Position numbers and translations under genes: made by a program. The notes beneath the pieces are model-generated. The model did not search any database and was not told the DNA's origin. It saw only the letters and a program-made list of their open reading frames with translations. Source: a virus (Duplodnaviria > Caudoviricetes). From it: DNA of 56,248 nt. Positions 1 to 56,248 of this stretch are shown here, piece by piece. The stretch spans positions 1 to 56,248 of IMG/VR virus record IMGVR_UViG_3300033149_003977. One strand, written 5' to 3'. Positions within the stretch are counted from its first letter, which is position 1; every line of letters begins with the position of its first letter.

Positions 1-53
1 AGTGTGAGTTGGGCGGGTGGCGCGAGGTTGGAGTGGTCAATTGGCCACTCCAG
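1..53. repeat. Terminal direct repeat (identical to 56196-56248); circular assembly overlap
   Basis: The 53 nt agtgtgagtt...ccactccag occur at both ends; the ORF starting at 55856 continues in frame through the join to TAA at 126-128. Confidence 0.95.
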
Positions 54-176
54 TTCGTGGCCCCCGCAGCCATCGCGGGAAGTTGTTGCTTCCCGCGATT
101 CGGGATAGGTGAGTTCACCGCCGAGTAATCTTCTTATCGCCTCGCCGGAGGCGTTGTATCCGGCGAAAGGAGAAAC

Positions 177-434
177 ATGGAAAAGAGTGACATAGTTTGC
201 GTCGATAAGGAAATCATCGTGGTGGCATGTGATGCTTGTCCTCAGTGCGGCGGTCTGATGACCGCCGTCCTCTCGGAGAGAGATTTTCTCTCGGAGGACG
301 AGGAGGGACTATGGCCGACCGATGGATATTGGGCGGTGCTCAAGTGCCGCTATAACTATCATCCTCTTCGGCAGGTGTATATCTCTCGCACAATGTTCAA
401 CGACATTGTGCCGAACGGTGTTCTTTACGTATAA
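177..434 (+). CDS. Hypothetical protein, possible Zn ribbon (CxxC)
   Basis: AAGGAG RBS; CPQCGG motif. Confidence 0.7.
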   Translation: MEKSDIVCVDKEIIVVACDACPQCGGLMTAVLSERDFLSEDEEGLWPTDGYWAVLKCRYNYHPLRQVYISRTMFNDIVPNGVLYV

Positions 435-480
435 TGCCGTCGCCTCGCCGGAGGCGTTGTATCCGGCGGAAAGGAGAATT

Positions 481-927
481 ATGAGAACGAGAATTGAGCG
501 CCTCAGAGAGATGGGGGACACCCAAGAAGCAAAACGACGCGCTTGGGTGAGGCTGCTTCGGACAAAGCAACTCGCCGGGGCATGTCTGAGAGAAAAGTCA
601 TTTCCCTGGCAAGATCTCAAAGACGCGGTGTTGGTGAACGCTGACATGGCGTTCGCTGACGTATATCGCGTCGACCTGCGTGGGGCCGACTTGCGCGGGG
701 CCAACCTGGGCGAAGCTAATTTATTCTGCGCCGACCTGCGTGGGGCCGACCTGCGTGGGGCTTATCTCAAGGGGTGCAACCTGTGGGACGCGAACCTTCT
801 AGGTTCGCGAATTAACGTTGGAGCACTCGACAACGCTCTCCTGGACAAGGAAGCGTGGAGAGTAAAAGACGGGATTGTCGGTCTCGCACCAGGTCGCACC
901 AATCCCTGGCGGCCCTATCACGGATGA
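481..927 (+). CDS. Pentapeptide repeat protein
   Basis: A(D/N)LxG repeats (ADLRG ANLGE ANLFC ADLRG); start moved to ATG 481 after the RBS. Confidence 0.88.
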   Translation: MRTRIERLREMGDTQEAKRRAWVRLLRTKQLAGACLREKSFPWQDLKDAVLVNADMAFADVYRVDLRGADLRGANLGEANLFCADLRGADLRGAYLKGCNLWDANLLGSRINVGALDNALLDKEAWRVKDGIVGLAPGRTNPWRPYHG

Positions 928-976
928 GAGTTTTATCGCCCCGCCGGAGGCATTATATCCGGCGGAAAGGAGCATC

Positions 977-1249
977 GTGGGAAAAAGACAGAGTCCAGTC
1001 TATGGGGCGGATGGCGACTTGCTCATCTGCAAGACGCTCCGCCTCGACAATTGGTCGTCCATGTCGGTGTTTTATCTAACACCGACTAAGAATGATCCTG
1101 GGGGGTTCGGCTGTGTGTTTCACGCTGCCGACGTCTATCCAAAGGGCACAGAACCCAATTGCATTTGGGGGTTCCGTACCCTCGATGAGGCCATAAATGA
1201 CGGCCTTGACGCCTGGAAAAATGATCCAGACGTCATGGCGATGTTATAA
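977..1249 (+). CDS. Hypothetical protein
   Basis: GTG 977 after AAGGAG of the repeat element; open to TAA 1249. Confidence 0.65.
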   Translation: MGKRQSPVYGADGDLLICKTLRLDNWSSMSVFYLTPTKNDPGGFGCVFHAADVYPKGTEPNCIWGFRTLDEAINDGLDAWKNDPDVMAML

Positions 1250-1261
1250 GGAGGAGGAAAC

Positions 1262-1654
1262 ATGATGAAAAAAACGCTGCGGCTGAAACCGCGAACCCTG
1301 GGGGATCTTCACACCGCTATGGAAATCCTTGGCAAGTACGCCGAGAGTTATAGCGACAACGGCGGCAATCCGGACGGAAATGCGTGGCTTCCGTCCTCGG
1401 ACATTCCGGATGACGTCGCCGAAATGATTGTCGCCAGAGGACTCGGCGAAATGGTTATTGCGTTCCGAATGGATGACGAAGATGTGGCGACGTATTTTGA
1501 CGTCGAGGAAATCTTCGCTATAGCTCGGGAAACGGATGACTGGGATTTATTCCGAGATCGACTCACAGCGGACAATTACATTCACGCCTACGCGCATTAC
1601 GGCGCGTACGGCGCAAGCGACTCGTTGTGGGTCGTAGAACCACAAAAGATATAA
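1262..1654 (+). CDS. Hypothetical acidic protein
   Basis: GGAGGAGG RBS; 130-aa ORF. Confidence 0.75.
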   Translation: MMKKTLRLKPRTLGDLHTAMEILGKYAESYSDNGGNPDGNAWLPSSDIPDDVAEMIVARGLGEMVIAFRMDDEDVATYFDVEEIFAIARETDDWDLFRDRLTADNYIHAYAHYGAYGASDSLWVVEPQKI

Positions 1655-1681
1655 AACTGACCACGTTGTGATGCCGCGGAG

Positions 1682-1722
1682 GTAGGGACACATTCAAATG
1701 TTTGTGTCCCTACTTTTGTTTT
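1682..1722 (+). terminator. Rho-independent terminator
   Basis: GTAGGGACACA/TGTGTCCCTAC stem followed by TTTTGTTTT. Confidence 0.8.
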
Positions 1723-1811
1723 ACATAATGTGAGAATTTTGGAAAGTTCTCACATTATGTAATGCGGAATGCATTTTTCTACTTGACATTCAGTGTAAAC
1801 TCTGCTATAAT
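1721..1811 (+). promoter_or_regulatory. Consensus sigma70/sigmaA promoter with upstream 16-bp inverted repeat
   Basis: TTGACA(1783-88)-17 bp-TATAAT(1806-11) with extended TG; TTACATAATGTGAGAA/TTCTCACATTATGTAA IR at 1721-1762. Confidence 0.88.
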
Positions 1812-1844
1812 ATATTCGAGAATGAAAATTGAGGACGAGAAAAA

Positions 1845-2207
1845 ATGAACGGCAAGGAATTGATCAAAAAGTTGACCAAATTCTATAAGGTAGAGGAAAG
1901 CGGTCTCCCCCACTACAATGATGAGATTGTGGACGTCGCCTTTGCTCTCGCCTTTTTCATCCGCTCACAGGCGGAGGAGGACGATAGCGGGTTTTGGTGG
2001 GACGGAAATATCTGCAAGGACAGCGAAATGCTTGAGCGGCAGATGAATGAACTCATCACAAACCCAAGCGTGACGTTGATTGACACCGTGGTGCATCACA
2101 TGCACCAGGGTTTACTCGATGCAATCGACTCCTCGGGCGAAAGCTCCGAGGAGATGATGTGGGATTATGAGGGCGACATCATGTCGTACCTCTTGAACAG
2201 GAACTGA
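1845..2207 (+). CDS. Hypothetical protein
   Basis: First ORF after the promoter; 120 aa. Confidence 0.75.
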   Translation: MNGKELIKKLTKFYKVEESGLPHYNDEIVDVAFALAFFIRSQAEEDDSGFWWDGNICKDSEMLERQMNELITNPSVTLIDTVVHHMHQGLLDAIDSSGESSEEMMWDYEGDIMSYLLNRN

Positions 2208-2217
2208 AAGGAGAGAA

Positions 2218-3012
2218 ATGAACGAAAAAACGCGAACGTTGCTCGCGCGGATTGAGAAGGGAGTGGCTGAGGTCGCCTCCTCCGAGGAGTGGAAAAAATA
2301 CTTGGCGTTCCATGCCAAGTTTCACCGCTATTCCTGGCGAAACACATTCCTCATCATGCTTCAGCGAAAAGATGCCTCCCTTGTCGCTGGCTACCGCCAA
2401 TGGCAGAAGCGCGGTCGCCAAGTGCGAAGAGGCGAAAAGGGCATCGCCATCTTGGCCCCTGTGATAGTCAAAATCAGAGACGAAAACGGCGAATTCACCG
2501 GCGAGCGAAAGCTCGTCGGATTCCGCAAAGTGACCGTTTTCGACGTTGCCCAGACCGACGGGGAACCAATCCCCGACGGTGGATTGCGGGAGATCGAGGA
2601 CGAAAAACTAGAACCAGAGCTCCTGGGCGTGCTGACAAAAGCCGCCGAGGAGATGGGGTTCACGGTCACTGAGGGTGATCTGCCTGGTGATGCGAACGGC
2701 AGAGTCACAGAGAGCAAAGCGATTACTCTCCGTAAATCTCTCGGTTCGGCGGCAAAAGTCAAAACGCTTATCCACGAGATGGCCCACTGGCTTTTGGGTC
2801 ATTTCGAGAATGATGAACCACTAGGAAAAAAAGAATTCGAAGCCGAATCTGCGGCTTTCGTTGTGTGCTCCGCGTTGGGGATCGAAACCGGAGGGTATTC
2901 GTTCCCGTACATCGCCGGATGGACACAAGGCGATGACGTGGGGAAAATGGTCGCGGAATCGGCGGAGAAAATCACACGGGCGGCGGGCAAAATTCTAGAG
3001 GCTGCCGCATGA
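2218..3012 (+). CDS. ardC: ArdC-like protein: N-terminal ssDNA-binding domain plus zincin metallopeptidase
   Basis: FHRYSWRNTFLI, VAGYRQWQKRGRQVRRGEKGI, VFDVAQTDG; HEMAH zincin motif; EFEAESAAFVVC..LGI. Confidence 0.85.
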   Translation: MNEKTRTLLARIEKGVAEVASSEEWKKYLAFHAKFHRYSWRNTFLIMLQRKDASLVAGYRQWQKRGRQVRRGEKGIAILAPVIVKIRDENGEFTGERKLVGFRKVTVFDVAQTDGEPIPDGGLREIEDEKLEPELLGVLTKAAEEMGFTVTEGDLPGDANGRVTESKAITLRKSLGSAAKVKTLIHEMAHWLLGHFENDEPLGKKEFEAESAAFVVCSALGIETGGYSFPYIAGWTQGDDVGKMVAESAEKITRAAGKILEAAA

Positions 3013-3025
3013 CACCACGATCCTG

Positions 3026-3056
3026 GGGCGGGAAAGTGATTAACTTTCCCGCTCTG
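3026..3056. terminator. Hairpin between convergent genes (possible bidirectional terminator)
   Basis: GCGGGAAAGT/ACTTTCCCGC stem between the ends of ardC and the minus-strand ORF. Confidence 0.55.
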
Positions 3057-3276
3057 TTCGGCTTTCCTCGATCAATAAATCACATACATCCTCTAGTGTT
3101 GTGTGCCGAAGGATCAGACGCAACACAAAACTACGCTGTTGGTCGATGGCGCGGCTTAATTCGTTCAGGCGTTCCAACTCGTTAATACCCAGATTCACCG
3201 ACACCTTATTCATCCCTAACATGCCCCACTCACGGCTGTAAACCTCTCTGGCCATTCGCGTGAGTGTGTTAGGCAT
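3040..3276 (-). CDS. Ribbon-helix-helix (CopG/Arc-like) DNA-binding protein
   Basis: KVSVNL beta strand + INELERLNELSRAIDQQRSFVLRLIL helices; own promoter TTGCCT-17-TATAAT at 3375-3347 on the minus strand; alternative start at 3213. Confidence 0.65.
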   Translation of the reverse strand: MPNTLTRMAREVYSREWGMLGMNKVSVNLGINELERLNELSRAIDQQRSFVLRLILRHTTLEDVCDLLIEESRTERES

Positions 3277-3377
3277 AATACCTTTGTACGCTTGCAACGA
3301 AAAAGAACGAGCTGATTTTTTGGTTTTCACAGCTACCCCCGATGGCATTATAGTATAAATTGGCGGGGGAGGCAAAG

Positions 3378-3425
3378 TGCATAGTTGCATAATTGCATAG
3401 TTGCATAGCTGCATAGTTGCATAAT
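3378..3425. repeat. Six tandem 8-bp repeats TGCATARY
   Basis: tgcatagt tgcataat tgcatagt tgcatagc tgcatagt tgcataat. Confidence 0.9.
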
Positions 3426-3761
3426 CTATATAGGGAAATTTTTTGAAATGACGAATTATGCTATAATTTTTTTTACTTTACCAATTATACTACAATAAAT
3501 TGATTATACACTATAATACACAGCAAACAATGTAATAGTTGTAGTATAATTACGTTTTGATACATCAAATATGAATTATGATTATGCAACCTACCCACAA
3601 CGCGCAAAAAAGATGTTATTTTATTACATTCTATTACTGTGAAATATTACTCTATTATAGTCAATTCTGCATAATCAGGTGCATAGTGAAAATTATGCAC
3701 ATGTGCATTTGGCTTTACATAAAACTGTGTAATGTGTCAAGATATGGCTCATTTGCATAGG

Positions 3762-3849
3762 TGCATAGTCCAAATTATGCAGATGCATAATTCAAATTAT
3801 GCAGATGCATAATTCAAATTATGCAGATGCATAGTCCAAATTATGCAGA
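3762..3849. repeat. Four tandem 22-bp palindromic repeats (iteron/operator-like) in an AT-rich non-coding region
   Basis: TGCATA(A/G)T(T/C)CAAATTATGCAGA x4; core TGCATAATT-CA-AATTATGCA. Confidence 0.9.
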
Positions 3850-3911
3850 TGTGCGGACTTGGTTGTAAGACATTTTCTCTGATTTATTTTCTATGTTCTA
3901 AAGCAATTTAC

Positions 3912-3940
3912 TTGACAACAAAACCTTTGTGTGCTACAAT
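3912..3940 (+). promoter_or_regulatory. sigma70-type promoter of the packaging operon
   Basis: TTGACA-17 bp-TACAAT with extended TG. Confidence 0.75.
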
Positions 3941-3957
3941 CAGGTGAGGAGGTTGAG

Positions 3958-4362
3958 ATGGGAGACACACTTTTGACCATGCGCCAGGCGGCGAAGTTCA
4001 AGGGTTTGAGTCTGCACAACTTTTACTATCAGCTTCGTCAAGGATACATTAAACCTGATGCACGGATTGGACAATCATTTTTATTCCGTAAATCTACGCT
4101 TGACTCTTGGGAACCAAAACAATTGAAGCGTGGTCGTGGTTCTCGGCCACGAGGGTTTCAACAGGAACAGCTCACATTACGCCAAGTGGCTGAAGAGCTT
4201 GGGATAACAATTAAAGAGATGCGCGCGTTGGTTAGCTCAGGACGTTTCCCCGTGGATGGGAAAGTGTCCGGGGTGCGGTTTGTCTGGCGGAAAACGCTGG
4301 ATGCGTGGAAGGAGAAACATGATTCAGGAAGCGATAATCAAATCTCTGGAGACCTCACGTAA
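3958..4362 (+). CDS. Tandem excisionase/MerR-type HTH DNA-binding protein
   Basis: LLTMRQAAKFKG and LTLRQVAEELGIT..MRALVSSGRFP HTH domains; GAGGAGG RBS. Confidence 0.8.
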   Translation: MGDTLLTMRQAAKFKGLSLHNFYYQLRQGYIKPDARIGQSFLFRKSTLDSWEPKQLKRGRGSRPRGFQQEQLTLRQVAEELGITIKEMRALVSSGRFPVDGKVSGVRFVWRKTLDAWKEKHDSGSDNQISGDLT

Positions 4363-5035
4363 ACGGTGGCCGAAGCGTGGTCGGCCGAAGCTGTGGGTTT
4401 CCGAGGTCGGCAGGTGTCCGAGGCGTGCCATGCTGCGCGTGAAAGGTGTTGAACCGTCTGTTGGTTTCCCGACGGATGTATTGAACGTGATGGATCTTGG
4501 CAAGAGCTTTGAGGACAATACCGGCGCGCACCTGGAGAGAGTCTATGGGAACAAGGTGGTGCGCGAGGTGCCGCTCGGCAACGAGATTTGGTCGGGCCGC
4601 GCGGATTTTGTGTTTCTGTATTCGAACCTGCCTGTTGTCGTGGAGCACAAGGCGACTGGCGGGAAATGGTTTAATTACAACAACAACCTGCCTAAAGTTG
4701 ATCATGTGTGTCAACTTTGTATGTATGGTTACTTATATCATTATCGTCATGCTGTCATTCCTAAACTGATTCTTTTTTATCGCGCCTGGCGGCATTATGC
4801 AGAATTCGAGTTGATTGTTCATGACGATGGTGTGCGTGCTTTGGGAATAATAGATGATGAGCCTGCATCAATATGGTTGTGGACGCAACCGAAAAGATTG
4901 CGGTTGGAACTAGAGGATTTGTGGCGCAAGGACGAGCTTCCACCGTTGCCGAACGGCCCGTCGGACGAAGTCGGTTGCACGTTCTGCGGCGAACGGTCAT
5001 GCGGATATTACGACGAATGCTGGGGAAAAGCATAG
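4319..5035 (+). CDS. Cas4-like PD-(D/E)XK exonuclease (solo)
   Basis: SEVGRCPRR, GRADF, VVEHKAT, QLCMY and C-terminal Cys cluster CTFC...CGYYDEC. Confidence 0.8.
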   Translation: MIQEAIIKSLETSRKRWPKRGRPKLWVSEVGRCPRRAMLRVKGVEPSVGFPTDVLNVMDLGKSFEDNTGAHLERVYGNKVVREVPLGNEIWSGRADFVFLYSNLPVVVEHKATGGKWFNYNNNLPKVDHVCQLCMYGYLYHYRHAVIPKLILFYRAWRHYAEFELIVHDDGVRALGIIDDEPASIWLWTQPKRLRLELEDLWRKDELPPLPNGPSDEVGCTFCGERSCGYYDECWGKA

Positions 5036-5046
5036 GAGAATACATA

Positions 5047-5688
5047 ATGACGAAATTGACTTGGCGTAATGAAAAGCGTCGTCTGGGCGATTTGATTCCG
5101 TGGAAGAATAATGCCCGTCGAATATCGGATGTGAATGCTCAACGACTAGTCCAAAGTCTTGAGGAATTTGGTCAGGTCGAAATGCTGGCAATAGAACCCG
5201 ACAACGAGTTGATCGATGGACATCAGCGGCAATATTGCTGGTCAGCAGCGGCAGAATTTGGGCCGGATTATGAGGTAGAGGTGCGGGTTGCCAGTCGCAA
5301 ATTAACGGAGCGAGAAAAACGCAAATTAAGCGTTTTTTTGCATCGCGGCGCGCAAGGCGAATGGGATTGGGATTTGCTGATTGGCTGGAATGCAAATGAA
5401 GACCTGCTTTCGTGGGGATTTGAAACCTGGGAATTTGGAGTAGATAAAACGATTAATGATGAAACGATAAATTATGACGATTTGTGGGAAGGAATGCCAG
5501 CGTTTGAACAGGAAGAGCAATCCCCGTTTCAAACTGTGCTTGTGCATTTTCGCAATGAAAATGATGTAGCTGATTTTGCCGCATTGATTGAACAAACTGT
5601 AACGCAGCAGACGAAATACATCTGGTATCCCAAACAAGAGCGAACTGATCTCAAACGATTTGCATGTGTAGATGAAGAATCAATATAA
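5047..5688 (+). CDS. ParB/sulfiredoxin-like N-terminal domain protein
   Basis: LIPWKNNARRI..RLVQSLEEFG, LIDGHQR; C-terminal WEGMPAFEQE..VHF..WYP segment typical of genes preceding GREB1-like glycosyltransferases. Confidence 0.8.
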   Translation: MTKLTWRNEKRRLGDLIPWKNNARRISDVNAQRLVQSLEEFGQVEMLAIEPDNELIDGHQRQYCWSAAAEFGPDYEVEVRVASRKLTEREKRKLSVFLHRGAQGEWDWDLLIGWNANEDLLSWGFETWEFGVDKTINDETINYDDLWEGMPAFEQEEQSPFQTVLVHFRNENDVADFAALIEQTVTQQTKYIWYPKQERTDLKRFACVDEESI

Positions 5689-5791
5689 ATATGTGCAAGA
5701 CGATGGGGTGCCGGGCGGCCATTACATTTTATGAAATGGACGGACAGCGCCATTTATTTCCTAAACAATGAGAAGAATTTGCTTTAACAGA

Positions 5792-6640
5792 ATGAATCCG
5801 CGTTATCCAGTTTACATCGTATCAAAAGGACGTTGGGAATCACGATTGACAAGCAAGGCGCTTGAGAAAATGCAAGTGCCATATTTTATCGTTGTTGAAC
5901 CACCGGAATACGAGCGTTATGCTGCCGTGATAGATAAAGCGAAAATCCTACAATTACCGTTCGCTGATTTAGGACAGGGATCGATTCCGGCTCGCAATTG
6001 GATTTGGGAACATTCAATAAAGATCGGCGCCGAACGACATTGGATATTAGATGATAACATTCGTAACTTTTATCGATTACACAAAAATATAAAATATCGT
6101 CTTGAATCGGGAACCGGATTTCGAGTCATTGAGGACTTTGTGGATCGCTATGAAAATGTTGCGCTTGCAGGAATGCAATATCATTTTTTTGCTCCCCACA
6201 AATCAAAACACACCGTGTTAATTTTAAATACGCGGATTTATTCCTGCATCTTGATAAAAAACGATCTGTCTTTTCGTTGGCGTGGTCGTTATAATGAAGA
6301 TACAGATTTATCATTGCGAGTTCTTAAAGCGGGTTGGTGTACGGTGTTATTTTACATATTTCTCGCGGAAAAAAACGCAACGATGAGAATGAGGGGAGGA
6401 AATACGGATGAGCTGTATCAAGGCGACGGACGACGGCAAATGGCGCTATCTTTACATAATCAGCATCCACGGCTGGTAAAAGTTGTGCAAAAATGGGGTC
6501 GTTGGCAGCATTCGGTAAATTATCGTCCGTTTAAGAAAAATAGACTTAAGAAAAAATCGGGGGTGATTATCCCCCGTGGTGTTAATAATTACGGGCTAGT
6601 ATTTGTAGATAAAAAAACGGATAGAAAATGGAACGGATAG
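5792..6640 (+). CDS. GREB1-like/TET-associated (TAGT) DNA glycosyltransferase
   Basis: YPVYIVSKGR, PARNWIWEHS, HWILDDNI, NTRIYSCILI, WRGRYNEDTDLSLRVLK, GGNT motifs; alternative start 5768. Confidence 0.82.
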   Translation: MNPRYPVYIVSKGRWESRLTSKALEKMQVPYFIVVEPPEYERYAAVIDKAKILQLPFADLGQGSIPARNWIWEHSIKIGAERHWILDDNIRNFYRLHKNIKYRLESGTGFRVIEDFVDRYENVALAGMQYHFFAPHKSKHTVLILNTRIYSCILIKNDLSFRWRGRYNEDTDLSLRVLKAGWCTVLFYIFLAEKNATMRMRGGNTDELYQGDGRRQMALSLHNQHPRLVKVVQKWGRWQHSVNYRPFKKNRLKKKSGVIIPRGVNNYGLVFVDKKTDRKWNG

Positions 6641-6643
6641 AAA

Positions 6644-7213
6644 ATGGAACGGGGTAAACGGAATATAGATCGTAGATGGTCGCCAGTTACACGCAAGATA
6701 CTTCGACGTCGAGTCGTTGCAATGCTCGTGCGTGGACTTGAGGAACACGAGATCGTTCAACAGCTCAGTGTGCCTACGGTGCCGGACGGCGCGGGAGGAG
6801 TGCGATCCAACCCAACGTATCTAGAAAATCCAAGCACGGGAAAGCCATACGATCAGTCAACGATTAATCGGCTCATTCATAAAATCTGGGACGAATGGCT
6901 GGCGATGGATACTGAGACGATTCGACGTTATAGAATGGAAATTATCCAACACAACATTGAATTAGAGCGAGTGGCGTGGGCAAATCATGATTTGTCTGAA
7001 GTGCGAGTAATCCTCGATCAGCGAGCGAAGTTACTTGGTGCTTTCGCCCCAATCAAATATTCGGATGTTTCTGATATAGAGATGGAGACGGAAGCTCGTC
7101 GGTTGTTAGAGGAGGAATTGGCGCGACGTGACCAGCTCATGGAGCAACTTCGTGCACAAGATACCACTGAGGATGGCGCTGAAACAACTAGAGATAGTGC
7201 GGAAACAGAATGA
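6644..7213 (+). CDS. terS: Putative terminase small subunit
   Basis: Position before TerL; HTH-like N-terminus; ILDQRAKLLG motif. Confidence 0.7.
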   Translation: MERGKRNIDRRWSPVTRKILRRRVVAMLVRGLEEHEIVQQLSVPTVPDGAGGVRSNPTYLENPSTGKPYDQSTINRLIHKIWDEWLAMDTETIRRYRMEIIQHNIELERVAWANHDLSEVRVILDQRAKLLGAFAPIKYSDVSDIEMETEARRLLEEELARRDQLMEQLRAQDTTEDGAETTRDSAETE

Positions 7214-8507
7214 AGAAATTATCGAGAAATTGCGGCAGCCGCAGTTCTATGGTCATTGTGCGAGTCTACAAAAATCTGTAACGGGCGAGGTCATTCTTTC
7301 GGGCCCCGCCGGAACGGGCAAGTCGCTAGCGGCGCTTTACAAGCTGTATGCCTGCGCCATGCGATATCCCGGATTTCGCGGCGCGATCATCCGTAAGACG
7401 CGGACGAGTCTCACAGAGACGGGACTGGTCACATTTGAACGTGATGTGTTAGGTTTAGATCATAAGCTGTTGGTTAATGGTCCCAGCAGAGCCTATAGGT
7501 CGCGTTATACATTCGACAACGGCAGTGAAATCGTTATTGCTGGTCTTGATCGACCGAGTCGTATTTTAAGTTCTGAATATGACATAATCTTTGTCCAGCA
7601 GGCAGAAGAGATCGCGTTGCGTGAGTGGGAAATATTGACTACGCGATTGCGCAACTATCAGATGCCGTACCAGCAACTCATTGGCGATTGCAACCCAGAG
7701 TCGCCAATGCACTGGATCAAACAAAGAGGTGAAAGCAATGCACTTGTACTGTGGGAAACAACACATCAAGACAATCCGCTTCTTTGGGATGCGAGAACGA
7801 ATGATTGGACGGAGGAGGGCCGGCGGTATCTAGCAACACTGGACAAATTGACGGGGGCTACGAAACGTCGGCTGCGGTATGGCGAGTGGGTGCATCCCGA
7901 AGGAGCAATTTACGAGACATTCGACGAAGATAGGCACGTCGTCAAATCGTTCGACGTTCCGCTTACCTGGCCACGGTTTGTGGGTATTGACCCGTTTGGC
8001 GCGTATATTGCGGCGGTTTGGTTAGCGTTTGACGTGGAAAATGGTGTGTTGAACGCATACCGCGAATATTACGAGCCGTTCGGCATAACGACGCAACAGC
8101 ATGTAAAAAACATTCTTGACATAACACGACGATACGGCGAGACCGTTTTTGCCTGGGTCGGCGGCGGGCCGTCGGAGCGTCAGGCGCGGACTGATTTCGC
8201 GGGCGCGGGCATCCCGCTCATGGAGCCGCCGATTTCGGATGTGTGGTCGGGTATTGACCGCGTGAATGAACTGCTGCGAGAAAATACGCTTGTCGTCCAC
8301 GAGGGTACCTGTCCCAACTTGACCAGTGAACTTGGATCCTACCGGCGTAAGATGGACAAAAATGGTCAACCGACGGATCAAATTGAAAACAAAGAGACAT
8401 ATCACATGCTTGACGCATTGCGTTACATAGTTGTGTATCTTACACAATCGCCTGATTTGAACCGACGGGAAGTGGTTTACAAATCTATGCAGCTCGGGAG
8501 ATATTAA
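7173..8507 (+). CDS. terL: Terminase large subunit (PBSX/Terminase_6-like)
   Basis: Walker A GPAGTGKS, GDCNPESPMHWIK, RRLRYGEW, nuclease GIDP and HMLDALRY motifs. Confidence 0.92.
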   Translation: MALKQLEIVRKQNEEIIEKLRQPQFYGHCASLQKSVTGEVILSGPAGTGKSLAALYKLYACAMRYPGFRGAIIRKTRTSLTETGLVTFERDVLGLDHKLLVNGPSRAYRSRYTFDNGSEIVIAGLDRPSRILSSEYDIIFVQQAEEIALREWEILTTRLRNYQMPYQQLIGDCNPESPMHWIKQRGESNALVLWETTHQDNPLLWDARTNDWTEEGRRYLATLDKLTGATKRRLRYGEWVHPEGAIYETFDEDRHVVKSFDVPLTWPRFVGIDPFGAYIAAVWLAFDVENGVLNAYREYYEPFGITTQQHVKNILDITRRYGETVFAWVGGGPSERQARTDFAGAGIPLMEPPISDVWSGIDRVNELLRENTLVVHEGTCPNLTSELGSYRRKMDKNGQPTDQIENKETYHMLDALRYIVVYLTQSPDLNRREVVYKSMQLGRY

Positions 8508-11063
8508 GTGCTCATCCAAGGTGATGCATTGGAGGAAATGCGCAAATTGGACGATGCTACATTTACCTCCTGTTTTTGTGATCCGCCTTACGGTCTTAGC
8601 AAAACGCCGAATATGGCGGAGGTGCTCACATATTGGTTGAATGACGTTGAGTATAACGGCGGAGGTGGGGGCTTTATGTCCAAAAAATGGGACAGTTTTG
8701 TGCCTGGGCCGTTATATTGGAAAGAGGTTTATCGTCTACTCAAACCCGGTGCAGTGTTACTTGCTTTTGCGGGCACACGGACGGCGGATTTGTTAAGCGT
8801 GGCGATTCGTCTGGCGGGATTCGAGAAATTTGACGAGATCGCCTGGCTTTATGGATGTGTAGACGAGGAGACTGAGGTGCTAACACCGCACGGGTGGGAA
8901 CGGAACCCTACAACCATTGCAACCTCTCAAATATTGTGTTATAATCTGTTAGATGATACATTTGCTTGGCACAAACCAGAGAGGATGTTTATCTATGACT
9001 ACAATGATACCGCCTATAGAATTGAATCGGATTCTACAAACCAAGTCGTCTCCCGCAACCATCGTTGCGTTGTTGAACGAGGCGGAAAAAAGATATTCAT
9101 CTGTGCCGAGGCGCTCAAATGCAAAGAGAATATACCCATTCTGGAAAATATGTGCGGTTTGTCACAAACCATTTATGACGCACAACGCAACGCAGGCACT
9201 TCGGAACAAGGTATGCAGCGTAAAATGCAAAAATGTGGCTATAGGGCAGGCCAACACTGGGGCGCGTCCTCCAGAGCAATGCAAGGGCAAAGTGCAATTG
9301 ATATGCCCGATATGTGGCAAGAGTTTCTGGCGATTCAGGTCTCACGCCAAGAGAAACAAGATAAATGTTTGCGACCGGAAATGTTTGGCGGTTTGGCGGG
9401 CGCAAAACCCCGAACATTTAGCGCATTTGCGCAAGATAGCACCTTTGGGACGTCAAGGGTGGACGGAAAAGAGTTTAGCCAGCCTTCGCAAAAACATGTC
9501 GGGCGAGAACAATCCTGCATGGAAGGGCGGCGTGACCTATTTCCGCAAACACGGCAATTATCCTCCTGTCAAATATGTGCGATGTCCGCAAGAGTTCGCG
9601 ACTATGGCACGCAAGGATGGATATGTGATGGAGCATCGGTTAATTGTAGCTCAATATATAGGTCGTCCATTACTACGCACAGAGGTTGTTCATTACCTCG
9701 ATCACGATGTGACGAACAACAACCCTCAAAACCTGGCGCTATTCGAGAACAATCAATGTCACAAATTATACGAAGCGCGAGGTTCACCACCTCCTCTTTG
9801 GCAACTGTAACTCCCATTCATTACAAAGGAATTATGTGGTGCCCGCAAGTTCCGACGGGTGCCTTTGTCGCGCGTCGTCACGGCAAGATATTTGTCACGG
9901 GAAACAGCGGCTTTCCGAAATCCACCGCGATAGGCAAACAGATCGACAAGGCGGCGGGGGCAAAACGACAAAAGATTGGGGAATATCGAGTAACAGGAAA
10001 CGCTCTCACGCCAACAACCGAAAAAGGGGGTACCTATGGTGTAGGTATTCCGAACAGTGATCCAGGATACATTCCTATCACTGCTCCCGCGACGCCTGAG
10101 GCCAAGGTTTGGGAGGGATACGGCACCGCGATGAAATCCGCTCACGAGATTATCTTATGCTTTCGCAAACCACGCACGGGGACGTACGCGCAGATGGCGT
10201 TGGAATATGGCACGGGGGCGTTGGCGATAGATGCCTGTAGGATAAAGGTAAATGGACGAACATTGCGGGAGCAACACTCTGACCATCCTGCGGATGATGT
10301 TTCGAACCATGATTTTGGAAGTGAACATATTGGTGGTCAAGCAATGCAAGGCCGTTGGCCTGCGAATCTACTCTTGAGTCATTCGGTTGGTTGCGAACAA
10401 CGAGGGGATTGTGTCGAGGGATGTCCGGTCAAAATATTAGGAGAACAGAGCGGGTGGTTACATGGTGCCGGAAACAAAAATCCCACACGAATAGGACAAG
10501 GCAAAAACATCCGATTCAATACAACTCAGGAAAATGTCGCGGCTTCACGATTCAATTTTGGTGATTCTGGCACTGCTGCTCACTTCTTTCAACAATTCTA
10601 TTACACAACCAAGGCGTATCGGGCTGAGAGAGACGCGGGGCTGGAGGGATTTACAAAACTTTCGGGCGGTGAAGCCACAGGTCGCGTTGATGGAACCCCA
10701 GGATTGAAAAACCCGAGGGCTGGGGTGGGGCGGACGGGGGAGATGAGGAATCCACATCCTACGGTCAAGCCTCTCGCGCTCTGCAAATATCTGGCTACTC
10801 TCATTCGTCCGCCCGAGGAGTATCTTGATGATGCGGCGCTCTTGGTTCCCTTTGCGGGCAGCGGTTCGGAGATGATCGGCGCGTATCTCGCTGGTTGGCG
10901 TAATGTGACAGGCATAGAGCTGGAGCGAAAATATGTGGAGATTGGTCATGCACGCATTACTTGGTGGCGGCGAGCAATGGAGCAAACCGGATTGACCGAA
11001 CCGAAGGCAATAATCAAAGCGATGAAAAAGCCGCTCCCGATGTTTGAGGGAAAGAACAGATGA
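8508..11063 (+). CDS. N6-adenine/N4-cytosine DNA methyltransferase (beta class) containing an intein
   Basis: DPPY motif IV, W.YG|SGFPKS once the insert is removed, HPTVKP, PFAGSGS SAM motif. Confidence 0.92.
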   Translation: MLIQGDALEEMRKLDDATFTSCFCDPPYGLSKTPNMAEVLTYWLNDVEYNGGGGGFMSKKWDSFVPGPLYWKEVYRLLKPGAVLLAFAGTRTADLLSVAIRLAGFEKFDEIAWLYGCVDEETEVLTPHGWERNPTTIATSQILCYNLLDDTFAWHKPERMFIYDYNDTAYRIESDSTNQVVSRNHRCVVERGGKKIFICAEALKCKENIPILENMCGLSQTIYDAQRNAGTSEQGMQRKMQKCGYRAGQHWGASSRAMQGQSAIDMPDMWQEFLAIQVSRQEKQDKCLRPEMFGGLAGAKPRTFSAFAQDSTFGTSRVDGKEFSQPSQKHVGREQSCMEGRRDLFPQTRQLSSCQICAMSARVRDYGTQGWICDGASVNCSSIYRSSITTHRGCSLPRSRCDEQQPSKPGAIREQSMSQIIRSARFTTSSLATVTPIHYKGIMWCPQVPTGAFVARRHGKIFVTGNSGFPKSTAIGKQIDKAAGAKRQKIGEYRVTGNALTPTTEKGGTYGVGIPNSDPGYIPITAPATPEAKVWEGYGTAMKSAHEIILCFRKPRTGTYAQMALEYGTGALAIDACRIKVNGRTLREQHSDHPADDVSNHDFGSEHIGGQAMQGRWPANLLLSHSVGCEQRGDCVEGCPVKILGEQSGWLHGAGNKNPTRIGQGKNIRFNTTQENVAASRFNFGDSGTAAHFFQQFYYTTKAYRAERDAGLEGFTKLSGGEATGRVDGTPGLKNPRAGVGRTGEMRNPHPTVKPLALCKYLATLIRPPEEYLDDAALLVPFAGSGSEMIGAYLAGWRNVTGIELERKYVEIGHARITWWRRAMEQTGLTEPKAIIKAMKKPLPMFEGKNR
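8856..9905 (+). mobile_element. Intein (350 aa) in the methyltransferase
   Basis: Block A CVDEETEVLT, block B SRNHR, blocks F/G YKGIMWCPQV...IFVTGN followed by Ser+1. Confidence 0.9.
9103..9810 (+). CDS. HNH homing endonuclease with Zn ribbons and NUMOD3, in the +1 frame inside the intein
   Basis: CAVC..CSVKC, CPICGKSF..CDRKC, GENNPAWKGG, GYVMEHRLIV..IGRPL..EVVHYLD..NN.PQNL; frame open from 8953; GTG 9103 is an inferred start. Confidence 0.85.
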   Translation: MPRRSNAKRIYPFWKICAVCHKPFMTHNATQALRNKVCSVKCKNVAIGQANTGARPPEQCKGKVQLICPICGKSFWRFRSHAKRNKINVCDRKCLAVWRAQNPEHLAHLRKIAPLGRQGWTEKSLASLRKNMSGENNPAWKGGVTYFRKHGNYPPVKYVRCPQEFATMARKDGYVMEHRLIVAQYIGRPLLRTEVVHYLDHDVTNNNPQNLALFENNQCHKLYEARGSPPPLWQL

Positions 11064-11323
11064 TAGCTCAAAAAAACCCCGTCCAGACCGATGATGGCCG
11101 ACAAATGCGGTTGGTGGTGATGGTGATGTCCTATGAGAAGTTGCGCAACGTCCTGCATCTCCCCGCGCAGGCGCAAATCCAGCGCGTTGTGGATAATGGT
11201 GACGGGATATTGATTCAGGTGCTCATCCCGACGGACATGGTTCCGGCGGGTGCGACGCCGGAGATGGATTTACAAATGAAATTGTCGATTATGATAATGC
11301 CTATGAGGTCAGAAGGAGATTAA
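11060..11323 (+). CDS. Hypothetical protein
   Basis: ATGA overlap with the MTase stop. Confidence 0.65.
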   Translation: MIAQKNPVQTDDGRQMRLVVMVMSYEKLRNVLHLPAQAQIQRVVDNGDGILIQVLIPTDMVPAGATPEMDLQMKLSIMIMPMRSEGD

Positions 11324-12366
11324 TGCAAAGAAGCTTGCATATTCAGCGAACGTCGCATCAGGTATCGAAAATCGTCAATGACCAGCCTGCGCTTGACATA
11401 ATCAAGGTCGTCGATCCTGGAGGCGGCGACCCGTTCCCCGAAAAACGGACGCTAATCCGCCTGAAAATGAATGAGGACTGTTATCTTCCCGACGGTGCAG
11501 CGGGGGCTGACCGGTGGTGGAAAGAGTGGGGTGCGTGGGTGGCCGAACGGTCGTGGGCCTGGGGATTGGAATGTCTGAATGAGCCGTGCTGTGATACAGG
11601 GATGCACGTCAAGCGTGTTTGCGCGTTCACGAAACGTTGGCTGTTTCATCTCGCGCAACGGCATCCGAACATTCATCCAGTGATCCTCAATTTTTCACGC
11701 GGCGTGCCCGTTCCGGCGTGGGCCCCGATGTTTCGGCAAGTAATTGATTTGGCCTGGGACATGGAGGGATATATCGGATTCCACGAATATTGGGATCGCG
11801 ACGGGCCACTGGGGAACCAAAGCAAATCCTGGTTGACATTTCGATTTCAGCGGTTTTTTGATGCGCTTGGGTATTCTGTGCCGTCACTCATCACTGAATG
11901 CGGCGCGTGCGCGGGCGATCCGCATGGTTGGAAGTCGATGGGATTTACTGAGGAAGGCTATTTCAAACAGATGATGAGTTATTGTTTGACTGTTGAGGAG
12001 ATTGAACCGAAAGTCGAGGCAGCGTTTTTCTTCACCGTCGGCGGCGGTGACCAATGGAGTAAATTCGAGTTGACAGAAAATCAGATCGTAAACCTAGTGG
12101 CATCAAACGGATTGGTTACGGTCGAACCACGACTGCCGTTCATTGATCCCTCCGTGTTTCCGAAGACGAGTGATTCTCAGCCAACCGAACCGTTGCCTGA
12201 ATGCGAAACCGGGCCGCCTGAACGCTTGGCGGAAAAGGCAAGATGGTGGAATGAGGAGATCGTCCGCAATGTCGAAAATTGTGCGTCGAACGCGAAAGTC
12301 CTTCGTCTGTTGCGCAGTCAATGTAAGTTGTTGGTGAGGTTGGAGAAAAAATTAAAAGATGGTTAA
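11323..12366 (+). CDS. Putative glycoside hydrolase (TIM-barrel, clan GH-A-like), possible lysin
   Basis: LECLNEP acid/base-like motif, GFHEYW, ITECG nucleophile-like motif; Pro-rich linker and helical tail. Confidence 0.6.
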   Translation: MQRSLHIQRTSHQVSKIVNDQPALDIIKVVDPGGGDPFPEKRTLIRLKMNEDCYLPDGAAGADRWWKEWGAWVAERSWAWGLECLNEPCCDTGMHVKRVCAFTKRWLFHLAQRHPNIHPVILNFSRGVPVPAWAPMFRQVIDLAWDMEGYIGFHEYWDRDGPLGNQSKSWLTFRFQRFFDALGYSVPSLITECGACAGDPHGWKSMGFTEEGYFKQMMSYCLTVEEIEPKVEAAFFFTVGGGDQWSKFELTENQIVNLVASNGLVTVEPRLPFIDPSVFPKTSDSQPTEPLPECETGPPERLAEKARWWNEEIVRNVENCASNAKVLRLLRSQCKLLVRLEKKLKDG

Positions 12367-12667
12367 AAAATCGAGAAACAAGGTTGAAGAGTATGACCTG
12401 AACCAGGCGATATTGCACAAGGTAACCCCCTTGGCCGCTGAAGCGCAAGATGCCATGCAATCCGGCGAATTGATGGCAAAAGGATTCAAAAATTTAGCTT
12501 GTGAAATTTTGGCGGTTTACGAAGCCGCAGGAATGAAGAGTAAATTATCAAAGCGTGAGGCGCTTTACATGGTGCCACAGGACTTGGTTGTGTGGACGAT
12601 TGGTGTTGCGTTTGCAGCGGGTGCGTTGGCGCAACAGGAGGCAGAGAAAAATGCCATCGCTTCGTGA
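12359..12667 (+). CDS. Hypothetical protein
   Basis: Overlapping start/stop with neighbours. Confidence 0.65.
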   Translation: MVKKSRNKVEEYDLNQAILHKVTPLAAEAQDAMQSGELMAKGFKNLACEILAVYEAAGMKSKLSKREALYMVPQDLVVWTIGVAFAAGALAQQEAEKNAIAS

Positions 12668-14246
12668 ACGTGTATCGAGATTATTGCTCAAACCAGAATT
12701 GAATGAAATCGCACGCCGTGAATCTTTTGTTGAGACGGCGTGGCGACTGAGGCCGCATTATTTCAACCAGAGGGAACTAGCCGAACTCGATCCCGAGACA
12801 ATTGATTGGATACGCCGTCATTTGCGTCGCGCGACGGATTGGGAACCGAGTGAATCAGAGCGTTTGGATGCGGTTTACGACCAACGGTTGTTGTTTCGTG
12901 AAGAGATCATAACCCAACGGCTGGTGGGTTTGTGGACTGACTTCGGATTCGGGCAAAACATTGATATTATTGTACAGAATTCAGAGAAAAAATCGACGGC
13001 GGAGGCCGAAAGTTCAGGCGTAACGGGCGAAGATGTTTTTCGCGAATTCTGGACGGCCAAACGCAACCGCCCTGTGCTCAAGGCGAGAAATTTGCATCGG
13101 TTGAGCGAGACATTGCTTCTGGACGGAGAAATATTTTTTGTCTTTTTCATAGACAAAAATACAGGACAATGCACACTCAGAACTGTCCCGACAGAGCAAA
13201 TCAAAGAAATTATTGAGGACGCCGACGATCCGAACGTTACACTATTCTACAAACGGGAGACGACGGAGGACAACGGATATGGCAAGACGATCTATTATCC
13301 TGACGTGTACCTTGATCGGGATGAGGGCGAGGACATTGCCGACCTGGGCGACGGGCGAAAGTTGTTGGATGAATATTTACCTAGTGACGCGGTGCGTGCA
13401 GATGAAATCAAAGATGATGTAGACGTCGTAATGATGCGCGTTTCCTACCGCGATTTTGGTTCACCCGCTCGTGGTTGGCCGGTCATGTACGCCGGTGCAG
13501 CGTGGGTACGTGCATACCGCGACTTGGCGCAAGATTTGGCGATATTGACGAAAAATAACGCGATGTTCGTTCGACGGATCATGGCGGACACAGGCAGTCG
13601 AGGACTTGCTGCATTGAAGGCGCGGTTCCAATCCTCTCTGGCCGGAGGCGCGAGCAGCGAGACCAATCCGCCTCCCGTGATCGGATCGACGTTCATCAGC
13701 AACAAAACCGTGGACATAGATGAAATGCCGTTGAATCGCACGGCGTCCGAGTCGGTGAATGTGACCAACATTCTCTCGGCGATGGCCGCTCTTTCCGGTG
13801 GTGTTTATCCACATTGGATCGGTCGGGGGGAAGCGTTCAGGCTTGCGACCGCGACCGCTATGGAGGCCCCGACACTTCGCCTTTTCTCGCGATACCAGGC
13901 ATTTTGGGCCGATGTGTGGCGTGACATGGTTCATATCGTGCTAGACGCGGCAGAGAAATTCGGCGGGATGAATTTTCCTTACGATGAGCGAGAAATCGAC
14001 GTGAACACAGACGCGCTCTTGGACGTGGATCTTCCGGCGTTTACAGGTGCATTGAAAAACGTAGAAAGTTATCTGTTGCCAGAGACCATTACGAGGTTGG
14101 TCTTGCAGGCATTCAATGTGCCAGATGCCAACGCGATCATGGACGAGCAATATCCGAAGGAGGAAAATCAGTTTGACGTTGAAAAATTACAGGCTATGCT
14201 TAACGACCTGATAAAAGAAGCAAAGGAGATGGGGGATAATGCCTAG
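12651..14246 (+). CDS. Portal protein
   Basis: ~530 aa, downstream of TerL and before the head-morphogenesis gene; LLLDGEIFF, RLATATAME motifs. Confidence 0.82.
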   Translation: MPSLRERVSRLLLKPELNEIARRESFVETAWRLRPHYFNQRELAELDPETIDWIRRHLRRATDWEPSESERLDAVYDQRLLFREEIITQRLVGLWTDFGFGQNIDIIVQNSEKKSTAEAESSGVTGEDVFREFWTAKRNRPVLKARNLHRLSETLLLDGEIFFVFFIDKNTGQCTLRTVPTEQIKEIIEDADDPNVTLFYKRETTEDNGYGKTIYYPDVYLDRDEGEDIADLGDGRKLLDEYLPSDAVRADEIKDDVDVVMMRVSYRDFGSPARGWPVMYAGAAWVRAYRDLAQDLAILTKNNAMFVRRIMADTGSRGLAALKARFQSSLAGGASSETNPPPVIGSTFISNKTVDIDEMPLNRTASESVNVTNILSAMAALSGGVYPHWIGRGEAFRLATATAMEAPTLRLFSRYQAFWADVWRDMVHIVLDAAEKFGGMNFPYDEREIDVNTDALLDVDLPAFTGALKNVESYLLPETITRLVLQAFNVPDANAIMDEQYPKEENQFDVEKLQAMLNDLIKEAKEMGDNA

Positions 14247-14835
14247 GTCGCGACGGGGATTCGACCGATTCACATATAACATTCGCGTCGCCATACGGGC
14301 TTTGTGGAAGGGATATTCTACAAAGGAGCAATTTGTTGATGACATGCTCCGCGCGATGGAGGTCGGTTTCCGTGATGCTTGGTTGGAAGGCGCGGCCAAG
14401 GTTGGCGTTGGGGAAAGGGATTTGACGGATGAGGAAAAGTTTGCATTGAACGACGAAATATTGGAAAATGCACGACATCTTTATGCGTTTGCTGATGACA
14501 TAATAGCGGGTTCGCAAGCTAAAGGGGGAAAACTCACACCGCAAATTGTGCGCGGTGAGGGATGGTACAATCGTTATTGGACGGTGATGAATAAAGCCGA
14601 GGTCATGGCGGGACAGAATCGACCGCTGGAGTGGGTTTTAGGATCTAGCGAACATTGCAGCTCATGCATGAAACTGGCGGGGAAGGTCAAACGAGCCAAT
14701 TACTGGGAATCGAGGGGCATCCTTCCCCGCGTTCCAGGTGCACCGTATCTTTATTGTCGTGGATATCGGTGTCAATGTTCTCTTGTACCAACAGAAAAAT
14801 CGCTCAGTCGAGGCCCGTTACCCAGGTTGCCGTAG
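14239..14835 (+). CDS. Head morphogenesis protein (Mu gpF/SPP1 gp7-like)
   Basis: EWVLG..EHCSSC and CRGYRCQCSL motifs. Confidence 0.75.
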   Translation: MPRSRRGFDRFTYNIRVAIRALWKGYSTKEQFVDDMLRAMEVGFRDAWLEGAAKVGVGERDLTDEEKFALNDEILENARHLYAFADDIIAGSQAKGGKLTPQIVRGEGWYNRYWTVMNKAEVMAGQNRPLEWVLGSSEHCSSCMKLAGKVKRANYWESRGILPRVPGAPYLYCRGYRCQCSLVPTEKSLSRGPLPRLP

Positions 14836-14842
14836 GAGTCAA

Positions 14843-15088
14843 ATGGAAAATTCACACGGACGGTGGGAACAGTTGTTGTTACGCCTGCAAAGTGTAGCTA
14901 GGCGTCAATGTCGAGGCCACGGATTTTCATTGGTCACAGTTACATTGGCGTTTAAAAATGATCGTCTTGTCCAATGGAGTCGTCCGACGGTCAAATTTTA
15001 TGAGCCAGGTGGGAGTAATGAATTATTGGAATTGTTGGCGTGGGATAGCACACAATCGAAACAGAAACACATAATCAATAATGAATGA
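14843..15088 (+). CDS. Hypothetical protein
   Basis: AGGAG RBS then ATG 14843. Confidence 0.6.
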   Translation: MENSHGRWEQLLLRLQSVARRQCRGHGFSLVTVTLAFKNDRLVQWSRPTVKFYEPGGSNELLELLAWDSTQSKQKHIINNE

Positions 15089-15092
15089 TACC

Positions 15093-15121
15093 TTGACAGA
15101 AATGGCGATCAGTATTATACT
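15093..15121 (+). promoter_or_regulatory. sigma70-type promoter upstream of the head/tail operon
   Basis: TTGACA-17 bp-TATACT. Confidence 0.75.
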
Positions 15122-15153
15122 ATAGATAGCTGCTTGAATTGCATATATTGAGC

Positions 15154-15202
15154 AGGCACGCTGTTCTGCGCCGATGGCGCGGATGGCGTGCCTTTCTTTT
15201 TT
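15154..15202 (+). terminator. Terminator/attenuator hairpin in the leader
   Basis: AGGCACGC...GCGCC-gat-GGCGC...GCGTGCCT followed by TTCTTTTTT. Confidence 0.7.
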
Positions 15203-15212
15203 GGGAGGGGAC

Positions 15213-15662
15213 GTGAGAGGAAGATATTTCAATCCGAACCACTTGCCAGTGATTGTACAAGCGTTGCCCGTCCAGACATTACCTGCGGCGGGGGCATACG
15301 TTGCATCCGACATAATTCCGTGTGCTGGATTTGCGGGAGTGACAATTTATTATTCATACGCGCGCGCCAACATGGCCGGGGCCGTCACTTTCTTTTGTGA
15401 TTTATATTTATGTTCATCAACCGACGCTTATCAACAAGGCGCGGTCGGTGTAGGAGCTGTGGTGGCGGGCGTTCAGATTGCGTCATTGGCACAATCTGAA
15501 ACAATAACATACACAAATGAAGGTCTTGCTGGCACTGAATTTCGGACATACATGATGCGATTTAATGACGCCGTAGAACAGATCAGAATTCAGGCGGCGG
15601 AGAGCGGAGCTGTTGGCAACCCTGGCGACTTCGGGGCTATTTTCCAGTTCGCGTTGGAATAA
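15213..15662 (+). CDS. Hypothetical, probable virion protein
   Basis: GGAGG RBS + GTG 15213; Ala/Gly/Val-rich beta-type sequence. Confidence 0.65.
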   Translation: MRGRYFNPNHLPVIVQALPVQTLPAAGAYVASDIIPCAGFAGVTIYYSYARANMAGAVTFFCDLYLCSSTDAYQQGAVGVGAVVAGVQIASLAQSETITYTNEGLAGTEFRTYMMRFNDAVEQIRIQAAESGAVGNPGDFGAIFQFALE

Positions 15663-15677
15663 GGAGCGAATAAAAAT

Positions 15678-16547
15678 ATGAGCAGCATTCCAGGCACAAG
15701 TCCGCGCGGGCATACTCCTGTCGGCGGTGGCGGTGTATCACATCAGGACGACGCAGCATTTACGCCCGGAACCGATTTGGTGACGCCGACAGGGGCCATG
15801 TTCGATGACGTAGCCCCTGATTCTGTAGATGAAGGAGATGTTGGCATACCGCGCATGGCCGCGAATCGTGTCTTATATGTCACTATTCGAGACGCAGCGG
15901 GCAACGAACGCGGTGTTAATGTGGATGCCAACAATGACTTGGGAATTTCCCAGGCGACGCATGACAATCTGAACGCCAACGCCAACATACAAATCGGCGA
16001 CGCTGATGTGGACAACGGGAACCCAGTCCCTATCTCGGATGCGGGAGGCACGTTGTCGGTGGACGGGGCCGTGACCGTCACACCGCCTGGAGGCATGATC
16101 GAGGGCGGGTTGACCGAGATGATCGGCGTGGACGAGCAAGTTGACCAAAATGAATACAGCGCATCAGTCGGGGTTGCGCTTGGGGACGTTTACAGCGGCG
16201 AGATTCTGTCCATCGCTCTTTATTCGACCGAAAGTGGCACGGGAACCGTCCAAGTACCTGAAGGCATTGTGTACATTCTCGATGCCGACCCGAACGTGGC
16301 GGCGGGAGACACAGCATTTACTGCTGGGGAATGGGTGACAATTCTCGGAAAAATCAGAGTGTTGGCCGCCGACTGGGATGCGGACGCCAATGGCGCATTG
16401 GCTTACATCTACGACAATCCGGTGCCTTTTCATTCACTCAGTACGCTCTATTTCGTCTGGCGACAGACAGACGCGGCATCGTGGAATGATGCGGCGGGGG
16501 ACGACGAGCAATTACGGTTTAATTTTTGGTTCAGGAGAGACAGTTGA
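15678..16547 (+). CDS. Hypothetical, probable virion protein
   Basis: AAGGAG RBS; acidic Gly/Asp-rich 289 aa. Confidence 0.7.
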   Translation: MSSIPGTSPRGHTPVGGGGVSHQDDAAFTPGTDLVTPTGAMFDDVAPDSVDEGDVGIPRMAANRVLYVTIRDAAGNERGVNVDANNDLGISQATHDNLNANANIQIGDADVDNGNPVPISDAGGTLSVDGAVTVTPPGGMIEGGLTEMIGVDEQVDQNEYSASVGVALGDVYSGEILSIALYSTESGTGTVQVPEGIVYILDADPNVAAGDTAFTAGEWVTILGKIRVLAADWDADANGALAYIYDNPVPFHSLSTLYFVWRQTDAASWNDAAGDDEQLRFNFWFRRDS

Positions 16548-18094
16548 TAAAGCGGCGTAGGCGACGACCCTGGGCTTGGCGACACAACCAGGGAATCATC
16601 GACTATCGGCGAAAACGGCGAACCTGGCACCCGCGTGTTCCTTACGGGAATGTTTGGTGGGTGGACGGAACGAACGGAAATGACGCGAACGTTGGTGATT
16701 CACGTGAACGGCCCTGGGCGACGATCCAGAAGGCGGCGGACACCGCCACCGCGGGTGATCTGGTGTGGATACGCGGCGGAACCTACGTTGAATTGGTGGA
16801 CTGGGACACTAATTCTGGGACACAAGTTGTCACGTTGCAAGATGTGAATGTCAAGGCACCTAATAAAGTCGAATTCGGCGCGAGCATGGCCGCCGTTGCT
16901 GCGGGAGACATTGTGCACATTTATGACAGTCGCATGTCGAACAACGGGGCCTTTGAGGTCGCGCGCGTGGGTGATACGTATGTCTTGGTAGATGGCCAAC
17001 CGTTCACGCTCAACGAGACGGCGAACGTCCAGGCGACGATCAGTCGCGTGATTTACTTTAAAAATTACAACGACGAGGCGGTGTTGCTCGATCCCGGGGC
17101 TTTGGTCGCCCACCCGCCCGCGCGTGTTATGAACGCCGTTCAGCGAATTGTGCTTGATGGAATTGACGTTACAGGCAGCGCCCACGCGGGATTAGAAATA
17201 TCACATGGCACGCGACACATCGTGGTACAAAATTGTGCCGTTTATCAAAACAACAGTCCAGGAATTTACATTTTTGACGACGCGCAGTATTCGATGATTT
17301 ACGACGTTGAGATTTGGGACAATGGCCAAGGTGCGAACGGGGAAGGTGTTTATATCGGTCTTGGGGCTGGCGGAGACACATGTCATCACAATCATGTCTG
17401 TCACTGTTGGTTCCACGACAACGGCGCGACTAGCGGATGTACTGATGAATGTGTTGACATAAAACCCGACACTGATTATACCGTTGTCGAACACTGCCTG
17501 TTCGAGGATAATTTCAGCACCTGGGGACAGATCACGCTTTCCAGTGGGTGCAGCAACAGCGTCCTGTATGGAAACGTTTTTGACGGGAATGACGGAAACG
17601 CGAATTGGTCGGGACACATCAACGTCCAAGGCGTCTTCAGCCTCATCTTTAACAATCTGATCTACAATGCGGGAACGGATTTTGACGGGTTTCGGATGGT
17701 GGACGCAGTGGGTGGGAGCAACAACCTCGTTTATCACAATATTATCATGGGTTGTGACGTAGGCATCTATTGGGACGCCGACGGTGCACCGTCCACTTAT
17801 GAGGGCGATGAGGTAAAGAACAACATCTTCAGCGGGAACACACTCCAAATGCAATGGTTGCCAGAAACGGGCGAAACCGTGGACACCAACGTCATTTGGG
17901 GTGTGACGAACGACAGTGGAGCTAATCCCATCCTGGCCGACCCGATGTTTGTTGGCGGGGGTGATTATCATATTCAGGCTGGCAGTCCCGCGCGGAACGC
18001 GGGATTGGTCGTCGGCATTCTTTCCGACCTCGACTTGAACATCAGGCCGATGGGCGGAGCACCAGACGTAGGATGTTATGAATACATCGAATGA
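16526..18094 (+). CDS. Right-handed beta-helix (pectate lyase-like) protein with choice-of-anchor-Q-like C-terminus
   Basis: WVDGTNGNDAN.G....PWATIQKAA, Asn-ladder repeats, DYHIQAGSPARNAG..DLD...RP.G.APDVGCYE; start may be TTG 16544. Confidence 0.8.
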   Translation: MVQERQLIKRRRRRPWAWRHNQGIIDYRRKRRTWHPRVPYGNVWWVDGTNGNDANVGDSRERPWATIQKAADTATAGDLVWIRGGTYVELVDWDTNSGTQVVTLQDVNVKAPNKVEFGASMAAVAAGDIVHIYDSRMSNNGAFEVARVGDTYVLVDGQPFTLNETANVQATISRVIYFKNYNDEAVLLDPGALVAHPPARVMNAVQRIVLDGIDVTGSAHAGLEISHGTRHIVVQNCAVYQNNSPGIYIFDDAQYSMIYDVEIWDNGQGANGEGVYIGLGAGGDTCHHNHVCHCWFHDNGATSGCTDECVDIKPDTDYTVVEHCLFEDNFSTWGQITLSSGCSNSVLYGNVFDGNDGNANWSGHINVQGVFSLIFNNLIYNAGTDFDGFRMVDAVGGSNNLVYHNIIMGCDVGIYWDADGAPSTYEGDEVKNNIFSGNTLQMQWLPETGETVDTNVIWGVTNDSGANPILADPMFVGGGDYHIQAGSPARNAGLVVGILSDLDLNIRPMGGAPDVGCYEYIE

Positions 18095-18103
18095 CAGGAG
18101 TAA

Positions 18104-18436
18104 ATGATGCGAGCAGAGCTGATAACACAAGGACAATTGGCCGCAGTTCCAACGGTGATGTGGACATGTGGTGATCGGGTTACGCATATTACGCTCATCA
18201 TCTTGAGTGAAACCGGTGGGGCCGGAGTGACTTGCACGTTGACGCAAACGCGGGCGGGCAGTGCGGCGCGACGGATTCAGCGTGTGGCGTTGGGAGCCAA
18301 TGGGCGGTTAGAGGCGACCTACACTGAACCAGGGATCGTTTTTGAGCCGACCGACGTTCTGATTGGAGACGACGGTGGGACGGGTGGAGTTGTAGATTAT
18401 TCAATTTATGGCGTCGTAGAGGAGACAGACATATAA
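18104..18436 (+). CDS. Hypothetical, probable virion protein
   Basis: AGGAG RBS; beta-sandwich-like 110 aa. Confidence 0.65.
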   Translation: MMRAELITQGQLAAVPTVMWTCGDRVTHITLIILSETGGAGVTCTLTQTRAGSAARRIQRVALGANGRLEATYTEPGIVFEPTDVLIGDDGGTGGVVDYSIYGVVEETDI

Positions 18437-19899
18437 TGACGACACAAGTATTTGATTCGAATGGTCGTCTGCTCACCACAGACGCGATACATCAACCGCA
18501 GATTGTCCGTAACAACTGGTACGTAGACAACGTCAACGGCGCTGCGGGCAATGATGGCATGACGCCAGAGAGTGCATTTGCGTCCATTGCAGAAGGGATC
18601 GCTGCGGCAGGAGAAGGAGATATAATTCACGTCGCTTCGGGGAATTATGATGAAGACGGCCTCGATTTGGCGGTAGATTACACGTCATTGGTCGGCGAAA
18701 CGGGAGCGGTGATTTGCAACACCGCCACAGGCACGTGTTTAACGTTGTCTGGTGATTATGTCAATGTCAAAAACATTATCGTTGATCAAGCAGGCGAAAT
18801 TGGATTTTACGTCACTGGTGCACATTGCACATTGAAGGAATGTAACGCTAGGTCTAACACCGTGGGGTACGAGGTGACCGGTTCATCGGTTGAAATTTAT
18901 GACTGTTGTGCGGGATATTATACGGTTGAGGGATTCGACATCAAGGGCGACGGTTGCAAAATATTCGATTGCATAGCGACAGGTCACAACGCGGCGGTGG
19001 TAGGTTTCACCGTTTCGGGAGGCGTACGGAACCATCTCAAACGATGTGAAAGCCTGGCGAACGCAACCAACTCGTTCGTCATTGATACGGCGGCAAATTA
19101 TACGTCAATCGAGGACGCAATATCTAGCGCGCATTGCGGCCCGCGTGAGGACAGGGGATTATTCAATACCTGGGTGAATTTTCACGGCAATCTTGTCAAT
19201 TATCCGCATGAACATGTCTATCCTTTAGCGTTGGGCGAGGGGGTGGCGGTCTCCGCTGCAACCATTTCCTCACAGGCGAATGATGAGACGAATGCTGCGA
19301 CTACGGCTCAATGGTATTATGGCGAACCGACGATATTGATTCCACGCGATACAATCGGAAATCACTATCAGGTACTCGGAATACACATTTTTACGGCGAC
19401 GGCGAATGAATTATGTCAATTCCAAATATTCATGGCAAAACCAGCGTTTACGTCGGCGAGAAACGGTGGCAACGCTTGGGATGAAGCGGAAGTAGATTTG
19501 ACAGTAGATGACGGCACGCTTTTCATGGATCAGGATTTATGTTTGATCTATTCCGATTACGCGGTTGAGATTGTCCGCGTGAATGGGGCACCTGTGGGCA
19601 ACGTTGTAACGATTGAACGGGAAGCCAGCCAATTTGTCGGCTCAAACACTGGCCTTCGGTGGAATCACACGACGAACGCGCCGGGAACCGAGACGTTGTG
19701 CGTGATTCACCGCGAATCTGTGCGATCAATGCACGCGATGTGGGGCAATTACATCACACTTGCCGCTTCGATTATGAATCCAAGGTATTGGAAACGCCCG
19801 ATAAATTTACCTGCGAATTCGGCTCTTTTAATACGCATCGTGAACCAAACAAGTTCATCGGATGTGACTTGGACGGCTATGCCGATTTATATGGGATAA
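18436..19899 (+). CDS. Right-handed beta-helix virion protein
   Basis: WYVDNVNG...NDG.TPESAFASI, GDIIHVASG.Y, parallel beta-helix repeats. Confidence 0.75.
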   Translation: MTTQVFDSNGRLLTTDAIHQPQIVRNNWYVDNVNGAAGNDGMTPESAFASIAEGIAAAGEGDIIHVASGNYDEDGLDLAVDYTSLVGETGAVICNTATGTCLTLSGDYVNVKNIIVDQAGEIGFYVTGAHCTLKECNARSNTVGYEVTGSSVEIYDCCAGYYTVEGFDIKGDGCKIFDCIATGHNAAVVGFTVSGGVRNHLKRCESLANATNSFVIDTAANYTSIEDAISSAHCGPREDRGLFNTWVNFHGNLVNYPHEHVYPLALGEGVAVSAATISSQANDETNAATTAQWYYGEPTILIPRDTIGNHYQVLGIHIFTATANELCQFQIFMAKPAFTSARNGGNAWDEAEVDLTVDDGTLFMDQDLCLIYSDYAVEIVRVNGAPVGNVVTIEREASQFVGSNTGLRWNHTTNAPGTETLCVIHRESVRSMHAMWGNYITLAASIMNPRYWKRPINLPANSALLIRIVNQTSSSDVTWTAMPIYMG

Positions 19900-19903
19900 T
19901 ACA

Positions 19904-21793
19904 ATGCCATATTCGTCAATGAAAGACGTGAATCCTTCAATCAGAGGAATTAAACCTCCAGTTACGTTGGCTCAAGCGAACGAGATTGCGGCCATGGCCG
20001 ACGCTTTGGAACGGGGAGGTGAAGTCGAATCACCTTGGGCCGTGGCGATTAGCAATTTCAAAAAAACACATGTGGTCAAAAATGGACGGTGGGTGAAGAA
20101 AGCGGAGGAGAGTATGAGCAATTTGTTTGCACAGACGAAAATCGACATAGACGGAACGGATGTGTCGTTGGAATCGTTGATTGAAGCTTGGCGATTGAAA
20201 GAGGCCAAGACGAAAACGGAAAACGGCGTAAGTTATCCCGCGTCGGCGTATCTTGTTGTGGAAGATCCCGACAGACCGTCCACCTGGCATCTGCGGGTGC
20301 GGGACAAAAACGGCAAACCTGACCACCGGTTGATGGGCGGAGCATGGGCCGCGCTGCACGGTGGATATAGAGGCAACAAATATGAAGGTCCGGACAAAAC
20401 GAAAGCAATTGCAAAATTGAAAGCACTTTACAAAAGCGAGGACATGCAAACGCCAGGTGTTTCGGAGGCAAATGTAGGTGAAGTTTATCCTTACGATACG
20501 CCTCCGCCGACTTACGTTCCCGCGAATGCGATCAGTTTTGCCACTCTGGACGCAGCCCGCGACGCTGAGGCATTCGCCGACTCGGTAAGGCAACGAGTGG
20601 ATGAATTCCAACAGATGGTCGAAAACATCATGTGGTCGCCAGAAGTTGAAGACAAACCCGTGGCGTTGATCAATCTCCTGGATGAGTTCATTGGTCGCAT
20701 TTCGACACCTTCCGTTGAGACAATTACGGCACAAGAACAGACCGTGAAGGAACAAGTCGTGGAGGAAGAGGTCGGGTTTGCCGAAAGTTACGGTGGTGTT
20801 GTGAATCTGTTGGAAAAAGACGTGGATTTTGTGTACGATGGCGGGCCGCTGAAGGTTGAGGTCGCCGTGCTAGAACCTGGTTGGGGAAACAAAGAAGACA
20901 ACAATTATTATCCACGCGAGGTATTGCAACGAGACGCCAATAAAATCGCCGGAGCCAAAATGTATGTCACTGATCATCGACAGAGCGAGAAAAATGTTCG
21001 TACAGAGGTCAGTGAGGTTTTGGAATGTCCCGTGCGGTTCACCGAAACAGGTGCCCCGGTCGCGTTGGTGGGAATTTACGACGAGGATTTTGCACGAACT
21101 GTGTACAATCGCTGGAAGCTCGGGCGATTGGAGAATCTCCAATGCTCAATCCTGGGCACAGGCATCGGTCAATCGGGATTCAAACAAGACGGGAGGACAG
21201 GATACAAAATTACAGAATTGAAGGAGATCAAAAATGTGGACTGGGTGACCCGCGCCGGTGCAGGGGGACGGGCACTCAATATAGTTGAAAATTCAAACGG
21301 AGGACGGAACGATATGTTAAACAAGGACGAGAACGAAAAACTGGAAAAAGTTGAAGGATTTGAGGGGGCCAAAAAACTAGAAAAAGCTGAGGGAATTGAG
21401 AAGGCCGAAAAATTCCTTGAGGAGGTGGACATTCACGAGAACAAAGAGGAAACCGAATCCAAGCAAGAAGAGAATTTGGAGGAACAAACAAAACCGACTA
21501 CGTTTACGGCGGCAGATGTGCTTAAAAAGCTCCTTGAATCGGGGCTTCCCAACGCCGTTCAAATGTTTTTGGTGGAAGCGTCTTATGAAACGCCGAAAGA
21601 GCTTGACGAGGCGATTGAGCGACAAAAGAAAGTCGTGGCTGAAATCCGCGAATCATTGACGTCACAAAAAAAGACATCCGGAGCCAAACCGTTCGCTATG
21701 GGCGGGACGGCCAAAAAGAAAATCGCCGAAGTTGACAATAAAACGATAGGCGAACGAATTGACGCCGTGAACGAAAGGTATTTTGGAAGATAA
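19904..21793 (+). CDS. Multidomain capsid maturation protease/scaffold with ChaB-like N-terminus
   Basis: MPYSS...PWAVAISNFKK....NGRWVKK ChaB-like start; EPGWGN..YYP, H..., DWVT..GAGG protease-like region; acidic coiled-coil C-terminus. Confidence 0.7.
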   Translation: MPYSSMKDVNPSIRGIKPPVTLAQANEIAAMADALERGGEVESPWAVAISNFKKTHVVKNGRWVKKAEESMSNLFAQTKIDIDGTDVSLESLIEAWRLKEAKTKTENGVSYPASAYLVVEDPDRPSTWHLRVRDKNGKPDHRLMGGAWAALHGGYRGNKYEGPDKTKAIAKLKALYKSEDMQTPGVSEANVGEVYPYDTPPPTYVPANAISFATLDAARDAEAFADSVRQRVDEFQQMVENIMWSPEVEDKPVALINLLDEFIGRISTPSVETITAQEQTVKEQVVEEEVGFAESYGGVVNLLEKDVDFVYDGGPLKVEVAVLEPGWGNKEDNNYYPREVLQRDANKIAGAKMYVTDHRQSEKNVRTEVSEVLECPVRFTETGAPVALVGIYDEDFARTVYNRWKLGRLENLQCSILGTGIGQSGFKQDGRTGYKITELKEIKNVDWVTRAGAGGRALNIVENSNGGRNDMLNKDENEKLEKVEGFEGAKKLEKAEGIEKAEKFLEEVDIHENKEETESKQEENLEEQTKPTTFTAADVLKKLLESGLPNAVQMFLVEASYETPKELDEAIERQKKVVAEIRESLTSQKKTSGAKPFAMGGTAKKKIAEVDNKTIGERIDAVNERYFGR

Positions 21794-21807
21794 GGAGATG
21801 ATGAATC

Positions 21808-22320
21808 ATGCTTGAAACAGTAAAAAACGATTATGAAGTCATGTCTGAAGGTGATCCGATTCATTGGGAGATTCCCTATGATCGTTTAGAAGACAACACA
21901 CCCACCGTGACATGTCCAGCGGCTGTGCTTGACGGGGCAGCGGCGGGAACGGGCGATCAATTGACTGGAACCATCTTGAGTATCGACGCGGCGAGTTCCA
22001 TTGCGGTAATCGACTTCACGCCAGGGATGGTTTACTACCAATATGTTCGCAACGTGGCGACCTATGCTGCTGGAGTCGAGGCGACCTGGGTGGCGATTCA
22101 GTTTGGTCATACGGTTTACTATGACCGCAGCTCAACTATGGTGGCTCTGGGCCTTCAGTTAAGTTGTTCGCCGTTGGATAACACTGGTACAGCGAACCCG
22201 AAATTCGGGCGTGTAGTAGGAATCAGTGATGCAGACATTGCACTGTATCCCAAAGGTGTAGCTGGCGTCGCATCCACGCAACGTTGCGGCGTCATGCAGT
22301 TTGGCATCAACGCCGAATAA
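21808..22320 (+). CDS. Putative head decoration/cement protein
   Basis: Position between scaffold and major capsid; Gly/Ala-rich. Confidence 0.6.
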   Translation: MLETVKNDYEVMSEGDPIHWEIPYDRLEDNTPTVTCPAAVLDGAAAGTGDQLTGTILSIDAASSIAVIDFTPGMVYYQYVRNVATYAAGVEATWVAIQFGHTVYYDRSSTMVALGLQLSCSPLDNTGTANPKFGRVVGISDADIALYPKGVAGVASTQRCGVMQFGINAE

Positions 22321-22342
22321 ACGACAAACAAGGAGATAAATT

Positions 22343-23425
22343 ATGCAAAAGATAATTCGATGGATTGAAGAAGTCGCACTTGCTATGGATGGCGACGCCG
22401 ACAGTCCTCAAGTAATGGCTGACGTAAAACTCATGCGGGAAATGGCGAATAACATGCATTCGATGAATGCTCGTCAATTCCAAGAGGTTATGACAACTGC
22501 GCATTTTACGGATTACTTCAGCGATGCCCTGTCGCGCATGTTTTACAAAGACTATGCGTACAAAGCGGGGACGTGGAAAGAATACACCACGGCTGACGTC
22601 ACGCCCGATTTCCGTGATGTAAAAAGGTATCGCATGACGGAACCGGGGACATTGTTGCAGAGGCGAGAAAAGGCGCTTCACAAAGCAACCAGCATCGACG
22701 ACAGCGTAATTAACTACGGTGTCGAGGAATACTCTCGTGAGTTTGACATTTCGTGGCGAGTCATAATGAACGACGACTTGGGCAAAATCAGGGAGACACC
22801 ACGACGCATGGCGAACGCAGCGGGAAGATGGCTTGACGCCTGGGTATCGGCGTTGTATGACAACGCAACGACTCAAGCGACCGCCGCAGCGTTAGGCGCA
22901 CCCTGGTCGGGCACGGGACGGCTGACCGCCCCGAACCTGGCGCTGGGATTGAACGGCATGATGCAGCGGGTGGACGCCGCAGGCAATCCGATGAATTTAC
23001 CTCGCGTGCATCTCGTGATCCCACCGATCCTCCAGATCCAAGCCGCCGACATATTGCAAGATTTGCTGTCTTACGGCGGCCCTGGTGGGAACGTGTTAGC
23101 GCAGTTCGTCGCCGGAGTTCACATCGATCCGTACATTACGACGACCGCTTTAGCGACGCCATGGTATCTGTTCGCTGATCCGGCGGACATGACAGTGGTT
23201 CCCGTGGTTCGCCTTGACGGGTGGCCGGGGCCAGTTACTAGCATGAAAAGGAGCGACCTGAAGATTTTGTCGGGAACGGCCCCCAGTGCGTTCACGATGG
23301 GTAGTTTCGCCACTGGCGACATCACGTACATGGTCGAGGACATCATCGGCGGATGGGATGATGCGTCGTGGGTTGGCGTCGTAGACTTTCGTGGGTTCTA
23401 CTACAGTTCAGGCACGACACCGTAA
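22343..23425 (+). CDS. Major capsid protein (Mu gpT-like)
   Basis: PDFRDVKR, FDISWRVIMNDDLG.I...PRRMANAA, LVIPP.L, WYLFADP. Confidence 0.85.
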   Translation: MQKIIRWIEEVALAMDGDADSPQVMADVKLMREMANNMHSMNARQFQEVMTTAHFTDYFSDALSRMFYKDYAYKAGTWKEYTTADVTPDFRDVKRYRMTEPGTLLQRREKALHKATSIDDSVINYGVEEYSREFDISWRVIMNDDLGKIRETPRRMANAAGRWLDAWVSALYDNATTQATAAALGAPWSGTGRLTAPNLALGLNGMMQRVDAAGNPMNLPRVHLVIPPILQIQAADILQDLLSYGGPGGNVLAQFVAGVHIDPYITTTALATPWYLFADPADMTVVPVVRLDGWPGPVTSMKRSDLKILSGTAPSAFTMGSFATGDITYMVEDIIGGWDDASWVGVVDFRGFYYSSGTTP

Positions 23426-23454
23426 AACAAAAAAAACGAAAGGACAAAAGAATA

Positions 23455-23691
23455 ATGGCACCAAGAAGTAAAATGTCAAAGTATCCGCCTGGATCTGAGG
23501 CGTTGAAATCACTCATTGTGAGTGCATACGGCATGGATTTTGAGCAAGCCGAAACCATCCTGAAAGAGCGGCCTGAAAATCCAGCGTTGTGGCCTTACGA
23601 GGAATACCAAAAGGCAAAAGCTATGATGGCCGCGCTTCACACGAAACCGCAAGTGGTCTCGGACAAACCAGGTTGGAAGCGAAAAAAATAG
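23455..23691 (+). CDS. Hypothetical protein
   Basis: AAGGA RBS, ATG 23455. Confidence 0.6.
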   Translation: MAPRSKMSKYPPGSEALKSLIVSAYGMDFEQAETILKERPENPALWPYEEYQKAKAMMAALHTKPQVVSDKPGWKRKK

Positions 23692-23700
23692 GAGGAAACC

Positions 23701-24675
23701 ATGGGTTTAATTGATCGGGGCGTATTGCCTTACCAAGAACCCGTTTGGGGGTTCCCTTGGACGGAGACACCCGAAATCGTCGGCGGCGGTGACCATCGCA
23801 TTTTCTACGTCGATCCGGCGCATCCGAATGCGTCGGACTCGAACCAGGGAACTGATCCGCAGTATCCTTTCGCGACGATGACAGCCTGTTTGACGGCGGC
23901 AACAAATCCGCTAATCGCTGCATTCGACACTGTATACCTGTGCAGTGATTTGACCGAATCGGTCATCACGCCGGATTACAGCGTCGGGCCGTCCAACATC
24001 AATATCATCGGTGCAGGGACGACGCTCTACGCGCCGTACTGGGACAGCGATGACAATGCAGCCGCCTGTCTGGACATCCGTGCGCCAGGCTATCGCGTGA
24101 AAAACATTCGATTTGGCGGGCCGACGACCGCGCCTTGCGTTTGGTTACGATGCACGGTGCCGAACGCCGATGACATTTCTATTTTCAGTGTAATCGAGGA
24201 TTGTCAGCTCTACGGTCAGGAGACTGGCCTGAGCGGGATTGACCTTTTTGGCGCACCGTATGAAGTGAAAATCCGTCGTTGTGAATTTTGCTTTTTCCAC
24301 AACGCGGGGGGGACGGCGTGCGCAATCACAGCAACAAACACAGCCTGGGCCGATCCATACAGGATCAAGATAGAAGATTGCATATTCTACGAGAATGACA
24401 ATCATATTGATGCGTCTTTCAACGTGTCAGTGATCAAAAACAATGTTTTCATATCGCAAGGCCAATATCCGGCCACGATCAATGTGGATTTGCGGGGTGG
24501 CACGCGCGGTGAAAACGCGGTCGTGGGGAACCAGTTTCCGGACGATTACAGTCAACCAGGGGGATACTGGGCCAACGCCGGAGCGCCTGGTTGTTGGGCA
24601 GGCAATTTTTCGGAAGACACGGCAGAGGCTGAGGTTGGCGACAACGGATTAACCACTGCGCCTCCTGCGCCATAA
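23701..24675 (+). CDS. Beta-helix virion protein
   Basis: FYVDP....SDSNQGTDP..PFATM and beta-helix repeats. Confidence 0.7.
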   Translation: MGLIDRGVLPYQEPVWGFPWTETPEIVGGGDHRIFYVDPAHPNASDSNQGTDPQYPFATMTACLTAATNPLIAAFDTVYLCSDLTESVITPDYSVGPSNINIIGAGTTLYAPYWDSDDNAAACLDIRAPGYRVKNIRFGGPTTAPCVWLRCTVPNADDISIFSVIEDCQLYGQETGLSGIDLFGAPYEVKIRRCEFCFFHNAGGTACAITATNTAWADPYRIKIEDCIFYENDNHIDASFNVSVIKNNVFISQGQYPATINVDLRGGTRGENAVVGNQFPDDYSQPGGYWANAGAPGCWAGNFSEDTAEAEVGDNGLTTAPPAP

Positions 24676-24689
24676 TGACGGAGGATGAC

Positions 24690-24815
24690 ATGCCGAAAAA
24701 AAAGAAGTTGACGATCAAACCTGGCGATAGTCCCGAGGCGCGCCGGGAATTGGAGGCAAAATTGCGCGCCGCTTTCCAGAGGCAACAGAAACAAAAACGA
24801 CAAGAACAGGAGTAA
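24690..24815 (+). CDS. Small basic hypothetical protein (41 aa)
   Basis: GGAGG RBS; MPKKKKLTIKPGDSPEARRELEAKL...; fills the intergenic gap. Confidence 0.6.
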   Translation: MPKKKKLTIKPGDSPEARRELEAKLRAAFQRQQKQKRQEQE

Positions 24816-24818
24816 TTC

Positions 24819-25259
24819 ATGGCTTGCGTCGGACGGTATGCGACGGCGGACGAGTTCGCGCAACACTTTTGCATGGATTTACCGCTCAGTGCAGAACAAC
24901 AAGCGGCCATTGAACGGAATTTAGATTTGGCAGCGAGTGAAGTCCACGCGGCAATGGCCGCGAACGATATGTGCGATTGCACGCTGGCAGGATGGGCGAC
25001 GACATATCTCAAGACGTTGAACATCCGCGCCGCCGCCGCGCTCTATGATTGTGAATGCGGACGTCCACATCTGACGAATGAGGAACGGCGCGACATCATT
25101 GACTGGACGCAAAACCTGTTGGAAAATGTGCGTATGGGGAACATCGAATTGTGCGACGGGGAAACCGGACGTGAATATCCTGTGGCCGACGCGATAGAGA
25201 TGGCCGTGGACGAATTTTCGACGGCCAGGATCATTTACAACACCAGACGACGGAGCTAA
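24819..25259 (+). CDS. Head-tail adaptor (Mu gp36-like)
   Basis: RYATADEF N-terminus, helical, LLENVRMGNIEL; synteny. Confidence 0.65.
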   Translation: MACVGRYATADEFAQHFCMDLPLSAEQQAAIERNLDLAASEVHAAMAANDMCDCTLAGWATTYLKTLNIRAAAALYDCECGRPHLTNEERRDIIDWTQNLLENVRMGNIELCDGETGREYPVADAIEMAVDEFSTARIIYNTRRRS

Positions 25260-25264
25260 AGAAT

Positions 25265-25531
25265 GTGGGATGAGGCGGCAAAAACAGACGACTGAGGTCA
25301 GTCGAAAAAATAGTAACGCCACGGATTATCTTTGGTCAAGAGGGACTTGTCCTGCTCAAGTATCTTGGCTCGTTCAATGGACGATGGCGCGGGGTCTGTA
25401 CCGAACACCTTTACGAGTTCCGCCGAGAGCAGCGGGAACAATACGTTGATAGACGTGACGTGGAAGGATTCCTGGCGGCCAAAAGGTCAGAAGATGAGCA
25501 ATTATTTGAGGTGGTGAAACACGAATGGTAG
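25265..25531 (+). CDS. Candidate selenoprotein, 88 aa, with in-frame UGA at codon 3 (MG-U-GGKNRRL...)
   Basis: GGAG RBS at 25252-55, GTG GGA TGA GGC..., frame then open to TAG 25529-31 overlapping the next ATG; SECIS-like hairpin follows the UGA. Confidence 0.72.
25274..25320 (+). promoter_or_regulatory. Bacterial SECIS-like element
   Basis: Upper stem CGACUG/CAGUCG with AGGU loop 21 nt after the UGA; lower stem GGCG/CGCC. Confidence 0.68.
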
Positions 25532-26040
25532 CAAAATTTGTGGCAATTACGCCCGGTCCTCTCGGCGTTCCCGAAATGCTCAGGGAAATGCAGCGTGGTC
25601 TCGACAATGTAAAAAAGAACATTATTAAGTTGTACGAGGAAACGTCGGAAACATGGGAACACAAACCAAAGTTCTATTGTGTACGACGACCGCGTCGCCT
25701 TACAAGGAACACCCTCAATGTTCAAATGCGTTTTGGAACAGATGACCAGGTGTGGAATTGGCTTGACCAGGGAACCAGGCCGCACGCCATTTATCCTAAA
25801 AAAGTTGGAGGGACATTAGCTTTTCCGTCGACGTATAGGGCCAAGACAACGCCGAACCGACTTCGATCTAGTGGTGGTGGTTCTAGCGGCCCGACGATTT
25901 TTGCAAAGGGAGTGCAGCATCCGGGCACCAAAGCCCGTCGGTGGAGCAAACTTATAGCGTCCCGAGGCCAAGCAATTGTCAAACGTGAAATGGAACAAGC
26001 AGTATTCCGTGCACGTGCAGGAAGCGGGTTCGCGATCTGA
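25525..26040 (+). CDS. Neck/tail-completion protein (HK97 gp10-like)
   Basis: WLDQGTRPHAI.PK...LAF, FAKGVQHPGTKAR. Confidence 0.75.
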   Translation: MVAKFVAITPGPLGVPEMLREMQRGLDNVKKNIIKLYEETSETWEHKPKFYCVRRPRRLTRNTLNVQMRFGTDDQVWNWLDQGTRPHAIYPKKVGGTLAFPSTYRAKTTPNRLRSSGGGSSGPTIFAKGVQHPGTKARRWSKLIASRGQAIVKREMEQAVFRARAGSGFAI

Positions 26041-26057
26041 ATGGAGGAATAAATGAA

Positions 26058-26492
26058 ATGATTGATAAAACATTCGATAATATAGAAAAATCGGAGGTGG
26101 AAGAGACGAAACCAAAACGAGGAAAAAAAGTCGTTGTGCAAATCATGGATCGACCAAACAAGGACGTCGTGCTGGTTCAGTGGGAAGACAAAGATCGAAC
26201 GCGACGGGGGTTTCTTCCGACACAAGAAGTCTCCGATAACAAGGTAACCGAATCAGCGCTCAAATGTGCCACACCTTATGGTGAATCGTGGGAGGAATTA
26301 TTGGAAGAACCAAACGTGACCAAGAAATCAATCGCCGCCGAAATGCGGAAACATGGGATATGGACGAAAGAAGATTTGCTTGCCAATCCCGTCAAAATCC
26401 TAAAAATTGCGGCGAGAATAGTTGAGCCGACAATTTACGCCTTGGTTCGGCTTTACACGCGAGGAGGCAATAAATGGCAGAGAAACATGTAA
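26058..26492 (+). CDS. Hypothetical protein
   Basis: GGAGG RBS; 144 aa. Confidence 0.7.
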   Translation: MIDKTFDNIEKSEVEETKPKRGKKVVVQIMDRPNKDVVLVQWEDKDRTRRGFLPTQEVSDNKVTESALKCATPYGESWEELLEEPNVTKKSIAAEMRKHGIWTKEDLLANPVKILKIAARIVEPTIYALVRLYTRGGNKWQRNM

Positions 26493-28003
26493 CTTCTCAA
26501 TGGAACACAGTCTGGATTCAGAGAAATGGGCCGAACACCAAACCCGAGTTTTTGACCTGTTACGCGATTCCTACGATCACGGATCCCAAAGGTGCAATCA
26601 CTCGGACAAAGTGTTTCGATCCGGCGACCAATCAATGGATTACGGTCGGTGATCGAGTTAGTCCACCCGACGATCCGACGTTGAGTCTGGACGGGTTGAC
26701 GTCTAAAACGGCAGATCTTATAGAGTTGGCCGAGCGGACGGGTTGTCCGTTCGCACTTTATGTCAACTCGTACGAGTGTCCACCGAGGAACGTTTTTCTC
26801 GGATTTGACCGTGGGAAAGTAATCGAATATGCCAGGATCGAGACGGAAACGGAAAATGGATTGACAGCCCGTGATGATGCGGTGGACACAACCCTGGGAT
26901 TTGATCTGAGCGGCGAGAAAATTGAAAAATATTTCTCTTGCACCCTTGACCGACTAACCATCGCCGACACAAATCCTGCACGAGATATAGCGTTTTGCAA
27001 TCAACTGCAATGCCAAGGGCCATGCGGTGAATACAAACCATTGTGCAATGATGGAATAATCGTTTGCAATGCCGCTGCATTAGGAATAGCGAACGTTTAC
27101 TACACGCAGGACGGCGGCATAACCTGGACAGTGACAACGGCGCAACCGTTCATCGCAGATGAACACATTGCGTCCGTCGTATGTTTCCCTATCGCCAAAG
27201 GTGTGACGCGATGGATCGTGGCGCGTGGAACGACAGACGGTGCAAATGAAGCCGAAGTCGCTTATTCCGACGATCTTGGAGACACGTGGACAACTGTAGA
27301 ACAGGGAAGCACAGTCGGCGAATATTATCTGCATTCGGGCAGTCTATTCGCGTTGGACATGCAACACATCTGGGCTGCGTCGAACCTGGGGAACATTTAT
27401 TTTTCCAGTGATGGAGGCGTGACCTGGACAGAACAAACACAACCCAACACAGTTCCGCTGAATTACATTCGCTTTTGCGATTTCAACGTCGGCGTCGCGG
27501 TCGGTGGCGCGACTGGCGCAAGCCAAGTCATCCTGACCACGACCGACGGTGGGGCACATTGGACAGAAGGTAGTTTTGCGAACGGAGGTCCCGCGGCGAC
27601 CGTCATGGCCTATTGCGTCGAGGTCTTAGATAAGAACAGATTTTTTGTTGGGTTTGAGAACGGCGCGCTTTACTACACGCGCGACGGCGGTGCGACTTGG
27701 GCAGAGCGGACTGTGGCAACTCCGGCGGGAATGCTCTCCACGGGTGCGATCTACGACATCATGCGTGTGCCTGGGGATGACTTCTGTCTGTGGATTTGTA
27801 CCCTTTGGGAGGACGGCCAGAGCAATTATTACGGAAGTGTGCAGCGCAGTGTGAATGGCGGATATGATTGGGATGTATGGACGACCGTCGCGCTTGATGA
27901 CGATTCGTGTGGATTGTACGCCATCTGGGCGTGCTCGTTCAATCAGGCGTTTTCGGTTGGGAACACGGAAACAACCGCGATGGTGGTAGAAGTTAGTGAC
28001 TAG
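26474..28003 (+). CDS. Putative major tail protein with C-terminal BNR/Asp-box beta-propeller, copy 1
   Basis: Repeated T/S-x-D-G-G-x-T-W Asp-boxes; position before chaperone and tape measure. Confidence 0.72.
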   Translation: MAEKHVTSQWNTVWIQRNGPNTKPEFLTCYAIPTITDPKGAITRTKCFDPATNQWITVGDRVSPPDDPTLSLDGLTSKTADLIELAERTGCPFALYVNSYECPPRNVFLGFDRGKVIEYARIETETENGLTARDDAVDTTLGFDLSGEKIEKYFSCTLDRLTIADTNPARDIAFCNQLQCQGPCGEYKPLCNDGIIVCNAAALGIANVYYTQDGGITWTVTTAQPFIADEHIASVVCFPIAKGVTRWIVARGTTDGANEAEVAYSDDLGDTWTTVEQGSTVGEYYLHSGSLFALDMQHIWAASNLGNIYFSSDGGVTWTEQTQPNTVPLNYIRFCDFNVGVAVGGATGASQVILTTTDGGAHWTEGSFANGGPAATVMAYCVEVLDKNRFFVGFENGALYYTRDGGATWAERTVATPAGMLSTGAIYDIMRVPGDDFCLWICTLWEDGQSNYYGSVQRSVNGGYDWDVWTTVALDDDSCGLYAIWACSFNQAFSVGNTETTAMVVEVSD

Positions 28004-28015
28004 GAGGCAATAATA

Positions 28016-29539
28016 ATGGCAAAAACAGTCAACAGTTCGTGGAATGTCGTTTGGATTCAGCCGCAAGGGCCGAACACTGAACCGCAATATCTTACATGTT
28101 ATGCGATTCCAACGATCACGAATCCCCACGGTGCAATTTCACGGACGAAATGTTTTGATCCAGTGTCAAACAAATGGATCATCGCGACCGAACGGACGAC
28201 CGCGCCCGACGACCCGACGTTGAGTCTAGACGGGTTGACGTCCAAGGCGGCAGACCTCATAGAGTTGGCCGAGCGGACAGGATGCCCGTTCGCGCTTTAT
28301 GTCAACTCGTATGAATGTCCGCCGAGGAACGTTTTTCTCGGATTCGACCGCGGGAAAGTAGTCGAATACGCCAGGATCGAAACGGAGACAGAAAACGGTC
28401 TGACGGCACGTGACGACGCGGTGGACACAACTTTGGGATTTGATCTGAGTGGTGAGAAAATTGAAAAATATTTCTCATTAATTCTCGATCACATCACAAT
28501 CGCCGAAGCCGCACCCGCTCTTGACGTGGCATTTTGCAATCAGCTGCAATGCCAGGGGCCGTGCGGTGAATACAAGCCGGTATGCAACGAGGGTGTAATC
28601 GTCTACGCCAACATCGGAGCCGCCACACCGAACGTGTACTATACGCAAGACGGCGGTGCGACGTGGACAGGTACCGCGACAAACCCGTTTGCCGTGAGCG
28701 AAAAAATTTCATCGGTGGTTTGTTTCCCTTGGGATCGATCAACCATTCGTTGGATCGTAGGCCGAGGAACAGCGAGCGCTGGTCCGCTAACCGTTGAGTG
28801 GACAGAGGATCAGGGAACTAATTGGAACTCCGTCACGGTTGGATCAAATAATGGAGAATACATACCGCACTCAGGCGGCTTATTCGCCTTGGACAAGGAT
28901 CACATTTGGGCCTGCACCGATATGGGAAACATCTATTTTTCCAATGACGGAGGTGTCAGTTGGACTGAACAGGTGCAACCAAACACCGATGACCTGAATT
29001 ATATCAAATTTTGCGACGAAAATAACGGCGTCGCAGTCGGCGGGACGAGTGGCGTGAGCCAAGTCATCCTGACCACGACCGACGGTGGAGCGCACTGGAC
29101 GGCAGGCAGTTTCGCGAACGGAGGTCCCGCAGCAACCGTCATGGCCTACTGTGTTGAGATTCTCGACAACCAGCGATTTTTCGTCGGATTCGAGGATGGG
29201 ACGCTTTACTATACACGCGACGGCGGTGTGACTTGGGCGCAACGCACAATCGCGACCCCCGCAGGAGCCACGGCACAAGTGATTTACGACATCATGCGTG
29301 TGCCTGGGGATGACTTCTGTCTATGGTTGAGCACACAGGCGACCAAGAGTGGGCCTGAATACTGGGGCACCGTTCAACGTTCAGTGAACGGCGGATACAG
29401 TTGGGAACTTTGGGAAACGCAAGTTGCATTTGATGACGGGGCGTACGGGATGAACGCACTTTGGGCCTGTTCGTTCAATCACGCATGGAGCGTTGGCAAT
29501 ATAGCGACCAACGGCACGGTAGTGGAAATTTCGGACTGA
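28016..29539 (+). CDS. Putative major tail protein with BNR beta-propeller, copy 2 (tandem paralogue)
   Basis: Collinear with copy 1; long near-identical protein segments. Confidence 0.72.
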   Translation: MAKTVNSSWNVVWIQPQGPNTEPQYLTCYAIPTITNPHGAISRTKCFDPVSNKWIIATERTTAPDDPTLSLDGLTSKAADLIELAERTGCPFALYVNSYECPPRNVFLGFDRGKVVEYARIETETENGLTARDDAVDTTLGFDLSGEKIEKYFSLILDHITIAEAAPALDVAFCNQLQCQGPCGEYKPVCNEGVIVYANIGAATPNVYYTQDGGATWTGTATNPFAVSEKISSVVCFPWDRSTIRWIVGRGTASAGPLTVEWTEDQGTNWNSVTVGSNNGEYIPHSGGLFALDKDHIWACTDMGNIYFSNDGGVSWTEQVQPNTDDLNYIKFCDENNGVAVGGTSGVSQVILTTTDGGAHWTAGSFANGGPAATVMAYCVEILDNQRFFVGFEDGTLYYTRDGGVTWAQRTIATPAGATAQVIYDIMRVPGDDFCLWLSTQATKSGPEYWGTVQRSVNGGYSWELWETQVAFDDGAYGMNALWACSFNHAWSVGNIATNGTVVEISD

Positions 29540-29625
29540 CAAACAACGGTTTAACCGTTCATAAGATGACGTAAAAATCAAAAAATGTGTGCGCGTACGC
29601 GCACAACTAGAAAGGAAGAAGAACA

Positions 29626-30420
29626 GTGGCAGCGCAAAGAAAAGATCGTTACGTCACAAGCTCGGGTATCGAATTGAAGTTGGTGCCCGTTCGCGACATT
29701 CTCGTGGAGAAATACGTCGAAAAGGCTCGGCGTGAATTCATCGCGCAAGGGAAACAGGTAGACCCTCCCGCGTACACCATCACTACGGCCACGGGGGAAG
29801 TTGAAGGCCCGTTTCCCTTTACGGAAGAAACCCTCGATGATCCTCAAGATCCCATTCAAACTCGGATAAACCACGCCAAGTGGCAACAATATATCGCTGC
29901 TCGCGAGGAATTGGAAGCAGAATTGAATGAGAAGCGATTTGTTGCTTGGATTATGCTTGGCGTGGATTGTGAAGTGCCCGACGATGGGTGGGAGGACAAA
30001 TATGAACTGTTTGGTGTTGAGGTGCCCGACAATCCCTTGGAACGCAAGGCGTTTTGGCTGATTTATGAGGTTCTCGATCAATATGATCGTGGCATGATCG
30101 TTCCTGCATTGCAATTACTCAGCGCTGGACGATTGATAACACAGGAACAGATCGACTTTTTTCGAGAAAATGCTGGCCGTGCGATTGAGAGGGAATCCGC
30201 CGCGCTATTTGAAGACGCTCTCAGTTCCCTTCGGGAAATGGGAAGTGAGTCAAAGATTCATGGAATTGAAAACGGCGAAGGCATGGGGAATCAAGACGCC
30301 GTCGGAATGGGACAGTTTGTCGGGAGACGACAAAGCAGAAATGTTGGCAATGGAGAACGCACTGGATCGGATGCAGGCGTGGGAAATAGCGAACCCATCT
30401 CAGAGGAAACCGAAGGATAA
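29626..30420 (+). CDS. Tail assembly chaperone (gpG-like)
   Basis: Between tail tube and tape measure; DFFR shift-type site at 30154-30165. Confidence 0.65.
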   Translation: MAAQRKDRYVTSSGIELKLVPVRDILVEKYVEKARREFIAQGKQVDPPAYTITTATGEVEGPFPFTEETLDDPQDPIQTRINHAKWQQYIAAREELEAELNEKRFVAWIMLGVDCEVPDDGWEDKYELFGVEVPDNPLERKAFWLIYEVLDQYDRGMIVPALQLLSAGRLITQEQIDFFRENAGRAIERESAALFEDALSSLREMGSESKIHGIENGEGMGNQDAVGMGQFVGRRQSRNVGNGERTGSDAGVGNSEPISEETEG

Positions 30421-30427
30421 CAGTTAA
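30161..30427 (+). CDS. Frameshift extension of the tail chaperone (gpT-like), +1 frame
   Basis: Overlapping ORF (AKAWGI.TPSEWDSL..DDKAEMLA) whose stop overlaps the tape measure ATG. Confidence 0.6.
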   Translation, partial: FEKMLAVRLRGNPPRYLKTLSVPFGKWEVSQRFMELKTAKAWGIKTPSEWDSLSGDDKAEMLAMENALDRMQAWEIANPSQRKPKDNS

Positions 30428-33400
30428 TGCAAAAAATCGGCCTCGCGGCGGTCATGGACATGACCAGCTTCACCAAGGGCATGACCGCATACAATAAAGG
30501 CTTGGGGATTATGAGCAACAATACGTCCAAAGCGGGTAAGCTCATCTCCACAAGCCTGAAAGTCATCGGAGGAGTGACTGTGGGGGCAGCAACCGCAATC
30601 GGCGCGATTGGCGGAGCTGCCATGAAATTGGCCTCCGACGCGCGGGCGATTCCCGGCATCACGGCGGCATTTAACAATTTGGGTGGCAGTATTGAGAGAA
30701 TGCGAGCGGGATCAGCGGGAATGATCGCCGACGTTGACCTGATGAAAGAATTTAACCGCGCTGCGACGCTCGTTTCGCAAGACTTTGCGCAAAAACTCCC
30801 CGACGCCATGCAATACCTCCAACGTGTGAGCGCGGCCACCGGTGATGACATGGGTTACATGCTCAATTCGCTCACGTTGGGAGTGGGTCGCCTGTCGCCG
30901 ATGATTATCGACAATTTGGGCATCCAGGTCAAATTGTCGGATGCGTACGAGGTGGGGGCCAAGGCGCTCGGCAAGAGCGTCAAAGAAATGACCAAAGCCG
31001 AACAGCAGACGGCGCTGATGAATATGGTCATGGCGAAATTGGAAGAGAAATATGGCGCAGTGCCGGGCCTGGCTGGAACCGCCGCGCAGTCATTTGCATC
31101 CTTGAACGTTACACTCAAAAACGTAAAAGACGCCATCGGCGTTGCGCTGATTCCTGCAATGAACGAACTCTTGAAACCGCTTAGCGAATTGGCGGGGGTA
31201 ACAGGAGACAAAGTCGTCGCCTGGGCACAAAAAATAGGGCCGATTTTGGCCAAAACTGTCGCCAACGGCGTCACGACAGCGACCAAAGCTATAAACGCTA
31301 TCATTAAAACGTTTGATCGATTAACCGAAAAAATTAGTTATGTTATCGGCGTAGCGAAGGCGGGATTTGCCGGTTCCGGCGTTGCGGGTGGAGCGGCAGG
31401 ATTTCTGGCCGCTCTCGGCATACCGGAAAATATCACAGCTACAATTCATGGCATCTTAACCAAGGTGGAATCGGCAATTCGCACTGGCATTGATAAAATC
31501 CGCACGGCGTTGAGCGGAGCGGGTGGCGTCGTTGGTTTTGGCGAGACCATATTCGAGACCTTGAAGGCCAATTTGCCCGCCTCGTTTCGAACTATCATTG
31601 AAGAGATTATACCAGAACTTATCGGAACATTGATCGAGCTTCCCAATAGAGTCATCGCCGGTTTTCAGGAAGGTGGCATAAGTGGTGGATTTTCAGCGTT
31701 GTTGGAAGGTGTGTTCGACGTCGCCGGTGGCATAAGAAACATCAGACAAGGAATTTTAACTGGATTGCTTGAGATCGGTCAAACTTTGTTGACCAAACTG
31801 GGCGAGATGTTTCCCGACCTTCAACCATTCATCGAGACATTCCTACAACCCATCCTTGGCATGGGCCAACGGATATTAACGATTGTCTTTGATTTGCAAG
31901 CTCAAATCGGCCCCGCACTCGGACAAATATTCTCCGCTGCGTTGCCCATGCTTCAGACCATAATAGGAAACGTCATGCGCATCATAGAAGCCGCCATTCC
32001 CGTGGTGCAGGAATTTGTGGGGTCTGCCATCTCCTCGTTGATCAACGCATTTCAAAATTTGGCCCCCATTGTCGGGCAGGCGTCCACGGTAATAGCCGAC
32101 CTTGCCGTCCAGGCATTCCCCATTCTAGCGACCATAATAAGTAAAGTGCTTGACTTAATTCCCAATCTGATTCCGATTATTGGTAGTCTCGTTGACATCT
32201 TCGGTACGGTTGCGTCCGTGGTGTTGCGTGTTGCGGGAGATGTGTTTCCCAAGGTAATTGACGTCGTCACTAGGGTTGCAGGAATCATCAGTCAACACAT
32301 GCCCGCGATTCAATCAATCGTCGAGATGGCCATGTCAGCGATTGAAGCAGCTTGGAATGCTGTGTGGCCCGTTGCAAGCATGGTGGTGGACGTCGCAATG
32401 AAGACGGTTGAGAATGTCATCAATCAGGTTATACCGGTCATACTCAAAATCGCAAATGATGTTTTCCCGAAAGTTGTTGAAGCCGTACAAAAATTGGGTT
32501 CTGTCGTCCGAGAACATTTACCACAGATTCAATCAATTATTGAAACAGCGATGAGCGTGATTAGCACGATCATCGACAGAGCACTTACAATAATCCTGGC
32601 CATCTGGAACGCCGTGTGGCCAGTTTTGAGCAATGTGGTAGATGCGGCTCTTGGGGCTATCGGGCCGATAGTGAGTGGCGTCCTAAATACGGTGGAAGGC
32701 ATTATAAACACGGTCATGTCTGTTATCCAGGGTGACTGGGAGGGAGCGTGGAACGGAATCAAAGACATACTTGAGGGGGTATGGGATATTATTGTATCTG
32801 TCATAGAAGGTGCACAAGACCTTATAAAAGCTGCAATTGAAGGCATCATCGGAATGTCAGAAGAGGAACTCCAAGCAGCAGCACAGGGGTGGCTAGAATC
32901 CGCCGGGGAATGGATAGAAAATTTAGTCGCCGGTATAGAAAATGGTGCGACTGACATTACAGACAAAATCGAATGGATGATAGACGTAGTAATCATGGAG
33001 GTAAAGAAAAAAGCAACCGAATTTATTAAGATTGGTGATGACATCGTGCAAGGTATCGTTAATGGAATCACGGGCGCTATCGGAAGTGTCAAAGCAGCGG
33101 CAAAAAAGGTTGCTGATGCCATTCCTACGGGCGTTAAAAAGTTGCTCGGCATTGGGTCTCCTTCAAAGGTCATGGCCCAAGTCGGGTTAGAAACTATGCT
33201 TGGCCTCGTGAAGGGCATCGACGCGGGCGAGGCGAAAGTTATGAAGACTGTTTCAAAGGTGGTCAAAGAAGTCATCGGTTCATTTGAACGAATACTCGAC
33301 CTTCAGGAACGAATGGGTGGGACACCAGGTCAATTGCCAGAAAAAATCGCCGAATGGTTGAGCGGATTCACCACCGTCGTGAGGAAAATCATCGACGCCA

Positions 33401-35940
33401 TCGGGACGTTGAATGACGCTATCGGATATAAGCGAATCAAGGAACTTGACAAGACAGCCACACGTTTTCGGCGGATGATCGAAGCCGTTATGGTGGATTT
33501 CACGGCGATTAAAAATGTCGATTTGCCCGACATGGATGCATGGAGCGCGAACATCGTCCGTGTCGGTGTGGCGATGGTGAATGCGTTGACGACGCTCGTA
33601 GCAACTACCGGTCAATCGAGTCTCAAACTCGCAGCGCGGTTCGCTGACATCGTGAAAACTATCTTCTCATTCGTGCAGGATGGCGTGGACGTCTTGGCGA
33701 CCTTGGCTGAATATACACCAGTGCAAAATATCGGGGCGAAGATCGAGAATTTCGTCGCTCGGATGATGGAGGTCATTCCAGCCCTCCGTGATCTGGCTCA
33801 CGCTTACGACAAAGGGAAAATCGAGTACGCAAATACGATCTTGACGGCGATGAAAGGTGTTACCGACATCGTGAAACCTGGCATCGATGCGATCAAGGCA
33901 TTGGTCGATTACAACGTGGTCAAAAGTCTGAGTGCAAAGGCGCAGAATTTCAAGGATCGTCTCATGGAAATCGTGAACGTCCTCTCAGAGACGGCAGACG
34001 ATTGGGCAACCGAGGCGATGCAAGCGGCGGCGGAGTTTTACGACGCGGCGACGAACGTCCTTGGAATTGTGCAACCTGGCATCGAAGCCATCGTGAACCT
34101 GACCGAATACGACGAACAGGAATCCCTCCAAGATCGCGTGACCAATTTGCGTAGTCGGCTTATGGAGATTGTAGATACACTGAAAAAGAGTTGGGATGAA
34201 TTTGACCAAGATGGAGTAAATGCAGCGAAGGTATTTTATGAAGCAACTCAAAATATCGTCAATATCGTCAAACCGGCCATTGATGCCATCATCACTATGG
34301 TTAGTTACGAAGTGCAAGAATCAGTAAAAGAACAGGTTGAGAACATGCGCGCGCGACTCATGGAAATCGTAGATGCATTGAAGGAGGGTTGGGAAAATTT
34401 CGACACCGAAGGGGTCGAGAGTGCACAGGCATTTTATTCTGCTGCACAAACCATGTTCGGAGTCGTAAAACCGGCCATCGACGCCATTACCGCATTGACC
34501 GATTATACGCGAGTGGCGAATTTGGCGCAAAAAGTGACCATGTTCAAACTTGATCTTCACATCATCGTGGACAGCATGGACGAACTTGCCGATCAATTCA
34601 TCGGACGTGGGTTGCCGGACAGTGCCGAAACCGCGGCGGCTATGCAAACTATCGTCGGAGTCGTGAAACCGGCAATCGACGCGCTGGCGCTTCTAGCCGT
34701 GTATCCGAAGCGATCCAGGCTTAACGAGAATATGGAACAGTTCAAGACCGATCTTCACAGTTTGCTCGGCAAGATCAACAAACTCGCTCAGCACTGGGCG
34801 ACGGTCGGGTTGGGCGCAGCGCAGACGTTCTCCGACTCCGTGACCAAAACATTCGGGTTTATAAAACCGGCCATCGCCTTGCTCGGCGTGCTTGCCAAGT
34901 ATCCGAAAAAAATCAAATTAAATGTGACGATGGAACGGTTCAAAAAAGACCTGCAAAATTTGCTCTTGAAAATAAACAAGATGGCCAAAAGTTGGCTGGG
35001 ACAGGGTACGACGGACGCAGAAAATTTCTCTCAGGCCGTGCAAACCATCGTCGAATTCGTGAAACCGGCCCTCGACGCGCTTGACGAGATGGCGAAATAC
35101 AAGAGCGGCGAACTCGCGGGAGCGATGCAGGATTTCGCCGACGACATATTGGATTTGGTCGATACGATTCAAACCTCTGCGCAGCGCGTGGCGTTGGCTC
35201 AATTTGACGCCGGGGTGCTCGCGCAAACGGTCATCACTATTTCACAGGCGATAAGAACTGGTCTGGACGCAACGATTGTAGAAATGAGCAGCGCGGGATT
35301 CGATGCGGCGATGTTCCGAAATACTCTCGCCTCAATCGTTGAGGACATTTTGTATTCAATCACAGCGGCCACGACCGCGTTGACTTCGGGAACCGAAATA
35401 TCTGATTTCACCGATGCGGTAGGCGGGATTGTGACGGGAATTCAAGAAGCGTTCGATGAATTGACGACGCTGGGCAGCGGTGGAATAAGCCAGGCCATGA
35501 CTGAGTTCGTGAACGCGATCAAACAAGGTCTAACCAACGGACGATTTGCTGTAATTGACGGCATTCAAAAAATCATTGCCGACATGGCCGGACTCAATCA
35601 TGTATTTTACAACACCGGCTGGCAAGCTGGAAATAATTGGATTTCCGGTTTGATTTCAGGAATGCAAGCTAAAACTGCTGAAATGGAGCGGGTTGCCACT
35701 AACCTCGGATCGATAGCGAACGACGCCTTCGCGTCAGCTCCACCGCCGGACGCGCCAGGCAACACGCAATCGCGCAGTGTGGATATGACGACCACACGTC
35801 CCCTCGCGGCGGCAACTACCTCGATTTCACGGAGCGTGAGCGTGAATATCGGGAATGTGACGATCAGCAACGGCATGGATCTGGCTGAATTCCGGACGAC
35901 AATCAGAGATGAAATAATAAACGCACTGGGAGGTGACTGA
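30427..35940 (+). CDS. Tape measure protein
   Basis: 1837 aa, Ala/Ile-rich helical repeats, GRLSPMIIDNLGI, GDWEGAW, LGIGSPSKVM. Confidence 0.92.
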   Translation: MQKIGLAAVMDMTSFTKGMTAYNKGLGIMSNNTSKAGKLISTSLKVIGGVTVGAATAIGAIGGAAMKLASDARAIPGITAAFNNLGGSIERMRAGSAGMIADVDLMKEFNRAATLVSQDFAQKLPDAMQYLQRVSAATGDDMGYMLNSLTLGVGRLSPMIIDNLGIQVKLSDAYEVGAKALGKSVKEMTKAEQQTALMNMVMAKLEEKYGAVPGLAGTAAQSFASLNVTLKNVKDAIGVALIPAMNELLKPLSELAGVTGDKVVAWAQKIGPILAKTVANGVTTATKAINAIIKTFDRLTEKISYVIGVAKAGFAGSGVAGGAAGFLAALGIPENITATIHGILTKVESAIRTGIDKIRTALSGAGGVVGFGETIFETLKANLPASFRTIIEEIIPELIGTLIELPNRVIAGFQEGGISGGFSALLEGVFDVAGGIRNIRQGILTGLLEIGQTLLTKLGEMFPDLQPFIETFLQPILGMGQRILTIVFDLQAQIGPALGQIFSAALPMLQTIIGNVMRIIEAAIPVVQEFVGSAISSLINAFQNLAPIVGQASTVIADLAVQAFPILATIISKVLDLIPNLIPIIGSLVDIFGTVASVVLRVAGDVFPKVIDVVTRVAGIISQHMPAIQSIVEMAMSAIEAAWNAVWPVASMVVDVAMKTVENVINQVIPVILKIANDVFPKVVEAVQKLGSVVREHLPQIQSIIETAMSVISTIIDRALTIILAIWNAVWPVLSNVVDAALGAIGPIVSGVLNTVEGIINTVMSVIQGDWEGAWNGIKDILEGVWDIIVSVIEGAQDLIKAAIEGIIGMSEEELQAAAQGWLESAGEWIENLVAGIENGATDITDKIEWMIDVVIMEVKKKATEFIKIGDDIVQGIVNGITGAIGSVKAAAKKVADAIPTGVKKLLGIGSPSKVMAQVGLETMLGLVKGIDAGEAKVMKTVSKVVKEVIGSFERILDLQERMGGTPGQLPEKIAEWLSGFTTVVRKIIDAIGTLNDAIGYKRIKELDKTATRFRRMIEAVMVDFTAIKNVDLPDMDAWSANIVRVGVAMVNALTTLVATTGQSSLKLAARFADIVKTIFSFVQDGVDVLATLAEYTPVQNIGAKIENFVARMMEVIPALRDLAHAYDKGKIEYANTILTAMKGVTDIVKPGIDAIKALVDYNVVKSLSAKAQNFKDRLMEIVNVLSETADDWATEAMQAAAEFYDAATNVLGIVQPGIEAIVNLTEYDEQESLQDRVTNLRSRLMEIVDTLKKSWDEFDQDGVNAAKVFYEATQNIVNIVKPAIDAIITMVSYEVQESVKEQVENMRARLMEIVDALKEGWENFDTEGVESAQAFYSAAQTMFGVVKPAIDAITALTDYTRVANLAQKVTMFKLDLHIIVDSMDELADQFIGRGLPDSAETAAAMQTIVGVVKPAIDALALLAVYPKRSRLNENMEQFKTDLHSLLGKINKLAQHWATVGLGAAQTFSDSVTKTFGFIKPAIALLGVLAKYPKKIKLNVTMERFKKDLQNLLLKINKMAKSWLGQGTTDAENFSQAVQTIVEFVKPALDALDEMAKYKSGELAGAMQDFADDILDLVDTIQTSAQRVALAQFDAGVLAQTVITISQAIRTGLDATIVEMSSAGFDAAMFRNTLASIVEDILYSITAATTALTSGTEISDFTDAVGGIVTGIQEAFDELTTLGSGGISQAMTEFVNAIKQGLTNGRFAVIDGIQKIIADMAGLNHVFYNTGWQAGNNWISGLISGMQAKTAEMERVATNLGSIANDAFASAPPPDAPGNTQSRSVDMTTTRPLAAATTSISRSVSVNIGNVTISNGMDLAEFRTTIRDEIINALGGD

Positions 35941-36111
35941 ATGATCATAGAAATTCGGATTACAGTAAAGACGAATGAGGAAAAATTGGTATACGAACCA
36001 GAACCGATGAAGATTCGGGATGAGGTAGATGTGCTCAAATCATTGCCCTGGGCCCAGCTCATCCAGGAAAAGATGAACGCCATCGCACGTCATCTTACGG
36101 ATGGAAAATAA
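35941..36111 (+). CDS. Small hypothetical protein (56 aa)
   Basis: GGAGG RBS; fills the gap exactly. Confidence 0.55.
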   Translation: MIIEIRITVKTNEEKLVYEPEPMKIRDEVDVLKSLPWAQLIQEKMNAIARHLTDGK

Positions 36112-36114
36112 CCT

Positions 36115-38307
36115 ATGGCCGGAGCACCGATCCTGAAAATTACCGACGGCACGACGACCGTCAATTTGCTGAATTCCGCCGGAGTAATCCTGCGGGACTG
36201 GAATCCGTCGCATCCGGGATTGCGTGAAACCTGGCGTCAATCGCCGTTCTCACATGGACGGAATCTGGTCATGGCACCGTACGATAACATTGTAGATACG
36301 TTCAACGTGACCATAACTAGCCTCGGCGGTCAAGACGCGATCATTACTGAGACGCAAGACCTTGACCGATTGCTGACACAGGCGGTCGCGTATTGGAAAA
36401 CGAATTGGAACGTAAAACAAGTATATTTAGTCGCGCGAGGCCCCGACGAAACAGAGACACGTTACGCCGTGATAAAATCGTATCGGCTTCCCACGGACGG
36501 AAATCCGTATTCGCAGTCATTTTACAATTGCATTCGTCGTCCAGGTCACAATGTGTCGCTCATCATCGAACATGGATTGTGGCAGGCGGACGAACCAGGC
36601 ACGGACACAGGCATCGCCATCGAGACGCTTCAGGAGTGGAACGGACATGATTACGGTCGGGAATATGACAATGGTCTGATTGCCGGAGAACCAGTGGATG
36701 AACATTACGTCCAAAATCATCAGGCGTTTGCGAACATAACGCACATTTACTGGTGGTCGAATGCATCCGGTTGGAGTGGCAACCTCATCCAATGGCCGAT
36801 GCCTGGTGCGCCTTTCGCCCTGTTCGATCCGCTGGGAATCGCCAATGGAGATTTTGTGATATTTGGTATTGATGCCACTGTTGCGGCGAATTCCGGGCCA
36901 TTTTGGTCACTGATTTTCGACATCTCGACGGCGGCAACTTATAGTTCAGTTGGTGTACCGCCAACGATGGATTGGCAGTATTCGACCGCGGCGGGGCCGA
37001 CTTACACTTCATTCGGAACGAACATCACAGATGAGACTGAAGGTGATTGTGCCGTCGATCAACCGTTTCGCGTGACCGGTGTCAACGGTGTGTTTTGGGG
37101 GACGGAGACGACAAAAACGCCGATCAACTGGATTCCAATCGCCGACGGACCGGCAGCGACCACCGCGTATTGGATACGATGCATCGCCACGGTGCCTGGC
37201 GGTGAGACGATTACAGTTCCTTTCCAAAATAATTCGCGCAACGTCTACAGTGTTCGGTGGCCACGGGTGGACATAGCCGGTGATGATGTTGGCGGTGACA
37301 TTCCCGCCCTCCTTCGCGTGAAAATCCACGGACAAAGCGAATGTGACGAATCGGCGTCACCTTGGGCCGTGGGCCCGCCTAACCGCGTTTTCATGGCTTT
37401 ACGTTCACTTTCGCGCGGTGAGGATTTTACGCCGTATTTGAATTGGTCGGACTATCAAATACCCGCCGGATATTTAATTTCCGCGATTGGATTAGGCGCA
37501 TTTGCAACACAAGTCATGTCACCAACAGGCCGAGTTATTACATACAACACCGCTGGTAACCAAGCCGAAGCGCCGTTCGCACGAATGCGTCTATCATACG
37601 ACCAAGCTATGCAGTATGAAGGCGATTTTCACTGTTACGTGAGATACGCTTCAGAGGGGGGGCTAGTGGGCGGTGGGACGGCAGTAACCCGATTGCGCGT
37701 TCAATTCACATCGGGCAGTCCTGGCGGTTCCATCACGTTTTTCACAAAAAAAGTCACACTTTTACCCATTTACGGTCTTAGTTTCGCTGGTGAATACCTT
37801 TGGTTTTTAGCCGACATGGGACGGGTGCGGCTCCCTGTGGGAGGAGAGGGTGATCCTAATGATGGTCCGCGGTTGCATATCACTCTGCACGCCGAAAATA
37901 TCCAAGTTACCGCTCCGGCCACAGTCCTTTTCGACTTTATTGACATAATCCTCATGCCAGTGGATGAATGGGCCGGGGTGTTTGAGGACCCGATGGCAGA
38001 TTGGATGACCGAAGGTCAACCGATGGCCTACAGTCGTTATTTGCAACCGGAAAGCACCCGACAGGCGAAATATCCGATCCGTGTTCCGCTTCGACGTGAG
38101 GATAATGACGTAATCTGGAGCAACTACATCCCCTACACGGCGGGAGAAGCGATCCTCCAAACGAACACTGACCAACGGTTGTGGTTTTTGCACGAACACT
38201 CTTATAATCCCGCGACAGACTGGTCACGCACGGCGGCCATCTCTCTCGCTACATCGATCCGCGTTTATCGCGTGCAACGATATTTGTCACAACGAGGAGC
38301 ACGATGA
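36115..38307 (+). CDS. Distal tail/baseplate protein
   Basis: Follows the tape measure; ILKITDGTTTVNLL start; beta-rich. Confidence 0.65.
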   Translation: MAGAPILKITDGTTTVNLLNSAGVILRDWNPSHPGLRETWRQSPFSHGRNLVMAPYDNIVDTFNVTITSLGGQDAIITETQDLDRLLTQAVAYWKTNWNVKQVYLVARGPDETETRYAVIKSYRLPTDGNPYSQSFYNCIRRPGHNVSLIIEHGLWQADEPGTDTGIAIETLQEWNGHDYGREYDNGLIAGEPVDEHYVQNHQAFANITHIYWWSNASGWSGNLIQWPMPGAPFALFDPLGIANGDFVIFGIDATVAANSGPFWSLIFDISTAATYSSVGVPPTMDWQYSTAAGPTYTSFGTNITDETEGDCAVDQPFRVTGVNGVFWGTETTKTPINWIPIADGPAATTAYWIRCIATVPGGETITVPFQNNSRNVYSVRWPRVDIAGDDVGGDIPALLRVKIHGQSECDESASPWAVGPPNRVFMALRSLSRGEDFTPYLNWSDYQIPAGYLISAIGLGAFATQVMSPTGRVITYNTAGNQAEAPFARMRLSYDQAMQYEGDFHCYVRYASEGGLVGGGTAVTRLRVQFTSGSPGGSITFFTKKVTLLPIYGLSFAGEYLWFLADMGRVRLPVGGEGDPNDGPRLHITLHAENIQVTAPATVLFDFIDIILMPVDEWAGVFEDPMADWMTEGQPMAYSRYLQPESTRQAKYPIRVPLRREDNDVIWSNYIPYTAGEAILQTNTDQRLWFLHEHSYNPATDWSRTAAISLATSIRVYRVQRYLSQRGAR

Positions 38308-39512
38308 TGGCGAGTCTGTTCCAAACGATGGGTTTGGCGGCAAATCTGTTTCGGCCTAATCCTGCTGAACTTTATGGAGGTGGTGGGACAATATACGATC
38401 CAACCGCTGGATTTATCCAGACGCTCACCGACCGAATCACGACGTACAAGCACACGTTGCGGGCCGTCGGCGGATTCTATTCTGCAAAATTGACGTTCGA
38501 CATGCCGCTGACAGAACTCGAATACTGGTGGGACAACGCACTCGGGGGACATCTTGTCATAACTGACGGAGCAAATGATTGCATTTGGGAGGGATTCGTG
38601 GACAAATTCACGTTCCAGATGGGGCCGTATGTCATCTCCCGAGGGCCATTGACCAAAATGAGCAATCGAGTAAAGGTGCTTTATTCGATTGTGGATCACA
38701 GCACCACACCTCCGACGGTCGGTGTGCGCACTGTGACGGACAGCGCTTTCCACAATGATTCAATTACGCGATACGGCATTTTCTATCGTGTTTATAGTAT
38801 TGGTGGAGCGTCAGATGCATTGGCGGACAGGTATCGGGACACGGTAGTTAATGATAACGGAATGCCATTAGTGACGAAAAAAATAGATGTTTCGTCCAAT
38901 GTCCGCACGCCGAAGATGACTTTCGATTGCACAGGTTACTGGGCGTTCCTCAATTATCCATATAACAGCGACACTACCGGCGAAATCGACGTGTCCGACA
39001 AACTCTTGGACGTATTCGACGTCGAACCAAACAACCTGTTTTATCATTCCGCGATCTTATGGTATCGGGATATTGAAACCAACGGACTTCAGGTCGCCGC
39101 ATTCGATAATGATTACCGATCGGGTTGGACGGTAGTGAAAGAGCTTTTGTCTCTCGGGGATGCATCATACAATCGGTACATCCTCCAAATCGGTCCCAAT
39201 CGTCACATCACGTATCGCGCGGCCCCGACCGATCCCGAATACCGCATGGCGTTATTTGACCCGTCGCAGCGGGTTACAACTTGGGACGGTAATACAGTTT
39301 TGCCGTGGAATGTGCAACCAGGAAAATGGATTCTTTTTACTGATTTTTTGATCGGCCACGAGTTCAACGTCGGTGGCAATTTGCGAGACGATCCTCGGGC
39401 CGAATTCATCGAACAGGTGGATTTCACCGCTCCTTCAAGACTATCGCTGAAAGGCGGGACTGTGAATAACATGGATCAAGCGTTCGCGCAAATTGGGTTG
39501 GGGGTAGGTTGA
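38304..39512 (+). CDS. Tail tip/baseplate hub protein
   Basis: Synteny; IWEGFV and SITRYGI motifs. Confidence 0.6.
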   Translation: MMASLFQTMGLAANLFRPNPAELYGGGGTIYDPTAGFIQTLTDRITTYKHTLRAVGGFYSAKLTFDMPLTELEYWWDNALGGHLVITDGANDCIWEGFVDKFTFQMGPYVISRGPLTKMSNRVKVLYSIVDHSTTPPTVGVRTVTDSAFHNDSITRYGIFYRVYSIGGASDALADRYRDTVVNDNGMPLVTKKIDVSSNVRTPKMTFDCTGYWAFLNYPYNSDTTGEIDVSDKLLDVFDVEPNNLFYHSAILWYRDIETNGLQVAAFDNDYRSGWTVVKELLSLGDASYNRYILQIGPNRHITYRAAPTDPEYRMALFDPSQRVTTWDGNTVLPWNVQPGKWILFTDFLIGHEFNVGGNLRDDPRAEFIEQVDFTAPSRLSLKGGTVNNMDQAFAQIGLGVG

Positions 39513-40531
39513 TGCCGCAACAATTACACAACGACCAACGGGCGACGCTTCTTATTCCTGACGTGACGATGAACGGCGCACAATACCTCCACGAACCGAT
39601 CGGGGATTTTGGCGTGTGGAATGGCCAATTCGAGACGCCGGAAGGGAGCGGTTCTCCCGCGGGTTGGCCCGAGGGGTGGGAAATCACGCTTTACGATCCG
39701 GACAGCACGGTTACCCGCGTTACGGGCGGCGTGGCAGGCAAATGGTGCATGAAAGGCGGTCATCCCGGACCCGGAGCGCAACGGGGCGGATACATTCACA
39801 CCAATCGTTATTTCATGGTGGATGAGAATCGAGATTATTACATCAGCGCTGCATTCAAAGGATCGTCAGTCAATTCCCAGGTTTATCTGGGGGCACGCTG
39901 TTACGACGCGAACAAAGTTCTTCTAGCTGACACATATCCTGTCTCAGGTCTCCGACCAGGCGTGAATTGGGTTCGTTATCAGCGACGCATCGGGCCTAAC
40001 GGTGATTCGGCGTGGCCCGCAGGGACGCGCTACGCTCGCCCAATAGCGATTTTGCAATACGATAACACATTGATCAATGATTACGCCTACGTTGATGATA
40101 TTCAATTCCAACAACAAAAGATGACCTACAGTCCGTTGATTCATCTAGTCAATTACCGAACGTATGTAGGTTCAACACAAAATTTTACACTTCAGGCATT
40201 TACACTTTACAATGGCAGCGCGATCACACTCACATTGGAAGAACCGGGGTACATCTGGTTCTGGTATACGTTCTACACACTCAATCAAACAGCGGCACGT
40301 ACAGTGTCAATTTATGTTCGACCATATCTTGACGCAGGAGCCCACAATCCGGTTATTTTCGTCTGTTCACCAGGTATCAATTATACCATGCCTGTCGCCA
40401 TTTTCGGTCGCACGCCAGCGCTCGCGGCGGGGGCACACACGGTCGATCTGCGAGTGAATGTCGTCAACGCCGGTGACACGGTGCAATGCGACAATCTGCT
40501 CGTCATGGGATTCTATACGAGGGAAAATTGA
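39509..40531 (+). CDS. Tail fibre/receptor-binding protein with carbohydrate-binding-module-like domain
   Basis: NGQFE...P.GW and AYVDDIQF CBM-type motifs. Confidence 0.6.
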   Translation: MMPQQLHNDQRATLLIPDVTMNGAQYLHEPIGDFGVWNGQFETPEGSGSPAGWPEGWEITLYDPDSTVTRVTGGVAGKWCMKGGHPGPGAQRGGYIHTNRYFMVDENRDYYISAAFKGSSVNSQVYLGARCYDANKVLLADTYPVSGLRPGVNWVRYQRRIGPNGDSAWPAGTRYARPIAILQYDNTLINDYAYVDDIQFQQQKMTYSPLIHLVNYRTYVGSTQNFTLQAFTLYNGSAITLTLEEPGYIWFWYTFYTLNQTAARTVSIYVRPYLDAGAHNPVIFVCSPGINYTMPVAIFGRTPALAAGAHTVDLRVNVVNAGDTVQCDNLLVMGFYTREN

Positions 40532-40536
40532 CATTC

Positions 40537-41130
40537 ATGGCTGATTTTGCCTACGGTCGCGTGTACGTCATCGAAAAAAACACCGGAAAGAATTTGGAAG
40601 GTGTCCTCGTTCGGTGGCGATTGGGTGACATAACGAAAGAGAGGATAACTGGCGCAGACGGTGTGATGCTTTACATGGTCGAGAACAGAGAATACGTCGT
40701 CACGGTCGTGCCGCCCGAAGGCTGGCATTGCGTGGGCGACTGTTCCGTGACGGGGACACATCTCATGCTCCCGCTGACCGTAGTTTTGGAGACAGATGAC
40801 GTACCACCGAGGCCGGAACCGCCGGACGGTTTTCTCCAATTCTCCGACGCCGAAGCGAAAAAGGTCGTCCTGGAGGCATGGAGGCGGGTCGGGGAAGGGC
40901 TGGGTCAATTCGATCCCGAAAATGACACGACGCTTAGGTTCGGGATGCAGAGCTCACTCCTCGGCGCGCCGTTGACGTCGAGGTTCACGGTGAAGGGCGA
41001 CAGGGATCAGGATTTGATGTGTCGAGGTTTTTCAGGTGGCATTTACGTGGAGTCGTCAGAATTTGGATCATTCGGCGTTGTACATTGGGATTCGGGACAA
41101 AACTATGAACCAATTGACGAGGGACGATAA
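40537..41130 (+). CDS. Hypothetical protein (prealbumin/carboxypeptidase-regulatory-like N-terminal domain)
   Basis: GRVYVIEKNTGKNLEGVLV..TGADG..Y.VTVVPPEGW. Confidence 0.55.
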   Translation: MADFAYGRVYVIEKNTGKNLEGVLVRWRLGDITKERITGADGVMLYMVENREYVVTVVPPEGWHCVGDCSVTGTHLMLPLTVVLETDDVPPRPEPPDGFLQFSDAEAKKVVLEAWRRVGEGLGQFDPENDTTLRFGMQSSLLGAPLTSRFTVKGDRDQDLMCRGFSGGIYVESSEFGSFGVVHWDSGQNYEPIDEGR

Positions 41131-41473
41131 CGTGTCAGCTCCGCCAAACGGTGAAAAATTATTGGAATTAATTTTACATGAATTGCATGATTTGCGGAAA
41201 CAAGTCACGCAAACCTCCGCCGACATGGCTGTTTTATGTCAACAAGTGAAAGACCGGAGCCTTGGTTGTCCATTTCGCGAAGAAATTGCAGAATCAAAGC
41301 GCGTGTCGGATCGATTTACACAATTTGAGGATGATTACATCAAGTGGCGATTGGAAATTGCCAACGAAGCCCGAAGCGAAGGGGGGCGAGCTGGAGCGAA
41401 AGCCGGCGGCATATTCGCCATCGCTATGGGGCTAGTGGGCATCGCATACGAGTTGGTGAAAATGCTAAATTAG
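41105..41473 (+). CDS. Coiled-coil protein with C-terminal TM helix (lysis accessory-like)
   Basis: GGIFAIAMGLVGIAY hydrophobic tail; precedes the holin. Confidence 0.55.
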   Translation: MNQLTRDDNVSAPPNGEKLLELILHELHDLRKQVTQTSADMAVLCQQVKDRSLGCPFREEIAESKRVSDRFTQFEDDYIKWRLEIANEARSEGGRAGAKAGGIFAIAMGLVGIAYELVKMLN

Positions 41474-41484
41474 GAGGTGTAAAC

Positions 41485-41802
41485 ATGACACTAACTCAAA
41501 GTTTGATTTGGATCATCGAGGGTGGTGGCGCAGGCGTTCTAGCGTCACGTTGTATCGAGTGGTGGGACTGGGCGGCGGATTTACCGCCTGATAAAAAGAA
41601 TTTCGTCGCCTGGGCCATCTGCGCGGCGTTCGGACTAGCGGCTTTTTTCATTCTTGGCTGGCTGGGCACGTGGGTTGGAGGTCTCGACGCCATGCCGAGC
41701 ACGGCGCAAGAGTGGGCGTCGGCGCTTTTCAACGTGGTCGTTTCGTCGATCATGGCCGGAAATGCGACGCACGCCGTGACGGTGCTCGCGAAGAAAAGCT
41801 GA
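41485..41802 (+). CDS. Putative holin
   Basis: AGGAGGT RBS; 105 aa with 2-3 hydrophobic helices; last gene of the late operon. Confidence 0.65.
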   Translation: MTLTQSLIWIIEGGGAGVLASRCIEWWDWAADLPPDKKNFVAWAICAAFGLAAFFILGWLGTWVGGLDAMPSTAQEWASALFNVVVSSIMAGNATHAVTVLAKKS

Positions 41803-41829
41803 AGGTCTGATCGCCATCTTCCTCCTTTC

Positions 41830-41880
41830 CGGCGCTCGTTCTGTGGTTCTCGCTTTCGCACCACGGGGCGAGCGCCGTTT
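41830..41880 (+). terminator. Long GC hairpin ending the late operon
   Basis: CGGCGCTCG...CGAGCGCCG stem followed by TTT. Confidence 0.65.
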
Positions 41881-41884
41881 CCCA

Positions 41885-42180
41885 AATTCAAATTATGCAC
41901 GGACGGACGAAAACACATACGTAATCTATTGTGTATTACAGTTTGTTGTAATACACATAATTCAATTCTGCATAGTGCATAATCATATATACGAAATTTT
42001 TTTAAAAATGACGTTTTTTTCAAAAAACGTCATTTTTCTCGTTTATGCATTATGCACAATGTGAGAAAAAGAGCAAAACACAGAGGCTTTTTTATCGTTA
42101 ATTACAATCTGCTGTGATATTTTTATTTTATTTCTGCATAATAGAATGCATAATCCTGCATAATTCAAATTATGCAAAAA
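41885..42180. repeat. Second AT-rich control region carrying the TGCATAAT palindrome family
   Basis: Full TGCATAATTCAAATTATGCA at 42157-42176, several half-sites, and a segment homologous to 3411-3453. Confidence 0.8.
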
Positions 42181-42250
42181 AAAAACCGCTCCGCGTTGTG
42201 TGCAATTAAAGTCCGCAGATTCTTTACTTTACCTCTTGAGAATATCAATT

Positions 42251-42341
42251 TTACATATTGTGAGAATTTTAAAAAATTCTCATATTATGTAACGCAAAAT
42301 GCGTTTTTTCGCTTGACATTCAATGTAAATTCTGCTATAAT
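42251..42341 (+). promoter_or_regulatory. Consensus promoter with upstream inverted repeat (homologue of 1721-1811)
   Basis: TTGACA(42313)-17-TATAAT(42336); imperfect IR at 42251-42292. Confidence 0.88.
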
Positions 42342-42375
42342 ATTCCTGAAAATGAGAGATGAAGGAGGGATTGAA

Positions 42376-42741
42376 ATGAAATTCCAAAAAGGACAAAGAG
42401 TTCGCTGGAATGAGAGCTGGGGGGTGTGGAGGGACGCCACGATTTTAGAAACCAAATTGGAATACGCCAAAGAGGTTTATAAAATCAAGGACGACCGTGG
42501 GAGTGTCTGTTGGATTGAGGAGGGTTTTTTAGCAAAGAAACCAGAGAGAAAAGAGAAATTATACAAAAGCGCGACGAGAGAGGACGTCGCGAAGGACATC
42601 ATCGACTCAGCGATGGTGTCCGGGAAACATTTAACCAATGCTGTCGTAGCTAAATGGGCACGGCAGGACGGAATCCGCAATCAAGAAGACATTGAATGGA
42701 TAGTTGAAAAAGTCCGGAAAATTATCAACTGGGACAACTAG
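42376..42741 (+). CDS. Hypothetical protein with SH3/KOW-like N-terminus
   Basis: MKFQKGQRVRW; AAGGAGG RBS. Confidence 0.7.
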   Translation: MKFQKGQRVRWNESWGVWRDATILETKLEYAKEVYKIKDDRGSVCWIEEGFLAKKPERKEKLYKSATREDVAKDIIDSAMVSGKHLTNAVVAKWARQDGIRNQEDIEWIVEKVRKIINWDN

Positions 42742-42743
42742 CA

Positions 42744-42800
42744 CGCGAAACCGAGGTTTTCAACCTCGGTCGTCGGGAAAGCGGCCCGACCTGATGAGCG
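42744..42800 (+). ncRNA. Hammerhead ribozyme, type II
   Basis: cgc-GAAAC-stem III (cgagg/cctcg)-GUC-stem I (gtcggg/cccgac)-CUGAUGA-gcg; complete catalytic core. Confidence 0.88.
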
Positions 42801-42895
42801 AATTGGTCACCGTATTCGATGAAATTCCTGTATCATTGGACGAAGCGTATAGGGAATTTTAGGCGGCAAACCAAAATTAATCGGAAAGGAGCGAA

Positions 42896-43075
42896 ATGAG
42901 ACAAAGACCCTTATTCAAGGGCAAAATTTATAGGGGGTGGACGATTCGTTACCCGCAGGGAAACGAACCGAACTACCTGGTGAGCAATTTGAGTGAGCCG
43001 GATACCCTCAAGCGTTTCCGACACATCGGGGACGCTGAGAGGTGGATCGACCGAAAGGTGGCTAAATGGATGTGA
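42896..43075 (+). CDS. Small hypothetical protein (59 aa)
   Basis: AAGGAG RBS; YRGWTIRY...AERWID. Confidence 0.6.
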   Translation: MRQRPLFKGKIYRGWTIRYPQGNEPNYLVSNLSEPDTLKRFRHIGDAERWIDRKVAKWM

Positions 43076-43207
43076 TAAAATTGCAACGATTGATCGACGA
43101 CGCACGTCACGGCTGATGTATAACGATCCTTAGGGAGAGCGAGCAATCGCTCTCCTGAGGATCGTTTTTAATTGGTTTTGAGGCCGGATAAGTTAAAAGG
43201 AGAGAGT

Positions 43208-43594
43208 ATGGGACAAGGATCACTTGTGTATGACGGAAAAAAATATTATTCATTGGAGGATGCCGCGAGGTTCTGCGGTTTGTCCGTCCGTGCGTTTCAA
43301 GCATACCTTTATCAGCGTCGGTTGATAAAGGCGGACAAAAAGATCGGCGGACGATTGTGGTTCTCAAGAGAGACGTTGATCGATTTTTGCAATCGTCTCG
43401 CCGTTTACCTTTGTCGGATGACGCCGGACGGGGTGGGGTTATTTACGACGACAGAGGCGGCGGGGATGCTCGTCGTCTCTCGTCAAACGATCCACAATTG
43501 GGTCAAAACTGGCCGACTAGTGCCGGATGTGCGGCGCGGTCGGCGAATATTTTTCACCTTGGACACAATTCAGGAGGCACGAAAACAAAGATGA
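43208..43594 (+). CDS. Tandem excisionase-type HTH protein
   Basis: YSLEDAARFCGLS and FTTTEAAGMLVVSRQTIHNWVKTGRL. Confidence 0.82.
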   Translation: MGQGSLVYDGKKYYSLEDAARFCGLSVRAFQAYLYQRRLIKADKKIGGRLWFSRETLIDFCNRLAVYLCRMTPDGVGLFTTTEAAGMLVVSRQTIHNWVKTGRLVPDVRRGRRIFFTLDTIQEARKQR

Positions 43595-43800
43595 ACGAAA
43601 AAAGAAATGAGGTTCCGACGCGAAGACTGACTGCGGTAGGTTTCATTGCATGGATAGTATTCGCGATATTGGCCGGTGTGACCGTCGCCACAGCTATACG
43701 AGTCGGCATTGAAGCGACTTGGCAACGAGTCGCGTTGATCGCCGTGGAATCGTTGGCGACCTCGACTATGGCTCGCATCGCCCTGGATGGGATGGAGTAG
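43591..43800 (+). CDS. Small membrane protein
   Basis: Two hydrophobic segments; ATGA overlap. Confidence 0.6.
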   Translation: MNEKRNEVPTRRLTAVGFIAWIVFAILAGVTVATAIRVGIEATWQRVALIAVESLATSTMARIALDGME

Positions 43801-43801
43801 A

Positions 43802-44050
43802 ATGAATGAGGAAAGAAATGCGATGTTACAGGCCAAAATCGAGGAATTGAGAAAATCCCTCGCGTTCGCGCGGGAATCGGGCAAAGCTTGGTATAATAGC
43901 TATTGTGTCGTCCTGGAACAACGGCAAGCTGTGACGAAAGAATTGGAAGACACAAAAAAGGCCCTCGCACTTGCGCGAGAATCGGCTAAGACTTGGTGCG
44001 CCAAGTATTACGCGCTGTTGACCGGCGAGGATGAGGCGGACTATGACTAA
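43802..44050 (+). CDS. Coiled-coil protein with internal duplication
   Basis: LAFARESGKAWY / LALARESAKTWC. Confidence 0.6.
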   Translation: MNEERNAMLQAKIEELRKSLAFARESGKAWYNSYCVVLEQRQAVTKELEDTKKALALARESAKTWCAKYYALLTGEDEADYD

Positions 44051-45632
44051 TGTGCGGGCGGTCGATCAAGGTGATAGGATTTATGTCTATTCGCCATACT
44101 CGGCGAAGGATAGATGCAAATCCATCCCTGGTGCGCGGTGGGACAGAGTTTCCCGCGCGTGGACGTATCCGTTGACCGTTCACAGTCTGCGCAATATCCG
44201 CGACGAATTCGGTCTTGAAGCGTTGGACGAACGGTTGCGGGCGAAATTGGCCAAATTGGAGGGTGGTGGTTCACCGATTGAGGTGAACCTCAAAAATCCC
44301 CTTTGGGAACACCAAAGGGACGCCGTCATGTTCGTCAAAGATCTTGACGGCGCGATGTTGGCGATGGATATGGGCACGGGAAAGACGCTCGTGGCCATTG
44401 CACTCATGGACGGTTGGAATTCGCGCCGTGTCGCCGTGATCTGTCCGAAATCGGTCATTCCTGTGTGGCCCTCGGAGGTGGAGAAACATTCACGCCATGA
44501 ATGGAAAGTCTCCGCCGAAACACGTGGTTCCGTCGCTAAACGTGCGAAAGCGGCGGCAAGAACGCTTTACGTTGCTGAACGCACAGGGCAACGGGCGATG
44601 ATCGTAGTCAACTACGAGGCGTGTTTCCGCAACGACATGGCGAATTTCCTGCTTGGGCGAAAGTGGGATGTGCTTGTATATGATGAGGTGCACCACATTA
44701 AATCACCGAGTGGCAAGCAATCCCGTTTTTGTGCCAAGCTGTCGAAAATGGCTAAAAAGCGTCTAGGACTTACCGGCACACCGATGCCCCACAGTCCGCT
44801 GGACATTTACGGTCAAGCGCGGGCCATCGATCCGTCGGTGTTCGGGACGTATTTCACGTCGTTCCGCGCCAGATACGCTGTGATGGGCGGTTACGGTGGA
44901 CATGAGATTCTGCGTTACCAGAATCTGGACGACCTGAACCGGCGATTTTATTCATTCGCCTTTCGGGTCAGGAAAGAAGATGTGCTTGATTTGCCTCCAA
45001 CAACGGCGACAACTCGTTATTGTACACTCAGTAAAGAGGAGGCACGAGTGTACATCGGATTGGAAGACGACTTCTACGCTTGGCTTGATGCAGGTGAGGA
45101 AGTCACCATTTCCAATGCGCTGGTCAAGTTGTTGCGGTTGCAACAATGTACGTCAGGTTATGTCAACTCGGACAACGGCGAGATGGTGCGTCTGGGAACG
45201 TCGAAATTGGACGCCTTTTCGGGATGGTTGGAGGATTTGCCGTTGCGGGAGCCTTTAGTTGTGTTCTGTCGGTTCGTGGCTGACGTGGAAGCCGCGGCGG
45301 AGCGGTGTGTCGAATCAGGACGGACAGTTTCGCGACTGTATGGCAAAATGCATGAGTTGGAGGACTGGCAAAGAGGAAAAACTGATGTGTTGGTTACACA
45401 AGTCCAAAGCGGTTCAGAAGGTGTCGATCTGAGCCGTGCGTGTCAAGCCGCGTACCTCTCGGTCGGGTTTTCGCTCGGTCGATATGAACAAAGCTTGGCG
45501 CGATTGGACAGGCCGGGCCAAACACGGTCGGTGACGTATACGCATTTCGTCGCCGAGAACACTGTGGATTGCAAAGTTCTCGCGGCGTTGGCGAAGCGCA
45601 AGGCCGTGATACAATCAATCATCGGTAAATGA
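44043..45632 (+). CDS. SNF2-family (SF2) helicase/ATPase with HARP-like N-terminus
   Basis: MDMGTGKT, DEVH, LTGTP, QSLARLDRPGQ; KSIPGARWD...AW. Confidence 0.9.
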   Translation: MTNVRAVDQGDRIYVYSPYSAKDRCKSIPGARWDRVSRAWTYPLTVHSLRNIRDEFGLEALDERLRAKLAKLEGGGSPIEVNLKNPLWEHQRDAVMFVKDLDGAMLAMDMGTGKTLVAIALMDGWNSRRVAVICPKSVIPVWPSEVEKHSRHEWKVSAETRGSVAKRAKAAARTLYVAERTGQRAMIVVNYEACFRNDMANFLLGRKWDVLVYDEVHHIKSPSGKQSRFCAKLSKMAKKRLGLTGTPMPHSPLDIYGQARAIDPSVFGTYFTSFRARYAVMGGYGGHEILRYQNLDDLNRRFYSFAFRVRKEDVLDLPPTTATTRYCTLSKEEARVYIGLEDDFYAWLDAGEEVTISNALVKLLRLQQCTSGYVNSDNGEMVRLGTSKLDAFSGWLEDLPLREPLVVFCRFVADVEAAAERCVESGRTVSRLYGKMHELEDWQRGKTDVLVTQVQSGSEGVDLSRACQAAYLSVGFSLGRYEQSLARLDRPGQTRSVTYTHFVAENTVDCKVLAALAKRKAVIQSIIGK

Positions 45633-45687
45633 TGATTTTGTGATAATGTGTAACGTATACTAGAATATAAAACGAGGTGAGGAACAC

Positions 45688-46113
45688 ATGGAACAGGAAT
45701 TGGACGCTGTCACTAGATTCGTAGAACTTGAGCGGCAAAAACGCGAATTGAAGGCGAAAATGGATGAATTGAATCGTCAGATCGCGAAGACGAAAGAGGA
45801 TGTCCTCAATGTCTTTGAGCGAACGGGCCTTCAGTCCGTGTCCGTAGAGGACATGACGGTGTACGTCGCCCATCTTGTTGGCGCGAAATTGCGTGTCACG
45901 AAAGATGAGGCGTTGCCAGTGGTGCGGGAATGGGCACCGGATTTGGTTCAAACAAGTTTCAATATGAACCGAATCTCGGCGCTCATTAGGGAGATTCATA
46001 GACAGGAAGGAGGCAGGAGTCTGGAAGAACTCAAGCGGGCATTGCCCGCGAAAGTTTTGGACTGTTTTGATGTTCAAGACTGGTTCGACGTGAGAGCGGT
46101 AAAACGCTCGTAA
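45688..46113 (+). CDS. Hypothetical replication-region protein
   Basis: GAGGA RBS; N-terminal coiled coil. Confidence 0.7.
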   Translation: MEQELDAVTRFVELERQKRELKAKMDELNRQIAKTKEDVLNVFERTGLQSVSVEDMTVYVAHLVGAKLRVTKDEALPVVREWAPDLVQTSFNMNRISALIREIHRQEGGRSLEELKRALPAKVLDCFDVQDWFDVRAVKRS

Positions 46114-46154
46114 AGGCGAATGACCAACGCACAAAAACGAAAGGCAAAAAAGAA

Positions 46155-46868
46155 ATGGAAAATGAAAATGTGGCAGTCGTAAAATTGGAAGATGCCCCCG
46201 CGGAGAGTGTGGAAATTTTCCGCGAATATGGGCTGATCGTTTCAGAAGAAGACCGGATGGTCTATGATGCGAACATCCGTGGTCAAGATGTGTCCAGGTT
46301 CGACTTGGATTCGATTCATGTACCTTTAGCCGGTTCCGAGTTCTGGCAAATGCCGGATGGGACGCCGGTCAAATCATTCCGAGCCGTCATCCTGGGCTTT
46401 CGTGATTTTCGGAAGTGGTATAAAGACCGATACCAACCAGGTCAAGACGCGCGACCGCCGGATTGTGTGTCTGAGGACTTGATTACCGGCGTGGGCGATC
46501 CTGGCGGCCAATGCGCCGTCTGTCCCCACAACCAGTGGGGAACGGCCATCGGGCCTGACGGCGATTTGACGCGAGGGAAAGCGTGTGGTCAATATCGCAC
46601 ACTGTTCCTGTCCTTGCCAGGACATTTGCTCCCCGTCCGGTTGATCGCACCGCCGACGAGCCTGAAATCCATTCGCCGTTATTTTCTGGCGGGATTGAAG
46701 GCCCCGTACTATGCCGCGATCACGGAATTCGGGCTGGTTCGGGCCGATCCGGTTTGTGTCATCGCACCGACATTCGTCCAGGCGATTCCCAACGAACCCA
46801 GGGGCGTTTGGACGGAACTCGGGATGTACGCTGCGCAAATAATGGACATGTTCAACCGGACGACTTAA
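46155..46868 (+). CDS. Putative ssDNA-binding/annealing protein with Zn motif
   Basis: PPDCVS.D...G..CAVCPHNQWG...GKACG...PPTSLK; position in the replication block. Confidence 0.55.
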   Translation: MENENVAVVKLEDAPAESVEIFREYGLIVSEEDRMVYDANIRGQDVSRFDLDSIHVPLAGSEFWQMPDGTPVKSFRAVILGFRDFRKWYKDRYQPGQDARPPDCVSEDLITGVGDPGGQCAVCPHNQWGTAIGPDGDLTRGKACGQYRTLFLSLPGHLLPVRLIAPPTSLKSIRRYFLAGLKAPYYAAITEFGLVRADPVCVIAPTFVQAIPNEPRGVWTELGMYAAQIMDMFNRTT

Positions 46869-47004
46869 ATCTTTCCAGGCGGACGGCGAAAGCCGTCCGC
46901 CTGGATTCAGAGGAATGGGAATGCAATGTGAGCGCATCTGAAGAGGGTACGAGACATGATTGACAATTTAACTGTAAATTCCGATTCTATTGACGAAATG
47001 TAAC

Positions 47005-48660
47005 ATGTCCGACATAGACAAATTTCTTACGTTGCTGTTCGAGTTCAAGGCCGACGATCATTACATCCTCATCTGGACGCTGCGCGATCACAGAAGTGCG
47101 TGGTTCGCCGACCTGAACCGTGCAATTCGGTTCGTGGAGGAGAAACAAGATCAGGATGTTTACGTCGGCGTGGGATTGGCGGGATCCGACCTGGGACGCA
47201 TGAACCGAGCTGCGGAGAACCAGATAGTTGCACTGACCGGATTCTGTGTAGACGCAGATTACGCTAATGGTGTCCACAAGAAGTCGAATCTGCCGCCAGA
47301 GACAAACGCTTTGCAAATGTTGCGCGAAATGCCTCTTCCTCCCACCGTGATAACATCTACAGGCCACGGGTATCACGGTTGGTGGCTTTTCAAGGAACCG
47401 TGGGCCATCGAAACGGCGGAGGAACAGGCGGAATTGAAGTGGCTTTCCTGGGCCTGGGGGAAAATCTATAGGGACAAGGCAGAAGCGCAAGGGTGGACGG
47501 CGGACAGTGTGTTCGATCTAGCGCGCGTGATGCGCGTTCCAGGAACGATGAACTGCAAGGAAGCCACCCATGTGCGCGCGACCATCGTGGAAACGAACGA
47601 CTGGCGCGCGGGTGATCTGGATGCATTTTATGAGTTCTTACCAGAACCTGATCCGTCGTTTTTGTTGCCTGCAACCGAGATCGCCAAAACGGTCGGTAAT
47701 GGATTGACGCTTTCGCCCGACGCCGAACCTCCAGCGGAAAAACTCCAAATTCTTTTGGCGAACGATCCCAAGTTTGCCAAAACACACGCTAGGAAACGGC
47801 GAGACCTCAGTGATGATTCGCCATCGGGTTACGACATGAGTTTGGCTTGGTACGCCTGTATGGCGGATTGGACGGATCAAGAGATCGCCGATCTGCTCAT
47901 TTCCTGCCGAAGGGCGGCGGGCGACGACCTGAAGTTGCGCACGGATTATTATGCGCGCACCATAGCTAATGCACGAGAATCAGTCGCCAAGTTCACAGCC
48001 ATCGACAACCTGCCGACGCTGGAGCCGGGGGATTCGTCATTCAAGGAACAAATACGAGACATCCTCGGGCGCGACATTGAACGCATCATCAAATACAAAA
48101 CGCCTCGTGGCGGACGGTATTACATTCAGATCGGAAACGAGCGGCATTTGCTCGGCGGGATTTCGACTTTGTACGAACGGCGTCCGTTCTCACACGTCTG
48201 GGCTGACATAACGGGGCAAAGGCTTCCCGCTATGGACAAATCCAAGTGGGCGAGATTGAGTCAACTGTTGCTCGCCTTCTGCGCCCAGGGGGAGGAGGTC
48301 GATTTGGGGGCGGAGAGTTCGGAGATTGGACAGGTGACAGAATGGCTGGACGACTATTTGCGCAGCCACGAACCGGAGATGGAAAAAGACCGGATAAATG
48401 ACGCCGTCGCGCGGGGGGAACCGGTGGTCATAAACGGTCATGTATGTATCTATTTGCGGTCATTCAAAACGTGGTTGAAGACGATCCTGATGGTGAAATT
48501 GGACGAGACGATGGTGAGCGTCGCCATCCGCGCTATGGGCGGTGAGTCCGTGCCGGTCTATTATCGACCTAAAGGCAAAAGTCGCACATCGCGCGGGTAT
48601 TGGCAATTGCCAGAACGCTTTGCAATCGAGGAACTAGAACCATTGGCGGAAAATGCATAA
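47005..48660 (+). CDS. RepB-like (AEP-related) DNA primase
   Basis: CVDAD, PPTVITSTGHGYHGWWLF, DLARVMRVPGTMN, DDSPSGYD. Confidence 0.8.
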   Translation: MSDIDKFLTLLFEFKADDHYILIWTLRDHRSAWFADLNRAIRFVEEKQDQDVYVGVGLAGSDLGRMNRAAENQIVALTGFCVDADYANGVHKKSNLPPETNALQMLREMPLPPTVITSTGHGYHGWWLFKEPWAIETAEEQAELKWLSWAWGKIYRDKAEAQGWTADSVFDLARVMRVPGTMNCKEATHVRATIVETNDWRAGDLDAFYEFLPEPDPSFLLPATEIAKTVGNGLTLSPDAEPPAEKLQILLANDPKFAKTHARKRRDLSDDSPSGYDMSLAWYACMADWTDQEIADLLISCRRAAGDDLKLRTDYYARTIANARESVAKFTAIDNLPTLEPGDSSFKEQIRDILGRDIERIIKYKTPRGGRYYIQIGNERHLLGGISTLYERRPFSHVWADITGQRLPAMDKSKWARLSQLLLAFCAQGEEVDLGAESSEIGQVTEWLDDYLRSHEPEMEKDRINDAVARGEPVVINGHVCIYLRSFKTWLKTILMVKLDETMVSVAIRAMGGESVPVYYRPKGKSRTSRGYWQLPERFAIEELEPLAENA

Positions 48661-48702
48661 CGTGACAAATGTCGCGTTTGTGGAAGCCGTTGGGAGGTTG
48701 AC

Positions 48703-50325
48703 GTGGCACAGGAATATCGCGTATATGGGCCCCCAGGATGTGGAAAGACGACCTGGATCAAAAATCAGATCGAACGAGCGGTCAAAATATACGAGCCAGA
48801 GGACATCATCGTAACATCGTTCACCAAAGCCGCTGCTGTGGAGGTGGCAGGACGTGATCTGCCCATTCCGGACGAAAATATTGGAACTCTTCATGCGCTG
48901 TGTTACCGTGCACTTGGTCGTCCGACCATCGCGGAGACGCGAATTTCGGAGTGGAATGAGCGGGCGAGTGGAGACAATCGGTTGACGGGTGGCAAAATTG
49001 ACCTGGACGAACCCGCGACCGAGGCCGTTTTTGGGTCGTGGGGAGATGAGATGCTGAATGCATACAATGTCCTCCGCGCCAGAATGATCCCAAGGGAACG
49101 TTGGCCAGAAACCGTCCTTCGGTGGGCTGATGAGTGGGAGGAATGGAAAGCCGAAGGTGCGTATGTCGACTTCGGGGACATGATTCGTTTGGGATACGAG
49201 GAAATGGATGAAGCCCCAGGTAATCCCAAAGTAATTTTCGCCGATGAGGTGCAGGACATGAATGTGTTAGAACTTGCACTCCTGCGAAAGTGGGGCGAAC
49301 GGTGTCAAACGTTCGTCCTCGTTGGCGACGAGGATCAAAGCATTTATAAATTTCGTGGTGTTCAATCAGATGCATTTCTCGATCCGGTGTTGTCCGCCGA
49401 AAACCAACGCACACTTTCACAGTCGTACCGTGTGCCGCGTGCAGTTTATGACGTCTCACAACGATGGATCAGACGAGTTCGACGGCGGCAGAAAAAAGAT
49501 TATCAGCCTCGTGACGTCGACGGAAATGTCACATATGGTGTGGGATTCCGTTGGCGCGATCCGAACGATTTGATACAAGCGATATTGGCGGACATCGAGC
49601 GAGAAAAAAGGATTATGTTACTGGCGTCATGCAGCTACATGCTGAAACCAACGATCAAACTGCTTCGCGAACAAGGTATTCCATTCTGGAACCCGTACCG
49701 TCGCAAACGCGGCGACTGGAATCCATTACGTTATGTCAACAAGGGCGTTTCATCATGTGACCGGCTCATGGCTTTTCTACGCCCCGACAGTGACGTATGG
49801 GGGCCAGCGGCCCGCAGTTGGACTTACAGCGATGTGCGGGATTTTGTCAAAGTCCTCAGGTCGGATTGCGGTCTGAAACGCGGGGCGAAAAAGAAATTGG
49901 ATGATTTGCCCGCTGACCACAGACACAAAGAAGCTAATTTGGTATGGCTTTTGGAAAACGTGTTTGAGGAACGGGCGATGGATCGAGCGTTTGAGCTGGA
50001 TGTACAGTGGTTCGAGGACTCGTTGCTGAAGAGCAAACGGCGTGTTATGGAATTTCCCCTGCGGGTCTACGAATCCCAAGGGGGAAAAGGTTTGACGGAC
50101 GCGCCAAAATTGATCATCGGCACGATTCACAGCGTGAAGGGAGGTGAGGCGGATGCGGTTTATCTGTTCCCCGATCTGAGCAAAGCGGGTTGGGGGGAAT
50201 GGGCGGAGACGGATCCCGATGCAGTAGTCCGACAGTTTTATGTCGGCATGACGCGAGCGAAAGAAACGTTGACGATTTGTCAATCATCAAGCGGTTATTG
50301 TGTGCCGCTAGAAGGAGAAATATGA
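48703..50325 (+). CDS. UvrD/Rep SF1 helicase
   Basis: GPPGCGKT, TLHALC, DEVQD, GDEDQSIYKFRG, QSYRVP, TIHSVKGGEAD, YVGMTRAK. Confidence 0.92.
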   Translation: MAQEYRVYGPPGCGKTTWIKNQIERAVKIYEPEDIIVTSFTKAAAVEVAGRDLPIPDENIGTLHALCYRALGRPTIAETRISEWNERASGDNRLTGGKIDLDEPATEAVFGSWGDEMLNAYNVLRARMIPRERWPETVLRWADEWEEWKAEGAYVDFGDMIRLGYEEMDEAPGNPKVIFADEVQDMNVLELALLRKWGERCQTFVLVGDEDQSIYKFRGVQSDAFLDPVLSAENQRTLSQSYRVPRAVYDVSQRWIRRVRRRQKKDYQPRDVDGNVTYGVGFRWRDPNDLIQAILADIEREKRIMLLASCSYMLKPTIKLLREQGIPFWNPYRRKRGDWNPLRYVNKGVSSCDRLMAFLRPDSDVWGPAARSWTYSDVRDFVKVLRSDCGLKRGAKKKLDDLPADHRHKEANLVWLLENVFEERAMDRAFELDVQWFEDSLLKSKRRVMEFPLRVYESQGGKGLTDAPKLIIGTIHSVKGGEADAVYLFPDLSKAGWGEWAETDPDAVVRQFYVGMTRAKETLTICQSSSGYCVPLEGEI

Positions 50326-50492
50326 AGTGGCGAGATTTTGTGAAGACATGCCGCGGTGAACGGTCGAAAACACAACCGGTCGAGGTAATCATCAAAATTC
50401 TGGTGGCGGTTGTGTGGGACATGGTGCTGGACATAGAGAATTTAAAGAAAAGGATCGAATACCTGGAAGGAACAGCGGGAAATGTGAGATGA
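50322..50492 (+). CDS. Small hypothetical protein
   Basis: AAGGAG RBS; ATGA overlaps at both ends. Confidence 0.55.
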   Translation: MKWRDFVKTCRGERSKTQPVEVIIKILVAVVWDMVLDIENLKKRIEYLEGTAGNVR

Positions 50493-50983
50493 AAAAATGT
50501 AACCCCGTGACGCCATCGGAAATCGTGGCGTTTTATCGGAAAACGCGCAGTATAAAATCCACCGCGAGATTGCTTCACATCAGCGAACGAACGGCGAAAA
50601 AGGTCTTGGTTGACGCGGGTATTGTGCCCGAGAGAATGCGCGCTAGTCCCACGCGAAGTCGCGACTGGGACGCGATTATTCCTGCAATCGTTGCGCTGCA
50701 CGACAAGGGATTTTCACAAGCCAAAATTGCCGCAACGTTGCATTACAGCAAAAACACTGTGCGAAAGGCGCTTATGCGCGCAGGCAGAATTGGCAAGATC
50801 AAATGTCACGATAAGGAGGAAAAACGATGTAAAACATGTAATATCATTTTGCGGTTCAGCGGTGATGAACTTCATCCCAACGACGATCCAAAGGAAACCG
50901 ATGAGTGCTGGGCGTGCAAAGAACGAGCGAAAAGGATAATGCGTCTAGGAAGAAAAGGAGAAAAAAATGACAATCGAATTTGA
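50489..50983 (+). CDS. Double-HTH protein with C-terminal Zn finger
   Basis: SIKSTARLLHIS, GFSQAKIAATLHYSKNTVRKAL, CKTC..CWAC. Confidence 0.75.
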   Translation: MKKCNPVTPSEIVAFYRKTRSIKSTARLLHISERTAKKVLVDAGIVPERMRASPTRSRDWDAIIPAIVALHDKGFSQAKIAATLHYSKNTVRKALMRAGRIGKIKCHDKEEKRCKTCNIILRFSGDELHPNDDPKETDECWACKERAKRIMRLGRKGEKNDNRI

Positions 50984-51245
50984 CAAACTGGAACCGGCAA
51001 TACAGGATGTTGCAATTGCGTCACGACGACTCATCCGACAGGCGTTGACGGACGGATATTTGTGTGGTGTCAAGGATGCTGAACTGTTCGGCGTCCGGGC
51101 TGCAAGGCGGCATTGGGAAGGTGCATTAACAGAATGGTTAATGACGGACGCGCCAAATCCGATGCCGAGGATCACCGTCAAAACGAATCCTACCTCCTCT
51201 CAAACGGGACATGATGGGATTTGCTCTGATCCGGCGGAGGGATAA
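50967..51245 (+). CDS. Hypothetical protein
   Basis: AAGGAG RBS. Confidence 0.55.
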   Translation: MTIEFDKLEPAIQDVAIASRRLIRQALTDGYLCGVKDAELFGVRAARRHWEGALTEWLMTDAPNPMPRITVKTNPTSSQTGHDGICSDPAEG

Positions 51246-51637
51246 TGGACTTTGATGAATATCAAAAAAGCGCGATGCGCACCAAGGGATGGTTTCCCCA
51301 GGAGGTGGAGCAAATGTTGGCTGCTGGACTTGGCATAGCCGGTGAGGCTGGGGAAATCGTCGACGAATTGAAAAAGATATTTTTTCATGGTCGCGCACTT
51401 GATAAAAATAGACTTATCGAGGAGATGGGTGATGAGTTGTGGTATCTTGCACTTTTGTGTGACGCGCTAGACATTTCTATGGATGAACTAGCAACGTACA
51501 ATATTACCAAGCTAGAGAAACGCTATCCCGACGGTTTTTGTCCAGAACGGAGGAGGGATTATGGCCAAATGGATAAAAGTCGAGGATTCATTGCCGGATT
51601 TTCTCGAACCAATATGGATTTATCCAGCATGGGATAA
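51245..51637 (+). CDS. mazG: MazG-like NTP pyrophosphohydrolase
   Basis: GIAGEAGEIVDELKK, EEMGDELWY, NITKLEKRYPDGF. Confidence 0.9.
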   Translation: MDFDEYQKSAMRTKGWFPQEVEQMLAAGLGIAGEAGEIVDELKKIFFHGRALDKNRLIEEMGDELWYLALLCDALDISMDELATYNITKLEKRYPDGFCPERRRDYGQMDKSRGFIAGFSRTNMDLSSMG

Positions 51638-51704
51638 TGAGGTGGTTCGCGGGTATCTATCGTACGAATACAAAAAAATATATCTTTGGCTGCCGAGGAG
51701 CTAA
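51561..51704 (+). CDS. Small DUF551-like protein (47 aa)
   Basis: GGAGG RBS; MAKWIKVEDSLP motif; overlaps the MazG 3' end. Confidence 0.55.
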   Translation: MAKWIKVEDSLPDFLEPIWIYPAWDNEVVRGYLSYEYKKIYLWLPRS

Positions 51705-51724
51705 AATGAATTGGAGAGGACGGC

Positions 51725-51940
51725 ATGAAATTTTGGGTCAACTACGGAGACGGCAAGGGGTGGCGAGAGATGTCGCAAAGAGACGTGAGGAGGGTGCTTG
51801 CGCGTCACTTCGACAACCCGGACGATATCTTGTCAGAACTGAGGACGGGGCAGGTATGGACATCTCTCCCTTTATGTCTTCTATATCAGATGGCATATCT
51901 GATACAGATGACCCAGAGAAGCGAGGCCCTGCCATCGTGA
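51725..51940 (+). CDS. Hypothetical protein (possible -1 extension to 51969)
   Basis: GAGGA RBS; C_CCU_UUA heptamer at 51868-74. Confidence 0.55.
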   Translation: MKFWVNYGDGKGWREMSQRDVRRVLARHFDNPDDILSELRTGQVWTSLPLCLLYQMAYLIQMTQRSEALPS

Positions 51941-51983
51941 AGTTGCGGTTCGACGTGCCTGAAAACTGAGAAAGGAGATTCAT

Positions 51984-52151
51984 GTGGAAGGATTCCGTTT
52001 TTATTGGACGATTTGTTGGTGGCACTGGGGACTCGGATTTTACGCGGCCAAGATACCCACGACTTTTCCGTACGTGTCCTTTTCCGTCCAGGTGGGACCG
52101 TTGATCGTGGGAGTGTGGTATGCGGCTGAAAAAACGGAGGGAGCACCATGA
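51984..52151 (+). CDS. Small aromatic-rich hypothetical protein (55 aa)
   Basis: AAGGAG RBS + GTG; stop overlaps the next ATG. Confidence 0.5.
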   Translation: MEGFRFYWTICWWHWGLGFYAAKIPTTFPYVSFSVQVGPLIVGVWYAAEKTEGAP

Positions 52152-52972
52152 CCGAAACCAAGAAGTTGAGCAAGCAACGGGCAGCGTTTGAACGCGGGAA
52201 AGACGTCGGAGGCAAAATCGGCGCGGGCGCGGCCACCGGCGTGGGCGTCGCGTTCGGCGCGGTAAGTGAATTCAAAAGGAGGTTAGATGATAGATTTGGG
52301 GCGGGAAAAGTTTGCGCGGCGTTGGTCGGCTTGGCAATTGCAATCACTCTCGTTGTCACTCCAACTCCCGCGACGGGTGATAGTGAGAAAACAGTACAAA
52401 CCGCCGAAGAACACGCGACCACGGAATCAACGGCCAGAGGCGTTGCTCCCGTTGGCGCGGCGGAAGCTTCGATGGCAGTAGCCGTTCATGCGGAGTCGTC
52501 GGAATCCAGTCCGCCAAATCAAAAGAACATCTCGCAGTTGGCCGACGTGCCGTATGGCGAGATTATCTTGCGTGAGGCGATTCGTGTGGACATCCCCTGG
52601 CAGATCATTGCCGCCGTTATCCAACAGGAATCGGCGTTCAATCCCAAAGCGGTTTCGCGTGACGGCCACTTCTCACGCGGGTTGGGCCAATTCCTGCGCG
52701 GGACTTGGGCCGAAGTGACGAGAGGGAAGGGATGGACGTGGGATGATGCTTTTGTACCGGACAAAAACATCTGGGCGACGGCGCAATATCTGGACTATGT
52801 GCGCAAAAAGGTGGCGAAACCAGGAATGACCGAAGCGGATATAGTGTACGCAATGGTGGTCGCGTACAACTGGGGGCCAGGTAATGTGCTTAAATACGGT
52901 CGAGACGCAGCCCCAACGGCCACACGAAGGTACGCTTACAACGTATGCAAAGCAGCGGGGTACGTGAAATGA
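52148..52972 (+). CDS. Membrane-anchored lytic transglycosylase (SLT domain)
   Basis: AVIQQESAFNPKAVS, GLGQF, AYNWGPGNV; N-terminal TM segment. Confidence 0.88.
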   Translation: MTETKKLSKQRAAFERGKDVGGKIGAGAATGVGVAFGAVSEFKRRLDDRFGAGKVCAALVGLAIAITLVVTPTPATGDSEKTVQTAEEHATTESTARGVAPVGAAEASMAVAVHAESSESSPPNQKNISQLADVPYGEIILREAIRVDIPWQIIAAVIQQESAFNPKAVSRDGHFSRGLGQFLRGTWAEVTRGKGWTWDDAFVPDKNIWATAQYLDYVRKKVAKPGMTEADIVYAMVVAYNWGPGNVLKYGRDAAPTATRRYAYNVCKAAGYVK

Positions 52973-53020
52973 AAATCTTGGATTTTGATTTGATGAATAT
53001 CAGAGAAAAGGAGAACTCAG

Positions 53021-53530
53021 ATGAACGTTGAATTGATCGTTTCGTTGAAAGACGCAAACACGGACGAGCCGATCCAAACGCCGGACGCCAAGATCGATGT
53101 GTTGGCTTTGATCGGCTGGCGGTGGAGACCGCTGGATGTAAAAATGAGATTCGTGCCCGAGCACATGCCGGACGCGAAAGACGCGCATTGGCGGGGTACC
53201 ATCACTGACCTCGTGGAGGGAACGGCAATCGCCGTAATCGCTGAGGTGCCAGGCCAATATGCAAAGTGGATTTCCCTATCGCCGACGTTGACGACCAGGG
53301 AATATCAGGCTGTGATGAGTTTGCAGCGATTGACGTTACCCGCGATTGTCAACCCGCAAATCACGGTCAACTATCGTCACACAACTATGTCGTTGCCGGA
53401 GATCGTGAAACAATTGCGGTCGCGCGGTTACCGGAATGAAACTGGGAACTTGGAAACAGACGTCGCGTTCCGAGCATTGGAATTCCTGACCGGAATGGAG
53501 CGACATGACCGAGGGGGTGATGATGAATGA
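53021..53530 (+). CDS. Hypothetical protein
   Basis: AAGGAG RBS; 169 aa. Confidence 0.65.
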   Translation: MNVELIVSLKDANTDEPIQTPDAKIDVLALIGWRWRPLDVKMRFVPEHMPDAKDAHWRGTITDLVEGTAIAVIAEVPGQYAKWISLSPTLTTREYQAVMSLQRLTLPAIVNPQITVNYRHTTMSLPEIVKQLRSRGYRNETGNLETDVAFRALEFLTGMERHDRGGDDE

Positions 53531-53846
53531 AGAACGACTTATGAAAATATCAGCGAGGCGTGCAAAGCTCAAAGCGGAGGCTGAGAATGCAAAGCTGCGA
53601 TTGCAATTTTATGACGCTTTCGGATGTGTGCCGGATATAGTCAACGGAACTGAGGGAGAGGCGCGGGTTGGTACAATCGTCTTCACCCGAAATTTGCGCA
53701 TAGCCGGAAACCTCAGTTGGACTGCAAAATGGCGATGCACGCGATGTGGCGAATCGGTGGTCGGAAACATATCCGGATTGGCGACGTTGGACAAGTATTT
53801 TTGCGCCATTGACAAACATAAAGAGTTTTGTGGAGGAAAGTTTTAA
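53520..53846 (+). CDS. Hypothetical protein with CxxC
   Basis: CTRCG; overlapping gene junctions. Confidence 0.6.
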   Translation: MMNEERLMKISARRAKLKAEAENAKLRLQFYDAFGCVPDIVNGTEGEARVGTIVFTRNLRIAGNLSWTAKWRCTRCGESVVGNISGLATLDKYFCAIDKHKEFCGGKF

Positions 53847-54079
53847 TGAGCAAAAAATTGCCGCCGACGAAATTCATTCGCTGTTCCCATATCGCCGCGT
53901 GGGAAGCGGAAGATACTAATGACGGGTTTCGGTTCTGGATCAATGATGAAACCGTGCTTGTGCTTTGTGACCGATGTGTAGAACGACTGCGCGGTGTCAT
54001 TCTGGCTGATCTGTATCGCGAAGGCGTCGCTCTTTGGGCCAAGCGGGGATGGGATCGCGGATGGGGCAAACGAGGATGA
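53846..54079 (+). CDS. Hypothetical protein with CxxC
   Basis: GGAGG RBS; LCDRC. Confidence 0.55.
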   Translation: MSKKLPPTKFIRCSHIAAWEAEDTNDGFRFWINDETVLVLCDRCVERLRGVILADLYREGVALWAKRGWDRGWGKRG

Positions 54080-54366
54080 TTTCAGAAAAGCGAATCTGCG
54101 GGAAAATCCTGAAGTGGTTGAATGCACAACCGGAAACGCGAGCCATAAAGATCCACGGCGACCAGTATTTGATCAATGAACCAGACATTATCGGATGCCG
54201 CGACGGTCGTTTTTTCGCCATCGAGGTGAAACGGCCTGGGAAAGCCACACGGGTGGGCCAAAAGGCCATTCATCGACTGTGGCGTAGAGCCGGAGGGAAT
54301 GTGATCGTGGCGACGAGCCTGACCGAAGCCCAGAATTGGTGGGCTGAATGGATTGCGGAAGAGTAA
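54076..54366 (+). CDS. VRR-NUC nuclease (Holliday junction resolvase-like)
   Basis: SEKRI..I, EPDIIGCRDGRFFAIEVKRPG, GQK. Confidence 0.85.
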   Translation: MISEKRICGKILKWLNAQPETRAIKIHGDQYLINEPDIIGCRDGRFFAIEVKRPGKATRVGQKAIHRLWRRAGGNVIVATSLTEAQNWWAEWIAEE

Positions 54367-54398
54367 CGGAAACGATTTACCAGAAGTTTTCGGAACAG

Positions 54399-54436
54399 AA
54401 TGCGCGGAAAAATCAATCCGCGCATTTCGTTTTTTA
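54399..54436 (+). terminator. Rho-independent terminator
   Basis: AATGCGCGGA/TCCGCGCATT stem followed by TCGTTTTTT. Confidence 0.75.
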
Positions 54437-54480
54437 TAAAGAATACAGATTTTTAACTTTTGCTATCAAAAATGTCTATT

Positions 54481-54603
54481 TTGCAACTATGACAAAATGT
54501 CAAAAATATCTGTCTTGCAACTATGACAAAATGTCAGGAAATGTCAAAAAATGTCGGATTTGCCCTTTGCGGCGAATTCCCGAGTGTCAAAAATTTGTCA
54601 AAG
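54481..54603. repeat. 22-bp direct repeat and TGTCA motif array
   Basis: TTGCAACTATGACAAAATGTCA at 54481 and 54515, plus further TGTCA half-sites. Confidence 0.8.
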
Positions 54604-54621
54604 ATTTCCTTGTTTTTTCTC

Positions 54622-54650
54622 TTGACATTCAATGTAAGTTCTGCTATAAT
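54622..54650 (+). promoter_or_regulatory. Consensus promoter, third copy
   Basis: TTGACA-17-TATAAT; leader nearly identical to 42313-42384. Confidence 0.88.
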
Positions 54651-54684
54651 ATTTTCGAGAATGAGAGATGAAGGAGGGATTGAA

Positions 54685-55017
54685 ATGAAATTTCGAAAGG
54701 TTTTGTGGCAGGGTAATCGTCCGGTTCGCGGGTACGTCCGTGAGGACTTGCCCGAATCGATTGAAAAGACCCTTCATCGACTTGCAATCGAGTTGACGGA
54801 GATGGATGAATACGGTGTTTCGCTCGCTTGGGAAGCCTTCGTTCACCACGACGACTTTGCGTGGACGGTCGGACGATTTGAGCGAATATCGTTTACTAGC
54901 CACGAACCCGTTGGGGAACTAAATATTGACGGGTACAAATTCGAAGTCTGGGCCGTGAAGGACACAGAAGTTTGGCATCGACCTATAGTAGATGCCTGGA
55001 TAAAGTTTGTTGGATGA
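54685..55017 (+). CDS. Hypothetical protein
   Basis: AAGGAGG RBS; MKFRKVLW. Confidence 0.7.
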   Translation: MKFRKVLWQGNRPVRGYVREDLPESIEKTLHRLAIELTEMDEYGVSLAWEAFVHHDDFAWTVGRFERISFTSHEPVGELNIDGYKFEVWAVKDTEVWHRPIVDAWIKFVG

Positions 55018-55027
55018 AAGGAGAGAA

Positions 55028-55345
55028 ATGGGATTTGGAGTTAGGAGTCGGCGGGTTCCTTGGGACGAGAGGGGACGGGGGATCACCCGTTACCTCCAAA
55101 TGCGCGGGCATCAATTGAGGGAGAGGGATGTTTGTGGACAGCTCGTCCGAGATATTCCGGTGAATTTGTCGCTGGGAGAATTGACGAATATTGCAATGAT
55201 CCTCGACCTGAACGATGCGTACGAGGCGGTTATAGACGCCGAAGACCTCTCGTTCGCTATCCGTACGTTTCCTCAAAAGTACGGATTAACGACGGAGGAC
55301 GCGAAGTTGATCGCTCGCTTTGCAGAATTGAATTGGATGTTTTAA
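55028..55345 (+). CDS. Hypothetical protein, paralogue A
   Basis: Collinear with 55431-55760. Confidence 0.75.
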   Translation: MGFGVRSRRVPWDERGRGITRYLQMRGHQLRERDVCGQLVRDIPVNLSLGELTNIAMILDLNDAYEAVIDAEDLSFAIRTFPQKYGLTTEDAKLIARFAELNWMF

Positions 55346-55848
55346 TCGCTGAGGAACGGATTTCCCCGTTCCTCCAAGTCTCTCTCCCGTAGAGAGACTT
55401 GGAGGGATCGAGAAACACAGAAAGGAGAGAATGATGGGATTCAGAATCAGAAGCCGGTGGATTCCAAAGTCGGAGAAAGGGCGAAAGGTTGCTCGCTACC
55501 TGCGAGCGCGCGGGTACGACGCGCGTAATCGGGAGGTCTGCGGACGATATGTCTGCAATCTCCCGATGTTCGCCGAATTGACGCATGAGGAATTCGGTGA
55601 AATCGCGATAATTTTGGACTCGGAGCGGGCGTATGACGAGTGGTGGAATTCGGTGGAACTCGCGGGTGCTATCCGCGAGCAGCCCGAAGAGTACGGATAT
55701 ACCACCACCGAGGATGCGGTCGAAGCCGCCGACCGCATCGAACGAGATTGGATGTTCTAGTCACTGAGGAACGGGTTTCCCCGTTCCTCCAAGTCCCTCT
55801 CTCGTAGAGAGACTTGGAGGGATTGAGAAACTGTAGAACTGAAAGGAG
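55346..55848 (+). repeat. Two copies of an ~80-nt double-hairpin spacer (55346-55427, 55761-55848)
   Basis: GAGGAACGG/CCGTTCCTC and CTCCAAGTC..GACTTGGAG stems followed by AAAGGAG. Confidence 0.88.
55431..55760 (+). CDS. Hypothetical protein, paralogue B
   Basis: MGF.(V/I)RSR...RYL..RG...VCG...WMF shared with paralogue A. Confidence 0.75.
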   Translation: MMGFRIRSRWIPKSEKGRKVARYLRARGYDARNREVCGRYVCNLPMFAELTHEEFGEIAIILDSERAYDEWWNSVELAGAIREQPEEYGYTTTEDAVEAADRIERDWMF

Positions 55849-55855
55849 AAAAACA

Positions 55856-56248
55856 ATGGAGACACGGCTTTTTTCACATTTCGGGACGGTCGAGGCCCCG
55901 GACCAGATCACGGTCTATGGGCCGCTCCGGAGAACCATTTGGGCCGAGAGGCGACTCTCTGATGCCCTGCGGCTAGTGCAGGACATCGAAAGAAATTGGA
56001 ATGGGTATGACACGCTCCCTGGGGGTGCATCCTCATATTACGAGGATGCGCTGGAGGAGTTAAAGTACGCTGAGCGTATTCACGCTCAGCGCACTCGGCA
56101 TATGGTCACGGTCATGCAAGAGGAAAGCGGTGTAAAAGCAACCGCTATCCTCTTGCCAGAGGAAAACTACCAGGATCAAGCCGTCCTGGTGGTTGAGTGT
56201 GAGTTGGGCGGGTGGCGCGAGGTTGGAGTGGTCAATTGGCCACTCCAG
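55856..56248 (+). CDS. Hypothetical protein spanning the circular join (continues 54-128; ~155 aa)
   Basis: AAGGAG RBS, ATG 55856, no stop before the end; in-frame TAA at 126-128. Confidence 0.75.
   Translation, partial: METRLFSHFGTVEAPDQITVYGPLRRTIWAERRLSDALRLVQDIERNWNGYDTLPGGASSYYEDALEELKYAERIHAQRTRHMVTVMQEESGVKATAILLPEENYQDQAVLVVECELGGWREVGVVNWPLQ

What the first reader, a model, noticed from the sequence alone, without database searches (positions are those of the whole stretch)
8856..9905. Intein whose homing endonuclease is overprinted in a different reading frame
Seen: the MTase is interrupted at WLYG|SGFPKS by a 350-aa intein with good splicing blocks (C1, S-x-x-H, terminal GN/S+1). 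Between the Hint halves the in-frame translation has no recognisable motifs. The +1 frame instead encodes a coherent Zn-ribbon/NUMOD3/HNH endonuclease, ending at 9810 where the C-terminal Hint segment begins. Both frames are stop-free for about 230 codons. Established: intein endonucleases are normally in-frame domains. Inference: a composite element in which a separately translated nuclease gene hides in the intein's tolerant loop, and its alternative-frame translation is spliced away.
Basis: partly seen in the sequence, partly recalled or inferred. Interest (0 to 1): 0.85.

Follow-up and report, generated by a model that had tools for sequence, protein, structure and literature searches.

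The report
Intein carrying an out-of-frame HNH gene
A phage DNA methyltransferase gene is interrupted by a self-splicing protein element (intein) whose middle also encodes, in a shifted reading frame, a separate HNH homing nuclease; the layout is real and widespread, but the kind was described in 2025-2026.

Summary
The MTase ORF (8508-11063) carries a 350-codon intein (8856-9905). A 285-codon ORF in the +1 frame (8953-9810) encodes a two-Zn-ribbon HNH endonuclease. It is not an assembly artefact. The same layout, with the HNH at +1 and the host frame open across it, occurs in 79 of 82 loci examined. It also occurs in all 72 inteins delimited in a second search and in 18 of 20 genome contigs.

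Synonymous-codon shuffles predict about 12 host-frame stops per locus; none is seen. Codon-position diversity shows selection in the MTase frame in the exteins and Hint halves, selection in the HNH frame between them, and double constraint at 8995-9129.

AlphaFold gives a confident Hint fold flanking about 200 disordered residues. The HNH-frame product folds confidently.

The kind is already in print: out-of-frame nucleases in inteins, and the 'ShiLan domain' HNH in a homologous MTase. The papers I read do not describe an out-of-frame HNH inside an MTase intein, nor the same HNH lineage sitting directly in an MTase loop or free-standing. The window's own HNH has a unique His-to-Tyr change and may be inactive.

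The parts
8508..11063 (+). DNA N6/N4 methyltransferase precursor ORF (851 aa, frame 0). Motifs: DPPY at 8580-8591, FAGSGS at 10851-10868.
   Evidence: ORF. (Pfam N6_N4_Mtase E 2.7e-10). (PHROG 67 DNA methyltransferase E 4e-30). (motif coordinates).
8856..9905 (+). Intein, 350 codons, in frame with the MTase. It is inserted between WLYG and SGFPKS.
   Evidence: junctions; C1, H69, C329, T348, G349 and N350 invariant in 43 sequences. (profile hit to intein 6zgq, E 9.8e-7). (Hint fold).
8856..9170 (+). N-terminal Hint half (about residues 1-105), including block B S-R-N-H at 9051-9065.
   Evidence: 10-residue block means of pLDDT are 91-98 for residues 1-100; the top Foldseek hits are inteins; coordinates.
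9171..9785 (+). Host-frame read-through linker (about residues 106-310 of the intein). No recognisable fold. Kept free of stops.
   Evidence: pLDDT <50 for residues 126-154 and 167-306; 0 stops against 14.4 expected; no frame-0 codon periodicity in this stretch.
9786..9905 (+). C-terminal Hint half (about residues 311-350). Block F MWCPQVPTGAFVA at 9834-9872; block G FVTGN at 9891-9905.
   Evidence: pLDDT 95-98 with strands 311-349; frame-0 periodicity 0.24/0.13/0.66; coordinates.
8953..9810 (+). Maximal +1-frame ORF (285 codons plus TAA) encoding the Zn-ribbon HNH endonuclease.
   Evidence: 43.8% identity to a same-layout ORF in LR756508.1; 112 relatives in viral contigs.
8979..8997 (+). Probable ribosome-binding site GAGAGGA (8979-8985) and start codon ATG (8995-8997) of the HNH gene, lying inside the N-Hint coding sequence.
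   Evidence: duplex energy -6.5 kcal/mol. An ATG 52 codons before the first CxxC, with a GGAG/GAGG-type site, recurs in many intein-borne relatives; double constraint begins near 8995; coordinates.
8995..9129 (+). Doubly coding stretch. Frame 0 encodes N-Hint blocks; frame +1 encodes the helical N-terminal module of the HNH protein.
   Evidence: diversity 0.34/0.24/0.41 at the three positions, against 0.54-0.68 at third positions of singly coding parts; residues 1-40 of the HNH-frame product have pLDDT 91-98.
9151..9384 (+). Two Cys4 zinc ribbons of the HNH protein: CAVC..CSVKC at 9151-9228 and CPIC..CDRKC at 9304-9384.
   Evidence: coordinates. (C126 and C130 conserved). (strand pairs 49-62 and 99-114).
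9511..9774 (+). Conserved nuclease core: NPAWKGG (9511-9531), KDGYVMEHR (9613-9639), and the HNH motif VVHY..NL..HKLYE (9685-9774).
   Evidence: 28 invariant columns. (HNH_3); diversity 0.17-0.23 at HNH codon positions 1 and 2 over 9501-9650.
9694..9696 (+). TAC (Tyr) where 69 of 70 distinct relatives have the second His of an HH doublet at the end of the first strand of the HNH motif.
   Evidence: doublet census: HH 69, HY 1, the window alone. (codon). (strand 231-234).

Best explanation
The element is a composite selfish element inside a phage DNA methyltransferase gene.

Host frame. Frame 0 encodes a class-1-type intein with C1, block-B His, terminal Asn and Ser+1. Its two Hint halves are joined by about 200 codons of unconstrained, disordered peptide. 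Protein splicing removes the whole 350-residue insert and restores WLYG-SGFPKS.

Nuclease frame. The same DNA, read one base downstream, is a separate gene for a homing-type HNH endonuclease with two zinc ribbons. It is most likely translated from its own Shine-Dalgarno site and ATG at 8995, inside the N-Hint coding sequence. About 45 codons are therefore truly doubly coding.

Why the overlap is cheap. A host-frame stop arises only where an HNH codon ends in T and the next begins AA, AG or GA. T-to-C is always synonymous there, so the nuclease pays only a codon-choice cost.

Mobility. The nuclease presumably cuts empty MTase alleles near the conserved WxYG/SGFPKS coding sequence. Repair then copies intein and nuclease together.

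Shown: the architecture, its conservation, frame-specific selection, stop avoidance, predicted folds, and patchy distribution. Inferred: internal initiation, splicing, cleavage and homing.
For: Layout is conserved.
- 61 intein-borne loci plus 18 intein-less loci have the HNH at +1 with the host frame open across it, of 82 examined.
- All 72 inteins delimited among the 79 loci of an intein-profile search have the HNH at +1.
- 18 of 20 genome contigs show the same read-through.

Stops are avoided.
- Among 70 distinct read-through loci, shuffles expect a mean of 12.0 host-frame stops.
- 65 of the 70 gave no stop-free shuffle in 2000; the largest fraction was 0.019.
- T at HNH third positions is 0 of 5043 before AA/AG/GA, against 3345 of 12857 elsewhere.
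- Gln is enriched in the host frame (8.0% against 5.5%), as expected from TAA/TAG replaced by CAA/CAG.

Selection is frame-specific (46 loci).
- Exteins and Hint halves vary most at frame-0 position 3 (0.54-0.68).
- 9130-9807 varies most at frame-0 position 1, which is HNH position 3 (0.54-0.64).
- 8995-9129 is low at all three positions.

Folds.
- Intein model: pLDDT >90 for residues 1-100 and 311-350, and <50 for 126-154 and 167-306. Top PDB fold hits are inteins, led by 6zgq at E 4.6e-6.
- Intein profile hits 6zgq at E 9.8e-7.
- HNH product: mean pLDDT 91.1, with 51 BFVD hits at E<=0.001, led by phage HNH endonucleases.

Start signals. An SD-like site plus ATG lies at a conserved position.

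Patchy distribution. Of the 80 closest extein relatives, 68 have an empty site, 1 has intein plus HNH, 1 has the intein-less form, and 10 were not parsed.

Same site, different nuclease. The ShiLan gp65 intein sits at the identical site and has a similar C-terminal Hint. PMC9957025 lists 'LAGLIDADG endonuclease' among its keywords.
Against: - No expression, splicing or cleavage data exist. No sequencing run could be listed.
- Pfam finds no intein family in the window's 350 aa.
- The penultimate intein residue is Gly, not His. PMC5050341 (passages) reports that this His is poorly conserved in mycobacteriophage inteins and is replaced in some by Gly, Lys or Ser.
- The window's HNH alone has Tyr at the second His of the HH doublet, so this copy may not cut.
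- The whole-protein HNH model found no PDB fold match at E<=0.001. The HNH profile found no PDB sequence match at E<=0.01.
- Start codons are not uniform across relatives, so the initiation site is not settled.
- The 70 loci in the shuffle test were chosen because they read through. The test therefore gives a per-locus probability, not an unbiased frequency.
Confidence: 0.78

Rival explanations
1. The architecture is as described, but the window's own HNH is a catalytically dead, decaying copy. The intein persists by vertical descent and splicing alone, late in the homing cycle.
For: The window is the only one of 70 distinct relatives with HY instead of HH at the end of the first strand of the HNH motif. 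PMC3592412 (passages) states that the first conserved His of the HNH motif is the general base. Decayed relatives exist: L147 has a 199-aa intein with only HNH residues 6-128, L045 has a truncated HNH ORF, and L166 has a broken C-terminal Hint.
Against: The ORF is intact and retains all 28 invariant columns of the family, including H233, N246, N253 and H256. Which His of the doublet is the general base was not established here; my assignment is by recalled analogy to colicin E9 and Cas9. The change could also be an assembly error or a minor variant.
Confidence: 0.35
2. The HNH is made as a fusion to the N-extein and N-Hint by a programmed +1 ribosomal frameshift, not from its own start codon.
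For: An A AAA AAG run lies in frame 0 at 9086-9092. Start codons are not uniform among relatives.
Against: Slippage on that heptamer would be -1, which leads to the wrong frame. The run is absent from relatives, for example the upstream strings of L004, L014 and L033. Intein-less relatives have an SD-like site and ATG 9-13 codons before the zinc ribbon. Double constraint starts near 8995, upstream of any such site.
Confidence: 0.03
3. Assembly artefact: two compensating indels put a normal in-frame HNH intein out of frame.
For: None beyond prior plausibility for a single metagenomic contig.
Against: The same +1 relation holds in 79 of 82 loci, in 72 of 72 delimited inteins, and in 18 of 20 genome contigs, all from independent assemblies at 37-58% protein identity. 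Specific avoidance of NNT before AA/AG/GA (0 of 5043) cannot come from sequencing errors.
Confidence: 0.01
4. The insert is a group I intron carrying an HNH ORF and is removed from the mRNA.
For: Phage group I introns commonly carry HNH genes. The top BFVD hit is annotated as intron-encoded.
Against: No Rfam family matched 8400-10300 at E<=1. The host frame is kept open under selection, which an intron does not need. The flanks of the ORF encode a confident Hint fold with frame-0 codon periodicity, leaving no room for a ribozyme core.
Confidence: 0.01
5. The HNH is a domesticated phage enzyme, for example a terminase-associated packaging nuclease or a partner of the MTase, not a homing endonuclease.
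For: The MTase gene directly follows the large terminase gene, which ends at 8507. The PMC3592412 abstract notes that HNH genes often sit next to terminase genes.
Against: No other locus among L001-L083 has a relative of the window's terminase within its flanks. The HNH travels with the MTase, not with the terminase. Most related MTases lack it (68 of 80). The record has direct terminal repeats.
Confidence: 0.05

Closest known systems
Cyanobacterial dnaX intein with a homing endonuclease in an overlapping +2 ORF (Phillips, DeSimone, Gogarten, bioRxiv 10.64898/2026.09.14.751524; abstract, Results and one Discussion section read. The text cites Gorbalenya 1998 for the first proposal.)
   Same: The nuclease ORF lies between the splicing halves on the same strand but in another frame. 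The in-frame translation is predicted disordered. Shine-Dalgarno motifs lie upstream of the ORF. Selection is frame-dependent. The distribution is sporadic.
   Different: That nuclease is LAGLIDADG in a +2 ORF of a cellular dnaX gene. Here it is a two-Zn-ribbon HNH at +1 in a phage MTase, its 5' part truly overlaps conserved N-Hint blocks, and the same nuclease lineage also lives outside inteins.
Non-canonical actinobacteriophage inteins (Gosselin, Arsenault, Gogarten, bioRxiv 10.1101/2025.01.02.630785; abstract, two sections and passages read)
   Same: [quoted passage not shown] The authors propose that a free-standing nuclease gene invaded the intein.
   Different: Their HNH inteins are in frame. 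Their out-of-frame cases sit in DNA polymerase, minor capsid, terminase and thymidylate synthase genes, not in the MTase. I could not see the supplementary tables.
ShiLan domain (Arsenault, Gosselin, Gogarten, Genes 2025, PMC11855218; Results, Discussion and legends read)
   Same: An out-of-frame HNH with zinc fingers lies inside a homologous phage N6/N4 MTase ORF that reads through without stops. The window's HNH matches the ShiLan one (tblastn 26% identity, E 6e-6).
   Different: The ShiLan domain lies in frame 3, at another site after GWGTALKPSYEP. It has no intein around it and so stays in the protein. No ribosome-binding site was found there and leaderless initiation was proposed. It is known only from mycobacteriophages.
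Intein of mycobacteriophage DNA methylases such as ShiLan gp65 (Kelley et al. mBio 2016, PMC5050341, passages; Gosselin et al. Genes 2023, PMC9957025, abstract and outline)
   Same: Identical insertion site, WLYG|C...TGN|SGFPKS, and a similar C-terminal Hint, VWCVKVPTGAFVARRNGKVFITGN. The terminal pair is GN.
   Different: Its middle is an in-frame domain with no HNH-frame ORF in the intein. The LAGLIDADG name comes from the papers; Pfam found only the MTase domain in gp65.
Fractured genes with split inteins and a free-standing nuclease gene between the halves (Dassa et al. NAR 2009, PMC2677866; only the search listing and abstract start seen)
   Same: A separately translated nuclease gene sits between the two intein halves. 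The best structural match of this intein is a split intein, AceL NrdHF 6zgq.
   Different: Here the intein frame stays continuous across the nuclease gene, so splicing would occur in cis. Two relatives (L052, L073) do have a split MTase around the HNH, but without Hint halves.

Membership tests
Intein (Hint splicing domain, class 1) | Nucleophile (Cys/Ser/Thr) at position 1, and Ser/Thr/Cys at +1 after a terminal Asn | tested here: met
   C1, N350 and S+1 are present. C1 and N350 are invariant in 43 sequences, and every intein-borne relative ends in TGN|SGFPK.
Intein (Hint splicing domain, class 1) | Block B T/S-x-x-H | tested here: met
   S66-R-N-H69. H69 is invariant and S66 is at least 90% conserved.
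Intein (Hint splicing domain, class 1) | Penultimate His in block G | tested here: not met
   Gly349 is invariant. PMC5050341 (passages) reports that this His is poorly conserved in mycobacteriophage inteins and is replaced in some by Gly, Lys or Ser, so this does not exclude splicing.
Intein (Hint splicing domain, class 1) | Hint fold | tested here: met
   AlphaFold pLDDT >90 for residues 1-100 and 311-350. Foldseek top hits are inteins, Hedgehog and BIL domains, led by 6zgq at E 4.6e-6. Profile hit to 6zgq at E 9.8e-7. Against: Pfam Intein_splicing was not found in the window and is only weak in L060 (E 0.0093).
Intein (Hint splicing domain, class 1) | Protein splicing activity | not testable with these tools
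   Needs expression of the precursor.
HNH (beta-beta-alpha-metal) endonuclease, Pfam HNH_3 | Match to the family model at its curated cut-off | tested here: met
   24.8 bits against a cut-off of 24.8 when started at ATG 8995, and 24.7 bits for the full ORF. Relatives score above the cut-off: L057 34.4 bits, L060 29.2 bits, ShiLan 32.1 bits. PHROG HNH families match at E 6.7e-15.
HNH (beta-beta-alpha-metal) endonuclease, Pfam HNH_3 | Catalytic His...Asn...His residues | tested here: inconclusive
   H233, N246, N253 and H256 are invariant and present in the window. The adjacent H234 is Tyr in the window alone. Which His is the general base was not resolved.
HNH (beta-beta-alpha-metal) endonuclease, Pfam HNH_3 | Fold match to a solved HNH structure | tested here: not met
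   The whole multi-domain model gave no PDB hit at E<=0.001. The profile gave no PDB sequence hit at E<=0.01. Predicted viral HNH structures do match.
Homing endonuclease gene | Patchy presence among otherwise homologous host genes, with a conserved empty site | tested here: met
   Of 80 extein relatives, 68 have an uninterrupted ..YG SGFPKS.. and no HNH, 2 carry the HNH, and 10 were not parsed.
Homing endonuclease gene | Cleavage of the empty allele and copying into it | not testable with these tools
   Needs purified enzyme and mixed-infection crosses.
Intein with a nuclease in another reading frame (2025-2026 preprints) | Nuclease ORF between the splicing halves, out of frame, with the host frame open and structureless, and purifying selection in the nuclease frame | tested here: met
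ShiLan-domain-type insertion | Out-of-frame HNH directly in the MTase ORF with no splicing domain around it | tested here: not met
   The window's HNH lies inside an intein. Eighteen relatives in viral contigs and six in genome contigs do meet it, at a site about 12-15 codons after SGFPKS and at +1 rather than frame 3. Pfam finds only the MTase domain in L057.
Group I intron with an HNH ORF | Ribozyme core; no need for an open host frame | tested here: not met
   No Rfam match at E<=1. The host frame is kept open.

The most novel reading that the evidence does not exclude
This HNH lineage may be a portable, 'read-through-proof' nuclease cassette. Its -1 frame would be kept stop-free by codon choice, so that it can live inside coding DNA in the one permissive phase.

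The same lineage is found in four states:
- inside an intein (61 loci);
- directly in an MTase loop about 12-15 codons downstream, where the junk peptide stays in the enzyme (18 loci);
- between split MTase halves (L052, L073);
- free-standing next to an intact MTase (L175).

One intein-borne copy (L060) is 73% identical over its full length to an intein-less copy (L057).

The family would then be a living series for how free-standing nuclease genes colonise mini-inteins and create mobile inteins. It would also show read-through insertion as a third way, besides introns and inteins, for a homing gene to spare its host gene.
Probability: 0.45. Interest if true: 0.65.

Novelty: new member of a known kind. 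Interest (0 to 1): 0.5.

Why it matters
How inteins acquired their homing nucleases is an old question. The 'splicing first, nuclease invades later' model needs intermediates.

This family supplies them in quantity. It contains a free-standing-type HNH gene with its own start signals. That gene sits out of frame inside an otherwise ordinary intein. It sits at the very site where mycobacteriophage relatives carry an in-frame-nuclease intein. The same nuclease lineage also sits bare in the host gene or beside it.

The family also gives a clean, quantifiable case of overprinting. One frame is under protein-level selection, while the other is selected only to avoid stops. A further 45-codon stretch is constrained in both frames.

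Practically, gene callers and intein catalogues that look only for in-frame nuclease domains will annotate these as mini-inteins or 'hypothetical insertions' and miss the nuclease.

The kind itself has been described in 2025-2026 papers, so the value lies in breadth and in linking two published phenomena, not in a first discovery.

Tried and rejected
- Sequencing error. Rejected on conservation.
- Group I intron. Rfam gave no match.
- Frameshift fusion at A AAA AAG (9086-9092). It leads to the wrong frame and is not conserved.
- Packaging-nuclease role. Terminase adjacency is not conserved.
- Repeated movement of the HNH between intein and bare-loop contexts. The quick tree needs at least 4 changes, but the AU test does not reject a single intein-less clade (p 0.69). 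I therefore claim only the L060/L057 pair.
- Selection for a hydrophilic host-frame peptide beyond stop avoidance. The shift is only slight: mean Kyte-Doolittle score -0.89 against -0.83, with 13 of 70 loci at z<-2. I do not claim it.
- PDB matches for the HNH. The sequence profile found nothing at E<=0.01 and only weak zinc-finger hits at E<=10. Foldseek on the whole model found nothing at E<=0.001.
- Close relatives of the window's own C-extein in viral contigs. None was found.
- Sequencing runs holding 8700-10100. None was listed and no RNA holder was listed.
- Supplementary files of the papers were not seen. They may list out-of-frame HNH inteins that the main texts do not mention.
- Bias in the intein-profile search. 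It kept the best 80 of 190 relatives. Similarity in the HNH-bearing middle raises the score, so HNH-less or in-frame-nuclease members of this intein family are probably under-sampled.


Full report
WHAT IS THERE. The window is a complete 56,248-bp virus record with direct terminal repeats. Directly after the large terminase gene lies an 851-codon ORF, 8508-11063. Its ends match DNA N6/N4 methyltransferases: Pfam PF01555 at E 2.7e-10 and PHROG 67 at E 4e-30. Between WLYG and SGFPKS it carries 350 extra codons (8856-9905). These begin CVDEETEVL, contain S-R-N-H, and end FVTGN, followed by Ser. A second ORF, 8953-9810, lies one base downstream in phase. It encodes two Cys4 zinc ribbons and an HNH core: Pfam HNH_3 at E 1.7e-5, 24.8 bits (equal to the curated cut-off) from ATG 8995, and PHROG HNH families down to E 6.7e-15. 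The in-frame 350 residues match no Pfam or PHROG family.

NOT AN ARTEFACT AND NOT CHANCE. A tblastn search of phage records found a 484-kb uncultured phage (LR756508.1). It has the same MTase, the same insertion site, and a 294-codon +1-frame ORF 43.8% identical to the window's.

A scan of IMG/VR viral contigs with the HNH-frame protein found 112 relatives, of which 80 were kept. I examined 82 loci: the window, LR756508.1 and those 80.
- 79 have the HNH one base downstream of a long ORF that stays open across the whole HNH ORF.
- L047 ends at a contig edge.
- L052 and L073 have the MTase split around the HNH.

A second scan, with a profile of the intein, found 190 relatives. All 79 loci kept have an HNH match. 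In all 72 whose intein my pattern could delimit, the HNH is at +1. That scan favours HNH-bearing members, because the middle of the insert adds to the score. In genome contigs, 18 of 20 loci show the same read-through.

For 70 distinct read-through loci I shuffled synonymous codons within each HNH ORF, 2000 times each.
- The host frame then acquires a mean of 12.0 stops (14.4 for the window).
- 65 of the 70 loci never gave a stop-free shuffle. The highest fraction was 0.019.
- The other alternate frame carries 5-37 stops.
- No HNH codon ends in T before a codon starting AA, AG or GA (0 of 5043), whereas 26% do elsewhere (3345 of 12857).

Those 70 loci were chosen because they read through. The test therefore gives the chance of read-through per locus, not its frequency; the frequency is the 79 of 82 above.

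WHICH FRAME IS UNDER SELECTION. I threaded codons onto protein alignments of 46 distinct intein-borne loci and measured nucleotide diversity at each frame-0 codon position.
- Exteins and both Hint halves show the usual pattern for frame 0: position 3 is the most variable, at 0.54-0.68. The C-terminal Hint half reads 0.24/0.13/0.66.
- From 9130 to 9807 the pattern moves by one base. Frame-0 position 1, which is HNH position 3, is the most variable (0.54-0.64). HNH positions 1 and 2 are constrained, down to 0.23 and 0.17 at 9501-9650.
- From 8995 to 9129 all three positions are low (0.34/0.24/0.41). Both frames are constrained there.
- 8953-8994 is loose in both frames.

STRUCTURE. With a 43-sequence alignment, AlphaFold2 models residues 1-100 and 311-350 of the in-frame insert at pLDDT above 90. 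Residues 126-154 and 167-306 fall below 50. Foldseek against the PDB returns inteins and other Hint domains: 6zgq (AceL NrdHF split intein) at E 4.6e-6, a DnaX mini-intein, a PolB1 split intein, Hedgehog and BIL domains. The sequence profile hits 6zgq at E 9.8e-7.

The +1-frame product from ATG 8995 (271 aa, 69-sequence alignment) is modelled at mean pLDDT 91.1. This includes residues 1-40, which are encoded inside the N-Hint DNA. The model matches predicted phage HNH endonucleases in BFVD, with 51 hits at E<=0.001. It found no solved structure at E<=0.001, and its profile found no PDB sequence at E<=0.01.

HOW THE NUCLEASE IS PROBABLY MADE. In the window, GAGAGGA (8979-8985) lies nine bases before ATG 8995. 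An ATG at the same position, 52 codons before the first CxxC, with a GGAG/GAGG-type site, recurs in many intein-borne relatives, for example L004, L008, L014, L016, L022 and L038. Others have a TTG or GTG 16-20 codons before the zinc ribbon. The intein-less relatives have an ATG 9-13 codons before it, preceded by GGAG, GAGG or AAGAGG. The start site is not uniform across the family, and it is inferred.

WHY +1. With the nuclease one base downstream, every potential host-frame stop spans the last base of one HNH codon and the first two of the next. It can always be removed by a synonymous T-to-C change. The excess of Gln in the host-frame peptide (8.0% against 5.5% in shuffles) is the footprint of TAA/TAG replaced by CAA/CAG. 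Beyond stop avoidance I see little selection on that peptide: mean hydropathy is -0.89 against -0.83.

RELATIVES IN OTHER SETTINGS. In 18 viral loci and 6 genome contigs there is no intein. The MTase reads ..YG SGFPKS.., and about 12-15 codons later it runs into 150-250 codons of structureless read-through that hide a shorter +1-frame HNH. It then resumes at ..GYGTALKP... Pfam sees only the MTase domain in one such protein.
- One intein-borne HNH (L060) is 73% identical over 147 residues to an intein-less one (L057).
- An HNH tree does not establish repeated switches: the AU test gives p 0.69 for a single intein-less clade.
- L073 has a free-standing HNH between two MTase half-genes. L052 has it antisense between them.
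- A Curtobacterium plasmid (L175) has it just after an intact MTase.
- Mycobacteriophages ShiLan and Mantra carry a distant relative (26-27% identity) in frame 3 at yet another site. ShiLan gp65 also has an intein at exactly the window's site, with a closely similar C-terminal Hint and an in-frame middle.

IS IT MOBILE? A scan with a profile of the C-extein kept the 80 best MTase relatives of the window.
- 68 have an uninterrupted site and no HNH.
- 1 has the intein plus HNH.
- 1 has the intein-less form.
- 10 could not be parsed.

The empty site, W-x-Y-G S-G-F-P-K-S, is highly conserved. That patchiness is what homing elements show, but cleavage and homing were not tested. Decayed copies exist: L147, L045, L166 and L169.

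THE WINDOW'S OWN COPY. It alone among 70 distinct relatives has Tyr (TAC, 9694-9696) in place of the second His of the HH doublet that ends the first strand of the HNH motif. PMC3592412 (passages) says that the first conserved His of the motif is the general base. By recalled analogy with colicin E9 and Cas9, I think the second residue of the doublet holds that role. This was not established here. The copy may therefore be inactive, or the base may be an assembly error.

WHAT IS KNOWN. Three literature searches led to the following.
- PMC11855218: the ShiLan domain, an out-of-frame HNH in a read-through MTase insertion (Results and Discussion read).
- bioRxiv 10.64898/2026.09.14.751524: the cyanobacterial dnaX intein with a LAGLIDADG nuclease in a +2 ORF, with Shine-Dalgarno motifs and frame-dependent selection (abstract, Results and one Discussion section read).
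- PMC9957025 (abstract and outline) and PMC12613952 (listing only).

None of the text I read describes an out-of-frame HNH inside an MTase intein, the +1 rule, or the same lineage in intein, bare-loop and free-standing settings. I therefore file the finding as a new member of a known kind.

VERDICT. Interest is moderate, because the concept is published. The family is large and links two published phenomena, which makes it useful for testing how inteins acquire nucleases.

Noticed in passing
window 9694-9696: TAC (Tyr) replaces the second His of the HH doublet of the HNH motif. The window is the only one of 70 distinct relatives with this change, so the nuclease may be inactive here, or the base may be an assembly error.
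   Followed up: partly
window 9086-9092: A AAA AAG lies in the MTase frame, in the phase of a classic -1 slippery heptamer. A -1 slip would not reach the HNH frame, and the run is absent from relatives.
   Followed up: partly
L057:2628-4250, L071:2586-4247, L074:1818-4322 and 15 other viral loci; L177-L182: Relatives with no intein. The +1-frame HNH sits directly in the MTase ORF about 12-15 codons after SGFPKS, so 150-250 residues of read-through peptide would stay in the enzyme.
   Followed up: partly
L060:2824-3330 versus L057:2941-3432: An intein-borne HNH and an intein-less HNH are 73% identical over their full length. This suggests the nuclease gene moved between the two settings.
   Followed up: partly
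L052:1871-4036 and L073:2113-3661: The MTase is split into two ORFs around the HNH gene. The HNH is antisense in L052 and on the same strand, free-standing, in L073. No Hint halves are present.
   Followed up: partly
L175:1167-3253 (Curtobacterium pusillum plasmid pCPAA3): A related HNH lies immediately downstream of an uninterrupted MTase of the same family.
   Followed up: no
L254:1754-2546: A 264-codon read-through insertion lies at the same MTase loop. It hides a different HNH (Pfam HNH_2 at E 3.3e-5; PF01844) in the +2 frame, so the habit is not limited to one nuclease lineage.
   Followed up: partly
L147:1501-2097; L045:3253-3846; L166:2020-3522; L169:1-1421: Decayed or broken copies. 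L147 is a 199-aa intein keeping only the first part of the HNH. L045 has an HNH ORF truncated at its 5' end. L166 has lost its C-terminal Hint. L169 has a frame break before the C-terminal Hint.
   Followed up: no
window 8856-9905 (residues C71, C329, T348 of the intein): The invariant block-F Cys and block-G Thr recall the class 3 Trp-Cys-Thr triplet, and the best structural match is a class 3 split intein. However, the block-B position holds Cys rather than Trp, and C1 is present. The splicing class was not resolved.
   Followed up: no
L001:699-3581 (ShiLan gp65): One gene carries both an intein at the window's site and, further downstream between near-duplicate YEPVCVAVKP / FEPIVVARKP motifs, the frame-3 HNH insertion. 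Both are already published.
   Followed up: partly
L048:2868-4148: An unusually long intein (427 aa) with a 353-codon +1-frame HNH ORF. The extra part was not examined.
   Followed up: no
L256:441-915 and L263:2117-2552: In-frame insertions of about 145-158 codons at the same MTase loop. No alternate-frame ORF of 70 codons or more spans the insert (L256 has two short partial ones), there is no HNH match, and the sequence looks less like filler. Their nature is unknown.
   Followed up: no

What the first reader, a model, noticed from the sequence alone, without database searches (positions are those of the whole stretch)
25252..25531. Hidden phage selenoprotein gene: in-frame UGA plus SECIS hairpin in the neck operon
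Seen: the 265-nt gap between the adaptor and the gp10-like gene is filled exactly by RBS-GTG-GGA-TGA-GGC-GGC-AAA..., open for 85 more codons (LVLLKYLGSFNGRWRGVCTEHLYEFRREQREQYVDRRDVEGFL) and ending over the next ATG. There is no ATG/GTG/TTG in this frame until near the end. A hairpin CGACUG-AGGU-CAGUCG has its loop 21 nt after the UGA, closed by a GGCG/CGCC lower stem. Established: bacterial SECIS elements lie directly 3' of the UGA with a G-containing apical loop; E. coli fdhF has AGGUC at its apex. Many other genes here stop at TGA, so this is not global recoding. Inference: MG-Sec-GGK, probably a Cys position in homologues. The phage would borrow host SelABCD, making a morphogenesis-operon protein and coupled downstream translation selenium-dependent.
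Basis: partly seen in the sequence, partly recalled or inferred. Interest (0 to 1): 0.92.

Follow-up and report, generated by a model that had tools for sequence, protein, structure and literature searches.

The report
Phage gene likely encoding selenocysteine
A small gene in the head-tail assembly region of this uncultured phage has a UGA "stop" as its third codon, exactly where relatives have an invariant cysteine, and an RNA hairpin follows it, so it most likely encodes selenocysteine, which I found described for no virus of bacteria.

Summary
An 88-codon frame (25265-25531) fills the 265-nt gap, with GTG-GGA-TGA at its head, and its next canonical in-frame start is codon 66.

The frame is a real gene. 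It belongs to a large uncharacterised family: 749 representatives at E<=1e-3, with no Pfam or PHROG match. Full-length members start MGCCGG, MACCG, MGCGC or MCKGR.

The TGA aligns with the family's invariant N-terminal Cys. I found TGA at that position in nine deeply diverged lineages (15 records) and Cys in eleven. The stop there is always TGA, never TAA or TAG.

The peptide after the TGA (Gly-Gly plus a basic stretch) fits a profile built only from Cys forms better than about 99% of random or shuffled controls.

A hairpin with a G early in its loop lies 15-23 nt after the TGA in 8 of 9 TGA lineages by a strict script, and in the ninth by RNAfold. It occurs in 2 of 11 Cys lineages (Fisher p=0.003).

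TGA is an ordinary stop elsewhere (26 of 65 ORFs). The phage has no tRNA-Sec or selB.

Best reading: a phage selenoprotein made with host SelABCD (about 0.75). The host is unknown and there is no expression evidence.

Earlier agents of this scan flagged phage selenocysteine candidates in other protein families, not this one.

The parts
25252..25255 (+). Shine-Dalgarno-like GGAG, 9 nt upstream of the GTG start
   Evidence: Read directly. Purine-rich SD-like motifs sit at the same place in most relatives; L012 has no clear one.
25265..25267 (+). GTG start codon of the small gene
   Evidence: It is homologous to the ATG/GTG/TTG starts of the relatives, which lie 0-5 nt after the stop of the upstream gene.
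25271..25273 (+). In-frame TGA at codon 3, proposed selenocysteine codon
   Evidence: It aligns with the invariant N-terminal Cys of the family. TGA stands at this position in nine lineages and is never TAA or TAG.
25274..25277 (+). 5' arm (GGCG) of the lower stem
   Evidence: RNAfold MFE and centroid structure.
25289..25304 (+). Upper stem-loop CGACUG-AGGU-CAGUCG (loop 25295-25298), proposed SECIS
   Evidence: 6-bp stem, 4-nt loop with G at position 2, 21 nt after the UGA, -7.1 kcal/mol on its own.
25317..25320 (+). 3' arm (CGCC) of the lower stem
25265..25531 (+). Whole gene: 88 codons (M-G-U-G-G-K-N-R-R-L-R...) plus TAG
   Evidence: Translation. Family membership: 69.5 bits, E 8e-23, against a profile built only from Cys forms.
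25337..25528 (+). Conserved small beta-rich domain (residues 25-88)
   Evidence: Alignments. AlphaFold2 mean pLDDT 85.4; residues 1-20 are of low confidence.
25525..25531 (+). ATGGTAG overlap between the stop of the small gene and the start of the next gene

Best explanation
The frame 25265-25531 is a real late gene of the phage, lying between the head genes and the tail genes. It encodes an 88-residue member of a large, uncharacterised family of small phage proteins. Family members have a flexible N-terminal arm that carries an invariant Cys motif followed by Gly and basic residues, and then a compact beta-rich domain. In this phage the first Cys codon is UGA.

Proposed mechanism. The ribosome starts at GTG 25265. 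At codon 3 the host's SelB, loaded with Sec-tRNA(Sec), binds the hairpin 25289-25304 and inserts selenocysteine instead of terminating. The product begins M-G-Sec-G-G-K.

What is shown: the TGA is conserved, it aligns with Cys, the peptide after it is homologous to the family, hairpins co-occur with TGA, and TGA is an ordinary stop elsewhere.

What is inferred: that the residue inserted is Sec, that SelB reads the hairpin, and what the selenol does. The selenol may form a redox-active or metal-binding tip, or a cross-link, on a virion or assembly protein.
For: 1. Cys/TGA pairing. In A3 (12 sequences) the TGA column is invariant Cys. Database members start MGCCGG, MACCG, MGCGC, MCKGR and similar. 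Matched pairs exist: M-G-C-G-G (L051) against M-G-U-G-G (window, L001 group, L069), and C-G-C (L107, P0007) against U-G-C (L082, L102).

2. TGA conservation. TGA stands at the position in nine lineages and 15 records: the window, the L001 group, L012, L042, L053/L055, L061, L069, L082/L083 and L102. It is always TGA. The best identity of any row to the window is 37%.

3. The region after the TGA is coding. Against a profile built only from 46 Cys forms, the read-through N-termini score higher than versions that start downstream: +3.4 bits (window), +5.4 (L001) and +7.6 (L012). Random stop-free segments reach the real score in 7, 10 and 3 of 1000 trials; shuffles do so in 6, 6 and 0 of 1000.

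4. No canonical start before codon 66 in the window. By my reading of the codons printed, L061 also has none before the conserved domain.

5. Hairpins of the published bSECIS class (criteria read in the Fig. 2 legend of PMC13188914). 8 of 9 TGA lineages have one by the strict script and L053 has one by RNAfold; 2 of 11 Cys lineages do. Fisher one-sided p=0.0027, or 0.009 without the window and L012. Seven of the loops start 18-23 nt after the UGA. Against per-locus backgrounds, P(>=8 of 9)=7e-8.

6. TGA is a normal stop. It ends 26 of 65 ORFs in the window and other long ORFs in 8 of 9 loci of TGA lineages.

7. No tRNA genes, and no tRNA-Sec or selB, so the host machinery would be needed.
Against: - The host is unknown, so nothing shows that it has SelABCD. 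There were no relatives in the genome collection and none in the named-phage collection.
- There is no expression, read or proteomic evidence. No sequencing run was listed.
- No Rfam SECIS family matches.
- The window's bare hairpin is -7.1 kcal/mol, just short of the published -7.5. At -7.5 applied to bare contiguous hairpins only 6 of 9 TGA lineages pass. I chose the -6.0 threshold after seeing the window.
- Fold z-scores of single sequences are not significant.
- RNAalifold on a MAFFT alignment gave no usable consensus, so there is no compensatory-change proof.
- L012 is ambiguous. Its TGA frame is open to the end of the contig, and a strong SD plus ATG lies downstream.
- The lineages may share one ancient TGA. 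The tree needs about four changes of the label, but its well-supported branches force only one. The lineage counts are therefore not fully independent.
- I know of no described example of Sec at codon 2-3, and none was searched for.
Confidence: 0.75

Rival explanations
1. The UGA is decoded, but not as selenocysteine. Either a near-cognate tRNA reads it (leaky readthrough stimulated by the hairpin), or SelB delivers Cys from a tRNA(Sec)-like tRNA(Cys); I recall that such tRNAs have been reported in some bacteria. The product would carry Trp, Cys or Arg at residue 3.
For: All the evidence that translation runs through the TGA fits this reading equally well. The host and its Sec machinery are unknown.
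Against: The aligned residue is an invariant Cys, so Trp or Arg would destroy the motif. The hairpins have the loop composition and spacing of SelB-type elements. Simple leakiness needs no hairpin at a fixed distance.
Confidence: 0.1
2. The start, Gly codon and TGA form a two-codon upstream mini-ORF, and the real protein starts downstream. In the window the start would be the near-cognate ATA 25310, 11 nt after the GAGGU that sits in the hairpin loop. In relatives it would be in-frame GTG or ATG codons. The N-terminal Cys arm would then simply be absent.
For: Several relatives have a canonical in-frame start between the TGA and the domain: L001 GTG, L014/L016 ATG, L012 ATG with a strong SD, L042 GTG, and L069, L082 and L102 GTG. 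GAGGU lies in the window's hairpin loop. Gene callers produced such truncated proteins.
Against: The window has no canonical start before codon 66, and ATA is a very poor initiator (recalled). The positions of the downstream starts are not conserved between lineages. The stretch between the TGA and those starts is in frame, free of stops and homologous to the family's linker. A mini-ORF would tolerate TAA or TAG, yet only TGA is seen. This model does not explain why hairpins accompany TGA forms and not Cys forms.
Confidence: 0.08
3. The N-terminal arm is a decaying remnant. A Cys codon mutated to TGA independently in several lineages, and the gene is a pseudogene or makes nothing useful.
For: TGY to TGA is a single base change. 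One Cys form (L051) still has a hairpin, so switches between the two states do happen.
Against: The domain is intact and conserved in all nine lineages. The four variants of the L001 group keep codons 1-6 invariant while the 60 nt upstream diverge strongly. No frameshift or further stop has accumulated after the TGA in any lineage.
Confidence: 0.04
4. A programmed frameshift from the out-of-frame ATG 25263 (10-codon ORF; -1 at GCA-AAA-A) or from ATG 25270 (+1 at AAA-AAT) into the main frame, with the hairpin as the stimulator.
For: ATG 25263 lies 7 nt after the GGAG. An A-run lies 5 nt before the hairpin.
Against: The L001 group has no out-of-frame ATG at its head, and I saw no shared slippery site in the other printed heads by eye. 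The heptamer is not of the classical X XXY YYZ form. The product would lack the conserved Cys/Sec position.
Confidence: 0.02
5. The phage or its host reads TGA as a sense codon throughout (code 4 or 25).
For: With TGA read as Gly the head would be MGGGG, a plausible Gly run.
Against: 26 of 65 ORFs end at TGA and the gene map is contiguous under code 11. There is no suppressor tRNA. The aligned residue is Cys, not Gly or Trp.
Confidence: 0.01

Closest known systems
Bacterial selenoprotein genes with an in-ORF SECIS read by SelB (prototype E. coli fdhF; consensus model as given in the review PMC13188914, of which I read passages)
   Same: An in-frame UGA. Cys-containing homologues at that position. 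A stem-loop just 3' of the UGA with a small loop carrying G in its first two positions, 15-23 nt after the UGA (the model asks for 16-37). UGA used as an ordinary stop elsewhere in the genome.
   Different: The gene is carried by a phage, not a cell. The protein family is uncharacterised and is not a known oxidoreductase. Sec would be residue 2 or 3, right after initiation. No Rfam SECIS model matches. SelABCD of the host could not be examined.
Poxvirus selenoproteins (molluscum contagiosum and fowlpox glutathione peroxidases, as described in PMC8310308, of which I read passages)
   Same: A virus-encoded selenoprotein that depends on the host's Sec machinery.
   Different: Those are captured cellular GPx genes with eukaryotic SECIS elements. 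This is a phage-specific family with a bacterial-type element inside the ORF.
Stop-codon-recoded phages (TAG or TGA reassigned in late genes; recalled, no paper read here)
   Same: An in-frame stop codon in a late phage gene.
   Different: This gene has a single TGA. TGA terminates 26 of 65 ORFs. There is no suppressor tRNA.
Vicinal-cysteine or Cys-Sec redox tails such as the Gly-Cys-Sec-Gly end of mammalian thioredoxin reductase (recalled)
   Same: A flexible terminal arm with G-C-C-G, G-U-G or U-G-C motifs, in which Sec and Cys interchange between homologues.
   Different: The arm is N-terminal, not C-terminal. There is no reductase domain. A redox function was not tested.
Phage selenocysteine candidates noted earlier in this scan (AI notes, other protein families)
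   Same: The same signature: a TGA at a Cys position with a hairpin after it, in uncultured phages.
   Different: A different protein family.

Membership tests
Bacterial-type selenoprotein gene (UGA + bSECIS + SelB) | In-frame UGA inside a frame that is coding on both sides | tested here: met
   Start codon and SD lie upstream. The peptide after the UGA fits a profile built only from Cys forms better than about 99% of controls, in three lineages.
Bacterial-type selenoprotein gene (UGA + bSECIS + SelB) | Cys-containing homologues align with the UGA | tested here: met
   Invariant Cys column. 68 of 150 representatives have a Cys in their first 8 residues. Eleven Cys lineages were seen at the DNA level.
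Bacterial-type selenoprotein gene (UGA + bSECIS + SelB) | UGA conserved in at least two different sequences (criterion used in PMC1088965, of which I read passages) | tested here: met
   Nine lineages and 15 records, all TGA.
Bacterial-type selenoprotein gene (UGA + bSECIS + SelB) | bSECIS: loop 3-9 nt, upper stem 4-16 bp, G in the first two loop positions, 16-37 nt after the UGA, MFE <= -7.5 kcal/mol (PMC13188914, Fig. 2 legend) | tested here: inconclusive
   Window: loop 4 nt (AGGU), stem 6 bp, spacing 21 nt. The bare hairpin is -7.1 kcal/mol, but the fold with the lower stem is -14.7. Across lineages, 8 of 9 pass at -6.0 and 6 of 9 at -7.5 by my simplified script. The published program itself was not available.
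Bacterial-type selenoprotein gene (UGA + bSECIS + SelB) | Hairpin goes with UGA forms and not with Cys forms | tested here: met
   8 of 9 against 2 of 11 lineages, Fisher p=0.0027.
Bacterial-type selenoprotein gene (UGA + bSECIS + SelB) | selA, selB, selC and selD present in the translating cell | not testable with these tools
   Host unknown. The phage carries no tRNA-Sec or selB.
Bacterial-type selenoprotein gene (UGA + bSECIS + SelB) | Selenium shown in the protein | not testable with these tools
   This needs 75Se labelling or mass spectrometry.
Rfam bacterial SECIS families | Match to a curated covariance model | tested here: not met
   No SECIS match at E<=10 in five loci and none at gathering score in the window. 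Bacterial SECIS elements are poorly conserved, so this weighs little.
Genome-wide TGA reassignment (code 4 or 25, or a stop-recoded phage) | TGA common inside genes and rare as a stop; a suppressor tRNA present | tested here: not met
   TGA ends 26 of 65 ORFs. No tRNA genes.
Programmed ribosomal frameshift | Conserved slippery site and an overlapping upstream frame in relatives | tested here: not met
   I saw no shared slippery site or out-of-frame start in the heads printed for the relatives, by eye.

The most novel reading that the evidence does not exclude
This is a genuine phage-encoded selenoprotein family. It is a small protein of the virion-assembly module whose only selenocysteine is residue 2 or 3, so SelB must act on a ribosome that has only just left, or still sits on, the start codon. 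The host's selenium supply would then gate whether the protein is made at all. Cys and Sec forms have interchanged within the family, which suggests that the selenol gives the N-terminal arm a chemistry that sulfur cannot match, for example a cross-link or metal site that stays stable under reducing conditions.
Probability: 0.6. Interest if true: 0.85.

Novelty: new variant of a known kind. Interest (0 to 1): 0.8.

Why it matters
In the papers I could search, selenoproteins are described for cells and for a few poxviruses, but not for bacteriophages.

- A phage structural-module gene that needs the host's selenocysteine machinery would tie phage production to a trace element.
- It would add a new family to the prokaryotic selenoproteome.
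- It shows that gene callers systematically truncate such genes. 62 of the 150 listed representatives lack the N-terminal Cys, and three of them match lineages verified here as TGA forms.
- Sec at codon 2-3 offers a compact natural test of how close to the start codon SelB-dependent decoding can work.
- The very short N-terminal tag (M-G-U-G-G plus a hairpin) could interest people who engineer selenoproteins.

Tried and rejected
Searches that found nothing:
- Named-phage collection, by DNA and by protein: no match.
- Genome collection (prophages, host names): no relative.
- Viral contigs with the small protein itself or small alignments of it: no confirmed relative.
- Word-based protein search with the window's domain: no candidate.
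- Sequencing runs: none was listed, and no RNA holder was listed.
- Rfam: no SECIS or any other family.
- Pfam and PHROGs: nothing for the small protein or its neighbours, apart from the capsid.
- ESM Atlas: only unnamed viral clusters, all scoring below 0.9.
- PDB by sequence: nothing.
- Foldseek against PDB and BFVD: no hit at E<=1e-3.
- VIA-align wide search: best Z 5.2. The weak rows include B. subtilis YqbF (Z 4.9) and the lambda gpFI C-terminal domain (Z 4.3). These are leads only.
- RNAalifold on a MAFFT alignment of 11 regions downstream of the TGA: no usable consensus, because the hairpins differ in sequence and offset.
- Paper search for the N-terminal motif: it returned only primer strings.

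Considered and rejected:
- Assembly error: the TGA is present in 15 records.
- Global recoding.
- Frameshifting: no conserved site.
- A canonical downstream start: none before codon 66.

L004, a relative in its neighbouring genes, lacks the small gene altogether.

Supplementary files of papers were not consulted.
Full report
THE OBSERVATION

The window is a complete 56,248-bp virus record with direct terminal repeats, and nearly all of its genes lie on the plus strand. Between the ORF that ends at TAA 25257-59 and the ORF that starts at ATG 25525 lies a 265-nt gap.

In that gap the frame that starts at GTG 25265, nine nt after GGAG, reads GTG GGA TGA GGC GGC AAA and so on. It stays open for 85 codons after the TGA and ends at TAG 25529-31, which overlaps the next start as ATGGTAG.

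After the TGA, the first canonical start in this frame is GTG at codon 66. Only near-cognate codons lie before the conserved part: CTG at codon 10, ATA at 16, ATT at 21 and ATC at 22.

The upper stem-loop is CGACUG-AGGU-CAGUCG at 25289-25304, closed by GGCG/CGCC. The fold is -14.7 kcal/mol for 65 nt, with z -1.88. One such hairpin is not rare, though: hairpins of this class follow 4-11% of positions in the window.

IS IT A GENE?

Neither Pfam nor PHROGs recognises the product. A relative found through the downstream gene changed the picture. This is L001, a 63-kb IMG/VR contig. It has a homologous small ORF at the same place, and upstream of the start that would be called by code 11 it reads, in frame, ATG GGT TGA GGC GGG GGA.

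Using the downstream gene as an anchor, I collected 25 metagenome loci and later 80 viral loci. A tblastn and HMM scan of these, with stops read as X, found the small gene directly upstream of the anchor in 18 of the first 36 loci. It also found it in 16 of the 80 later ones, 14 at E<=1e-3 and two weaker.

A profile of 12 members, searched against 1.84 billion representative proteins, found 749 hits at E<=1e-3 and 77 at E<=1e-10. This is a large family without a name.

THE FAMILY

Of the 150 listed representatives, 68 have a Cys in their first 8 residues, typically MGCCGG, MACCG, MGCGC, MCKGR or MCNC. Another 62 start further in, and about 20 carry the domain inside a longer protein.

Of the four sampled longer proteins that had Pfam hits, three are family-2 glycosyltransferases (P0033, P0060, P0049). 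P0034, a full-length Cys form, instead carries a helix-hairpin-helix domain. The motif is kept internally as ...Y-x-G-E-R-P-M-G-C-C-G-G.

After the Cys motif come Gly and basic residues, then a domain of about 60 residues. AlphaFold2 on a 72-sequence alignment gives mean pLDDT 85.4: a small beta-rich domain with one helix, and a low-confidence N-terminal 20 residues. No structure search gave a convincing relative.

THE TGA ALIGNS WITH CYS

In the first alignment the TGA column, read as C, is the only invariant N-terminal column. At the DNA level I saw TGA at this position in the following lineages:

- window: GTG GGA TGA GGC GGC
- L001 group, five records: ATG GGT TGA GGC GGG
- L012: GTG CCA GGC TGA GGG
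- L042: ATG TGA GTG
- L053 and L055: GTG GGT TGA GGC GGT
- L061: TTG TGA GGC GGG
- L069: ATG GGT TGA GGA GGG
- L082 and L083: ATG GCT TGA GGC TGC
- L102: ATG GGT TGA GGC TGC

That makes nine lineages in 15 records. The stop is TGA in every one. In the lineages where the upstream gene was seen, the start codon lies 0-5 nt after that gene's stop, and most have an SD-like motif (L012 has no clear one).

Cys forms were seen in eleven lineages: L006, L017, the L021 group, L032, L034, L043, L047, L051, L052/L107, L088 and L106.

Matched pairs stand out. M-G-C-G-G (L051) pairs with M-G-U-G-G, and C-G-C (L107, P0007) pairs with U-G-C (L082, L102).

Two truncated database representatives, P0107 and P0140, correspond to the L102 and L082 lineages, and P0003 corresponds to the L001 group. 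At least some of the 62 truncated entries are therefore miscalled TGA forms. I could not fetch DNA for the rest, and one of them (P0085) matches a Cys form that has an internal Met, so not all of them need be TGA forms.

IS THE STRETCH AFTER THE TGA TRANSLATED?

I built a profile from 46 full-length Cys forms only. Read-through versions of the window, L001 and L012 proteins score 3.4, 5.4 and 7.6 bits higher than versions that start at the next usable codon. The alignments reach profile position 6-7.

Replacing the extension with random stop-free segments from the same loci reaches the real score in 7, 10 and 3 of 1000 trials. Shuffling the extension does so in 6, 6 and 0 of 1000.

In the four variants of the L001 group, codons 1-6 are invariant although the 60 nt upstream diverge strongly. 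Codons 4-15 show 2 synonymous and 2 non-synonymous variable codons out of 12, against 28 and 20 out of 83 in the rest of the gene.

Downstream in-frame starts exist in some lineages, but at different places. The window has none before the domain, and by my reading of the codons neither does L061. Translation through the TGA is therefore the simplest reading.

THE HAIRPIN

The published consensus for bacterial SECIS elements has four criteria: a 3-9 nt loop, a 4-16 bp upper stem, G in the first two loop positions, and 16-37 nt between UGA and loop with MFE <= -7.5. I read this in the Fig. 2 legend of PMC13188914.

My simplified script accepts contiguous stems only and evaluates the bare hairpin. 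At -6.0 kcal/mol it finds such a hairpin after the TGA in 8 of 9 lineages:

- window: 21 nt, loop AGGU
- L001 group: 15 nt, AGUC, and a second hairpin at 33 nt, GGUGU
- L012: 19 nt, GGG
- L042: 20 nt, AGUU
- L061: 18 nt, CGUG
- L069: 19 nt, GGC
- L082: 18 nt, GGGC
- L102: 23 nt, GGU

L053 fails only because its stem has a 1x1 internal loop. RNAfold places its loop, AGUA, 18 nt after the UGA.

At the published -7.5, applied to the bare hairpin, 6 of 9 lineages pass. I chose the looser threshold after seeing the window's -7.1, and that must be kept in mind.

After the aligned Cys codon, only 2 of 14 Cys-form loci have such a hairpin, which is 2 of 11 lineages (L051 and L088). Fisher one-sided p is 0.0027. 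It is 0.009 if the window and the ambiguous L012 are left out.

Per-locus background rates are 7-17% for spacing 15-37 nt and 2-5% for 18-23 nt. These give P(>=8 of 9)=7e-8 and P(>=7 of 9 at 18-23 nt)=6e-10. Both figures assume independent lineages, which the tree cannot guarantee.

Within the L001 group, the only changes in the two hairpins are one-sided and keep pairing. I have no double compensatory change. RNAalifold on a MAFFT alignment was uninformative, and no Rfam SECIS model matches.

NOT A CODE CHANGE, NOT AN ERROR

- TGA ends 26 of 65 plus-strand ORFs in the window, against TAA 29 and TAG 10.
- TGA ends other long ORFs in 8 of 9 loci of TGA lineages.
- The window has no tRNA gene.
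- Neither the window nor the complete relative behind L001 has tRNA-Sec or selB.
- The TGA is present in 15 records, so it is not an assembly error.

HOW DEEP IS THE TGA?

In a tree of 27 domain sequences, the window's closest row is 37% identical. The Sec/Cys label needs four changes (bootstrap range 3-5), but well-supported branches force only one. There was either one ancient TGA kept over great divergence or several switches. Both fit a functional codon, and the data do not decide between them.

WHAT IS NOT KNOWN

- The host. The genome collection and the named-phage collection gave nothing, so the presence of SelABCD cannot be checked.
- Expression. No run was listed.
- The status of L012. 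Its TGA frame is open to the contig end, and a strong SD plus ATG follows.
- What the protein does. Its position, directly before the same downstream gene in every locus and among head and tail genes (the capsid gene matches PF25209), suggests a virion or assembly role.
- What the arm does. A flexible arm with vicinal Cys or a single Sec suggests redox chemistry, metal binding or cross-linking. This is inference only.

COMPARISON WITH WHAT IS KNOWN

The signature is that of bacterial selenoprotein genes: a Sec/Cys pair, a conserved UGA and an in-ORF hairpin. The setting is what differs. The gene is phage-borne, the family is new, and Sec would be residue 2-3.

In the held library I found no paper on a bacteriophage selenoprotein.
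- Three full-text searches returned none in their listings.
- The 2026 review of the prokaryotic selenoproteome does not contain the words phage or virus (passages read).
- A 2021 review of viral recoding names only poxvirus selenoproteins (passages read).

Papers in subscription journals and supplementary files were not searchable.

Earlier agents of this scan noted the same signature in other phage protein families. Those notes are unchecked leads and are not counted as evidence here.

VERDICT

- Observation: confirmed.
- Best explanation: a phage-encoded selenoprotein read with host SelB, confidence about 0.75.
- Main rivals: decoding of the UGA by something other than Sec-tRNA (0.10), and a mini-ORF with a downstream start (0.08).

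Noticed in passing
L051:1171-1416: A Cys form that starts M-G-C-G-G, the exact Cys counterpart of the window's M-G-U-G-G. It still has a SECIS-like hairpin (GGAGCGC-GGC-GCGUUCC) 23 nt after the Cys codon, possibly left over from a recent Sec-to-Cys switch.
   Followed up: partly
L012:3-107: The frame that holds the TGA in L012 is open to the contig's 5' end and encodes a hydrophobic stretch (…MWWLVVLGLVAALVPG) just before the TGA. This is either a separate small membrane protein ending at that TGA or an N-terminal extension of the family protein.
   Followed up: partly
proteins P0033, P0060, P0049 and about 20 others; L017:1208-1543: The small domain also occurs inside longer proteins, after a family-2 glycosyltransferase. 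The motif …Y-x-G-E-R-P-M-G-C-C-G-G is kept internally, including the Met, which may mark an internal start.
   Followed up: partly
window 25263-25295 and 25270-25449: Two out-of-frame ATGs overlap the head of the gene. ATG 25263 opens a 10-codon ORF and lies at the best distance from the GGAG. ATG 25270 opens a 59-codon ORF. Both could compete with the GTG start, and neither is conserved in the L001 group.
   Followed up: partly
L001:2616-2640 and the same place in L013, L014, L016: The L001 group has a second, stronger hairpin (GCGGGCC-GGUGU-GGCUCGC) 33 nt after the UGA. Its loop holds the in-frame GTG/ATG that gene callers take as the start.
   Followed up: partly
window 1-56248: Rfam at gathering thresholds finds no RNA family anywhere in the window. 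The type II hammerhead that another first-stage note proposed at 42744-42800 therefore does not reach the curated score.
   Followed up: no
L042:1268-1276 and L061:1221-1229: In two lineages the TGA is the second codon (ATG-TGA, TTG-TGA). Sec would have to be inserted while the initiator tRNA is still in the P site.
   Followed up: no
L006 record (G002) 35430-35578: The 85-kb phage that carries a Cys form has two adjacent tRNA-like genes. They match the tRNA-Sec model only below its cut-off (33 and 28 bits against 47).
   Followed up: no
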